From NCBI RefSeq assembly GCF_006345805.1, contig NC_043009.1, positions 63,984,001 to 64,048,000 on the forward strand: DNA of 64,000 nt. The letters are read 5' to 3'. Of the stretch, positions 1-64,000 are shown in pieces. The DNA is from Octopus sinensis (Eukaryota). Position numbers and translations under genes: made by a program. The notes beneath the pieces are model-generated. The model did not search any database and had not been told where the DNA came from. It saw only the letters and a list, made by a program, of their open reading frames with translations. Within the stretch, counting starts at the first letter, position 1; each line of letters begins with the position of its first letter.

Positions 1-675
1 CTCAGTCATACAGGAGAGAAACCTTATAGGTGTGATATCTGTGGTAAATCATACTTTGTAAATAATGCTTTGACTGTACACAAACGTATTCATACTGGAG
101 AAAAACGATTTATTTGTGATATTTGTGGTAAAGCATTTGTTGGAAGTAATGATTTAAAGGGACATAAACGAATTCATACAGGAGAAAAACCATATCACTG
201 TGATATCTGTGGTAAATCATTCCCTCGAAGTCATAGTTTGCGTAGTCACATACGTATTCATACTGGAGAAAAACCATATCATTGTGATATCTGCGGTAAA
301 TCATTCACTCAAAGTACTGCTGTAACTGTACACAAACGTGTTCATACCGGAGAAAAGCCTCGTATTCGTGGTAAAGCATTTTCACAAAGACCTGCTGTGA
401 CTGTACACAAGCCTATTCATACAAAAGAAAAGCCATATCACTGTGATGTCTGTGGTAAATCATTCACTCGAAATGATTCTTTGACTGATCACAAACGTAT
501 TCATACTGGAGAAAGGCCATATCAGTGTGATATCTGTGGTAAATCATTCTCTTACAGAAATGTATTAACTCAGCACAAACGTGTTCATATGCGAGAAAAG
601 CCATATTGTAATAGCTGTGGTAATTTATTCTCTCAACAGGATGATTTAGCTAAACATGTCTGTATTCTTCCATGA
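1..675 (+). CDS. C2H2 zinc-finger gene g1 (5'-partial; C-terminal fingers only)
   Basis: Frame open from base 1 ([14 protein letters not shown]...) to TGA 673-675; tandem CxxC-x12-HxxxH with TGEKP linkers; ends [14 protein letters not shown] like g3. Confidence 0.92.
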   Translation, partial: LSHTGEKPYRCDICGKSYFVNNALTVHKRIHTGEKRFICDICGKAFVGSNDLKGHKRIHTGEKPYHCDICGKSFPRSHSLRSHIRIHTGEKPYHCDICGKSFTQSTAVTVHKRVHTGEKPRIRGKAFSQRPAVTVHKPIHTKEKPYHCDVCGKSFTRNDSLTDHKRIHTGERPYQCDICGKSFSYRNVLTQHKRVHMREKPYCNSCGNLFSQQDDLAKHVCILP

Positions 676-1189
676 GAGAAAGACTGAAAAATCTCTTAAC
701 AGTATACATTCATATCCATGCATGATACTAAATAAGAAGGAACAAACCAATCATAAAATATAGTATTTCATTATACTAAAATAGTATAGAAGTATATAAC
801 GTACTTATTATATATCTGGATTGTAGGTACACTTTTTCTGTAAGTTATGTATATTCTTTCAGGTATATTATGTTGATTCTTGTTTTATAATTATTGTATT
901 TTATCTAGAAGCTAATTCTGTTGTTGGTAACGTCCATAATTTAAACTTTGACATGGTTCCTTCATGAGTTATGGGGAAATTTAATGTTAATTTGTAATAT
1001 TAAACTTTACATAAAAACAAAATTGGTGGAGTAATTTTTTGAATTATCACCATCAATGTTTTTTCTATGTCCATTGTCAATGCTGGAATGTGTTGGACCA
1101 CATCATCATCATTGAATGATGATGATAATAATTGTCATCTCAAGCATTTGCAATAGTCTCTTTGTATTTTTATAATAATCTAAACTCTA

Positions 1190-1195
1190 AATAAA
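1190..1195 (+). terminator. putative poly(A) signal of g1
   Basis: AATAAA inside block ctctaAATAAAactggtttactc that recurs behind g2, g3, g4, g7, followed by T-rich sequence. Confidence 0.6.
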
Positions 1196-1498
1196 ACTGG
1201 TTTACTCTGAAATTATTCTTTCTTTATGTTTTAATAACCAAATCTTGTTTGCACATTTTCTAAACTGATTTTCACTGATTGTTTGCTTTAAAGCTATTTA
1301 ATTCGTTGACACTATTTGTTAGAAGATCTCATCTGATGTTATGAGGAAGTGAATGAGATATAAATAACAGGATGATATTGTAGATGAAATGGTGATGATG
1401 GTGGCTTTGTTGTGGAGATGTGATATAGGAAGTTGGTTGACGAGAGCCAAGTGAGAGGTTGTCTAAAGACAAGATATTCCCCATTCTCAGATAATATT

Positions 1499-1722
1499 GG
1501 TTTCAAATTTTGGCAGAGGGCCAGCAACTTCAAGGGAGTTGGGGGTAAGTCAATTACATTGATGCCAGAGTTCAACTGGTACTCATTTTATTGCCATGAA
1601 ATGATGAAAGCAAAGTTGACTTCAGTGCAATTTGAACCCAGAACGTAAAGGCAGATGAAATGTTGCTGATCATTTTGCTTGGTGTGCTAATCATTCTGTT
1701 AGATCCCCCACCTTCAAATATC
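1499..1722 (-). mobile_element. degenerate tRNA-SINE (family C)
   Basis: Similar to family C core; 13-bp TSD ctcagataatatt at 1486-1498 and 1723-1735; paralogous sites near 47790 and 57025 are empty. Confidence 0.7.
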
Positions 1723-2199
1723 CTCAGATAATATTAAAATGTGATATTATCATCATTTTACATTTATTTAAAATATTGTAGTATAGAAACTTACATGTAT
1801 GATTGCTAATTGCATCAAGAACAAACAACATGATAATACAAAACCTCTCTATGAGTCATTGCAATATTCATAGTTTCTGTAGCTGGATGGCCTTCCTAAA
1901 GCCTACCACTTTACAGAATGGTCTTCTTTAGGAAGGGTGCTTTCTTCTTGTCAGTAGCACTGTTCAGGTGGCTGGATAACTTGAGACACAGAAAAAGAAC
2001 AGGGAAGAGGGGAAAAGGCTCCCACAACTAAATGGGGAGCATTTGAAAGGGAGTGGGGAAGGGATATTGTATGTTCTAACTTTGCTCTCATGTGATTACA
2101 GCAACCGAGTTGTACCATAAATGGTGGAGTGATGGGTTTAGAGAATGAGAATTGAAGGGAATTTGATTTTAGGTTACATATTTGCTGCAATGTAAAGGT

Positions 2200-2445
2200 G
2201 AAACATACAAGATTTATTCCTTTCTAGTCATTGCATGTCCTCTTCTGTCAAAGTCATTGTCTCACTATCATACACAAACAATCATCCTTCAATCAGAAAG
2301 AGGGATCTGTTGTTGCTGAAGGAGGTAAAAGCTCTGAACTTTTTCCATCCTATTTTTATTGTAGCATCTACACTTTCAGGACATCCTCCTCCACTGCTAA
2401 ATAATTTTCCACATTTAATAACTTTTCATAGTAGCACTTTCACAC
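2200..2445 (-). mobile_element. RTE-like LINE ORF2 C-terminal relic
   Basis: Minus strand reads GGGCPESV..KKFR-like; paralogous to the relic at 19860-20290. Confidence 0.55.
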
Positions 2446-3179
2446 TTTTCAGAGTCACTTTGTGCACACAGGCCATTTTCCACTCGCACACATTTTTATC
2501 CTCAACATCTTGATCTCCCTTGTACACTGTCTAGCAATCTGGAACTCTTCAAGTCTCTGACCCTCTGAGCATCTCTAGATCCTCACACTGCAATCTTCTT
2601 AATTTCTGCTTTTGCTCTTACTGAGTGAACCTGTTACCAAGCTTGCTTTTTAAGTCTCTCCATCTTTCCCGTTTTTCCAAACCTGTCTCCTCGTGTTATG
2701 GCCCTGTCTACCTCACTATTCCACCCTGATGTCTGGTCTGGCTGAAGCTCTTCTCCAGTCTCAGATTTGGTCTGTCACCCTCAGAATGTTGTAATGATGA
2801 TAAACCTTCTTGCTACTGGTGCAAGGGCCTGATATTCTGGGGAAGGGGTTTAGTTGAATACATCAATCCCAGTACTTGACTGATACTTAATTTATAGACA
2901 CTGAAAGGATGAAAGGTAAAGTCAACCTAGGTTGTATTTAAACCCAGATGTGCTGGTGGCCCTTATAAAAAACACCTGTACTGGTGACATGTGAAAGGCA
3001 CCTGGTACACTCTGGAGTGGTTGGCATTAGGAAGAGCACCCAGCCACAGAAACCAGACTGGAGCCTAGTGTAGCTCTCTGGTTTCCTCGTCTCATGGCAA
3101 ACTGTCTAACCTATGTCAGCATGGAAAACAGGCATTAAATGATGTCTGATGATATGTGTGTATATATATATATGCATGG

Positions 3180-3600
3180 AAATGATAGATAAAGCAATTA
3201 AGGTTATGAAGACAAGGAAAGGTCCTCATCCATCAGAAATTACTGTTGATGTGTTTAAAATGTCTGGTGGAGTGGAGCATAGCCTAGTCACCAATATATT
3301 AATCAAGTTGTCTAGAAAGGTGTCACACCCAATGACTAGAGAGGCAGCATTATAGTCAACTGTTAAATAGATGAAGAAGATGCCTTTGCAAGAGTAATTA
3401 CAAAGGTGATAGAAGTTGCAAAACAGATCATTGCTGAAGTAATTAGGAAGAGAGTTTAGATGAGTCACAGTTTGGTTTTGTGCAAGGGAGAAGCACTAGT
3501 GATGCTATGTACCTAGAGAGGTAGCTGTAGAAGTAATTAACCAAAAATAAACCTCTGTACTTGACTTTTGTTGATATGAAGAAAGTCTTTGACAGGACCC
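3180..3600 (+). mobile_element. RTE-like LINE reverse-transcriptase relic
   Basis: AIKVMKTRKGPHPSEIT, QFGF and FVDMKKVFDR remnants; same insertion as 10940 and 21255. Confidence 0.75.
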
Positions 3601-3630
3601 CGATTCCACTCCCTTATACATACATACATA

Positions 3631-4250
3631 CAGGGTGTCCAGAATCTATCAGAACAAAAGAAATGAATGGGAAAGTTTCATTAAGAAACTCTGGAACACT
3701 CAACTAACAATGGGGGCAATGCAACAGTAACTGTTGGTTGCAATTGGTGCCAATGTAGCACAACAAATTCTTGTAAAAAATCAAGGTAAGTGTTGGAAAT
3801 AATTGTTTCTTTTGCAATGAAGAATGGGCCAATTTCTCAATGTAACATGAGGCTGCACCAGACATTGACTTTTGGACTGCTTCTCTCCAGTTCTATTTGT
3901 GTGGGTTTTCTGAACCCCAGATCCTGTTGTTGGTGTCTAACATGTCCACCACAAATGGTTTCATTTGGGCTGAAGTACTTGCAAAAGTTGCATTTTATAA
4001 GCATAGAACCTCTGTTTCCTGTGCAAAACTTTATGTATTGTTGACTATGGTAGACTTAACTGGTCTTTGTAGTACTATGTTGAATTGGTGCATGAATTTG
4101 CTCAAAGTATTCCATAGATGTTTTTGGTCATACGGGCCTTGTTTTCTGTAGGAGCAGCCAAGTACAGTAAGACATCTATTACTATCCCTCTATTATACTC
4201 TAAGCTCTCACCTTGCACAAAGCTTCTTCTTTTGGCCCTGTTCCCTCACC
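3631..4250 (-). mobile_element. Tc1/mariner-superfamily transposase relic
   Basis: TA|CAGGGTGTCC terminus at 3631; minus strand reads AYKMQLLQ..RIWGSENPH..SPKVNVWC..IGPFF with frameshifts. Confidence 0.7.
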
Positions 4251-5188
4251 CAGCTGAGAGGTCTTTGTTTTGCAAAATACTTGGTAACTCCACAGGTGTT
4301 GGTGCCACATAAGAAGCATGCAGTACACTTTGTAAAGTGGTTGACGTTAGGAAGGGCATCCAGCTATAGAAACCCTGGCAGTGTCTGATGCAGTTCTCTG
4401 GCTTGCTAGCTCCTCTCAAATTGTCCAACTTATGTTAAAAAAGAAGACGGCTGTTAAATGATGAGGATGTCTTGATTCTGTAAACTTTTCATGCCAGGCT
4501 CTGATGCTTACATGAGTTGGTCGTTGTTTTCCATTCTTCACCCATTAATTCCACTGAACTTGAGTGTCTGATTTGGTCTCTATGAACCAGATTAAAAATT
4601 GCACCTTCTCTTGTGGTGGTATGACTTCCATTACAAGTCAGAGATGATAATACATAATAATAACCATGTCCAAAACATCCTATCACTGTTGACTACAGAA
4701 GGATACAGGTGACCCAGCGGTGAAGCACGTATTTTGAAAGTCAATAATCAGTTCTTGAGAAGACATCAAAATATGAAATTGGTCGTTTGTCCAGACAACA
4801 AAATGTTGTTGAATTAACGGCAATCAGAAAACAGCATTCATACAACTATGGTATTTCTACCTCGCCTCACAACCACAATGAAACTCATTGGATATTTTCG
4901 ATTTGCAGCCAAGTACCGAATCTAACTCACTTGATGCTTATTAAGAAATTAACTCGTGTCTCGCAACACCCTGTGGCCTTGAACACTTATCACTGATGTG
5001 TCTACTACTTCATGTGTGATCAAGGAATAAATTGCTGTTGATTAACAAAAAGGAAAAAAACGTTGCCTTCTGATATCTATTGCTACCCTCATGTAAAACA
5101 TACATTTATACATTTCACACATGCACACATCTAAATATACTTTCTAAAGTGGTAATCCTAAGTTAATTTTCCTCTTTGTTATTGTGTT

Positions 5189-5386
5189 ACTCTTTTACTT
5201 GTTTCAGTCATTTGACTGCGGCCATGCTGGAGCACCGCCTTTAATCGAGCAAATCGAACCCGGGGACTTATTCTTTGTAAGCCCAGTACTTATTCTATCG
5301 GTCTCTTTTTGCCGAACCGCTAGGTTACGGGGACGTAAACACATCAGCATCGGTTGTCAAGCAATGCTAGGGGGACAAACACAGTC

Positions 5387-5439
<53 letters not shown>

Positions 5440-5598
5440 TACGACAGGCTTCTTTCAGTTTCCGTCTACCAAATCCACTCACAAGGCATTGGTCGGCCCG
5501 GGACTATAGCAGAAGACACTTGCCCAAGATGCCACGCAGTGGGACTGAACCCGGAACCATGTGGTTGGCTAGCAAGCTACTTACCACACAGCCACTCC
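5189..5598 (-). mobile_element. tRNA-derived SINE family A with internal (CA)/(TA) microsatellite
   Basis: Minus-strand head GGAGTGGCTGTGTGG (A box)...GGTTCAGTCCC (B box), then CTTGGGCAAGTGTCTT; several near-identical copies in window. Confidence 0.9.
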
Positions 5599-5900
5599 CG
5601 TTATATATTATAAATATATTGTATATATTAATAACAAACACATACACAGCATTGTGGCATTGTATAGCGTGGAATACATTAATGAACTTAGTATTCCAAT
5701 CAAGATTGAAGGGTATAACTTGAGGGAAATTTGACAGTTATTTCTGGCAGATCGTACAAATACGTAGACGTTCTATAGCTCCTACGTCGTTGTTTAGTCG
5801 AAGAAAAACCTAGCCTGAGCAGTCAAATGCTGATCAATCCATAGTTATTAAAAGAATAACTACGAAACGATGTGTAAGAATAAATATCCATGTTATTATA

Positions 5901-5995
5901 TTTCCGCCTGGCATCGACCAAAATCATTTCCGGAGAAGAACTTTCTCTCGTCTTAATCGAATTTATCCAAGAAAATATAAAGGTAAAACGGAAAA
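5901..5995 (+). promoter_or_regulatory. putative non-coding exon 1 / promoter of g2; donor GTGAGT at 5996, acceptor AG at 8798-8799
   Basis: CpG-containing block ttccgcctggcatcgacc..ttccggagaagaac..aa|gtgagtattt repeated once upstream of each of g2-g8 in gene orientation. Confidence 0.7.
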
Positions 5996-6302
5996 GTGAG
6001 TATTTATAGTGTTTAAATCGATAGAAAGATATTTTCAAGACGGATCTTCGGAATATGACTGTCTTTTCTCCTTGTAGAATGAAAAGAGCAAAGAATTTGG
6101 ATTGTTTTTTTCTTAATCATTTAAAATTTCTCTCAGAATCGTAATTTCTTTTATATTAAAAACAGGAAAAACTACAAAAAGTTTTTCAGTGGCTTTCGAA
6201 ATAGTTGTCACTAATGAAGTAGAATTTCTCAGAGCTTTTTTTTTCATTATATCCCCTACCAGATTTGTTCAAGTGCCTTTTCTATTTTCCTAGCTGCTAT
6301 CC

Positions 6303-6704
6303 TCTTTTACTTGTTTCAGTCATTTGACTGCGGCCATGCTGGAGCACCGCCTTTAATCGAGAAACCCGACCCCGGGACTTATTCTTTTGTAAGCCCGGTA
6401 CTTATTATATCGGTCTCTTTTTGCCGAACCGCTAAGTTACAGCGACATAAACACACCAGCATCAGTTGTCAAGCGATGTTGGGGGGACAAACACAGACAC
6501 ACAAACACACACACGCTTAAATATATATATATATATATATATACGACGGGCTTCTTTCAGTTTCCGTCTACCAAATCCACTCACAAGGCTTTGGTCGGCC
6601 CGAGGCTATAGTAGAAGACACTTGCCCAAGATGCCACGCAGTGGGACTGAACCCAGATCCATGTGGTTCGTAAGCAAGCTACTTACCACACAGCCACTCC
6701 TGCG
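6303..6704 (-). mobile_element. SINE family A
   Basis: Near-identical to 5189-5598. Confidence 0.9.
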
Positions 6705-7059
6705 CCGAGTATGTTCAGTAAATTATTGTTTTCTCATTTTTCTTTTCTTTTAAAACTTCTTTGGTGGGGAACACCTTTCACTTCGTTCCCGCCCCCTTTT
6801 AATCATTCCCTTGAATTTATTCAATTCATCCAGCCTCGTGTCTTCGCTTTTTTCTTTTGTCTCCTTACTTCATCAGTTTTCTTCAAACATTTTTACCATT
6901 TCTTCCTCAGACGACACAAAATCTGAAGAAGAATAATTCAAATTTTCACAACTCATCACACGACGCCCCTCCATTAAACAAGTGGGAAAATATCAAACCG
7001 GTTGGGCAGCCAAAAAACACGTCAGTAGTTGAACCAACCAAAACAATAAACCGGAGGCA

Positions 7060-8610
7060 AGCTTCTTTATTTCAATATTTTGCCATAAAGTCATAACATA
7101 GGGGGACACTACAAAACATAGAGGGGACATATAACAATTAAAAATATGTAGAAATAAAATATGATACTGTGAGTAACATGAAAATGAATATGGAGCCAGG
7201 TGCGGCCCCCTGGCTTCCCAGATCCCGGTCGAACCGTCCAACCCATGCTAGCATGGAAAACGGACGTTAAACGATGATGATGATGAAATTAAGGTTATGA
7301 TAACATGCATGATATGTGAAAATGAAAATATGATGAGTGTGCTACTCATCCCACGCTGAGTAACACCACTCGCTACCTCTGAGTCCGAATTCTTCTTTAG
7401 TCCCTGGTCTAGTCCCTCTATTTCCGCGCTCGCTATCACTCAATGACAACATTCTTTCGTAACCTTTTTCACCGGGGGAAGGGTCTTCTAAATTCTGTGG
7501 TGTCTGCTCTTTTTCTTTCACTTTTTTTCCTGTGGGGGAAAGGGAGTGGGTGGGTCTGAGTGGTCTTGGGTGGGATGGAGTTGGACTGGGGTACCACATC
7601 ACACTCAGTGTTCTTTCTTTTCTTCCTCTTCTTCCTTCTACTCTCTGTTACTATCCATTCTTCCTCCTTTCCTCCGTCTTTCATTTCATCCTCTTTTTTT
7701 CTCCTCCGTCTCTGCAACTGGTTGTTTCATCTATTGTTTTCTTCTGTAGAGGGCAGTGTGCTCTAACGTGGCCTTTTTGGCCACATTTAAAGCATCACGG
7801 AATTCTGCCCTCTAGCCATACTCTCAATATTATTTCTCCCAATGTCACTTTCCGCCAAATTTTCCAGCTGCTTCAACTACGTTTGTATAATTTCCAATAT
7901 TTTTCCTTTATATCCTCCTACCTCCGTCTCTGTGGCTTGGAGGACAGCCACCTCCACCTCACTTCCAATGAGGACGGCTGCTGCAACCCAAGCCACTTCT
8001 ATATCGGGTGGAATTCCTTCTACCCTCACCTTAGAAGTCTTTCTTCCAAGGTACATGAGTAGGAGTACTAATTCCTCCGTTTTTTACAGTTGTACTCACC
8101 AGCCTCTTTGCCTCCTCCACTGTCCTAAACTGGACAACCACCGTCCCATATCCATTTCCTTTCGCTATATATGTCACTTCCTTCGAAAGCCCCTTCAGAG
8201 CTTTTTCTACTTTTTCCATCTCCATCCGCTCCACCTTCCTACTCTCCACAGAGAGCACCTTGTAGGTAATGGTCTTCTTTTCCATATTTACCATAACCCT
8301 TTTCGGGGGTAATAACTTTACATCACTGCCCACCTTCTGTGTCATCTTACACAGCTACTTGAGTCCGGTTAGGTCCACTTCCCTTTTCTTTACCCCTGCA
8401 GCCTCAGCAAAACTCTTTGCTCTTTCCAAATGTTTGTCAATTCTGTTTACCGCCTTAACGAGCTCATCCTCTGCTGAGAATAGTTCATATTCGCTAAGGT
8501 CCAAATACATTCCTTTCCACTGGTATGACACTCACCGACAAACCACTGCCAAGCAGCTCAAAATATTCCATCTGTCTTGTCAAAAATCAGCACAGCGAAT
8601 AATAAACTGA
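7060..8610 (-). mobile_element. non-LTR retroelement relic carrying a gag-like ORF1 (L1/Tx1-like), antisense in g2 intron
   Basis: Frameshifted purine-rich ORF: KSFAEAAG, GYGTVVVQF, YLGRKTSKVRVEGIPPDI, CCHC knuckle CFKCGQKGHVRAHC at about 7753-7794, WIVTESRRKKRK; no ORF2 seen. Confidence 0.7.
7195..7285 (+). mobile_element. RTE-tail repeat (family B), 3' fragment
   Basis: ccatgctagcatggaaaacggacgttaaac(gat)n tail. Confidence 0.85.
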
Positions 8611-9164
8611 GTAAGGTAATGCTGTCCCTTTACTGGTCATGTTCACAGAAGACTGGAAACAAATTATAGAGATACACTGGAGGAATTTAGTTGTTCTGAT
8701 CAAGGTTTCATTTCTACAATTTATAAGTATAGTAATGAAATTACATTTATGCTGTTTATTTATCCTTGAAATCTTATACTCTTTTCCTTATTATTTCAGA
8801 ATCAGAGATGAAGCTGGCATAAACATTTTTGTTTTTTATACACCAGAAGCTTCATCAATATTTATCATCTTTTAAGGACAAATGATGTTACACTGAACAA
8901 ATATAACTATTTTCACATAAATTTAATGAATTACGTTGAATGATTTGTGTAGGCCGTTTGCTTGAATGAGTACAATGCAATTCTGCATTTTAAATATATT
9001 CAGATAAATTTATAAAGAACTTTGCATCCAGATGATGGAAACAGCAGAAGGAATGTTTGTTAGAAATATATTATAGAAAGGAAAGCAGCAGACTATATAT
9101 TGTGGTGAAAGAAGGAAAATTATCAGTGAATGAGTTAAACAACTGTACTTTTGGTACTGAAAAG

Positions 9165-9782
9165 ATGGCAAAAAGCTTAGCAAAGTCTTCATATCAATGT
9201 AATATCTGTAACAAGTCATTAAGTTCAAGAAGTAATTTAGCTGATCACATACGTATTCATACAAGAGAGAAACCATTTCGCTGTAATTTTTGTGGTAAAA
9301 AGTTCGCTAGAAAGGGTGAAATACCTGTTCATGTACGTATTCATACAGGTGAGAAACCATATCAGTGTAATATCTGTGGTCAATCATTCACTCGTAAAGA
9401 TATTTTAACCACACACGGACGTGTTCATACAGGAGAGAAGCCATATCACTGTGATATCTGTGGTAAAAGGTTCACTAGAACTGGTGATTTAACTGTTCAT
9501 GTACGTGTTCATACAGGTGAGAAACCATATAAGTGTAATTTGTGCAGTAAGTCATTCGCTAAAAGTACCAATTTGACCGATCATAAACGCATTCATACTG
9601 GAGAAAAACCATACCAATGTGATTTCTGTAGTAAATCGTTTAATCAAAATAACCAGTTAATTAAGCACAGACGTATTCACACAGGGGAAAAGCCATATCA
9701 CTGTAATATCTGTGACAAATCATTTGCTCGAAATGATGAGTTAACTACACACAAACACATTCATACAGGAGAGAAACCTTAG
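9165..9782 (+). CDS. C2H2 zinc-finger gene g2, 7 fingers, prematurely terminated
   Basis: ATG GCA AAA start shared by all paralogs; TAG at 9780-9782 replaces the TAT (Tyr) of the next finger. Confidence 0.8.
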   Translation: MAKSLAKSSYQCNICNKSLSSRSNLADHIRIHTREKPFRCNFCGKKFARKGEIPVHVRIHTGEKPYQCNICGQSFTRKDILTTHGRVHTGEKPYHCDICGKRFTRTGDLTVHVRVHTGEKPYKCNLCSKSFAKSTNLTDHKRIHTGEKPYQCDFCSKSFNQNNQLIKHRRIHTGEKPYHCNICDKSFARNDELTTHKHIHTGEKP

Positions 9783-9977
9783 AGGTGTGATATCTGTGGC
9801 AAATCATTCCCTCAAAATAGTGCCTTGACTGTACTCAAACGTATTCATACAGGAGAAAGCCGATATATTTGTGATATCTGTTGTAAATCATTCCTCCAAA
9901 ACAATCTTTTGCGTCATCACAAACATATTCATACTGGAGAAAAACTATATCATTGCGATATCTGTGATAAATATTAA
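9783..9977 (+). pseudogene. decayed finger tail of g2
   Basis: In-frame [22 protein letters not shown] (His lost), [30 protein letters not shown] then a jump into 3' UTR sequence. Confidence 0.85.
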
Positions 9978-10201
9978 ACTTTACATAAAAACAAAATTGG
10001 TGGAGTAATTTTTTGAATTATCACCATCAATGTTTTTTCTATGTCCATTGTCCATGCTGGAATGTGTTGAACCACATCATCATCATCATCATTGAATGAT
10101 GATAATGATTGTCATCTCAAGCATTTTGTCATTTCAAGTGTAAATTCCAAGAGTTCTGACTGCAACAGTCTCTTTGTATTTTTATAATAATCTAAACTCT
10201 A

Positions 10202-10207
10202 AATAAA
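10202..10207 (+). terminator. putative poly(A) signal of g2
   Basis: AATAAA in the conserved 3' block. Confidence 0.6.
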
Positions 10208-10939
10208 ACTGGTTTACTATGAAATTATTCTTTCTTTATGTTTTAATAACCAAATCTTGTTTGCACATTTTCTAAACTGATTTTCACCAACTGTTCACTT
10301 TAAAGCTATTTAATTCGTTGACACTTATCCTCAACATCTTGATACTCTCTTGTACACTGTCTAGCAATCTGGAACTCTTCAAGTCTCTGACCCTCAGAGC
10401 ATCTCTAGATCCTCACACTGCAATCTTCTTAATTTCTGCTTTTGCTCTTACTGAGTGAACCTGTTACCAAGCTTGCTTTTTAAGTCTCTCCATCTTTCCC
10501 GTCTTTCCAAACCTGTCTACCTCACTGTTCCACCCTGATGTCTGGTCTGGCTGAAGCTCTTCTCCAGTCTCAGATTTGGTCGTCACCCTGAAATTTTGGG
10601 GAAGGGTTTTAGTTGAATGCATCAGTCCCAGTACTTGACTGAAGCTTAATTTATAGACACTGAAAGCATGAAAGGTAAAGTCAATCTAGGTTGTATTTAA
10701 ACTCTGATGTGCTGGTGGCCCTTATAAAAAACACCTGTACTGGTGACATGTGAAAGGCACCTGGTACACTCTGGAGTGGTTGGCATCAGGAAGAGCACCC
10801 AACCACAGAAACCAGACTGGAGCCTGGTGTAGCTCTCTGGTTTCCCTTCTCATGGCAAACTGTCTTACCTATGTCAGCATGGAAAACGGATGTTAAATGA
10901 TGATGTGTGTATATTTGTGTGTGTGTCTGTGGATATAAG

Positions 10940-11430
10940 AATGGAAGGAAAGTTTTTCTGATGAGAACACAACAGAGAGGCCAGCTATCTGAATTGACAT
11001 CAAGTATGATAGATGAAGCAATTAAGGTTATGAAGACAAGGAAAGGTCCTCATTTATCAGAAATTACTGTTGATATGTTTAAAATGTCTGGTGGAGTGGA
11101 GCATAGCCAAGTCACATCATCATCATCGTCGTTTAGCGTCCACTTTCCATGCTAGCATGGGTTGGATGGTTCAATTGGGGCCTGGGAAACCAGAAGGCTG
11201 CACCAGGCCCAGTCTGATCTGGCAATGTTTCTATGGCTGGATGCCCTTCCTAATGCCAACCACTCCGTGAGTGTAGTGGGTGCTTTTTACATGCCACCGG
11301 CACAGGTGCCAGATGAGGCTGGCAAACGGCCACGGTCGGATGGTACTTCTTACGTGCTACAATATATTAATCAAGTTGTCTAGAAAGGTGTCTCACCCAA
11401 TGACTAGAGAGGCAACATTGTAGTTAACTG
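10940..11430 (+). mobile_element. RTE-like RT relic interrupted by a family B insertion (about 11116-11357, minus)
   Basis: Paralogous to 3180 and 21255, which lack the insertion at gcatagcctagtcac|. Confidence 0.75.
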
Positions 11431-11881
11431 TTGCCTGGGTGTCATAACCTACAGCCACATTGTATTATTTGCTTCTTTCTTATGAGTAGAATTGGCAAAC
11501 GAGGAGCATGAAGCAAAATACTCTTTCTTATAAATGTGTTTTTCAGCCATTTTGTGATGAACAATGCTGAAATTGTCACCAAAAACATGTAGAATAGCAG
11601 CTTAGATTAGAATAAAATCCTAAAAATGCCCTCCAAAATGAGCTAGATTTACAGATGTAAAGAATTGGATGATGAATGAGAACGTTGAGATATCCATTTT
11701 GCAGAAGGTAAGGACAGAACACACAACCAGGTCCAGGAGTCGAACTCACAGCTCCATTACTGACCAGCCCTGCGTATTCAGCACTGGTCAATCCATAGTT
11801 GTTAACTGAATAACCACGAAACTATGTGTAATTATAAATCCCTAAGTCAGCGTTTCCTAAACTTCAAAACGGAATGTGGTT

Positions 11882-12562
11882 CTACTTAAGAAGAGTGGTC
11901 CCAGTGCGCACATGCGTACTCGCGCATACGCGCCAGCTAGTCGTGACTAGTCGATCCTACAACGACTACCTAGCAAAGTAAATAAAACAAAATTAATAAT
12001 TTGGATGTTTTCGGTTTGAACGGCAGTTTTTTAAAATAATTTCCACGTAACTAAACACTTTTAAACTTCGTATACTGGTAGAATGTGTTTATAAAACATC
12101 TTTTTCTCGTGGCTTTATTGAGAAAATTCTATATTTGTTGTTTTTTTCCTTCAATTTCTGCAATTTCAACCAATCAATGACGTCTATTGAGGTAAAAAAA
12201 AAACATTCTGTGCCGTATGAATATGTCCCTCGTTTAAGAAACAGATTGGGTTTATTTACATTTGTGAAGAAAAAAATATACCCTTCCCCCACCACCCCTA
12301 ACTCTAACCCTAAAACAGATTGAAATGCAATAGATCGATACTAGGGTCATAATTATGGGTGATAATTTCATATGACAGCGCTAGAAAAAACTGCCGTTCA
12401 AACCGAAAAGATCCAATAATTTTTTTACACAAAGTAAATAATTTTTTAAAAACAAACTAAATAAAACACGAAAACACAAAGTTAGGATCGGATAGTCACG
12501 ACTTGCTAGCGCAGATGCACTAGTACGCGAGTGCGCGCACCGGGACCACTCTTTTGAAGTAG
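11882..12562. mobile_element. MITE with about 80-bp GC-rich imperfect TIRs
   Basis: ctacttaagaagagtggtcccagtgcgcac...cgatccta mirrored by taggatcg...gcgcaccgggaccactcttttgaagtag. Confidence 0.8.
12003..12414. mobile_element. MITE, Merlin-like (GG termini, 8-bp TSD)
   Basis: TIR ggatgttttcggtttgaacggcagttttt / aaaaactgccgttcaaaccgaaaagatcc; TSD aataattt at 11995-12002 and 12415-12422. Confidence 0.8.
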
Positions 12563-12941
12563 TACCCGAAATGTTGGGGTCGCGAAGTTCTGTTTATATG
12601 TTATTTCCGAAATCGCATTACATTTTATTTTGTCATTTAGCACCACATACCTATGTGAAAGGATTTTTTCAGCTTTAATCGTTCAAGGCTGAAAAAAGTA
12701 GAATTTGCTTTATGTCCTGCAGTGTCGAATGCTAAACCAAAGTTTAATTTGCTAGGCAACAAAAACAGGTACATGGGGGCACACTGATTTTTTTTACTTT
12801 GGCCTACTTTTGTACTCGAAACAAATTTAAAACTACTTTTATTTTGACAAATAATATAACTACTTTTTTTAAAAAAAATATGTATATTATTCAGCAAAAA
12901 AATAAATGATTTATGTATTTATTTCTATGTTTTATATTCAA

Positions 12942-13332
12942 CTAGCAGTATCGCCCGGCGTTGCTCGGATTTGTAAGGGAAATAACTATAAAGCATTTTT
13001 AGAGAGTTATAGCCAAAATATAGCAAAATAATGCATTAAAAATGGAAAAAAAATTATGGTAAATTTTTTTTAAATCGTTGACTCTTCGTAGACATTTTTA
13101 GAGAGTTACTTCCCTTATATAATAGCGAAAAAATGCATTAAAATGGAAAAAAATGATGGTAAATTATTTTTTAAATTGTAGACTCATCGTAGACGCGCGC
13201 TAATACCCAGGAGGGCTCGATATGAATCGATATGATAACCGGTTTTGGTTAAACTGCACCGCAAAATGTGGGAGTAGTTAGGAATCTAAATCGTAGGAGA
13301 CAGACACACAACTTGACTTTTATATATAAAGA
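12942..13332 (-). mobile_element. non-autonomous Helitron
   Basis: Minus strand A|TCTTTATATATAAAAG...CCGAGCAACGCCGGGCGATACTGCTAG|T; no TSD; copies at 28848 and 48541. Confidence 0.9.
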
Positions 13333-13514
13333 TATCCGCGAAAAATCTAGTGAGGGAATATGGGGTCATGAATGTAAAAAAGTTTACGAAGTGCTGCTCT
13401 AGAAATCTTTATTATAAGGCATAGGGCCTGAATAAGAAGCGCTGCTCTAAACGTTACCATATTTTTGGTTTTCTATTTATAATAATAAATGTTTTATTTT
13501 TCGGATTCTGTTAC

Positions 13515-13607
13515 TTCCGCCTGGCATCGACCAGAATCATTTCCGGCGAAGAACTTTGTCGCATGTTAATCGAATTTATCAAAGAAATTATAAAGGTAAA
13601 CGGAAAA
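13515..13607 (+). promoter_or_regulatory. putative non-coding exon 1 of g3; donor at 13608, acceptor AG 16022-16023
   Basis: Paralog of 5901-5995, aa|gtgagtattt. Confidence 0.7.
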
Positions 13608-14187
13608 GTGAGTATTTATAGTGTTTGAATCGATATAAAATATTTTCAAGACGGATCTTCGGAATAACCGTCGTTTCTCCTTGTGGAATGAAAAAGCAAA
13701 GAATTGGGAGGGTTTTTCTTTCCCCTCATGAATCTAATTTATTACGATTGTCCGCCAAAATTTCTATCAGAATCGTAATTTCCTTTGTATCAAACAACAG
13801 AAATACTACCAAAAAATAGGGTGGCTTTCGGAATTGCTCTCAGTAATAAAATGGCATTTATCTGATTTTTTTTCGTAATCTTTTTTTGGTATTTTCGCCG
13901 TTTTATAGAATCTCTCTTTGCAAATCAGATATCAATCACCTTGTACAAAAAAATAAGTAAAAAGAAAAGAATTCAGTATCTTTGCTTTTTCGAAATGTCT
14001 CAGTCTCTCTCTGTTCCTCTAAGTCACGCCTTCGGAAAAGCTGCCACGATTCACATGAGTTTTATTTCTTTGCAGTTCTTCGTCTGTTCTGAAATATTTA
14101 CAATTCACATTAGAAATAAAATAAAATAAAATAACAAAAACTACCAACTTCACACCCACACTTCATCGCGCCTTTCACGATCTATAT

Positions 14188-14545
14188 CTTTTACCTGTTT
14201 CTGTCATTAGACTGCGGCCAGGTTGGGGCATCGCCTCTCAAAGGTTCAGACGAACAAATCGATCCTAGTACTTATTTTTTAAAGTCAGGTACTTACTATG
14301 TCGGTTACTATTTGCCTAAACGCTATGTTACGGTGACGTAAACAAACCGACTTCAGTTGTCAAGCGATGGTGGAGAGGACACACACACGCCCGGCTTCTT
14401 TCAGTTTCCGTCTATCGAATCCTTTCGTAAAGCATTTGTCGGCTCTGGATCATAGTAGAAGACACCTGTCCAAGGTGCCATGGACTGAACCCAGAAGCAT
14501 GCGATTGGGAAGCGAACTTCTTACCTCACAGCCACACCTGCGCCT
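14188..14545 (-). mobile_element. diverged SINE family A
   Basis: Colinear with 5189-5598 but more diverged. Confidence 0.8.
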
Positions 14546-16355
14546 GTAGGTGATTTTTTTTTCATCATGCTTCTGTATTTCTCATTTTGAAAGACTTGTT
14601 ATATACTTGCCATTTCTCTTTTTTTCAAAAAATACGTTTTTTAAAATTCTTCGCCCTTCATCCTGAAATTACCATTCCATTCCTGAAAAAATTGTTTAAA
14701 ATTCCATTTTTAACAGTTTGTTCCCACCTCTTGTTTTTTTTTATTTTTTCGCTTTTTTTGCCTTTCTGTAGAATACTTTTCCCTTTTCTTTGCAAGATTA
14801 CAAGTAAATATAACAAAGATGCCATGCCTACTACATGTTTATTGATTATTTTTCATCCCCAACTGACATCTTTTTCACACTTCTGCTGTTGTTAAAAAAT
14901 TTCTTGCTTGTATAACATGGTAAACAAAAAGGGAAAGAAAGAAGAAGCAAGAATTTACTAAGACAACTTAATGCATCAGTTTGATTTTCAACATCAACAG
15001 GCGAACTTTTCTGACTGTTTTTCCCTGAAGCATCCTCCAGAAAATGAAGAAATATGAGTTTTAGTGACGGAAAATTCTGCTGCACCGAAACATGTTTTCT
15101 CAGAGAGTGCTATTTGCAAGATATTTTATCCAAGACTTACAAAATTGGATGTGTGAAGAATATGATTGGAATTCTGAAAGTAGTATCTACAAAATGATAA
15201 TTTCAGTTGTTCAAAAAGTAGAAAAGAATATTTGCAACTGAAGAAAAGTATGATATCATTGTTGTCCACATGGCTGCTGAATGTCTTTCAGCATCCAAAA
15301 GTTGTTCCTTGTCCTGGAAAGTTGAGATCATGGAATGAGACAACTGGAGATTGCATGTGATAGTATGAACAGTTCCCTCTTATTGGTTTATTACTGGTAG
15401 TCCTAGCTTCTAGTGGTCATAAGTCAAGGATAATCTTATGTATATGCACAATTTAATATGTGCCGTAATGTAATATGGATGTACATTGTGCATTCCTGCG
15501 AGCCATAAGGGACAAAAGGGTTTGTATCAGGAAAATCATGGAGCCTCAAAATTTTGACAGCATGGAAAAGCTGACATAAAAATGATGGTATATCAACTTC
15601 TCTAGTATATTGTGCTTTTGTTTTTCTTTCTTACGTCTTAATGTCCAGGGGGTCAGACAGAATTGAGGCAGATTTTGTATTGTCTGCAACCTTCACTTGT
15701 TTCCAAGTAAAGTAATACTGTCCCTTTACTAGTCATGTTCACTAGAGTCTGAAAACAAATGACACTTCTTGCATAACCGAGATTCTTGCTTCCAACCATC
15801 GGACAACATGAAGGCAAGCAGACAGTTATCTTTTGAGGATATGATGTATTGTTAAAATATATTTCTCTGCTCTGTTACATATGTAAAGTTATAGAGATAC
15901 ACTGGAGGAATTCAGTTGGTCTGATCAAGGTTCACTACTACAATTTATAAATATAGTAATGAAATTAAATTTATGCTGTTTATGCATTCTTGAAATCTTA
16001 TACTGTTTTCCTTATTATTTCAGAATCAGAGATGAAGCTGGCATAAACATTTTTGTTTTTTATACAAGAGAAACATCATCAATATTTATCATCTTTTAAG
16101 GACAAATGATGTTTTGCTGAACAAATATAACTATTTTCACATAAATTTAATGAATTACATTGAATGATTTGTGTAGGCCGTTCGCTTGAATGAATATAAT
16201 ACAATTCTGCATTTTAAATATATTCACATTCAGATGATAGAGACAGCAGAAGGAATATTTGTTAGAAATAAATTACAGAAAGGAAAGCAGCAGACATATG
16301 TATTGTGGTGAGAGAAGGAAAATTATTATTCAGTGAGTTAAGCAACTGTTTCAAG

Positions 16356-17549
16356 ATGGCAAAAAGCTTGTCAAAGTCTTCATATGAATGTGATATCTGT
16401 AAAAAGTCATTCACTTCAAGAGGTAATCTAACTACTCATGTACGCATTCATACAGGAGAGAAACCATATCACTGTGATATCTGTGGTAAAAGGTTCTCGA
16501 GAAAAGATGAATTAACTATTCATAGACGTGTTCATACAGGAGAGAAACCATATCAGTGTGATATCTGTGGCCAATCATTCACTCGTAAAGATATTTTAAC
16601 CACACACAGACGCATTCACACAGGAGAGAAACCTTATCAGTGTGATATGTGTAGTAAATCATTTTCTAAAAGTACCAACTTGACCGATCACAAACGCATT
16701 CATACTGGAGAAAAACCATATCATTGTGATTTCTGTGGTAAGTCGTTCAATCAAAATAACCAGTTAATTAAGCACAAACGTATTCACACAGGAGAAAAGC
16801 CCTATCACTGTGATATCTGTGAGAAATCATTTGCTCGAAATGACGAACTAACTACACACAAACACATTCATACAGGAGAGAAACCTTATAGGTGTGATAT
16901 CTGTGGTAAATCATTCCCTCAGAATAGTGCCTTGACAGGACACAAACGTATTCATACAGGAGAAAAACCATTCCCTTGTGATATCTGTGGTAAAGCATTT
17001 GTTCAAAGTAGTGATTTAAAAGGACACAAACGAATTCATACAGGAGAAAAACCATATCATTGCGATATCTGTGGTAAAGCATTTTCTCAAAGTCCTGCTG
17101 TAACTGTACACAAACGCATTCATACAAGAGAAAAGCCATATCACTGTGATATCTGTGGTAAATCATTCCCTCGAAGTAATTCTTTGACTGATCATAAACG
17201 TATTCACACAGGAGAAAAACCATATCATTGTGATATTTGTGGTAAATCATTTATTCGGAGTAACGATTTAAAGGGACATAAACGTATTCACACTGGTGAA
17301 AAACCGTATCATTGCGATATCTGTGGTAAATCATTCTCTCAACGTACTGCTGTGATTGTACATAAACGTGTTCATACCAGAGAGAAGCCATATCATTGTG
17401 ATATCTGTGGTAAATCATTCTCTTACAGTAACCTATTAACTAAGCACAAATGTATTCATATGGGGGAAAAGTTATATCCATGTAATATCTGTGGTAATTC
17501 ATTCTCTCAACAGGATGATTTAGCTAAACATGTCTGTATTCTTTCATGA
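16356..17549 (+). CDS. C2H2 zinc-finger gene g3, 397 aa, 13 C2H2 fingers plus terminal C2HC-type finger
   Basis: Intact ORF from MAKSLSKSS to AKHVCILS. Confidence 0.95.
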
Positions 17550-18098
17550 GAGAAAGACTGAAAAATCTCTTAAATGTCTGTATTCATACCCATGTAGGAA
17601 ACTAAATAAGAAGGAACAAACAAATCATAACATATAGTATTTCATCATACTAAAATAGTATAGAAGTGTGTCATGTACTTCTGGTTTGTGGGTACACTTT
17701 TTCTGTAAGTTATGTATATTCCTTCAGGCATATTATGTTGATTCTTGTTTTATCATTATTGTATTTTATCTAGAAGCTGTTGTTGGTAATATTTATAATT
17801 TTATCTTCAACATGGTTCCTTCATGAGTTTATGATGAAAATTAATGTTAATTTTTCATTGTGATATTAAACTTTACATAAAAACAGATTGGTGGAGAAAT
17901 TTCAGGAATTATCATCATCAATGTTTTTTCTATATCCATTGTCCATGCTGGAATGTATTGGACCACATCATCATCATCATCACTGTTGAATGATGATGAC
18001 AATGATTGTCATCTCAAGCGTTTTGTCATTTCAAGTGTAAATTCCAAGAGTTCTGACTGCAACAGTCTCTTTGTATTTTTATAATAATCTAAACTCTA

Positions 18099-18104
18099 AA
18101 TAAA
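18099..18104 (+). terminator. putative poly(A) signal of g3
   Basis: AATAAA in the conserved 3' block. Confidence 0.6.
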
Positions 18105-18775
18105 ACTGGTTTACTCTGAAATTATTCTTTCTCTATTTTTTAATAACCAAATCTTGTTTGCACATTTTCTAAACTGATTTTCACTGATTGTTTGCTTTAA
18201 AGCTATTTAATTCATTGACACTATTTGTTTGAAGATCTGATCTGATGTTATGAGGAAGTGAATGAGATATAAATAACAGGATGATATTGCAGATGAAATG
18301 TAAAGATAATTCTCATTTAAAATATTGTAATATAGAAACTTACATGTATGTTTGCTAATTGTATCAAGAACAGACATGATAATAAGAAACCTCTATTTGA
18401 GTCATTGCAATATTCAGAAGCAGAATAACTGAATTGCTGGAAATCTTATTTCTTCTTTTGGGGAATGATGTTAAAACATCAAAACATTGATGTATTGGAC
18501 AGAAAACATTTCTCATTCACTCACAATAAAAGCCTTTTTTAATATGAGTGCAGATTCTAATATTTAAGCTGTAAACAAAGAACCTGGATTTCATTATTTA
18601 ACCATATTAGAAAAAAAAAAAAGGAATATATTCTATGTGAGTATAGTTTATATGATTCACTCTAAAATATTCAAGAAGGTCAGATGTTTCTTTTAAACTT
18701 GCTTGTTGTTAGCAATGGAGTTGGTGGAGACGAGAAAAGCATTATTTAAAGACATTTCAGTTTACTGTATTTTAA

Positions 18776-19069
18776 TCCTCAGAACTCCAGTGGCCACTAT
18801 TTTGGCAGCCAGCCACATGTACATATGCACCCGTGGCCACTTTACTGGCTGCCATGTTGTACTGTTTACAAACACCCCACCAGCTGCAAATTCATATACA
18901 AATTCTGGCTGCCAGCTGCAGATACGAATACCCCAGCGGCTGCTTTACTGGCCAGGATTTTCTGCTTTGGAAAACTAGATTGTAACTGCTGGTTCGACTG
19001 GCACCACAAGCCAGTCAAACCTGGGGTGAGGGTGCCGAGGACAATGAGTATCTGGGGGGGTTCAAAGGG
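18776..19069. mobile_element. old MITE, possibly piggyBac-like
   Basis: ttaa|tcctcagaac ... gttcaaaggg|ttta; internal ctggc/gccag subrepeats; absent from paralogous flanks near 48300 and 57670. Confidence 0.4.
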
Positions 19070-19859
19070 TTTACAACAATGGACTTGATTTGCATTTTCA
19101 ATAGAGTAAAATTACAAATATTTGAGAAATAAGATGGTAGAGTGTAGCAAGCATATATTAACCACACTGTATTACTGCTATTTATTAACCTCTATTAAAT
19201 AAAATCACTGGTTGAACTTACCATGAAACAAACAGTGTGTAATACAGAAATCCACAACACTGCACCTCCTTTCAATTTGCTATTCTCCTAATTGCTACAA
19301 TCTGTTCTTGTTATATTCATTATCATCATCCTCATTGATTAACATTTTCCAGGCTGGACAATTTGGCTGAATCTGGCAAGCCATCTCAAGTTCCAATGAC
19401 AGTTTAGCATGGTTTCTGTAGCTGGATGGCCTTCCTAAAGCTGACCCCTTTACAGAGTGGTCAGCTTTAGGAAGGGTGCTTCCTTTGTGTCACTGGCACT
19501 GTTCAGCTTGCAGGGTACCTTGAGAGACAGAAAAAGAACTGGGAAGGAGGAAAAGAAAAAAAATCTCATATAACTAAATGGGGAGTATTTGAGAGGGAAA
19601 GGAAGTTGAGAGGGGATGTGACATGTGCAACATTTGCTCTCAGGTGATTACAGCAATCGAGTAGTACCATAAATGGTGAAGTGATAATTGAAGGAAATAT
19701 CTGATGTGTCAGAGCAAAAGAGATGCAGGGCACATTCCAGTATAACTGACTTCTGGTTATCACTTTTGCTGCAATAGATGGGTCTACTCAAGCATAGCAA
19801 ATTGCCAGTTGTCTCAGTCCTTTGTCATCACCTTTTTAAGCAATTAGTACTTCGTTATA

Positions 19860-20290
19860 TGGCTTTTCTTATCCAGACACATCACATCACCAAACCAGTG
19901 AGGTCTTCTTTCCTGCACACTACATCTCATTCTTCTAATGCCTAATGTTTCTCTCAGCACATGAACACTTTTTCATACTTGCACAGTGACTTTACACAGT
20001 AAAACATACAAGCTTCAATCCTCTCTAGTCATTGCATGTGCACTTCTGTCAGAGCCATTGTCTTACTATCATGTTGCATTGCTATTCATACACAAGCATC
20101 ATATGATCAGCCTTCACTCAGAAAGAGGGATCTCTTGTTGCTGATGGAGGTAAAAGCTCTGAACTTTTTCATTCCTATTCTTATTCTAACAACTACACTT
20201 TCAGGACATCCTCCTCCACTGCTAAATAATTCTCCACATTTAATAACCTTTCATAGTAGCACTTTCACACTTCTTTCCAGAGTCACTTAG
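19860..20290 (-). mobile_element. RTE-like LINE ORF2 C-terminal relic
   Basis: Minus strand GGGCPESVVVRIRIG.KKFR...YDACV...LERIEA. Confidence 0.65.
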
Positions 20291-20961
20291 TGCTCACATA
20301 CCCTTTTCCACTCATACACATTTCTATCCTCAATACACTGTCTAGCAATCTGGAACACTTCTAGTCTCTGACCCTCTGAGCATCCCTAGACCCTCAAACA
20401 CATCAGCAATCTTCATAATTTCTGCTTCTGCTCTTACTAGGTAAAACCTGTCACCAAGTTGCCGTTTAACTACCTCATTTGGTTCTTTGCTATCTCTATT
20501 TTCCTACTCTTTCCAAATCTATCTCCTCTTTTCATGGCCCTGTCTACCTCACTGTTCCACCATCGTGTCACCCTTAGTCTGGCAGAAGCTCTGCTCCACT
20601 CTCAGATTTGGTCGGTCACCCTCAGAATGTTGTAATGATGATAAACCTTCTTGCTACTGGTGCAAGGCCTGATATTCTGGGGAAGGGGTTTAGTTGAATG
20701 CATCAATCCCAGTACTTGACTGATACTTAATTTATAGACACTGAAAGGATGAAAGGTAAAGTCAACCTAGGTTGTATTTAAACTCAGACGTGTGACATGT
20801 AAAAGGCGCCCAATACACTCTGTGGAATGGTTGGCATCAGGAAGAGCACCCAGCCATAGAAACCAAACTGAAACAGATTGAAGACAGCTCCCTGGCTTAC
20901 TACCTCATGGCAAACTGTCTAATCCATGCCAGCATGGAAAACGGACGTTAAATGATGATGA

Positions 20962-21014
<53 letters not shown>

Positions 21015-21201
21015 ATACACACACACACACACATATATATATACTACAAAATGGGACAAGAACGCAAAACATCCAGACAACTAGGTAATACAAAAAGGGA
21101 CAACAAAACATCCAGATAGATGATGCAAAAAAAAAAACAAGGACAGGTCATTCGAAGCTTTCTATCCTCAGTCAAGAACCGGATCATCCTCGGCTGATTA
21201 A

Positions 21202-21246
<45 letters not shown>

Positions 21247-21254
21247 GATATATG

Positions 21255-23380
21255 AATGGAAGGAAAGTTTTTCTGATGAGAACACAACAGAGAGGCCAAC
21301 TATCTGAATTGACATCAAGTATGATAGATAAAGCAATTAAGGTTATGAAGACAAGGAAAGGTCCTCATCCATCAGAAATTACTGTTGATGTGTTTAAAAT
21401 GTCTGGCAGAGTGGAGCATAGCCTAGTCACTAATATATTGACCAAGTTGTCTAGAAAGGTGTCACACCCAATGACTAGAGAGGCAGCATTGTAGTCAACT
21501 GTTAAAAAGATGAAGATGCCTTTGTCAAAAGTAATTACAGAGGTATCAAATTGCTGTAGGAAGCAACAAAAATTACCAAAAGGGTTTATAGCTCAACTAA
21601 TTATGAAGGGAGTTAACCTAGATGAGATGCAGTTTGGTTTTGAGCCAGGGAGAAGCATTACTGATGCCTTCTTTTAGTAAGGCAACTGCTGGAGAGGCAT
21701 TTGGCCAAAAATAAACCACCAAACTAGGTACTTATTGATATGGAGAAAGCCTTTGACTGGATCCCTTACTCTCTCATTTAATGGATGCTGCAGAATCTAA
21801 GAGAAATGAATGGCTGGTAAGAGCCATCCAACCATACTATATTCATTGCCATTCTCATTGCTGACTTTCACCTTACAAACAGGGGTATTGTTAGTAAGGT
21901 GAACGTTAGCAATGAATCTAGTGTGCAGGTAGGAGTCCACTATGGCTTGGTTCTCTGCCCTTTCTTATTTATCATAGTTCTCCAGACAACAACAGAGGAG
22001 TTTAAGACTCATTGCCCATGGAATCTCGTCTATGCTGATGATCTTGTTCATATAACTATATCTACGCTAAAATTACGGAAGAAATTTCAGGCATGGAAGT
22101 AACACCTGTAATCAAAGGGCCATACAGTTAACTGAGCAAAGCCCAAAGTTCTAGTAAGTAGGGAAGCAGACAAATTACTAATTCCTTCAGGGAAATGGCC
22201 TTGCTGAAAATGTAGAAAATGGTGCAGGTAGAAATTCCATACAGTAATGCTCAGTGTAAGCTATAGTCACAAAAGATGCAGTGGAATCGCAGGAAGGTTA
22301 ACAGAGGAAAGTAGTCTTTGTGTTTGTTAGATGTGCAGGAACTGTAAACACTAAGAAAACATAGGAAATAGATTTCTTCAAATGTTCAATCCTTACAGGT
22401 AGTAGAGAGTTTTTGTTACCCAGGTGACTGAATTAGCACTGGTAGAGGTTGCTCTGAAAGTGTAGTTGCTAAAATATGGACTGAGTGGGAAACTTGTTGA
22501 GAGCTATTACTTCTGTTCATAACAAATGACAGCTATGTGATATTGTAGTGAAACGTGGGCTGGGGATGTAAAGGCTTGAAAGAAATGTAACTCGTATGCT
22601 CTGCTGGATGTGCAATGCCAATGTGCATATGTAACAAAGTATAAATGTATTGAGAGAAAAATAGTGCATAAGAGACATCAGATGCGGTGTGCAAGAGAGA
22701 ATACTGCACTCTTATGGCCATGTAATGTATATGGATGAGGACAGCTGCGTAAAGAAATGCTGCCCACTAAGTGTGAATGGAAACTGTGGGAGAGGAAGAC
22801 CCAAGGCGACACGGGACAAAAAGGTGAAAATTGACTTTCAGATGATGAAGGACCAAAATGATTTATGATTTGCCATGCTTGGAAAGATCTATACATCTAA
22901 GTAAAATCGAGGCCCTAAATGCATGTCATTTGTCTATGCTCTTGTGCACCATCTGTCCCAGACAGATCTCTCCCTAATGCCCCGTGTTTCCACCTGTCTT
23001 CACTCTGCCCACCCATCCTATCCAATCCACTGCACCCCTTACATACACCGCCTTCAAACTTGAGCTTACGCCCTAACACATCTTCACCATCTAATCTCTG
23101 TTTTCCCAACTGGGACAGCTCTGAATTTCCTCTGTCAAGAGAAAACCTGTTTCCATCCGTCTCTCATGTCCTCAGTACCACTCTCACCTCAGTTGAAGTT
23201 TCTTGTCTTGCAAGTTACTTGCTGAATTTTCTGGTGCCATATAAAATGGTTGGTCTTAGGAAGGGCCTCTAGCCATAGAAACCATGCCATAGCAGACAGA
23301 AGAGCTTGGCACAGTCTTCCATCTTGCCAACTCTTTTCAACCCATCCAACTCATGCCAGCATGGAAAATGAATGATGATC
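21255..23380 (+). mobile_element. 5'-truncated decayed RTE-like LINE (RT, Cys-rich region, 3' UTR)
   Basis: EMQFGF.PGRSITDA, DMEKAFD, GVHYG.VLCPFLF, PWNLVYADDL, GKWPC; ends catgccagcatggaaaatgaatgatgat. Confidence 0.85.
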
Positions 23381-23857
23381 ATTATCATCATTTAATGTCC
23401 ATTTTCCATGCAGGCATGGGTTGCTCAGTTTGACAGGAGCTGCCTGCTTTGTCAAGGGTTCTATGGCTGGATGCCCTTTCTGACACCAACCACTTTACAA
23501 ACCATAGTGAGTACCTTTTACACGGCACCAGCATACATGCCTTCTATGTGGCATGGGTCTTTCTGATGTGGAACCAGCATGGATGCCTTTTACATGGCAC
23601 CAGCACAGGTGCTTTTGCATGGGAGCCTGCAAGACAAGGACTACTTGCTTGATGGAGAGACATGCCTGTATGTATGGATGGCCACGATTTTACTTAGCTT
23701 GACGTGTCTTCTCAAGCACTGCAAATCACCACAAGTTTCTGTCCTTTGTCATCTCCTCAGTGAGGCCCAGTGTTTGAAGTTCCTTCCTCACCACTTGTCC
23801 CACGTCTTCCTTGGTCTATCCCTTCTACATATTCCCTCCATGGTTAGACATTGAAAG

Positions 23858-24213
23858 TGGAGGCACAATAGCCAATGGTTAGGGCAGAAGACTCATGGTT
23901 TTGATTCCCAGACCGGGTGTTGTGAGTGTTTATTGAGCGAAAACACCTAGAGCTCAACGAAGCTCCAGCAGGGCGTGGTGGTGGCAAACCCTGCTATATT
24001 CTTCCACCACAAGTTTCTCTCACTCTTTCTTCCTGTTTCTGTTGTACCTGTATTTCAAAGGGGCCAGCCTTGTCACACTGAATCTCCCCAAGAACTACGT
24101 TAAGGGTAAACGTGTCTGTGGAGTGCTCAGCCACTTGCACGTTATTTTCAAGAGCAGGCTGTTCCATTGATTGGATCAATTGGAACCCTTGTCGTCGTAA
24201 TCAACGGAGTGTC
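23858..24213 (+). mobile_element. tRNA-derived SINE family E
   Basis: tRNA-like head gtggaggcacaatagccaatggttagggc; 3' part recurs at about 35845-36080 (-) and 59425-59635 (+). Confidence 0.7.
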
Positions 24214-24735
24214 ATGAGATAATGAAACTTCTTTATGCAACAATTAGGGATTGGCACTTCATTATGCAATTATGTCAAGTTTCAAAAACAATTTAGCATA
24301 AACTGCAGGATTGCTCAATACATTTTTGCAGATGACATATTTATTATACTTTATAAGAATTCAATGAATGCTAGGTCAAAACTTCGAAGTCACTGTTATC
24401 ACTATTCTTGTAAAAGAATGTGTATATATATATATATATAAAGACAGCTAGGATTATAACCCTATCTACATACTATATGAGTGAGTATTTTCATCTCTCT
24501 CTCTCTCCCTATATATATATACATACACACACACAAACATAACAATGGCATACTTGATGTTGATGTACTATCAACAGCCACAAAACTGCAGTATTTGTCT
24601 TGAAATGAAAAAGCTTCTTGTACAGATATATAGTGCTAAACACTTTTGAGATTTTGCATAATTTATAGTTGAATAAGACATGGTTAGATGTTCCAAATAT
24701 AAAATAAAAGAAGAATTATTGAAGAGTAAATCAGT

Positions 24736-24741
24736 TTTATT
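24736..24741 (-). terminator. putative poly(A) signal of g4
   Basis: Minus strand AATAAAactgatttactc, same conserved block. Confidence 0.6.
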
Positions 24742-25059
24742 TATATTTTAATTTGAGATTTACACTTGAAATGACAAAATGCTTGAGATAATATGGTCCA
24801 ACACTGACAATGGACATAAAAATATTGGTTGATGATAATTCAAAGATTTCTCTACCAATTTTGTTTTTATGTAAAGTTTAATACTACAATGACACTTGCA
24901 AATGAACAGTAAATTTCTCCATAGTCATGAAGGAACCATACTATAGATAAAAATCATATATATATTACCAATAACTTGATGGAATAAATACAAGAATATA
25001 CTTAATATACATATAAAAAATAAAAGCTTTTAGTGAGAATGATAACCACAAATATCATT

Positions 25060-25474
25060 CATATGGTCCGTCTTATGTAAGAATACATATGTGGTTAGTT
25101 AAATGATCCTGTTGAAAGAATGATTTATCACAGATATTATTTCAGTGATAGAGTTTTGCTCCTGTATGAATATTTTTGTGCTGAGTTAATAGCTTAATGT
25201 ATGAACATGATTTATCACATATATCACAATGACATGGGTTTTCTTCAGTAAATGTTTATGCTTCTTCAAATATACATTTCAAATGAATGCTTTGCCATAG
25301 ATATGAACAATGAAGTGGTTTTTTCTTCAGTATGAATACATTTATCATCAGTCAAGGAATTATTTTGAAGGAATGATTTACCACGTGTATCATAATAGCA
25401 TGGGGTTTTCTGAGGTACGAATACATTTGTGTACAGCTAAGGCATTACTTTGAGGAAATGCTTTACCACAGATT
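25060..25474 (-). pseudogene. heavily decayed finger tail of g4 (now 3' UTR)
   Basis: About 5 finger remnants with frameshifts and stops ([40 protein letters not shown]). Confidence 0.75.
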
Positions 25475-26188
25475 TCATAAGGGTATGGGGTCTTTTTCTA
25501 CAGTCTGAATGCATCTATGTCCTTTTAAGGCACTACTTCGAACAAATGCTTTACCACAGTTATCACAATGAAATCGTTTTTCTCCAGTATGAATACGTTT
25601 GTGTCCAGTCAATGAACTATTTTGGAGGAATGATTTACCACAGATATCACATTGATATGGTTTCTCTCCTGTGTGAATATGCTTGTGTATGGTTAACTCA
25701 TCATTTCGGGAGAATGATTTGTCACAGATATCACAGTGATATGGCTTTTCTCCTGTGTGAATACGTTTGTGTTTAATTAGCTGATTACTTTGATTAAATG
25801 ATCTCCCACAAAAATTACACTGATAAGGTTTCTCTCCAGTATGAATGCGTTTGTGATCGGTCAGGTTAGTACTTCTGGAGAAAGATTTACTACACATATC
25901 ACACTGATATGGTTTCTCTCCTGTGTGAATACGTCTGTGTGTAGTTAAAATATCTTTACGAGCAAATGATTGACCACAGATATCACACTGATATGGTTTC
26001 TCTCCTGTATGAACACGCTTGTGAATAGCTAATTCACCACTTCGATAGAATGGTCTACCACAAATATCACAGTGATATCGTTTGTCTCCTGTATGAATAC
26101 GTATATGATGAACAAGATTAGCCTTTGAAGCAAACGACTTTTCACAGATATCACATTCATATGAAGACTTTGCTAAGTTTTTTGCCAT
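25475..26188 (-). CDS. C2H2 zinc-finger gene g4, 7 intact fingers plus a degenerate 8th, frameshift-truncated
   Basis: [12 protein letters not shown]...; frameshift in the linker after finger 8. Confidence 0.85.
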
Positions 26189-26749
26189 TTCTTAATAATG
26201 AAAACTATCAGTATTTCAATTCACAATATATGAATATGGTTGTTGATTTTTTTTTCTATAATTTATTTCAAACAAATATTCCTTCAACTATATGTCCATC
26301 AACTGTACTGCAAAGTCCTTTATAAATTTGGCTAAGTCCATTTAGAATGCAAAATTATTTTGTATTTATTCCAGACATGGATTATAAAAGTGTTGCTAAT
26401 AATCTCACTCCGAAGAAACCTTTCACCTTAATTCACCAGATTTTATATAAACATGGTTGTATTGGTTCCATATAACATTTTCCTTTTGTCTCTTTAAGAT
26501 GATAAATATTGATGATGCTTCTGATGTAAAAAAAAGGATTTTCTATATCAGGGTCACATGGTATTCTGAAACAATAAAGAAAAGGTCGTAAGATATAGAG
26601 GATATTTAAACAGTGTAGAATCCACAGCAGAAATTTAATTAATTGTAAAAGTAAACCTTTATCTGAATTTATTCAGTGCATTTGAACATTTTAACGAGTA
26701 TATTTATATTATAAAAGAGAAGCGAAATACATATATTAGATATATATAT

Positions 26750-27228
26750 CGGAATCAGAATCGAAATTGAACCAATCCTATGACTGGCTCCCGACAGTTG
26801 CCAGTACCGCTGGACTGACTCCTGTGCAGGTGGCAAGTAAAGAAACACCATTTCGCCCCTGTGCTTGAGGACCTATTGAGTCAAGTACACCAACATCAAA
26901 AATCAATGGAAACTGTAGTTGTGATCCCTGTGCCGGTGGCACGTAAAAAGCACCATCTGAACGTGGCCGATGCCAGCGCCGCCTTGACTGTCTTCTGTGC
27001 TGGTGGCACGTAAAAAGCACCAATCCGATCGTGGCCGTTGCCAGCCTTGCCTGGCATGTAAAAAGCACCCACTAAACACTCGGAGTGGTTGGCGTTAGGA
27101 AGGGCATCCAGCTGTAGAAATACTGCCAGATCAGACTGGGCCTGATGCAGCCTTCTGGCTTCCCAGATCCCAGTCGAACCGTCCAACCCATGCTAGCATG
27201 GAGAACGGACGCTAAACGATGATGATGA
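26750..27228 (+). mobile_element. family B (RTE 3' UTR/tail) with gtgccggtggcacgtaaaaagcacc subrepeats
   Basis: Subrepeats plus ccatgctagcatgg...(gat)n tail. Confidence 0.85.
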
Positions 27229-28304
27229 TATATATATATATATATATCATAAAAAATGTGTCTTCAGACCGAAATTTTTGCTTAAATTCTTGCAATGGTC
27301 CACCCTTTGGTGCATCATCATTCCATTAAATGTAATCGGGGAGGGGGGGAGGATATTGAGAAACATCAATAAGTAACAAAGAAACGAGGAAGGTATCAGG
27401 TGGCTGTGAGATATGCTAAAAATAACAGCTAAATCACCCTTAAATTACACAGACACACTTTTTTTTGCATAATCATATGAATTCCCGAGTGTAGAACAGA
27501 GATTCGCAAATATTTTCTGAAAATTTCCCAAAATAAAGAAGTTGTGAGGGGTTACATGGATGCTTAAACCAGAATTCTGCCAAAAATTTTCCCGAGGGTA
27601 GGGAGAGGAGTTACGGAAAATTCACGTATATGAATGTACATGTGAGTGTGTTTTTCCCCACCATCGCTTGACAACCAACGTTGGTTTGTTTATGTCTTCG
27701 TAACTTGGTGAGTTCGCCAAAAGAAACCGATTGAATAAGTACCAGGTTAAAAAAAGAAACGTAGTAAATGTGGTTTCGGTTTTATCATTAGTGGTGACTT
27801 TACACAATTTAAAAACATTTACTTTTTCTGTAGAATAGGAAAAAAGGAAATAAAATCACGTTTGACTGTCAGGCTGAGAAGAAAACTTTCCAAACAAGTG
27901 ATCATGGGTTCGATTCCACAGCATCGCCAGAAGTCCAAGAAATGAAACAAAAACATAATGGCAAAAGTGTGGTTGGAACGAAAGATATTTTTAAAAATGC
28001 GACATCGAAGAAATAATTTTTCAAGAATGGAATGGTAATTTCAGGACGAAGGGGAGAAAGGATTTGTCGAAATGATGGGTTATTAAATGCAAATTAGAAG
28101 GGTTATAATTGTTTCATAATGTGGAATACAAAAAGTAACGAAAAGAAATCGTGAAAAGTGGGAAAAGGGGCGTGCTTTTTTTTTTTTTTTTCTTTCTAAA
28201 TGCGAATTAGAAATTATTCTTAATGTGGAATATAATAGAATGACGAAAAATTATTAAAAAAGAAAAAAAATCATCAGCAATTCCGAAGGCTCAACAGGGA
28301 GGAA

Positions 28305-28350
<46 letters not shown>

Positions 28351-28672
28351 GTGAAAGAGAGAGAGATTTCAAAAACAAGCGAAAATACATAAAGACTGTT
28401 TTTTTAAAAAACGCAATTTACATGTTTTGCATTATGCGATTCTAATAAAATACCGAAAAATGCCAAAGAAGAAAGAAATAGACCTCCAAGAAGCTCCATT
28501 TCATTGGTGATAGCGATTCCGAAAGCCACTCATTTTGACAAAGGAAATTACGATTCTGATACAACATTTTGGCGGATTATCGTAAAATATTAAATTGAGG
28601 AAAGGGAAAAAAAGCCCCTCCCAATTCTTTGTCCTTTTCTTTTATATAAATTTCAACACCATAAATACTCAC

Positions 28673-28766
28673 TCCTCGTTTTGTCTTTATATTCTCTTTG
28701 ATAAATTCAATTAAGACGAGAGAAAGTTCTTCACCGGAAATGGTTATGTTAGATGCTGGGCGGAAG
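28673..28766 (-). promoter_or_regulatory. putative non-coding exon 1 of g4; donor at 28672, acceptor at 26567-26566
   Basis: Reverse-complement paralog of 13515-13607 with GTGAGT. Confidence 0.7.
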
Positions 28767-28847
28767 TAATAAAATCTGGATAAACATTTATTATCATAAA
28801 TACTAGCATACCCGTGTCGTCAAAAATGCCCACAGTTTTATTAATGA

Positions 28848-29223
28848 CTAGCAGTATCGCCCGGCGTTGCTCGGATTTGTAAGGGAAATAACTATATAAG
28901 CATTTTTAGAGAGTTATAGCCAAAAAATGCATTAAAAATGGAAAAAAAATGATGGTAAATTTTTTTTTAAATCGTTGACATTTTTAGAGAGTTACTTCCC
29001 TTACATAATAGCGAAAAAATGCATTAAAATGGAAAAAGATGATGGTAAATTTTTTTTTAAATCGTAGACTCATCGTGGACGCGCGCTAATACCCAGAAGG
29101 GCTCGATATGAATCACGACTATAAGATACCCGGTTTTGGTTAAACTGCACCGCAAAATGTGGGAATAGTTAGGAATCTAAATCGTAGGAGACAGACACAC
29201 AACCTCTCTTTTATATATAAAGA
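28848..29223 (-). mobile_element. non-autonomous Helitron
   Basis: A|TC...CTAG|T on minus strand; near-identical to 12942-13332. Confidence 0.9.
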
Positions 29224-29859
29224 TATAGTGGCTCATCAACACAAAGGAACAAAGCATTGCTAAATTTCAGCTATGCTGGGATCTAATCACGTTGATCGGC
29301 AGGCCCCACTCTTCTTTTGTTGTCATTATATATATATACACACACACGTTTATATATATATGATTTTATATATACACACATTTATATAGACATCTCTCTA
29401 TATATACGTATGTATGCTTTGACATCTCTCTCTATGTATATATATGTTATATGAGCAATATTTTGAAAACATAAGTGTTTAATATTTAACTTCATCTAAT
29501 ATAATAAATGCGATTGTCTGTGTGTCACACTTTTCCACCTTTACTGCTAGAGGCCGTAGGCCAACATATAGTATTTTGGGACCAGGCCAATTTTGTAAGT
29601 GAATTAAAAACATTCCGGGCCGAATCCAGATCAGCAATCCCAAAACTTTGGATTCCCAAATTTTTATTTGTGGGCGAACAAAAAGTAAATAAAAGTTAAG
29701 GGGAGATAACTAATAAAAGAAGCGAAGGGAAGTCAGTCAAATGAGTTCATATCACACCAAAATTTAGTTTAGTTTGGAATTGGAAATCGATCGAGATGTG
29801 ATGTGGAAGACCAGCGGCACTGCAGTTGGTTGAACCCGAGTGGAAATCCTTAATCACAA

Positions 29860-30679
29860 GACAATATTAGAAGAATCGTGGAATATTTCTAAATTTCCAG
29901 AAACATGTAACAAACAACATTCTTCAATGGTTGGCACGACGCCGTTCAGTCATGAACAGGTATACCCGTGAAAAGGTGGCGAGCTGGCAGAAACGTTAGC
30001 ACGCCGGGTGAAACGCTCAGCAGTATTTCGTCTGTCGCTACGTTCTGAGTTCAAATTCCACTGAGGTCGACTTTGCTTTCATCCTTCCGGGGTCGATAAA
30101 TTAAGTACCAGTTACGCACTGGGGTCGATGAAATCGACTTAATCCGTTTGTCTGTCCTTGTTTGCCCCCTCTGTGTTTAGCCCCTTGTGGGTAGTAAAGA
30201 AATAGGTATTTCGTCTGTCGCTACATTCTGAGTTCAAATTCCGCCAAAGTCAACTTTGCTTTCATCCTTTCGGGGTCGATAAATTAAGTACCAGTTACGC
30301 ACTGGGTCAATGTAAACGACTTAATCCGTTTATCTGTCCTTGTTTGCCCCCTCTGTGGGTAGTAAAGAAATAGATATACCTGTGAATATTGCGATTCACC
30401 ATGTGGCCTTATCACACTTGGTGACATTATTGGCAGAAAACTTCGGTACTACAAGCTTTGTAAAACATGAAAATCAATCCGTCACAGGTCATACTTTGAC
30501 AAAAGCCACATGCCCCTTGTATAACGCCCTTTTAATCGTTTATTGTTGGTCACGCGATATCTTGCAAAATATGATGCATGGATCTTCTATACAAAGAACT
30601 AAGATTGTAGATTGGAGTAATTTCTGTCGACCAATATGTGATGCTTGGCTCGAACAAAATTCAATGCAAATTGGTGGCA
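29860..30679 (+). mobile_element. Merlin/IS1595-like transposase N-terminal fragment (interrupted by SINE)
   Basis: LLIVYCWS...KIVDWSNFCRPIC...MQIGG, the segment that precedes VEIDES in ISXO2/Merlin transposases. Confidence 0.65.
29973..30374 (+). mobile_element. dimeric SINE family C (Meta/MESC-like core)
   Basis: Head GGCGAGCTGGCAGAA..GAGTTCAAATTCC, core catcctt(t)cggggtcgataaattaagtaccag present twice; TSD tatacc[c/t]gtgaa 29961-29972 and 30375-30386. Confidence 0.88.
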
Positions 30680-31112
30680 GACTTCAGTTTCCAATGTGAG
30701 TGAGCTGTGCACTGTCAATCAATAAGGTCCCAAGTACAATCACTGAAAGTAACTGGGCCTCGTCTGATGGAACCCTACTTTTCTCACGGCCAGCTCTATG
30801 TTGGTTGTTCAAGGATTAAGAATGGAAACAAGCTATTTGTATTGATCACAAAAGGGAAAACCAAAAATGCTGTTTATCCTGCAGCTTTGCAATAAGTTCT
30901 AAATAGACAAATTATATCATTGTTTTGATGAAAACTTGTTTGTAAAATATTGTTCAAGTTTAATAAAATTTAATATGTACTCAAAGTATGAAGTGTCGTT
31001 GCTGAGCCCGAGGCCCAATAAAGAGATCTCTGCAGGAGCTAGCAAAAAGCCACCCAACAGAGTGACTTTTAAGCTAAATATATTTATATATATATATTTG
31101 TATGTGTGTCAA

Positions 31113-31507
31113 TACTCTTTTACTTGTTTCAGTCATTTGACTGCGGCCATGCTGGAGTACAGCCTTTAATCGAGCAACTCGACCCCGGGACTTATTCTTT
31201 TGTAAGCACAGTACTTATTCTATCGGTCTCTTTTGCCGAACCGCTAAGTAATGGGGACATAAACACACCAGCATCGGTTGTCAAGCAATGCTAGGGGGAC
31301 AAACACAGACACACAAACATACACGCACACACATATATATACATATATATGACAGGCTTCTTTCAGTTTCCATCTACCAAATCCACTCACAAGGCTTTGG
31401 TCGGCCTGAGGCTATATAGTAGAAGACACTTGCCCAAGGTGCCACACAGTGGGACTGAACCCAGAACCATGTGGTTGGTAAACAAGCTACTTACCACACA
31501 GCCACTC
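31113..31507 (-). mobile_element. SINE family A
   Basis: Near-identical to 6303-6704. Confidence 0.9.
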
Positions 31508-32422
31508 AAGAGTAATAACTAAGTACAACTTACAGTTTATTTTAATCAAAATACCAGCATCTCCAGAGCAAGACCTTTGGATGCTGTTCCCCTGCCTTCA
31601 GTGTCTCCATCACTCACTCCCACTCTGTTTGTTGTTGTACTCCTCTCTCTCCTCAGTGTGACTGATGAGACACACACACTGCATATTATTATTATTATAT
31701 GTAAGATAAGAAATAAGAGAAGCAAGCTGGCAGAAGTGTTAGCCTTTCAGGCAAAATGCTTAGCGGAATTTCCTCAGTCCTCTGGTTCTGAGTTCAGATT
31801 CTGCTGAGGTTGACTTTGCCTCAAGGCACGAGGTGAGGTGGGGGGAGGGGGGGGGCAGAAACAAGGTGCACGAGCTGGCAGGGCTTTGCAAGAGTTAGAG
31901 AAAACAGCTATAAAGATTGGGTTGAAGGGAGTGATGGATGAGGCAGAAGAAAGATGCAGAAGAGAGCAGCAGGAGGCTAGTGATGACGATACACAAGAGA
32001 AAAGATGACACGTGGCTGGGTAGGCTGCAGGGGATGGGGGAGAGAAGCAAGTACAATGCCTGAGGAGAGATAATTTGTTGGACGTGGTGGGACTTGATCG
32101 ATGTAATATGTGGGTATAGGGAACACTATTTATGGATGAAGAATGGCCAACCAATGAAATGGTTCCAGGTCGCCAGAAATAAAGTGGTGTCAAGGGAGAG
32201 AGAGAGAGATGATAGGAGTCAGAATGAGCCGAGGAGATTCGGTGAGGTGCGTATTTGTGCACGGATGTGAAATGATGATATACGTCTGCAGGGGTGACAT
32301 CCCATCACTATTTACTTTTATGCAGCTCCCACCGATTCTTTCTCACTTTTCCCCTCGAGATGTGAGGAGTCGTATATATCACCAAAACATTTCTCTCATG
32401 CCTTAAACCTCATCTCCTAGCA

Positions 32423-32700
32423 TATCATTATCATTTAACGTCCGTTCTCCATGCTAGCATGGGTTGAACAGCTTGATCAAGGATCTGGGAAGCCAGAAGG
32501 CTGTACCAGGCTCCAGTCTGATCTGGCAGTGTTTCTACAGCTGGATACCCTTCCTAACGCCAACCACTCCTGCCACCCATTTAGGTTTTCTAGCCTTGTA
32601 GTGTTGCATGCCAACCCCACTGGTGCCAGTGGCATGAAAAAAGCACCCAGCACATACGCGATCGTGTCAAATAGTCCAATGTCTTGCCAGCATAGAACAT
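32423..32700. mobile_element. family B fragments in both orientations
   Basis: Minus-strand tail with ccatgctagcatgg, then plus-strand gtgccagtggcatgaaaaaagcaccc. Confidence 0.7.
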
Positions 32701-33658
32701 GTACTGTAAATGATGTGAAGGGTCATGTTCGTATACTCAGACTTTTGTATATGTAATTGTACGTGTTGAGTGCTTATTTACAGTTGTGCGCGTATGTTTC
32801 ACCGATACGGTGCACATGAAATCCACTACGAATACAGTCACAGCATATGCACATACGTACGCATTTACTTTTATTATTTTTTTAATTAGAAATGACTGTA
32901 ACAATTAGGAGGGTGATAAATTGAAAAAAGGACGAGTGTTGTGGATTTAATTTCAATTTCTTGTTTTAGTCAACATCTTGCTTGATTTTTACCAAGTTCA
33001 ACTACTGATTTCATTTACCTGGGGTTAATAATTAACAGTAATATACCGTGGTTAATGTATGCCACTCTCCAACACCTCATTCCACAAATATTTGTAATTT
33101 TACTCTACTGAAAATGTAAACCTAATCCATTGTCTTTAAAATATATCAAAAGTGAAATGAAAATATGCCAATAAATTTGTTGCTTTAGGCAAAGTTCTGC
33201 AAGGAAACCATTATATGTTACTGTTACTAACTTCTATTGGTTCCTCATTCAAATAGAATCAGCACAATAACTCAACTCACAACAATGCCTTCCTTAAGCT
33301 AAGTAAAGAAGAATAAATATCCAGACTCCTTGTTTACAACTGTAAATGTTAGGATGTGCACATTCTTTTTGAAAAAATATTTTCACTATTTGTAAGCTGA
33401 TGAGAAATGTCCATTCAGCACATCAATGTACTGATAATTACTGTTCATACAATGCTGACAGCATTCCACCAAACAAATAAGATTTCCAGTAATTCAGTTA
33501 TTCTACCTCTAAAAATATCCTTGTCTTATATGTACCTTTTGTGTTGCCATGTTGATATAAACAGCAATCAAACATATAAGTTTTTATACCACAATATGTA
33601 TTCAAAATACATATGATGAAATCACATTTTAACATTATCTGAGAATGAGAAATATATT

Positions 33659-33881
33659 CTGTTGTGTCTGGGGAGAGTCATTTTCTTTTTGTGCCTTATT
33701 ATGTAACACTTACCAGTAAAATTTCCACTTCTTTCTTATTTTTATTGTCCTAAAACTACTGAAAAGTTTGCAAGATGCAACGAAAATTTTAGGAAAATAA
33801 AAATAAGATAAAGTGGAAATTTTACCGGTAAGTGTGTTATATAATAAGGCACAAAAAGAAAATAACTCTTCCCAGACACAA
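33659..33881. repeat. foldback MITE / long hairpin (about 90-bp arms)
   Basis: ttgtgtctgggagagtcattttctttttgtgccttatt...cctaaaa mirrored by ttttagg...aataaggcacaaaaagaaataactcttcccagacacaa; one arm recurs at about 62545-62663. Confidence 0.85.
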
Positions 33882-34338
33882 GAGAATATGCTTCAACACA
33901 CAAACTCATATAAAGAATTTTGCAAACCAAATTCCAAAAGGGAAATAGATTGCTTTTAGGCAGCCTTTGACTTGTCTCCCATCAACCAACTCACTAAATC
34001 ACATCTCAACTGAAATCATTACAAGACTTGGTTAGATGTTCTAAATACAAAACAGGAGAAAAATAATTTAAGAGTGAACCAGTTCTATTTAGATTCCAAA
34101 CTGTTATGGATACTCACTAAAGTTGGTGCGTCAGAATTCTGGAATTTGAAATTTACAGTTAAAATGATGAAATGTCTGAGAAACATTGACAATGGACACA
34201 AGAATATGACTCCACACACTTTGTATTATGTAAAGTTTAATACCACAATGACACTTGCAAAATAACATAGCCATGACTTCTCCCATATGAATACATTAGT
34301 TAAAAGATTACTGTAAGAAAAACAATCTACCTCAATTA

Positions 34339-35301
34339 TCACAAATGATATGATTTCTCTTTAGCATGAATACGTTTGTGTACAGTTACCGCAGTACGTT
34401 GAGAGAATGATTTACCACAGATGTCGCAATGGTAGGTTTTTTCTCCAGTATGAATACGTTTGTGTCCCTTTAAATCATAACTCCGAATAAATGATTTACC
34501 ACAAATATCACAATGAAATGGTTTTTCTCCTGTGTGAATACGTTTATGATCAGTCAAAGAATTATTTCGAGGAAACGATTTACCACAGATATCACAATGG
34601 TACGGTTTTTCCCCTGTATGAATGCGTTTGTGTCCCTTTAAGATACTACTTTGAACAAATGCTTTACCACAGATATCACAAGGAAATGGCTTTTCTCCAG
34701 TATGAATTCGTTTGTGTCCTGTCAAGGCACTATTTTCATGGAATGTTTTGCCACAGATATCACACCGATAAGGTTTCTCTCCTGTATGAATGTGTTTGTG
34801 TACAGTTAGTTCGTCATTTCGAGAGAATGATTTCTCACAGATATTACAGTGATAGGGCTTTTCCCCTGTGTGGATACGTTTGTGTTTAATTAGCTGATTA
34901 CTTTGATTAAACGATTTACCACAGAAGTCACACTGAAATGGTTTTTCTCCGGTATGAATGCGTTTGTGATCGGTCAGGTTGGTACTGTTGGGGAATGATT
35001 TACTACACATATCACATTGATATGGTTTCTCTCCTGTGTGAATACGGATGTGATTAGTTAAAATATCTTTACGAACGAATGATTGACCACAGATATCACA
35101 CTGATATGGTTTCTCTCCTGTATGAAGACGTTTATGAATAGTTAACTCACTATTTCGAGAGAATGATCTACCACAGATATCACAGTGATATGGTTTCTCT
35201 CCTGTATGAATACGTATGTGGATAGTAAGGTAACCTTTTGTAGTGAATGACTTTTTACAAGTGTCACACTCATATGAAGACTTTGCCAACTTCTTTGCCA
35301 T
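34339..35301 (-). CDS. C2H2 zinc-finger gene g5, 11 fingers
   Basis: [12 protein letters not shown]...; a 1-nt insertion (tat cat Ttg tga) ends it at the start of finger 12; SYSNLLT..IHMGE remnant follows. Confidence 0.93.
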
Positions 35302-35844
35302 TTCTTTAGAATAAAGAATAAGTCATTTAAACAATTTTTCTTCTTTCACTGAAGTATGTTTTTTATTTTCCTTTTTATATTTCTAACAAACACACCTTCT
35401 GTTTTGTGTCCATCAACTGTGATCTATGCTGCAAAGCCGTTTATAAATCTAAGTTTATCTACAAGACAAAAATTATCTCTCATTTATTCTAGACACTGAC
35501 ATACACAAATATTGCTAATAGTTTCACTCAGCGGAAACATTTTATCATAATTCATCAGTTTTATATAAACATGGTTACAATTATTCTGCGTAACATCTTC
35601 CGTTGTCTTTAAAAGATGATAATTATTAATGATGCCTCTGATGTGATAAAAAGACAACTTTATACCAGTTTGAACCAGGATCCTGAAATAAGAAAAACAG
35701 TGTAAGATATAAAGGATACTTAAACAGCAGAAATTTTATTTTGTTTCAATATTGATAAATTGTAGACATGAACGTTGAATAGAACAACTGAATTCCTGAA
35801 GTCTATCTATATTTTTACATTCTATCATAACAATTAATCAGACA

Positions 35845-36188
35845 CTCTGTCGGTTACAACAATGATCCGATCAAAAGAGCAGCCTGCTTATGAAATTAAT
35901 GTGAAAGTGGTTGAGCACTCCACAGACATGTGTAGTCTGAACATAGTTCTCAGGACAGAGAATGTAACAAGGCTGGCTCATTGAATTACAGATGAGTGCA
36001 TTGGGGCAACATAAAATAAAGTGTCTTGCACAAGGACACAAAACAACCCCTAATACTTAACTCATAATTATGAGCTGAATACCCTAACATCATCATCATC
36101 GTTTAACGTCCGTTTTCCATGCTAGCATGGGTTGGACGGTTCGACCGGAGTCTGGGAAGCCAGGAGGCTGCACCAGGCTCCAGTCTGA
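35845..36188 (-). mobile_element. SINE family E relic followed by family B tail (36088-36188)
   Basis: Reverse-complement similarity to 24050-24213; (cat)n cgtttaacgtccgttttccatgctagcatgg. Confidence 0.7.
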
Positions 36189-37701
36189 GGGAAATAAATA
36201 GATTAGAGATATAAAAGATAGAAGTCTCCTTGTCTCTATGTTGTCTGATTATAGGAAGCAAGTGCCACTGTCATACAAGAAGTATCATTTGTTCCTAGTC
36301 TCCTGAGAACACACCTGGCAAAAGAGCAACATTACCTTAATTGGAAACAAGGAGAGCATATGACCTTATTAGCTTTTCCGTGCTGTAATATTTCTGATAC
36401 GACCCCTTTTAGTTACCCCCTATGGCATTTGGGGATACTGTGTACAAATTCTATATTATATTGTATTATGACATCATAAATGAAAATATACAGATCAACC
36501 TTAACTTATGACCATCAGTAGCTATGACTCACCTGCAATTAACTAAGAGAGAACTGTCCATACTGCCACATGTAATCTACAGTTGTTTCATTCTATGATT
36601 TCAACAATTCTTCAGAACAAGGAACAAATTTTGGGTGCAGTAAAGGATTCAGGTTCCATGAGGACAACAATAATATTATACTTTTCTTCAATTAGAATAT
36701 TCTTTTCTACTTTTTAAAAAACTAAAATGATAATTTTCTAGGTACTTCCTCACGCAATAAAATATTAAATTGGGGATCCACAATAGTCATTTAAGGGCAC
36801 CTGAAAAAATTTGCTTTAGATGTATCTGTTGATATGTATTGCAAGAAACAGCTAGTTTTTTTTTTCTGAATTTTTTTACATTGTTCACCAGACTCAAAGT
36901 GTGAAAAACAAAATAGGAATTTTGAAAGTTTCTATTAAACTAGTTTTTAAACATCGAATGGCTTTGGTGGGGGTACAAGAAAAAAACAAAAAAAAAAAAC
37001 ACAATCAAAGGGATCCATAGATGAAAAAATGGTTGCAAACCCGCTATAGAATGACGAAAAGTAACGGGAAAGAAAGCAAGAATTATGTTAATCAGAAGGC
37101 GCAACAGGAAGGAAGTAACATTAAAAAACCCCAAAGATTTTGTAAAACAATTTTTCTTTTAGAAAAGCGATTTAGTTTTGCTGCGATTTTCGCAATATGG
37201 GATTCTATAAATTATCGAAATACCGAAAAAAAAAAAACCTTCGAGAAATTCCATTTAATTAGTGGCAGCTATTCCCAAAGTCACTCCATTTTTTGTAGCA
37301 TCCACAGCCTGTCTGTGGATGCTGTCATCATTGGATCGGCAAAATTTCAAGAATGGTTCACAATTTAAAAATTATATATATGTAGCCTAAACCTACACTG
37401 GGAGCCTATCCATTTAATATTAAATGTTTCCTGTGATTTTTTTTACTGGGGTTTATCACTGTCGTTACTTGAAAAGCAATTTACTTTCACTTTTTTGCGT
37501 CGCTAAATTGCAATCTTACCCTCGGAATTATAGAAATTTTGGCGGATTATCCCAAAATACTAAGATGATGAAGTTGGGGGGAAAAAACCCTTCTCAATTC
37601 AAAGAATTTACCTTTACCTTTCCTATGAAGAAATGACAGTTATTACGAAATTCCACCGTGAAAAATGTTTTATATAAATTTAAACACTAACAAATACTCA
37701 C

Positions 37702-37794
37702 TTCTCCTCTCATCTTCGTATTTTCTTCGAAGAATTCGATCAACAACTTTCATGTTGTTCACCGGAAATGGTTTTGGAAGATGCGGAGCGGAAA
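37702..37794 (-). promoter_or_regulatory. putative non-coding exon 1 of g5; donor at 37701, acceptor at 35684-35683
   Basis: Minus strand ttccgc..catttccggtgaacaac..gaa|gtgagtattt. Confidence 0.65.
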
Positions 37795-38799
37795 AGACAA
37801 GATCCGGACAAAAAGTTGAATTGATATTTTATTCCTTTTGCTTCTTTTTCTATTTTTATTCCTCTTTTCCCATTTTCCTCCCGATTTTGGATTCGTATTT
37901 TTAATGTAGATTTGTATTATATATGTATTATATACACATACGTGTTATATTCCAATAAAAGTTACAACCTCACCACAACAAAAAAAAAATAGTAAAAAGT
38001 TGGTAAATTTATAAAAAAAGCACACGGGGGTTGGTCGGTGAGAACATTTTTTGGCGATCCTTCGGTATAAGTACCGTAAGTGGCTTTGTTTACATTTCTG
38101 AAGATAACAGAAGCCCTTTTCTCCCACCCTCAATCCTAACCCTTTTTCTCAGTTGATTTTTCGTGTGTTTTCAAGTAATTTGACCCCTCGAACACGCTCG
38201 CGATCGACTTCTTTCTCTCCCGGAAGCGAGGGTGAGGTGGGTAGGGTATCGGGCAGGGGGTCCCTTGGAGAAATTTTTTTACCTTTATTTCTCCGTGTCT
38301 TTTCAACGAATCTGACCTCAAACTCCTACACATTCGACTCTTTTTCTTTTCTTTTCACCTCGGAAACAGAAGTGAGTAGATGGGGAGCATACAGATAAGC
38401 TCCAGTAAAAGTACCCACTGTATATATAAATCTGTTGTAGAATAACTGTGAAATATTTCCTCTGATCTAAGAATAAGAGCAACAGTTCTCTAAATCATTG
38501 TCCTGAATGTCTACAAGATAATTTTGCAATTTAATTAAACTTTGAAGGAATTTTCTAAGGGGTTTGTAGCAGCATCTTAAGACTTTGATAAAGACCTCAG
38601 TAGAAATATAGACTTAGAAGTATTGGGTCAGAATAAAATGTAAAATCGATGACAAGGAAAATATCTATATTGTAGTCAGAGAAGACAAAAATCACAGAGA
38701 AATGAATACTATGAGAAATTTAAAAGATTGATTTTCTTCTTGAAATGTCAAGAAAGATAGGAAAACCATTTAAATATTGTAATATCTGTAAAAATTTTG

Positions 38800-39490
38800 T
38801 GTTGCGCTGTTCCATCTTCACTCACCCTGCCCCAACAAACTAAACTACATCTCGTCTGTTCCTCACTGCTCCTCTTTTATTCTCCAGTCCTGTCTTCACG
38901 GCTCTCTTCACTGTATCATTGCTGTCCAGTAGCCCCACCTATATACCCAGGTTTTCCCCTCCTTCACTCTCTACTCACGTCCCTTTAGGAATGTCCTACC
39001 ATTTTATATTATGACCTCCGTACCTCAAGGGTATGCCCTGGCACTTGCCACCATCTCTCTCTCTCTTCTTTTACTCGACCATCCCATTTGTATTCCGATC
39101 CCCGCTCTTGTGAGTATGCTCTGGCACTTCGCAACCATCTCTCTCCTGCTGTCTCTTACCCCTCTCTCCTGCTCTTCCCTCAGGTTGGGCAGCTATGTAT
39201 CTCCTTTACAGCAACACATCCGTTTCTGTACTCATTCTTGATCACTTTCTCTTTCTCTCTCTTTAACCGAATACCCATGTACTTTCTCTACAAGACACCT
39301 ATCTGTCTCCTTTCATCATCTGATACAAGATCACTTTCTCCAATACACCCTCCCTTCTCAAATAAAATTTCTCTTGCAATTTACTTTGTGGCCCTGTCAG
39401 TGCAGGTGCCACTCAAAAAGCATCCAGTCCACTCTGTAAAGTGGTTGGCATTTAGAAGGGCGTCCGGCTGTAAAAAACCGTGCCAAAACA
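38800..39490 (+). mobile_element. RTE-like LINE 3' UTR relic
   Basis: Pyrimidine-rich tract ending cttgcaatttacttt...aaaaagcatccagtccactctgtaaagtggttggc as in 23130-23290 and 46900-47480. Confidence 0.6.
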
Positions 39491-39929
39491 AATAATAAAA
39501 CAAACCAAAATACCAGTCAGTTTGCACAAACTTATGAAAAAGTGCTCATGATATGTCAGCAGTAATTATATCTCCTTTCCCAACATACATAAACCACAAC
39601 TGATATGAGTCTTACATTATTTAATGACTTATTATTTTTGTAAAATTTTTAATGTCCTTTTTTGTATAATAATTCGCTCATCTGACCCCAAAATCAGATT
39701 GTATTGTCCCCTCTTCGTTGGCCCCTTGTGGGTAATAAAAAATCAATTATTTAATGACTTGTGGCCTTCACGAAACATTTTCTAATTATCTAAATGAACA
39801 TTTTTTTTAGAAATATGAAAGCAAAGATAAGCTTTTAGCCGCCTGTCAGCTTTATGCCACGAATGGATGACAACAAAACCAAAGATGTGGTGTGTCCCAC
39901 TGGCGGTCGATTGTGGTTACATAACACAT

Positions 39930-40323
39930 TTGTTTCTTTATTATCCACAAGGGGCTAAACACAGAGGGGACAACCAAGGACAGACAAACGGATTACATCA
40001 ACCCCAGTGCGTAACTGGTACTTAATTTATCGACCCCGAAAAGATGAAAGGCAAAGTCGACCTCGGCGGAATTTGAACTCAGAACGAACGGCAGATGAAA
40101 TACGTATTTCTTTATTACCCACAAGGGGCTAAACACAGAGGGGACAAACAAGGATAGACAAAGGGATTAAGTCGATTACATCGACCCCAATGCGTAACTG
40201 ATACTTAATTTATCGACCCCGAAAGGATGAAATCAAAGTCGACCTCGGCGGAATTTGAACTCAGAACGAACGGCAGACGAAATACGGCTACGCATTTCGC
40301 CGGGTGTGCTAACGATTCTGCCA
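39930..40323 (-). mobile_element. dimeric SINE family C
   Basis: Two core+tail units; 14-bp TSD gttacataacacat at 39916-39929 and 40324-40337. Confidence 0.9.
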
Positions 40324-40649
40324 GTTACATAACACATCACAGCCAGAAATGCAAGTCTTATATCCTGTATAGCAATTCTCAGACGTGGACGACCTGCTTG
40401 AAATAGCAGCCTAATTTCCCTCAAAGGCAGAGGTGTCGAACATATCTCCTTCGCATTTCGATGCTTACGATAACAGACACGTCTGCTGAACTTTTCTTTT
40501 CTTCCTTTAAGCCATGCTGCATTAAATTTTTTTCGTCCCTTACTTAAGAATCGAGCTGTTATCGAATTTCTACGAAACTATGGTCAACAACGAATCCTAA
40601 AGTGTGTCCATATATTCTTTTATATTTTTTGATGAAAAACGTATTTCTT

Positions 40650-40731
40650 GGTGATTTCCAACCAAAACCGTTTCTGGCGAAGAACTTTCAACTTGATCGA
40701 CTCTCCCAGCCAAAATATAAAGGAAAAAGAA
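40650..40731 (+). promoter_or_regulatory. putative non-coding exon 1 of g6; donor GTAAGT at 40732, acceptor AG 45072-45073
   Basis: tttctggcgaagaacttt..aaatataaagg..gaa|gtaagtatttatagtgttt. Confidence 0.65.
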
Positions 40732-43267
40732 GTAAGTATTTATAGTGTTTGAATCTATTTAAAATACTTTCAAGTCAGAGTTTCGGAATAACTGGAATTA
40801 CCTGAGGGTGGTGTAGGAGAAGAAAATGCCAAAGAATTGCGAAGTTTTGCCGTTTTTCTCCCCCTCTTTCATTTTTTTTAGTGCTTCAAATAACAGAAGT
40901 TAAGATTCAGAAAGGATTTGTTTCCTTAAAATTTAAATATTTTATATTTTAACCCTCTCCCCCCCAATCCATGCATTTTTATTTCCCCAGGAAATTATAA
41001 TTGCTGTTTTGAAACTTTCGGTTTGGCTGTCCCAAACAATTTGTAATTTCGCTGTTTTGCTCGGATTTCCCCAGATATTTGTTTTTGTGTTACATATTTA
41101 ATAACAATGAAGAACAATTTAAAAATAGATATTAAACGTTTACGCACCTGCCTTACAAAAACAGTAATCCGCCACTTAAATTATTTATGTATTTTTTTTC
41201 TTTTGCAAAATTTTATGTAATTTTATTTCATATTCTGAAACATAATTCGCACTTTAAAAAGAAATTCTTAACCCACTCCCTGCTGCATAGTACAATTTAA
41301 AAAAAAAAATCAAATGCCACAATTTGATGATGTGTGAAAAACGAAATTAGATGGGAAAATGTATCCATAAAAGGATATAAATTCAGTCGTTTAAAATGTA
41401 GAAAAGTGTGTCTTTTTAATCGAACAAAATCATAATGGAACCAAAAATAAATTCCTCCCATCTCCTTTCATAGCAACAGTTTGTCGCAGGCGCTCCTTGT
41501 CCTAAGTAAAACGGTATTTCTTTGTATTTGTCTGCTGTGGGAGATGAAAAAATGGAATTGTCTGTTTGGTTTTCTTGCTCTTTTTCCATTTTCTTTCTCT
41601 CGATTTGTATTTCTACTTTAGTTTTGGTTTTGTATTATATATGTATCATATACAAACGTGTTATATTCCAATAAAAGTTACAAACTGAAAAAAATAAAAT
41701 TATTTTGTTTATAATTTTGTCGGTGCAAATCAGCTCAGTGTTAACAAGTCGTATAGCCAAAACTTTTTTTTATGAACTGGCAAAAGTATGAGAAAAACAG
41801 AAAACCGAAAAAAACCTTATTCTTGGGGGGGGGGGGAGAATTAAAAAAAAAAAGGACTATTATAAGTGCTTCAGAATGTAGAATGCAATAAAATGACAAA
41901 AAATATCGAAAAGAAAACTATTCCAAAAGTACGGTAAAAAGAGGAGGACAAAAGTTTTTTTAAAAACCCACAGATTTAAACTTTTTTTAAATTTTTATCA
42001 AAAGGCTCCACCAGTGTTTTAAAGATGTGATGCGAACCAAAGTTTGGAAATATCCAAACTAAAACAGAAATTCCAAATTATGTGGAGACAGCGTTTCCAA
42101 AAGTTGGCCAATGTCTTTTATTTTTTTCACGTCATTTCATTGTATTTGATATTCCAAAACACTTGCTTATAATACATTGAAAAATAAATTTTCAAGCTCC
42201 TCTTTCATCGTACCGAAAGGTTTCCAGTCGTATTTTCGTAGCTTAAATCGTTAGTGGTCTTATTAATATGTTTATCATTGTCTGCATGACAGCCAAACCT
42301 TTCTTTTATTGCACTCAAAAGTCTGGGTAACAAACAAAGATGCGTAACAAACAAACCCGAATTTGTTTTACTCGTAACTTTCTGAAAAGCAAATATTTTG
42401 TAATGAAATTCTCAATTCAACGAATACTTTTTCAGATGGTGTAGATTAACGTTTATGTTGGAATTTAAGGTATAAAAAAAAAAAAGAAAAGATAAGAAAA
42501 AGAGTGGTGGGGGGGGATGCACCTCGACTTTGTTTACTCATACATTTAACAAAAAAAAATAGATAAAATAAAGAACCAAAATAAAACTTACTTTTGAGTA
42601 CTATTCCACCCTTACCCTTTCTGGAATTTATTATATGAATATTTTCTTAATGAAATGAAATTTTCTACAGATACCGGCATTATTAAAAAAAATAAAATAA
42701 AAGTAAGGGTAATTTGCTAAAATAGCTGTTTGTTATACTCTAGGCCTGCCATAGGCAAATTGTGACCCATAAAATTTACTGGATAGCATGTAAAATTACA
42801 TTGAATTTTTTTAGTAGTGTGGCCTTGATCTATGTCTCATGCAGCCTGCTTCTTGAAACAGATTGCCTATGCCAGCTGTAGCACTTGGAATAGCCTTTAT
42901 TTTAAAGAAATAAAAGAATAGTGGTGAGCTTCCAGGCTAGCCTTAATGGAATAATGAGAACATTCTATCTTATTTCCTTTCCTTCATATTTCAGGGCTTA
43001 AAATACCATCATGGTCCCTATTTCTGATGAAACTTGTGTTCATCTTATGAAAAATAAGTTTTCCATTCATATCTAAAAATAGAAGGGTTGGGTGGCTGCT
43101 TCTAGCATGCTGAATGGTCACGTATGAGGATGTTCTAACACTGAGTGTGTTGAAAAAAAGAGAGATTAAGAATGTGATAAAATGAGTGAAATATGTATTC
43201 AATTAGTGTTAACATTTCTGTATACCAGTCAACAAAGTTTTCTTTCAGAGAACTTTCTTAAACAAGC

Positions 43268-43605
43268 ATCATCATCATCGTTTAACGTCCATTTTCCGCG
43301 CTAGCACGGGTTGGACGGTTCGACCGGGGTCTGGGAAGCCAGGGGCTGCACCAGACTCCAGTCTGATCTGGCAGAGTTTCTACAGTTGGATGCCCTTCCT
43401 AACGCCAACCACTCCGAGTGTAGTAGGTGCTTTTTACTTGCCACCTGCACAGGTGCCAGGGGGTTCCGGCATCGGCCACGATTGGTTGGAGCTTTTAACG
43501 TGCCACCGGCACGGAAGCCAGCCAAGGCGCCACGTTCAGATGGTGCTTTTTTATGTGCCACCGGCACTGGAGCCAGTCGAGGCAGCGCTGGCATCGGCCA
43601 CGGAA
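43268..43605 (-). mobile_element. family B (RTE tail with subrepeats)
   Basis: Reverse complement of the 26900-27228 type sequence. Confidence 0.85.
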
Positions 43606-44413
43606 AAAGAAAATGACAGAAGTTGAAAGTGAAAAGTGTTCATTTTATCTCAAGTGAAAATGTTTATTATGTGTGTTTATTATGGTCGTTATGCATTCCA
43701 AATCGGATCTAGTTAAATTGATTCACAAGATCAGCCTCCTTTAATTTTGCTCAGATTGCTTTCAATTTTGGTGTATTGATGCAACTCTGAATTTTGATTA
43801 TGATCAACCAATTTACTTTATCTTGTAAATTAAAGAATCTGATGTTATTTGGAATTAAAGTTGGGAGATTTGGGTGATTTTAGCCAATCAACAGACAGTG
43901 AGCATTAACAGCTTGTTACCATGACAACCGCACGTTGTGTTGTTTCACTTCACCCATGTCTGTGTTGCATGTGTGTGCGCGTGTATGTATGTGTGTGTAT
44001 GTGTGCATGTATGTTGTGTGTTTTGTGTGTGAGATCTAGTTAATTTGATCCACATGAACATATAAACTTGTATATGAATATATACATCCACTTACACTTA
44101 TATATTAATGATGTACATGACGGGTGTACATAATACTGAAATATGCATAAAGTAAACACAGGTAACAGGTCATTTCACAGACGCTAAACTATAAATTTCA
44201 CGGGGTAAAACCTTAAAGTTGATATTGCTGTCTCACTATTGACTTAAAATACAGTTTTCTTTAATTTTGAACCTCTTTTTCCTCAAAATTTTTCTCCACA
44301 AGATCATGGATTCACAGCAATAAGAGTGGAAAACTACATCAATATAACCAGTTTTCAGATTTTTTACTTCCTTTTAAAAACTGCAGATTCTGTGAATCAG
44401 TTTAACTAGTTCC

Positions 44414-44720
44414 TCAAAATCTATACTGTTCAGCTATTTGAGCAAGTAAATGTTCAAACTGTATATTGGGGTACCTCCTCTGCTGCATGAATTCAATGAA
44501 ATATGTAGGGAATAATTCTGAGGAGGTACCATAAATATGGTAGTATCTGCATTTGGCATGAATCCATTTTCCTTCCATGTGATTTGTGTGGACACCTGTG
44601 GTTTCAATTACAAATGACATGGAATGGTTTACCGTGAAGTACAAGAATCCATTGCTTGATAAGTTCTGATATGCTGTTCATTCATCAATCAATATCCATC
44701 CTGGGTGGACATGCTGGAGT
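44414..44720 (-). mobile_element. Merlin/IS1595-like transposase C-terminal fragment
   Basis: [29 protein letters not shown]...YGTS....YF.EF. Confidence 0.8.
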
Positions 44721-45414
44721 CTCATTGTTTTGCAGGGGTGCAGTTGACTGGCTGTATGGATGAGAAACACTTTTAGTGAGTGATTTAATTCATATCCTTT
44801 TGTTATCAGTTGTTGTCCTATAATATTTTCTCATGGCTAGACATGTGTCCAAGGATGACTGGGATCAAATGATGCTGCTTGCGCAATGGTGACAGGCTGC
44901 TCTTACAGCTAACATTTGACATTAAGGTGATGAGACATATTTCTCTACTCTAATTGTTTGGGTTAATGTGTACTCTGTACTACATTTTTATGTTGATAAA
45001 TTATAATTTCCTCTTTAGACTCTATTCTTTTTAAGTATCCTCTGTAATGTATAGTGTTTCTGTATCATTTCAGGATACTGGCTGAAACTTGCAGGAGAAA
45101 TCTATTTACATCAGAAGCATCATCAATATTTATCATTATTTAAAGACTAAAAATGTTATTCAAAACAACTATAACAATTTTTTAATAAATTTGAAGAATT
45201 CTGGTGAAATGTTTATCAGCAACATTTAGTGTATGTCACTGTCTGGAATGAGAACAAAATACTTTGCATTTTGTATACGCTTAGATAAAATTTTATAGGA
45301 CTTTGTAGCTTAGATCATAGTTGATGGACATATTGAAGAAGGAATGCTTGTTAGAAATGAATTATAGAAAGAGAAACAAGAAACACATTCATACATTGTG
45401 GTGAGAGAAGGAAC

Positions 45415-45545
45415 CCTCTCTCTCTTTCGGAGAGGCACTGAGCAGCTATACGCACACATACACACACGGCAGTAACTCCCGCCTACCGAATTCAATCACA
45501 AAGCTCCGGTCGGCTTGGGGCTATAGCGGAAGACACCTACCCATG
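45415..45545 (-). mobile_element. SINE family A fragment in the g6 leader
   Basis: ctaccgaattcaatcacaaagctccggtcggcttggggctatagcggaagacacc; absent from other leaders. Confidence 0.7.
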
Positions 45546-45594
45546 AATGTTAAATCAAAAGACTGATTTTTTTCTTTTTTTGTATTATGGAGAG

Positions 45595-46581
45595 ATGGCA
45601 AAAAATTTAAGAAAGTCTTCATATGAATGTGATTTCTGTAAAAAGTCATTCACTACAAAAGGTCATCTTACTACTCATGTACGTATTCATACAGGAGAGA
45701 AACCATATCACTGTGGCATCTGTGGGAAATCATTCAATCAGAATGGTGAGTTAACTATTCATAAACGTCTTCATACAGGAGAGAAACCATATCATTGTGA
45801 TATCTGTGGTCAATCATTCACTCGTAAAGATATTTTAACCACACACGTACGTATTCACACAGGAGAGAAACCATATCAATGTGACATGTGCTGTAAATCT
45901 TTTGCTAAAAGTACCAACCTGACCGATCACAAACGCATTCATACTGGAGAAAAACCATATCACTGTGATTTCTGTGGTAAGTCGTTCAATCAAAGTAATC
46001 AGCTAATTAAACACAAACGTATTCACACGGGAGAAAAGCCATATCACTGTGATATCTGTGACAAATCATTCTCTCGAAATGACGAGTTGACTGTACACAA
46101 ATACATTCATACAGGAGAGAAACCGTATCACTGTGATTTCTGTGGCAAGTCATTCCATGAAAATAGTTCCTTGACTGGACACAAACGCATTCACACAGGA
46201 GAAAAACGATTCCATTGTGATGTTTGTGGTAAAGGATTCATTCGAAGCATAGATTTAAGGGGACACATGCACATTCATACAGGAGAAAAACCATACCGTT
46301 GTGATGTGTGTGGTAAATCATTCTCTCGAAATGGTGACTTAACAACACACAAACTCATTCATTCTGGAGAGAAACCACATCACTGTGATATCTGTGGGAA
46401 GTCTTACCGTCGGAATAACGAGTTAACTATTCACAAACGTACTCATACTGGGGAGAAACCATTCCATTGTGCCAGCTGTGGTAAATCATTCTCTTACAAT
46501 TGTCGGTTAAATAAGCACAAATGTATTGGTATGGAAGAAAGACTATATCATCATAATGTTTTTGGTGAATCATTCTCTTGA
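45595..46581 (+). CDS. C2H2 zinc-finger gene g6, 10 C2H2 fingers plus C2HC-type finger
   Basis: ORF from MAKNLRKSS; an upstream in-frame ATG at 45547 exists but is not shared by paralogs. Confidence 0.93.
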   Translation: MAKNLRKSSYECDFCKKSFTTKGHLTTHVRIHTGEKPYHCGICGKSFNQNGELTIHKRLHTGEKPYHCDICGQSFTRKDILTTHVRIHTGEKPYQCDMCCKSFAKSTNLTDHKRIHTGEKPYHCDFCGKSFNQSNQLIKHKRIHTGEKPYHCDICDKSFSRNDELTVHKYIHTGEKPYHCDFCGKSFHENSSLTGHKRIHTGEKRFHCDVCGKGFIRSIDLRGHMHIHTGEKPYRCDVCGKSFSRNGDLTTHKLIHSGEKPHHCDICGKSYRRNNELTIHKRTHTGEKPFHCASCGKSFSYNCRLNKHKCIGMEERLYHHNVFGESFS

Positions 46582-46667
46582 CATGATAATTTAACTATTC
46601 ACATTTGTACTCTTACACGGGAGAAAACACGTCACATTGTTATTTATAGTATTTCACTAGCTCTGTC

Positions 46668-47480
46668 TGGCACCTGTGCAGGTAGCACGTAAAAAGCACC
46701 CACTACACTCACAGAGTGGTTGGTGTTAGGAAGGGCATCCAGCCATAGAAACACTGCCAGATCAGACTGGAGCCTGGTGCAGCCTCCTGGCTTCAGACCC
46801 CAGTTAAACCATCCAACCCATGCTAGCATGGAAAACGGACACTAAATGATGATGATGATGACTGCACCCCCCCCCCACACCTTTCCCATTTTTTTTTTGC
46901 ATTCTTATGAACTCCCTACTCTTGCACCTTGGGCAATCCTCTACTATCCCGTTTGTATTCACATCTTACCTTGAAAGTATGCTGTGGTACATTGCCCCCA
47001 TCTCTTGCCCATTCCCCCTTCACTCTCACTCCCTTTGATTGGGGTATCCATGTATCTCCTCTACAATAAGACACTTGTTTCTGCCCCTCTGTTATACTCT
47101 CACCTCTCATCACCTGGCACCCTGGCACAAAGCCACCTCCCTCAGTATCTCCACCCTCTCAAAGGATTTTGTCTTGCAAGTTTCTTGGTGACCTCACTGG
47201 TGTGGACGCCATGTAAAAAGCATCCAGTCCACTCTGTAAAGTGGTCGGAGTTTGGAAGGACATTCAGTCATAAAAAACCCATGCCAAAGCAGACCTTGTC
47301 AGTGCTGGTGCCACATAAAAAGCACCCTTAGTCCACTCTGTAAAATGGCTGGCATAAGGGCAGACATCCAGTCGTAGAAACCATGCCAAAGCAGACGGTT
47401 GGAGCCTGGTGCAGTTTGCTGGCTCCTGTCAAGCCATTCATCTGATGTTTGCTTGGAAAATAAGTGTTAAATGATGATTA
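46668..47480 (+). mobile_element. family B tail (46668-46860) plus RTE-like 3' UTR relic in the g6 3' UTR
   Basis: Two successive (gat)n-terminated tails. Confidence 0.8.
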
Positions 47481-48540
47481 TAATTATTATGATGAGGATA
47501 TCTGTAAGTATATTTTTTCAATGCTTTTTAATGTACATCCTTTCAAGTATTCTTGGGTATATTCTAAACTGATTTTCACCAACTGCTTACTTTTAACCTG
47601 TATAATTTATTGACACTATTTGATACAAGATATGATCTGATATTATGAGGAAATGAATGAGATATAAGTAATAGGATGATATTGTAAATGAAATGGTGAC
47701 GATGGTAGCTTTGTAGTGGAGCTGTGATATAGTGAGTTGGTTAATGAGAACCAAGTGAGAGGCTGTCTAAGGACAAGATATTTCCCATTTTCAGATAATA
47801 TTAAAATATGATTTCATCATTTTACATGCATTTTAAATACATATTGTAGTATAGAAACTTACATATGTGACTGTTATTTGTATCAAGAACAAGCAACATG
47901 ATAATACGAAACATCTGTAAAAGTCATTGCAATATTCAGAAGCGGAATAACTGAATTGCTGGAAACCTTATTTCTTCTTTTGGAGAATGCTGTTAGCATT
48001 GTGTGAAAAGTAATCTTTGAAATATTGATGATTTGAATGAACAACATTTCTCATCTGCTCACCGTGAAAACATCTTTCAGTAAGAATGAGCACATCTTAA
48101 CATTTACAGCTGTAAACAAAAAACTCGGATTTCATGATTTGACCATGTTAGGGTGGAATAAATATTTTTGAACAGAGTTTAGTTTGGAAAAATATTAAAA
48201 CAAGGCTAGACCTTTTCTTTAGACTTCCTTGTTTCTAGCATTGGAGTTTGTAGAAACTGTAAAGCCATTATAAAAAATCATTTCAGTTTTAAAGTATTTT
48301 CAGAACAAAAGGATATAATTTGCATTTTCAGTAGAGTAAAATTACAAATGTTTGCAGAATGAAGTGGTGGCGAATTGCATATATTAACCACAATGTATTA
48401 CTGTTATCTGTTTTTTAACTCCTAGTAAATGAAATCTCAGGTTGAACTTGGCAGGAATAAAACAAAATATGGCAATTTATTAAATCCATAACTCTAGGCC
48501 TTTCAATTTGTCATCCTCCTATTTGATGTAATCACTTTAA

Positions 48541-49051
48541 TCTATATATATAAAACTGTAGTTGTGTGAGTGTCTGTCCCCTTCGATTTAGATTCCTAAC
48601 TACTCCCACATTTTGCGGTGCAGTTTAACCAAATTCGGGTATCTTATAGTCGTGATTCATATCGAGCCCGTCTGAGTATTAGCGCGCGTCTACGATGAGT
48701 CTACGATTTTAAAAATAATTTAACATCATTTTTTATTCCATTTTAATGCATAATTTTTCGTGTGTCGATGGCGGCGGAGTTGGCGTCCATGGTCACACCT
48801 GCACCTGTTTGCTTCTCCCCCTTCTTCCCTCCCTCGTGAAGCTGTGGGGAAGGGAGTTTAAGGAAATCAACGTCGTAAAGCGTTGTCAAGGAGACCAGCG
48901 TTCTTTTAGAACAACGACTTCATGGCTTGAAGACACCAAAACAGAAATGGCTAAGAAAGCCCGAATTGGCATCTATAAGGGAAGTAACTCTAAAAATGCT
49001 TATATAGTTATTTCCCTTACAAACCCGAGCAATGCCGGGCGATACTGCTAG
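48541..49051 (+). mobile_element. non-autonomous Helitron with distinct internal segment
   Basis: A|TCTATATATATAAAA...CCCGAGCAATGCCGGGCGATACTGCTAG|T. Confidence 0.9.
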
Positions 49052-49074
49052 TTGTAATATAAAAATATTAATAG

Positions 49075-50085
49075 TGATTTCAAATTTTGGTACAAGGCCA
49101 GTAATTTTAGGAAGAGGGAGTTAGTTGATTGCATCAATACTTGAACTTGACGAGTATTCTGTTTTCATAATGCAATGAGAGGCAAAGTTAACCTTGGCAG
49201 GATTTGAACTCCAAATGTAAAGTGCAAGAAGAAACAGCGTTAAGCATTTTGTCTCACATGATTAATTCTATCAACTCCCTGCCTAGATAAAGATTAGTTT
49301 CAAATTTTGGCTTCAGGCCAGCAGCTTTGGAGTAAAGGATAAGTTGGTTACATTGCCCCACCTCCCTCCCCATTACTCAACAAGTATTTACTTTATTGAC
49401 TTCCCCCTCAACCACCAAAAGGATGAAAGGCAAAGTTGACCTCTGCAGAATTTGAACTCAGAACATAAAGACAGACAAGATGCTGCTAAGTATTTCACCC
49501 AGCATGCTAATGATTCTTGATTCTAGTAATCTTTTCAACTCTAGGCACAAGACCCGATATTTTTGGGGAGGGTGCCAGTTAATTAGCTTGACCTCAGTAC
49601 GTGACTGGTATTTAATTTCATCAATCTCGAAAGGATGAAAGGCAAAGTCAACTTCGGTGGAATTTGAAGACAGACAAAATACCACTAAGCATTTCGCCCA
49701 GCATGCTAACATTTCTTATTTCTTTACTGCCCACAAGGGGCTACACACACACAGAGGACAAACAAAGACAGACAAATGGATTAAGTCGATTATATCGACC
49801 CCAGTGCGTAACTGGTACTTATTTAATCGACCCCGAAAGGACGAAAGGCAAAGTCGATCTTGGCAGAATTTGAACTCAGAATGTAAAGACAGACGGTCAT
49901 AATATACAAACATTTCTCATCGCACCAGTACAGTCTTTACAGATGCTTACATTTTCTATGTTTTCTGTGAATTTTTCATGGGTCCAGCTAGTTAATATTA
50001 TTTTATTACTATCATAAATATTAATAATAATAATGATGGTTTCAAATTTTGGCACAAGGCCAGCAGTTTTTGAGGGTAGGGGTAC
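49075..50085 (-). mobile_element. pile-up of family C SINE copies of different ages
   Basis: At least four repeats of gaaaggcaaagtc/ttgacct..gaatttgaact, all in the same orientation. Confidence 0.8.
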
Positions 50086-50179
50086 CAATTTTTCAGAGTA
50101 GACAGACTAGTTTATCATTCTGGAAATATTACCCATGGGCAATTATAGAGTGAATTTTAGGGCTTATAAAGCTAATCTT

Positions 50180-50410
50180 TACGTATCCTTCATTAACACC
50201 AGATCCCATATTCTACGTATCCTTCATTAATACCAGGTCCCATATTCTACTCAAACCTGCACTAGGTCTACTTAGGAGGTTATTGTGCCCTATGGTATGT
50301 GCTGCCTCTTTTAGTTTTCGTATTTTCCAGAGGTGTTTTCTGTCTATTATTTTAACTTCATCCCACAGGGGGAGGTGGTCTCTGTTTTCCCATACTGACA
50401 AGGTAAACAT
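50180..50410 (-). mobile_element. Penelope-like GIY-YIG C-terminal relic with 34-bp tandem duplication
   Basis: DHLPLWDEVKIIDRKHLWKIRKLKEAAH; repeat 50180-50213 / 50214-50247. Confidence 0.65.
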
Positions 50411-50690
50411 TACTTCTCATTTCTCTGGGATTGCTAAAATAATCTGGCAATCAAATACTGACGTCAGCAATTTCAGTTCAGATCCTCCAATCAAAATTGC
50501 TGACCTTATGTCTGAATTAGAAACAATTATTTATTAGCCCCATATCAGTCCTGCTCAACAGATATATATAACCCAAGATATTTCTACATGACCGTTTATT
50601 CTTCACTGGTATTGCATATTTTGTAATAAAGTCCTCAATTTCGAGATTGAGCAATACAGTCCAAGGGAGACTAGGCTGCTATTTCTAGCT

Positions 50691-50758
50691 GGTTATCTGT
50701 AGAGGCTACATAGTTTAGTCCTGTAGGTTATCTGTAGAGGCTACATAGTTTAGTCCTG
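50691..50758. repeat. 35-bp-period tandem duplication
   Basis: ggttatctgtagaggctacatagtttagtcctg twice, identical. Confidence 0.9.
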
Positions 50759-50939
50759 AGAAACAATGACTGATCATACGAACATTTTTTTCATTTCTTG
50801 GCCACGCTGCGTTTAATCTTTATTTATTCGTTACATAACAAACTACTTTAAAAAAGGGCCGTTATCGAATTTTATACGAAACAGTGGTTAACAATGCAGC
50901 TGAAAGTGTGTCCATATATATTCTTTTATATTTTTGATT

Positions 50940-51032
50940 AGAAACGGATTCCTCGGCGATTTCCTTCTCCGACCGATTCTTCCCAAGAACTTTCCCATCG
51001 ACTCTTATCAGCGAAATATAAAAGAGAAACAA
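50940..51032 (+). promoter_or_regulatory. putative non-coding exon 1 of g7; donor at 51033, acceptor AG 54738-54739
   Basis: aagaacttt..gcgaaatataaa..aa|gtaagtattt; flanks paralogous to g6 and g8. Confidence 0.65.
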
Positions 51033-51299
51033 GTAAGTATTTCTTGTATTTAAATCTATATAAAATATTTTCGGCCTTATGGGTGTATAAAAATGTCAAA
51101 GAATTAGGAAGTTTTCTTTTTCTTCCTTTTAATTCCTTTAGTATCTCATAGAACAGAAATTAAGATTCTGAAAAATTTATCAAAAATTTAGAATTTCTTG
51201 TATTTTTGCTCCCTTTTCCCCAATTCTGTGTCCTTTTCCTTCACCATGAAGTACTGATTGCTATTTCGAAACACTGCTATTTTCAATATTTCATTTAAT

Positions 51300-52470
51300 T
51301 TTTGTAATATTTTCCCTCCACTTCTATCTACATTTCGTTTCCGCTCATAAGCTACTCTGTCTACACCGAATAGAATTCCTATCGACTTCTTTCCTGTATT
51401 TCGTGCATAGCTATTTCCCTGATAGGATCAGGGTCTTGTCTTTTTTCCTACTTGCTAACAATGCTTTTAATCTTTGCTAAATTCACTTTGTGGTCTCGAT
51501 TCTGGGCTTTGTTTCAATGTCAGGAATTTCTTTTCTAATTCTATAGGAACTAGGTGACGGCGATGCCACTATCTATGCCAGTTATCGGGTATGAAGCGCT
51601 CGTATATCGGTAACTAGCACCCCCCCACTTTCCTAGGTATCTTAAGCACTTTTTGTAGCGATTGAAACATCTATTATTTTTAAGATTTCCTTGTGGCCTT
51701 CTTTGTTCCCAAAGAATTATCAAAGATGAATACGCCTGTATGGCCGTTTTCTATTCTATAAGCTTTTAGTATACTAATGTGGTTTCTATTTCAGGGAAAT
51801 GTAGAATTACGGTGATCTTCCAGGTTCGCCCTAATGGAGTAGCGTGAACATCCCATCTTTCCTTTTCTCCATATTTTAGAGTTTAAAATATTATCACAGC
51901 CCCTGTTTCCGATGAAACCTGTGCCCATATTGTCTTTATTTATTTATTTTTGTTTACATCATATTTAAAAGCATAGGAATGTGATTGCTAATTCTAGCAT
52001 ATCGAACGATCATGATGGGGGTATGTTTGATTTTCAAGCGGTTGGTTCTTGGATTCTTTGCTAGGAATCGAAATCATACCCTAAATGTTTCTGCTATCTT
52101 TTTCTTTTTTTCTTTTGGTCTGTCAAAATGCACTTCGAAATTTACAAGTCTTCTTTCTATCTTCTTGACTATATTGAAGGTCAACATTAGTTCCAGTTGG
52201 ATAACTGACGAAAAAATCTTTTGCTCTCTTGGCCTACTTTAGCTAAGAAATTATCTTAAAAAGGGACCAAAACAATCTTTCTTTTGTTACCTGGCTCTTG
52301 ATCGGAAGTAACTTGGCTACTATCTTGGCGCTGGTATTCCCCACCTCTTTCTACTAATAGCTGACATAGAGGTAGCATATTCCTCTCTCCCTGTCTTCTC
52401 GACAATCTAGATAAAGTGAATTCTTTAACTCTTCCTCTTCTTCCTTTGGCCACATATGCAACAAAATGAC
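51300..52470 (-). mobile_element. old gag/ORF1-like retroelement relic (tentative)
   Basis: Minus-strand fragments KKIERRLVNF, QYG, ATPLGRTWKITV..FPEIE resemble the 7060-8610 ORF1; part shared with 60350-60900. Confidence 0.35.
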
Positions 52471-54055
52471 TGCTGCACTCTATCAGAATTACAACAGAAC
52501 TTCTACTAATCTCTGTTCAACAACTCGAAGCCAGCAGTTGTTTTATTTTGTGACGGTAAATAAAGGCAATTTCGATTCTTATTTATGTCTTGTCAATTAT
52601 ACCCAAAACCACCACATTTATAACAGCATCCATTACGTTCCTGATAACTCCACGAAGAAACCAACTGCACATCGTTGTGACGACTGGAGATCACGGATCA
52701 AACGCATGCTGCTTTCTAACCAACGTACAAAACCGTTACAAGTTAGTTGAAAAGAGATTAAACTCGCAATAAAATAATGAAAGAAATCGTCATCGTGGTT
52801 TTAACGTCCACTCTTCCATTCGTGTATCGGCCTCAGTTCAAGGGTAGATTTTTCTATGGCCGAATGCCCTATCCTTTTGCTAATCCTTCCCCGTTTTCAA
52901 GCTAGGTAATATTTCTCTACGGACAGACATGTTTTTGCATAATATTGGAAATGAATGGTATTCATTTACACCAATGACGCAAGGTCCAAGGGCGACACAC
53001 ACACGATGAGGTTCCTTCAGATTCCATCTGTCAAATTCATTCGAGTAGAAAAGACTTGGTCAAGATCTCATTCAGTGGATGGAACCCAAAGGCATGTGGT
53101 TGCTTCCTAACCACACAACCATGCCTGCACCTACATGTATTCTATAATTGGTGTTTACAAATATTTCTTTCGGAGAGTTTTCCTAAGCAAAATGAGATAG
53201 TGATGAAAATGGAAAGTGCTCATTTTATTTCAAGTGAATTGTTGATGTCATAGAGATAACTGTAGATTCTCTCCTAGTTAATTACTAGTAAATCATAGCT
53301 ACTGGTGGTCATAAGTCAAGGATAATCTGTAAGTGTTCCACTGTGATTTTATAATATATGTTCATTTTTGCTCTGTAATATAACAGAAAATGTACACAGT
53401 ATCCCTGCATACCATAATGAGCAATTAATAGGGTTTGTATCACGAAAAGCCTACAGCCATTAAACTTTCGCAGTATGGAAAAGCTAAAGTATAAATGATG
53501 ATGGCACATATTTTCTCATGTTTTTTTGTTTTTGTTTTTTATGTCCCTTTTTCCATGCTTACATGAGTTAGATGAAATTCATTGAGGCAAATTTTCTTCA
53601 TCTAAATGCCCTTCATGTTATCAACCCTCATCTTGTTTTCAAGTAAGGTAATATTTCCTCATGGTAAGGCTGCAAGCTGGTAGAATCCTTAGCATGTCAG
53701 GTAGAATGCTAAGTGGCATTTTGTCCATCTTTACGTTCTGAGATTAAATTCCTCTTAGGTTCACTTTACCTTTCATTCTTTTGGGGTTGATAAAATAAGT
53801 AGCCATAGAGCACCGTTTTTTGTAACTGGGATAAAAAATTTTGTTGCAAGCATCAATATTTATCATCTTTCAAAGGCAAAAGAAGATAGACAGAAAAGTT
53901 CACTTCTTGAAAGGCTTCCTTGTCATTTGCTCTTTATTCTTTGAGTTTCAAAAATATTTCTATCCAAAGCTTGAATTGTTCACAGGATTATGGGCACACT
54001 GTTTTTTGAATCTGATCTTATATTCAGAACACAAGATATATAGATATATATATAT

Positions 54056-54266
54056 TCTTTTACTTGTTTGTCATTTGACTATGGCCATGCTGGAACACCA
54101 CCTTTAGTTGAGCAAATTGACTCCAGGACTTATTCTTTCTAAGCCTAGTACTTACTCTCTCAGTCTATTTTGCCGAACCACCAAGTTATGGGGGATGTAA
54201 ACACACCAACATCGGTTGTTAAGTGATGTTGGAGGGACAAACACAGACACATATACATTCATTCAT

Positions 54267-54298
<32 letters not shown>

Positions 54299-54596
54299 GA
54301 CAGGCTTCTTTCAGTTTCTGTTTACCAAATCCACTCACAAGCTTTTGGTCGGCCCGAGGCTATAGTAGAAGACCCTTGCCCAAGGTGCCATGCAGTTGGA
54401 CTGAACCCAGAACCATGTGGTTGATAAGTAAGCTACTTACCACACAGCCACTTCTGTGCACACACATATATATATATAGTCCTCTCCCTCTGTATATATA
54501 TATTGGAGCCTGGTGCAGCCATCTGGTTCGCCAGTCCTCAGTCAAATTGTCCAACCCATGCTAGCATGGAAAGCGGATGCTAAATGATGATGATGA
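54056..54596 (-). mobile_element. SINE family A (54056-54455, minus) followed by family B tail (54505-54596, plus)
   Basis: Similarity to other copies. Confidence 0.85.
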
Positions 54597-55150
54597 CACA
54601 CACACACACACATGAAAAAATTTAATGATACACAAGAGTTCAGTTGTTCAGGTAAAGGTTTACTTCTAAAATTTATAATAAATTTCTGCTTTAGAATCTA
54701 CTGTTTAAATACATCTTACTCTTTTTCTTATTGTTTCAGGATACAAGCTGACACTGGCAGAAAAAAAACAAGAAAATTATATTCATATTAGAAGCATCCT
54801 CAATGTTTATGGGGTTTTAAAAACTGAAGATGTTATACAGAACAAATCTGACCATATTTTTATAAATCTGGCAAAAGGTTTCCTCCGGTTGAGAATATTG
54901 GCAACCTTTGTGTAAGTCACTGTTTAGAATGTGTACGAGATAATTTTGCATTCTAAATGGACTTAGATATTTGTTTTATGAAGGACTTTGCAGCATAGAT
55001 TGCAGTTGATGGAAACATAACAGGAGGAATGTTTGTTAGAAGTGAATTATAGAAAGGAAGTCAACAGACTTATTCACATATTGTGGTGAGAGAAGAAACC
55101 TTGTTAAATGAATTGAAAGATTGTTTTTTTTTTATTCTTATTCTTCAGAG

Positions 55151-56218
55151 ATGGCAAAAAAATTAGGGAAATCTTCATATGTGTGTTGTATCTGTGAAAA
55201 GTCATTCTCTTCGAAAGGTCATCTTACTACTCATATACGTACTCATACAGGAGAGAAACCATATCACTGTGATATCTGTGGTAAGACATTCTCTCGAAAG
55301 GATGAACTGACTACTCACATACGCATTCATACAGGAGAGAAGCCATATCATTGTGATATCTGTGGTCATTCATTCACTCGCAGAGATATTTTAACTACAC
55401 ACATACGCATTCACACGGGAGAGAAACCATATCAATGTAACATGTGCAGCAAATCATTCTCTAAAAGTACCAATTTGACCGATCACAAACGCATCCATAC
55501 TGGAGAAAAACCTTATCAGTGTAATTTTTGTGGGAGATCATTTAATCAAAGTAATCAGCTAATTAAACACAAACGTATTCATACAGGAGAAAAGCCATAT
55601 CACTGTGATGTGTGTGGTGAGTCATATCCTCGAAATGACGAGTTAACTGCTCACAAATATATTCATACAGGTGAGAAACCATATCAGTGCGATACCTGTG
55701 GAAAATCATTCCGTCGAAATGGTGATTTAACTATTCACAAACGCTCTCATACTGGTGAAAAACGCTTTTATTGTGATGTTTGTGGCACAGGATTCAGCCA
55801 GAGTAATGATTTAAGGGGACATATTCGCACGCATACTGGGGAAAAACCGTATCGGTGTGATATCTGTGACAAATCATTCACTCGAGGGGATGAGTTAACC
55901 GTCCACAAAAACCTTCATGCAGGAGAAAAACCACATCAGTGCGATATCTGCGGGAAATCATTCAGTCGAAAATACGATGTAACTACGCACAAATCCATTC
56001 ATAGTGGAGTGAGGCCGCATCAGTGTGACATCTGTGGTAAATCATTTCTTCGCAAAAATCAACTGACCACTCACAAACGTAGTCATACTGGAGAGAAACC
56101 ATATCATTGTTATAATTGTGGTCAGTCGTTCAGTTACAGTTATCGGTTAACTCAGCACAAATGTATTAGTACGGGAGAAAATGTGTATCATAATATTTTT
56201 GATAAACCATTGTCTTAA
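55151..56218 (+). CDS. C2H2 zinc-finger gene g7, 11 C2H2 fingers plus C2HC-type finger
   Basis: Intact ORF from MAKKLGKSS. Confidence 0.95.
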
Positions 56219-56688
56219 CAAGATTTAATTATTCGCGTTTGTATCTTTACATGAGAGAAAATGCATCACTTTATTTGTAGTATTTCATTATACTATAATT
56301 GGACCCTTGCGTGTCTTATACATAACTGAATTCTATGTGTATTTCTCGTGTATTTTAATGCATATCCTTTTATGTTATGTATATTATTGTTTTATTAATT
56401 TTTTGTATGTATTCTATACATTCTGATTAATTCTGTTGTTAGTAATAATATCTATAAGTTTATCTGTGGCATGATTCTGTCATGGTGAAAATTAATATTA
56501 ATTTGTGATTGTATTATTAAACTTTACCTAAATACAAAATGTGTGGAACAATCTTTGAATTATCAATGTTTTTATGTCCATTTTATGGAATGTGTTGAAC
56601 CACATTTTGTCATTTCAAGTGTAAATCTCAAATTCCAGAGTTCTAACTGCACCAATCTTTGTGAATATTTATAATGATTTCAAATGTA

Positions 56689-56694
56689 AATAAA
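56689..56694 (+). terminator. putative poly(A) signal of g7
   Basis: AATAAAactggtttactc. Confidence 0.6.
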
Positions 56695-57159
56695 ACTGGT
56701 TTACTCTTAAAATTATTCTTCTCTTATTTTTTATTTGGAACATCTGCCAAATTCTTGTTTTGATCTCAGCTATAAATTATGCATAGAATTCACTGACTTG
56801 ATCAATGCATGATGAAAGTTGCACAATTTCGGAACTGATTTTCATTAACTGTTTACTTCAAACCTATAAATTTGATACTATTTGATGTTATGAGGAAATG
56901 AATGAGATATAAATAACAAGATGATATTGTAGGTGAATTGGTGATGATGGTGGCTTTGTAGTGGAGCTGTGATATACGAAGTTGGTTTATGAGAGGCTGT
57001 ATAAGGACAAGATATTTCCCATTTTCAGATAATATTAAAATATAATTTCATCATTTTACATACATTTTAAATACATATTGTAGCATAGAAACTTGCATAT
57101 GTGACTTATTTGTATCAAGAACAAACCACATAATACAGAAACTGTTTGAGTCATTGCTA

Positions 57160-57363
57160 TGCCGGGCGAAATGCGTAGCCGTATTTCGTCTGCCGTTATG
57201 TTCTGGCTTCAAATTCCACCGAGGTCGACTTTGCCTTTCATCCTTTCGGGGTCGATAAATTAAGTACCAGTTACACACTGGGGTTGATATAATCAACTTA
57301 ATCCATTTGTCTGTCCTTGTTTGTCCCCTCTGTGTTTTGCCCCTTGTGGGTAGTAAAGAAATA
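57160..57363 (+). mobile_element. SINE family C monomer, 5'-truncated
   Basis: Core and gtagtaaagaaata tail; inserted at gtcattgc|aatattcag, empty in paralogs. Confidence 0.85.
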
Positions 57364-57822
57364 TATATTCAGAAGCAGAATAAATGAATTGCTGGAAATC
57401 TTATTTTGTTAGCATTGTGTAGAAAGTATTTTTCAAAACATTGATGGACAACAGTTTCTCATCAGCTCAAAAATAATGAAAACATTTTTCAGGAAGAATG
57501 TGCACATGCTAATATTCACAGCTGTAAACAAAGGTCTTTGATTTCATTATTTAACCATGTTTGGACAAATGTCTTTGAACTGAGTTTAGTTTGGATAAAT
57601 CTTCAAACAGGATTAGTGCTTTTCTTCAGTCTTCCTTATTTCTAGCAGTGGAATTGGTGGAGACAATAAAGCTGAGAATAATGGATAGAATTTGAATTTT
57701 GAGTTGAGTAAAAGAATATTTGTGAAGTGGTGGGGAGTAGCATATATCAACCCCGATATATTACTGTTAATTATTAACCCCAGTCGAACCTGTCAGGAAT
57801 TATAAAGCAAGTTAACATCAAG

Positions 57823-58345
57823 ACTGAACCCGGAACCACATGGTTCCAAGTTCAGTTCCACTGTGTGGCATCTTGAGCAAGTGTCTTCTGCTTTAGTCTC
57901 AGGTTGACCAAAGCCTTGTCAGTGGATCTGGTAGATGGAAACTGAAAGAAGCTTATCATGTATATACACACACGTGTGTGTGTGTGTGTCCTGCCCCCAC
58001 TGCTTGACAACCAGTATTAATGTTTATGTCCCTGTAACTTAGTGGTTTCACAAAAGAGAACAATAGACTACTAGACTTAAAAGAAAATAGGTACTGAGGT
58101 CAATTCATGCAACCAAAAATCCCTCGGGTTGGTGCCCCAGCATGGCCAAAGTCTAATGACTGAAGCAAAAGAAATATATATAGGCACAGGAGTGGCTGTG
58201 TGGTAAGTAGCTTGCTTCCAAACCACATGGTTCTGGGTTCAGTCCCACTGCATGGCACCTTGGGCAAGTGTCTTCTACTATATAGTCTTGGGTTGACCAA
58301 AGCCTTATGAGTGGATTTGGTAGATGGAAACTGAAAGAAGCCAGT
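57823..58345 (+). mobile_element. two SINE family A copies (57823-58170 with inverted 5' end; 58184-58345 head only)
   Basis: ggagtggctgtgtggtaag..ggttcagtccc..cttgggcaagtgtctt. Confidence 0.8.
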
Positions 58346-58489
58346 GAAAGATGTATGTAAATGTGTGTATGTTTGTGTGTCTGCGTTTGTCCCAATTTTC
58401 GTGTCTGTAGGTTGTGCCATTTGCCTGCGGTAACGCATTAAGTACAGACGTGAAGAGAGTGTTGTGCGAGTTTTCTTTTCTTTTTTTTT

Positions 58490-58690
58490 TTGAGTAAAGA
58501 TACTGCATCAAATTCTGCCAAAACTTGGTGATAGGCAAACTGAGACTATTGAGAAGATTCAGAGGACCTTTTGAGATGATTCTAAGGGAAAAACACAAAG
58601 GAGTGGCACAACTGGTTCAAAGGTGGCTGCAACTCAGTGGACAGTAAGCCATTTTGTGACAGACCATTCGATTAGCAGAAGAGTGGATAT
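58490..58690 (+). mobile_element. mariner transposase N-terminal (HTH) relic
   Basis: RYCIKFCQ..ETIEKIQ..W..WFKGG..SV.S...RP with frameshifts. Confidence 0.65.
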
Positions 58691-58975
58691 AACGTAAATC
58701 TCTCTCAGCAAACATCATTTGTCAATGGCAGAATCATCATTGCATCAGTAAAAAATGTTTTGCCTTATTTTTCTTTGCTCTTTGTGAGTCCAAATTTTGC
58801 AAAGGTCAGTTTTACCGTTCATCACTCTGAGGTCTGAGATCTTCTTCTCTCAAAATTGCTGACTTTGTGCCTAAATTAGAAACAATTATTCATTATCCTC
58901 AGACTTGCTGAGCAGACATCTGATCAAAGATATTCCAGCCATAACAATTCAGTTCTTTTCTGTAGCATAGTATAT

Positions 58976-59375
58976 CTTTTCTCCTCCAGGCACAAGGCCT
59001 GAAATTTTTTTGGGGCGCAGGGCCAGTCGATTAGATCGACTCCAGCACGCAACTGGTACTTAGTTTATCGACCCCGAAAGGATGAAAGGCAAAGTCAACC
59101 TCAGCGGAATTTGAACTCAGAATGTAACGGCAGACGAAGTACCTATTTCTTTACTACCCACAAAGGGCTAAACACAGAGGGGATAAACAAGGACAGAGAC
59201 ACGGATTAAGTCGATTATATCAACCCTAGTGTATAACTGGTATTTATTTAATCGACCCCGAAAGGATGAAAGGCAAAGTCGACCTCGGCGGTATTTGAAC
59301 TCAGAACGTAACAGCAGACGAAATACGGCTACGCTTTTCGCCCGGCGTGCTAACGTTTCTGCCAGCTCGCTGCCC
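58976..59375 (-). mobile_element. dimeric SINE family C with two different tails
   Basis: 18-bp TSD ttctgtagcatagtatat at 58958-58975 and 59376-59393. Confidence 0.92.
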
Positions 59376-59929
59376 TTCTGTAGCATAGTATATGAAGAAT
59401 ACATTATTGAATAGATAAGTAAAGGTGCGTGGCTTAGGGGTTAGGTTATTCGACTCATGATCGTGAGGTAATATGAGTAATAACTGCATTTCAAAGGGTT
59501 TAGGCTTGTCACATTGAGCCACGCTGTATCTCCCTGAGAACTACATCGAAGGTACGCGTGTTTTATGAAGTGTTCAGCCACTCGTACGTTCATTTCACGC
59601 TAGGATCAAATGGAACACTCGTCGTCGTAACGAAGAACCAGTTTATTGAATACAGTCCTCCAATTCAAGGCTGAAATATATAATCCGAGGGAAAATCAGG
59701 CTGCTGTTTCTAGTAGGTCATCTATAGCTGTTCCCTTGCTGCTATGTAGTTTTTAAACCCTGGGAAACTTAACATTTTGTTCACCTGTTGGTCACATTGC
59801 ATTTCAGTTTTCTTTTATTTATTCGTTACATAATAGCTACTTAAAAAAGGGCCGTTATCAAATTTTATACGAAACAGTGGCTGACAATCAATCTCAAAGT
59901 GTGTCCATATATTCTTTTATATTTTTAAT

Positions 59930-60011
59930 TAGAAACGAATTTCTTGATTATTTTCTGGCGAAGAAATTCCAACTTAATCGATTCTATTTGCGAAATATAA
60001 AATAAAAAGAA
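59930..60011 (+). promoter_or_regulatory. putative non-coding exon 1 of g8; donor at 60012, acceptor AG 63081-63082
   Basis: tttctggcgaagaa..gcgaaatataaa..gaa|gtaagtattt. Confidence 0.65.
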
Positions 60012-60908
60012 GTAAGTATTTAATGTCTTTAAATCTATATAAAATATTTTTGCACTGATGGGTTTATGAAAAGGTCAACGAAACGGGAACCTGTTTTTTT
60101 TTAATTATCTCATAGAACAGAAATTACGATTCTGAAAAGTTTTATCTTAAAATTTTAATTTCTTATTTTTGCTCCCTTTTCCCCAATTCTCTGTCCCTTT
60201 CCTTCACCATGAAGTACTGATTGCTATTTCGAAACATTGCCATTTTCAATATTTCATTTCATTTTTTTTTATACGGGTAAATTGTTGAGCAGGGCACTCC
60301 AATATTATGTTGTGGGGCACCTGAGCACTGTATACAATAATTTTATCATTATATTTTCCCTCCACCTCTACTTTTCGTGTCCGCTCATAAGCTACACTGT
60401 CTACACCGAATAGAATTCCTACCGACTGTTTTCCTGTATTTCGAGCATGGCTATATCCCTGTTAAGATCAGGGTCTTGTCTTCTTTCCTACTTGCTAATA
60501 ATGCTTTTAATCTTTGCTAAATTCACTTTGTGGTTTCGATTCTGGGCTTTGTTTCAATGACTGGAAATTCTTTTCTAATTCTACAGATTCTAATTCTATA
60601 GGAACTAGGTGATAGCGATGCTGCTATGCCAGTTATCGGTTATGATGGACTAAGTACCAGTTACGCACTGGGGAACAATATAATCGACTTAATCCGTTTG
60701 TCTGTCCTTGTTTGTCCCCTCTGTGTTTAGCTCCTTGTGGGTAGTAAAGAAATAGGTTATGAAGGACTCGTATACCCAGAGACTAATCCATTCCCCACCC
60801 ACCCAGACAGGTTTAGCTTCTCAGTACATATTAGTTTTTTTTTTATAGCGATTGAAACATCTATCACTTCAAAGATTTCTTTGTAGCTATGCCTTTGGTC
60901 CTTTAGAG

Positions 60909-61109
60909 CAGTGGTTTTCAACCAGGGTTCCGCCAGTACAGTCCAGGGGTTCCGCAAGAAGTTACAAAACTGCTAAAATCGACAGTAATTTTTAATTCTC
61001 CTGTGCAGATATGTGTGCATAAGACTATTAAATTATTGCACAGGGGTTCCTCGAGCTAGTGGAATGTTTCCTTGGGGTTCCGCTCCAGCAAAAAGTTTGA
61101 AAAGCACTG
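60909..61109. mobile_element. hAT/Charlie MITE
   Basis: TIR cagtggttttcaa / ttgaaaagcactg; perfect 8-bp TSD ctttagag (60901-60908, 61110-61117). Confidence 0.92.
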
Positions 61110-61362
61110 CTTTAGAGTTTAAACAAACTTCTAGCCTAGCCTAAATCGTCAGTAGGCTTATAGGAACAACATCTTTTAATTTGATTTTTCCGTCTTGAAC
61201 ATCAGCTGTTTGTCCATTTCGTGGATAGCCCCTTATTCCTTCTTTGTCATAATCATTGCGCATGGCAAGCGAAAGGTTTATTGGACCCAAAGTTTTAGCA
61301 TAAATACAGATGCGTGCTCCTCTCTCTTAATTTGTTTCCTCATAACTTCCTGAATATTTTAC

Positions 61363-61588
61363 AACGAAAACAATTGCAGCGTGGAAGGTGTTTGTAAGCC
61401 ATTTAAGAAACACACAAAAACCGTTCGATTCACTTCAACATTTAAATTTAATTTGTCAAAATATTTTCGTCTCTTTGAGATCGCGACCTGTTCACTGACA
61501 AAACTTCGTGCAGCATAATTGAATCTAACGGTTTTGTGTGTTTCTTAAATGGCTTATAAACACCTTCCACGCTGCAATTGTTTTCGTT
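61363..61588. repeat. inverted repeat, about 70-bp arms and about 88-bp spacer
   Basis: aacgaaaacaattgcagcgtggaaggtg...gattca mirrored at 61520-61588; tttacaacgaa repeated at 61358 and 61640. Confidence 0.85.
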
Positions 61589-61753
61589 CCAGCACACGAT
61601 CTTAGATCAGGTCACTTGCTATGAAGTACATCTCCGTAATTTACAACGAAGTTTATGACAAATAGTTTCAGATAGTATAGATTACAGTTATCTTTTCTTG
61701 TTTCAGTCATTGGACTGCGGCCATGTTGGGGCACTACCTCGAAGGGTCTAGTT

Positions 61754-61906
61754 CAGTGGTGGTTCCCAACCTTTTCACTACCAAGGACCCCTTTTATTTA
61801 AATGAGTTTTCCCACTGACTCCAGGATATTGAAAGGTCTGTCAGCTTAGCATGTTCACGGAGCCCTAGTACGGTTACCTTTGCGGACCACAGGTTGGGAC
61901 CATCTG
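61754..61906. mobile_element. hAT/Charlie MITE inserted in a family A relic
   Basis: cag..ggttcccaacc / ggttgggaccatctg; TSD gtctagt[t/c]. Confidence 0.8.
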
Positions 61907-61994
61907 GTCTAGTCTAACAAATCGACCCCAGTACTTATTTTTTATTAAAACCTCGTACTTTTTGTCGCACCACAACCCTTACCTTTTTCCAAGC

Positions 61995-62425
61995 TTTTAT
62001 GTGCCACCGGCATGAGGGCCAGTCAGGTGGTACTGGCAACAGCCACGCTCAAATGGTGTTTTTTACGTGCCACCTGCACAGGAACCAGTCCAGCGGCACT
62101 AGCAACAACCTCACTCGAATGTTTTCTAACGTGCCAGTAAGGCAACGCTGGTAATGATCACGCTTGAATGGTGCTTTTTACTTGCCTTCATCACAGAAGC
62201 CAGTTAGCTGCTCTGCAAAGATCACACTCGGATGGTGCTCTTAGCGCTCATCTAGCACGGATGCCAGTCATCGAATTTGATTTCGATTTCACTTGCCTCA
62301 ACAGGTCTTCACAAGCAGAGTTACATGTCTAATGAAGGAAAGGTACACATAAGTGGACTGGTTACACCCCTGGCATAGGCCACGAGGTTATGGTCTCACT
62401 TGGCTTGCTGGGTCTTCTCAAGCTG
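61995..62425 (-). mobile_element. family B internal subrepeat region
   Basis: Repeated ttttacgtgccacc.gcac units. Confidence 0.7.
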
Positions 62426-62664
62426 TCAAAGTTTACCATATACCTTACCACAAATTTCATACTTGACAACCCAATAGTATTTACATTTGGCATAAGCCCA
62501 TAACCCTTCCACATAAATTTTCGTTTCGTCAAGACTATTGAAAAGGTTGCAAGACGCAACGAAAATTTTAGGAAAATAAAAATGAGAAATAAGTGGAAAT
62601 TTTACCAGTGAGTGTGTAACATTATAAGGCACAAAAAGAAAATGACTCTCCCCAGACACAACAG

Positions 62665-62704
<40 letters not shown>

Positions 62705-63465
62705 TTCACACACACACCACTGAACTTGTAATGAAAATTACACAGTTATGTTTCGAAAACATTTCACCCAATCAAATTTAAATGCTTATTCGTTGATTTA
62801 AATTATATCACATAACATTAATGTACCTGTACAATCATGATTTAAATTCAGTATTCATTGCAGCTGTCTGACGGATGGGAATGTGAAACTCTTGAGTATC
62901 AGTTCTGTGACAATTTTGCAGCTTTAATAAAAAGTATATATATATAAAATTGTAGTGATGTGTGACTGGTTAGCTGAAAATTTACTTCTACAATTTATAG
63001 AAATGAAATAAAATTTCTGCTATAAAATCTCTATTGTTTAAATATTCTCTATATCTTACACTGTTTCTCTTATTATTTTCAGGATACTAGCTGACATAAA
63101 AATTATATTTACATCAGAAGCATCCTCAATATTTATCATCTTTTCAAGGCAAAGGAATATGTTATACAGAAGAAATATAACCATGCTTATATAAGTCTGG
63201 TGAATTATGGCGAAATATTGCTTCTGACTAAAATTATTAACATTTGTGTAATTCACTGTCTGGAATTAGTACAAAATAATTTTGCATTCTAAATAGACTC
63301 AGATAAATTTATAAAGGTCTTTGCAGTTTGATAGACATATAGCAGAAGGAATATTTGTTAGAAATAAATTATATAAAAGGAAAACAAGCAACATATATAC
63401 TGTGGTGTGAGAAGAAAAGTTTTTTGGTTAAATGAGTTGAAAGATTGAGTTTTTATCCCGAAGAA

Positions 63466-64000
63466 ATGGCAAAAAACTTAGCAAAGTCTTCATATGAATG
63501 TGATATCTGTAAAAAGTCATTCACTACAAAAGGCCATCTTACTACTCATGTACGTATTCATACAGGAGAGAAACCATATCACTGTGATATCTGTGGGAAG
63601 TCATTCAATCAGAATGGTGAATTAACTATTCATAAACGTCTTCATACGGGAGAGAAACCATATCAGTGTGATATCTGTGGTCAATCATTCACTCGTAAAG
63701 ATATTTTAACTACACACAGACGTATTCACACAGGAGAGAAACCATATCAGTGTGATATGTGCTGTAAATCCTTCTCTAAAAGTACTAACTTAACCGATCA
63801 CAAACGCATTCATACCGGAGAAAAGCCATACCAATGTGATTTCTGCGGTAAATCATTCAATCAAAATAACCAGTTAATTAAACACAAGCGTATTCATACG
63901 GGAGAAAAGCCTTATCACTGTGATATCTGTGACAAATCATTCTCTCGAAATGATGAATTAATTGCTCACAAACACATTCATACAGGTGAGAAGCCTTATC
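63466..64000 (+). CDS. C2H2 zinc-finger gene g8 (3'-partial; missing from the ORF track because it runs off the window)
   Basis: ATG at 63466: [28 protein letters not shown]...; six complete fingers with no stop to 64000. Confidence 0.93.

What the first reader, a model, noticed from the sequence alone, without database searches (positions are those of the whole stretch)
16551..16871. Constant-core / variable-arm ZNF system with no effector domain (main candidate system)
Seen in all seven paralogs with a visible N-terminus: helices (-1..+6) F3 R[KR]DILT[TN], F4 [KRN]STNLTD, F5 Q[NS]NQLIK, F6 RNDEL[TI]x are almost fixed despite synonymous changes. F1-F2 vary and F7 onward differ in number, order and sequence. 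Finger-specific residues outside the helix are also kept (F3 G[QH]S, F4 C[DN][ML]C[SC], F5 C[DN]FC, F6 HK[HY]IH). Only 9 aa precede F1, so there is no KRAB/ZAD/BTB/SCAN. Known: tandem ZNF clusters such as KRAB-ZFPs diversify against TEs, and octopus has a large clustered C2H2 expansion. Inference: F3-F6 is a constant module (shared DNA anchor or cofactor/dimer surface replacing an effector domain) and the arms are interchangeable specificity modules.
Basis: partly seen in the sequence, partly recalled or inferred. Interest (0 to 1): 0.75.

Follow-up and report, generated by a model that had tools for sequence, protein, structure and literature searches.

The report
Octopus zinc fingers with fixed core
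Twenty-four related zinc-finger genes on one chromosome of what is likely an octopus keep the DNA-reading residues of their middle fingers nearly fixed while silent sites and the neighbouring fingers change, so they likely all dock on one shared short DNA site, which is not yet identified.

Summary
All 7 window paralogs match all four helix motifs; genome-wide the family has 24 genes in three clusters on contig C13, of which 12 match all four exactly and the rest keep the key residues. Other zinc-finger families of this genome with similar flank divergence lose their fingerprints (2 of 39 pairs vs 32 of 42). Constraint sits on positions -1/2/3/6, peaks at F4-F5 and extends to F2, which points to a shared DNA site rather than a cofactor surface. 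Positive selection on the arms is not shown (site test p 0.55). The short leader is real but common among this genome's zinc-finger genes. Target, effector and other species were not reached. The scan noted constant-flank, shuffled-finger clusters elsewhere in this genome, described as young; this family is older and selected. A new variant of a known kind.

The parts
16551..16886 (+). Core F3-F6 of the reference paralog (helices RKDILTT, KSTNLTD, QNNQLIK, RNDELTT; canonical TGEKP linkers)
   Evidence: contact dN/dS 0.23, 0.24, 0.06, 0.49
16383..16550 (+). F1 (contacts free, dN/dS 1.18) and F2 (partly constrained, 0.43-0.60)
16887..17549 (+). F7 (contacts free, dN/dS 1.4-1.5) and tail F8-F13 plus a degenerate last finger; tails reuse a few finger types in different order and number
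16356..16382 (+). 9-residue basic leader M-A-K-x-x-x-K-x-x; A2 in 23 of 23, K3 and K7 in 22 of 23
16000..16355 (+). Conserved splice acceptor (AG 16022-16023) and inferred non-coding 5' part of the exon, with in-frame stops (last at 16269-16271); its 3' end is homologous to DNA that encodes an acidic N-terminal peptide in sister genes
   Evidence: splicing itself inferred
1..675 (+). Tail of an eighth paralog whose leader and core lie just left of the window (L038)
9165..9782 (+). Paralog with an extra finger between F3 and F4 and a stop directly after F6; decayed finger remnants follow to about 9977
25475..26188 (-). Paralog, core 25658-25993; frame ends after the eighth, degenerate finger, remnants follow
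34339..35301 (-). Paralog, 11 fingers, core 34771-35106
45595..46581 (+). Paralog, 10 canonical fingers, core 45790-46125; a SINE-like insert lies in its 5' region
55151..56218 (+). Paralog, 11 canonical fingers, core 55346-55681
63466..64000 (+). Paralog running off the window (complete in L039, 10 fingers), core 63661-63996

Best explanation
This is a 24-gene family of finger-only C2H2 proteins whose middle fingers (F3-F6, partly F2) are held by purifying selection at their base-contact positions, so all members likely bind one shared DNA site of about 12-15 bases. Shown: family size and layout, equal synonymous rates, a four-fold drop in contact-residue dN/dS in the core, near-neutral change at the contacts of F1 and F7, and tails rebuilt from a few finger types. 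Inferred: the core is the working DNA-binding subset of a long array; the outer fingers keep their fold and add affinity or local preference but are not fixed on one sequence; tails change by unequal crossing-over between paralogs. With no folded effector domain, members would act by occupying the site or through the short lysine-bearing leader. A high-copy or conserved element as target would explain why many copies are kept, but that is untested.
For: Codon model, 23 of 24 genes, F1-F7: synonymous rate core 1.02, arms 0.98; nonsynonymous 0.19 vs 0.38; contacts 0.26 vs 0.99 (LRT 48.6), same on a second tree (0.26 vs 1.09). Hold-out of 16 genes: 0.31 vs 1.11, p 7.5e-9. Pairwise dS F4 0.58, F5 0.58 vs F1 0.36, F2 0.45, F7 0.44. 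Per-site: zero change at F3 -1/2, F4 3, F5 -1/3, F6 -1. Linkers canonical. Controls: at flank divergence 0.10-0.20, 32 of 42 family pairs vs 2 of 39 pairs of other genes share at least 13 of 16 contacts over four fingers; the constant block of a C28 family is only youth (97% identity, dN/dS 0.74). Two window genes that lost their tails keep a constrained core (pN 0.034-0.045, pS 0.26-0.45). Precedent: ZNF160/ZNF665 have some fingers fully constrained, others flexible, and related motifs (PMC10547255, passages); core-dependent recognition in ZFY and CTCF (PMC10287918, abstract).
Against: No binding data. A site predicted from the recalled recognition code is not enriched in 854 kb of fetched DNA (21 seen, 37.7 expected) and does not match local repeats better than permuted matrices (30% of permutations as good). 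Non-helix positions are also more constrained in the core (0.16 vs 0.28, p 3.5e-6), which a protein surface could cause. On single-finger trees the contrast weakens for F3 (0.49) and F6 (0.60), while F2 (0.43) and one tail finger type (0.32) are constrained too, so the boundary is graded. Trees of 5' region, F1-F2 and core disagree in places (rank correlations 0.13-0.39), so recombination affects the estimates. One genome only.
Confidence: 0.6

Rival explanations
1. Anchor plus selected specificity arms: the core docks on a common element and F1, F7 and the tail are positively selected to tell its subfamilies apart. This is compatible with the shared anchor and differs in what the arms do.
For: F1 and F7 contact dN/dS 1.33-1.37, p 0.013-0.027, 1.39 and 1.40 in the hold-out, while their scaffolds stay constrained (0.28-0.32). 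One tail type keeps its contacts across positions (0.32). Tail fingers are nearest to a finger of another gene in 88 of 92 cases, at the same index in only 34.
Against: Site model finds no class above 1 (LRT 1.2, p 0.55). F1+F7 was picked after looking, and recombination inflates such tests. Tails run from 0 to 9 canonical fingers and two window genes have lost theirs.
Confidence: 0.2
2. The core is a protein surface (cofactor or dimer) standing in for an effector domain, and the arms carry the DNA specificity.
For: Lower non-helix dN/dS in the core (0.16 vs 0.28); F4 Met in 20 of 23, dN/dS 0.16. Zinc fingers can bind proteins (10.1101/2025.09.04.674178, search listing). No folded effector is present.
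Against: Invariance falls on -1/2/3/6; most finger-specific residues are not constrained. Linkers are of the DNA-binding type. Arms with neutral-like contacts make poor sole readers. Many sister genes lack both effector and core, so no replacement is needed.
Confidence: 0.1
3. The core binds a structured RNA rather than DNA.
For: The same helix face can read RNA (recalled: TFIIIA, WT1); F6 lacks the usual Arg of H-x-R-x-H in 23 of 24 genes (read).
Against: The conserved pattern (R-1 with D2, N3, Q-1, K6 next to D2) is the classic DNA code (recalled); canonical linkers.
Confidence: 0.06
4. Recent duplication or gene conversion keeps the core alike without selection.
For: Region trees disagree in places; hold-out synonymous rate is a little lower in the core (0.82 vs 0.97); F3 and F6 have lower synonymous rates (0.69, 0.82).
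Against: F4 and F5, the most constant fingers, have the highest synonymous rates (1.30, 1.33); third-position distance 0.22 core vs 0.23 F1-F2; core contacts differ from neutral at p 2e-23.
Confidence: 0.04

Closest known systems
Coleoid cephalopod C2H2 zinc-finger expansion (PMC12513265, part 1 of 7 read; PMC9068888, 4 passages)
   Same: Clustered, duplicated poly-C2H2 genes in a large genome; same exon plan as many other zinc-finger genes of G000.
   Different: The parts read treat counts, trees and expression, not finger-level selection. This family keeps one fingerprint where other sampled families of the genome do not.
Human KZFP paralog pairs ZNF160/ZNF665 and ZFP69/ZFP69B (PMC10547255, passages)
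   Same: Paralogs with some fingers fully constrained and others flexible, related motifs, overlapping targets.
   Different: Pairs rather than 24 genes; they carry KRAB. That paper finds generally no more than two KZFPs of one cluster on the same TE subfamily.
Core and dependent flank recognition in ZFY, CTCF, ZIM3, ZNF343 (PMC10287918, abstract)
   Same: A subset of fingers binds a core site; outer fingers act only with an intact core.
   Different: Single conserved genes; here the outer fingers vary among paralogs, and binding is untested.
Hemipteran ZF271-like/APEZ families (PMC6444547, passages) and cyprinid FiNZ-ZNFs (PMC10547256, passages)
   Same: Lineage-specific clustered expansions; ZF271-like proteins have no domain besides fingers.
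   Different: No constant core described in the passages read; FiNZ has a 28-residue acidic domain and positive selection in 4 of 7 clades.
Young mouse KZFP clusters (PMC5363842, PMC11952569, passages)
   Same: Finger duplication, deletion and shuffling among neighbours, as in the tails here.
   Different: Shared fingerprints there go with recent duplication; here they persist at dS 0.3-0.6.

Membership tests
Tandem Kruppel-type C2H2 proteins | C-x2-C-x12-H-x3-H units joined by TGEKP linkers | tested here: met
   Pfam PF00096 and PF13465 far above cut-off
Coleoid C2H2 expansion | Clustered paralogs in a coleoid genome | tested here: inconclusive
   Clusters shown. Octopus is inferred: 2.72 Gb genome, highest identity among the 120 listed hits is an Octopus protein (63%). 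Family members in other species not found.
KRAB-ZFP | N-terminal KRAB domain, usually from upstream exons | tested here: not met
   9-residue leader; every listed conserved acceptor (21 of 23 genes) is followed by in-frame stops before the ATG; a C/T-AG acceptor within 12 nt of the ATG in only 5 of 23; no KRAB among the 25 of 49 Pfam rows shown
KRAB-ZFP | Binds and silences transposable elements | tested here: inconclusive
   Only a recalled-code prediction on local DNA, negative
ZAD, BTB or SCAN zinc-finger proteins | Folded N-terminal oligomerisation domain | tested here: not met
   Open frame before the ATG is 1-49 codons, 28 in the reference gene, and not conserved
FiNZ-ZNF | 28-residue acidic N-terminal domain | tested here: not met
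   Leader is 9 residues and basic. Sister genes have an acidic peptide with no Pfam match above cut-off.
SNAG-domain repressors | N-terminal P-R-S-F-L-V peptide (recalled) | tested here: not met
   Leader is A-K-x-L-x-K with only positions 2, 3 and 7 constrained
SNAG-domain repressors | Leader recruits LSD1 | not testable with these tools
   SNAG-LSD1 link from search listing only (PMC7649360)
PRDM9-type finger minisatellite | Fingers homogenised within one gene | tested here: not met
   Nearest finger lies in the same gene for 0 of 96 core and 4 of 92 tail fingers
Core plus dependent flank recognition (ZFY, CTCF type) | Outer fingers read DNA only with an intact core site | not testable with these tools
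   Needs binding assays

The most novel reading that the evidence does not exclude
An anchor-and-reader family: 24 effector-less proteins dock on one fixed element through a shared core, while exchangeable outer fingers read the flanks and split that element's subfamilies or genomic contexts among the paralogs, with the lysine-bearing leader as a minimal recruiting peptide.
Probability: 0.2. Interest if true: 0.72.

Novelty: new variant of a known kind. Interest (0 to 1): 0.42.

Why it matters
Cephalopods have hundreds to thousands of C2H2 genes with almost no known targets or silencing route. Here selection marks which fingers matter, so one binding experiment on a 4-5 finger core should give the site for 24 genes at once and show whether it lies in a transposon or a host regulatory element. 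A whole cluster held on one site would depart from the human KZFP pattern, where cluster mates usually diverge in target. If the arms only drift, the family is a clear case of a long array using a subset of its fingers.

Tried and rejected
Other species: three protein searches listed no family member (checked by motif for the 240 proteins; best identity 62%); each scored only about 7,900 candidates, so this is no evidence of absence. Exact look-ups missed 20 of 20 predicted proteins, 5 controls from other families included: uninformative. Atlas: generic C2H2 only. PDB: generic arrays only. Expression: no RNA holder listed. Contigs of four runs guessed to be RNA: one record bridges the in-frame stop at 16269-16271 by 31 letters or more on both sides, two others run from about 16245 through the ATG without a joint; intronic pieces also occur and tables were cut, so this is a weak hint only, and the first exon was not found. 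The finger-coding part has no read data. Core homodimer prediction: no answer. A CTCF-like first-exon motif, a lead from earlier notes: my recalled patterns gave 2 scattered hits in 9 kb upstream of 23 genes, not a shared cassette. Predicted site: not enriched. One search gave arm contact dN/dS 1.45-1.52 with p about 0.001 or lower; the optimiser had not moved the tree scale, so it was discarded and rerun. Rfam: nothing. PMC4795812 is not held. No supplements were read; those of PMC12513265 may list these genes.

Full report
Observation. The stretch 16551-16871 (+) encodes fingers 3-6 of a 13-finger C2H2 ORF. The window holds eight such arrays. One of them (ATG 9165) has an extra finger between F3 and F4 and stops directly after F6.

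Family. The window is G000:C13:63984001-64048000 of a 2.72 Gb genome. Two searches of the genome, each scoring 150 candidates, put the same 24 genes on top, all on C13. I fetched 434 kb over the three clusters, the window included, and listed all finger ORFs: 2 genes near 62.81 Mb, 9 at 63.98-64.06 Mb and 13 at 69.23-69.38 Mb, plus two fragments and one chance match. Every multi-finger gene in these stretches carries the core, so the set was not selected by it. In all 24 the exact motifs hold in 16, 17, 18 and 18 genes, all four in 12; six contact residues are invariant, and F2 keeps R-1 and E3 in 21.

Selection or conversion. Pairwise dS is 0.58 in F4 and F5 against 0.36, 0.45 and 0.44 in F1, F2 and F7, while dN is 0.05-0.06 against 0.16-0.18. 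A codon model on 23 of the 24 genes (the one without a start codon left out; F7 missing in one; for one gene with an extra first finger the second was taken as F1) gives equal synonymous rates in core and arms (1.02, 0.98) and nonsynonymous rates of 0.19 and 0.38. At positions -1, 2, 3 and 6 dN/dS is 0.26 in the core and 0.99 in F1, F2, F7 (LRT 48.6, p 3e-12), 0.06 in F5; a second tree agrees. Because the core was defined on seven genes, I repeated the test on the other 16: 0.31 against 1.11, p 7.5e-9. An earlier run with an unoptimised scale was discarded. Against a sharp picture: trees of the 5' region, F1-F2 and core disagree in places, and on single-finger trees only F4 (0.19) and F5 (0.06) stay strongly constrained, with F2 0.43, F3 0.49, F6 0.60. 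Constraint is a peak at F4-F5 with shoulders from F2 to F6.

Controls. I sampled 80 further loci of this genome, chosen from search hits and so not at random. A C28 family (16 genes seen) also has a constant block and variable tails, but at 97% nucleotide identity and dN/dS 0.74, not different from 1: youth alone. For 98 genes (23 family, 75 others) I compared divergence of the 330 nt before F1 with the best four-finger contact match, keeping pairs with at least 150 aligned bases (212 of 253 family pairs; 1537 binned of 2775 other pairs). At divergence 0.10-0.20, 32 of 42 family pairs but 2 of 39 other pairs share 13 or more of 16 contacts; at 0.15-0.40, 116 of 190 against 3 of 1382. Pairs are not independent and the distance saturates near 0.3, so the first bin is the fair one. 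In a C30 cluster of similar mean divergence (0.20 vs 0.22) 0 of 32 pairs above 0.15 pass.

What the core does. Per-site estimates put the invariant residues at base-contact positions: F3 R-1 and D2, F4 N3 (D6 21 of 23), F5 Q-1 and Q3 (N2, K6 22 of 23), F6 R-1 (D2 22 of 23). The finger-specific surface residues mostly are not constrained: F3 Gln 0.92, F5 Phe 0.57, F6 His/Tyr 1.01; F4 Met (0.16) is the exception. They look inherited rather than selected. Linkers are canonical. This favours a shared nucleic-acid site (inference). By the recalled recognition code the site would read about 5'-N-C-G-K-N-A-C-A-N-N-N-G-K-3'. It is not enriched in 854 kb of fetched DNA (21 seen, 37.7 expected), and 4,046 locally repeated 12-mers match it no better than permuted matrices. 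Such predictions are weak: PMC10547256 (passages) recovered 11 of 236 known motifs. The target is therefore open.

The arms. F1 and F7 keep their scaffolds (non-helix dN/dS about 0.3) but change contacts at 1.2-1.5. Pooled they exceed 1 at p 0.013-0.027, a post-hoc choice; a site mixture finds no class above 1 (p 0.55). Tails hold 0-9 canonical fingers after F6; 4 of 92 tail fingers are nearest to a finger of the same gene and 34 of 92 to the same index in another gene, and they fall into a few types, one with constrained contacts. So tails are reshuffled among paralogs, as described for mouse clusters (PMC5363842, passages) and noted by this scan for young clusters elsewhere in this genome (not checked here). 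Two window genes have lost their tails yet keep a constrained core; assembly error is possible, though the remnants are decayed. Selected specificity and drift both fit.

The N-terminus. A conserved acceptor lies 332-521 nt before the ATG (99 nt in one gene) in the 21 of 23 genes where my pattern found it, always followed by in-frame stops; a C/T-AG within 12 nt of the ATG occurs in 5 of 23. An upstream coding exon therefore cannot join the fingers at the conserved acceptor, and no folded effector is likely; splicing itself is inferred. The trait is not special: the acceptor region is shared with zinc-finger genes on six other chromosome-sized contigs, several of which start with the same kind of short basic leader, while others keep an acidic peptide whose DNA is homologous to the broken stretch just before the family's ATG. 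The leader is under some constraint (dN/dS 0.49, p 2e-5; A2, K3, K7). A2 may reflect the start-codon context; the lysines could serve import or recruitment. Short N-terminal peptides can be effectors (SNAG; PMC7649360, search listing), so nine residues do not prove that none exists.

Comparison and novelty. Each ingredient is known: cephalopod expansions (PMC12513265 part 1 of 7; PMC9068888 passages), finger-only families (PMC6444547 passages), paralogs with constrained and flexible fingers (PMC10547255 passages), core-dependent recognition (PMC10287918 abstract), shared fingerprints in young clusters (PMC11952569 passages). It is not a KRAB, FiNZ, SNAG or PRDM9-type family by the features tested. 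What is unusual is scale: 24 paralogs holding one fingerprint at dS 0.3-0.6 in a genome where sampled families of like divergence lose theirs.

Verdict. Real and selected; most likely a shared DNA anchor (0.6), with selected arms as the bold extension (0.2). One genome, no target, no binding data. New variant of a known kind; interest 0.42.

Noticed in passing
L041, L046, L054, L057-L059, L061-L080 (most), L084, L096, L101-L116; homologous DNA at window about 16290-16355: Many zinc-finger genes on other contigs begin with an acidic peptide of about 35 residues (starting M-E-N-E-L or similar) with no Pfam match; in the C13 family the homologous DNA has a deletion of about 35 nt and stops, and a downstream Met is used. 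In the young C28 family the peptide shows no constraint (dN/dS 0.91, low power). A FiNZ-like candidate, untested across families.
   Followed up: partly
window 15995-16170: The acceptor and first 100-180 nt of the exon are shared with zinc-finger genes on C1, C4, C9, C10, C21 and C30: one gene plan for a large superfamily.
   Followed up: partly
window 16024-16355 and paralogs: The inferred 5' UTR part of the exon carries 2-15 upstream ATGs per gene; probably chance in A+T-rich DNA, but it could limit translation.
   Followed up: no
L087, L089, L090 (C27): Three paralogs keep nearly the whole 20-finger fingerprint at 11-12% flank divergence, unlike close relatives L081, L086, L095.
   Followed up: no
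L035 (G000:C13:62818077-62820483, minus): A family member without leader or start codon, preceded by a broken two-finger piece (F4-F5 like) about 800 nt upstream; looks like an interrupted or partly duplicated gene.
   Followed up: partly
L012:940-2151 (+): Paralog with F1-F4-like fingers present twice before F5 and the most eroded core (QNIQLIN, RIDTLTV).
   Followed up: no
window tails, e.g. 17055-17138 and 17307-17390: A recurring tail finger type has Val instead of Leu at helix position 4 and constrained contacts (dN/dS 0.32).
   Followed up: partly
window 10740-11370, 12010-12430, 12860-13490, 14340-14550: Very high-copy repeats between the genes (summed contig depth in the thousands to tens of thousands), probably SINEs.
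   Followed up: no
window 7342-8354 (minus): Frames resembling a decayed retroelement ORF; not examined.
   Followed up: no
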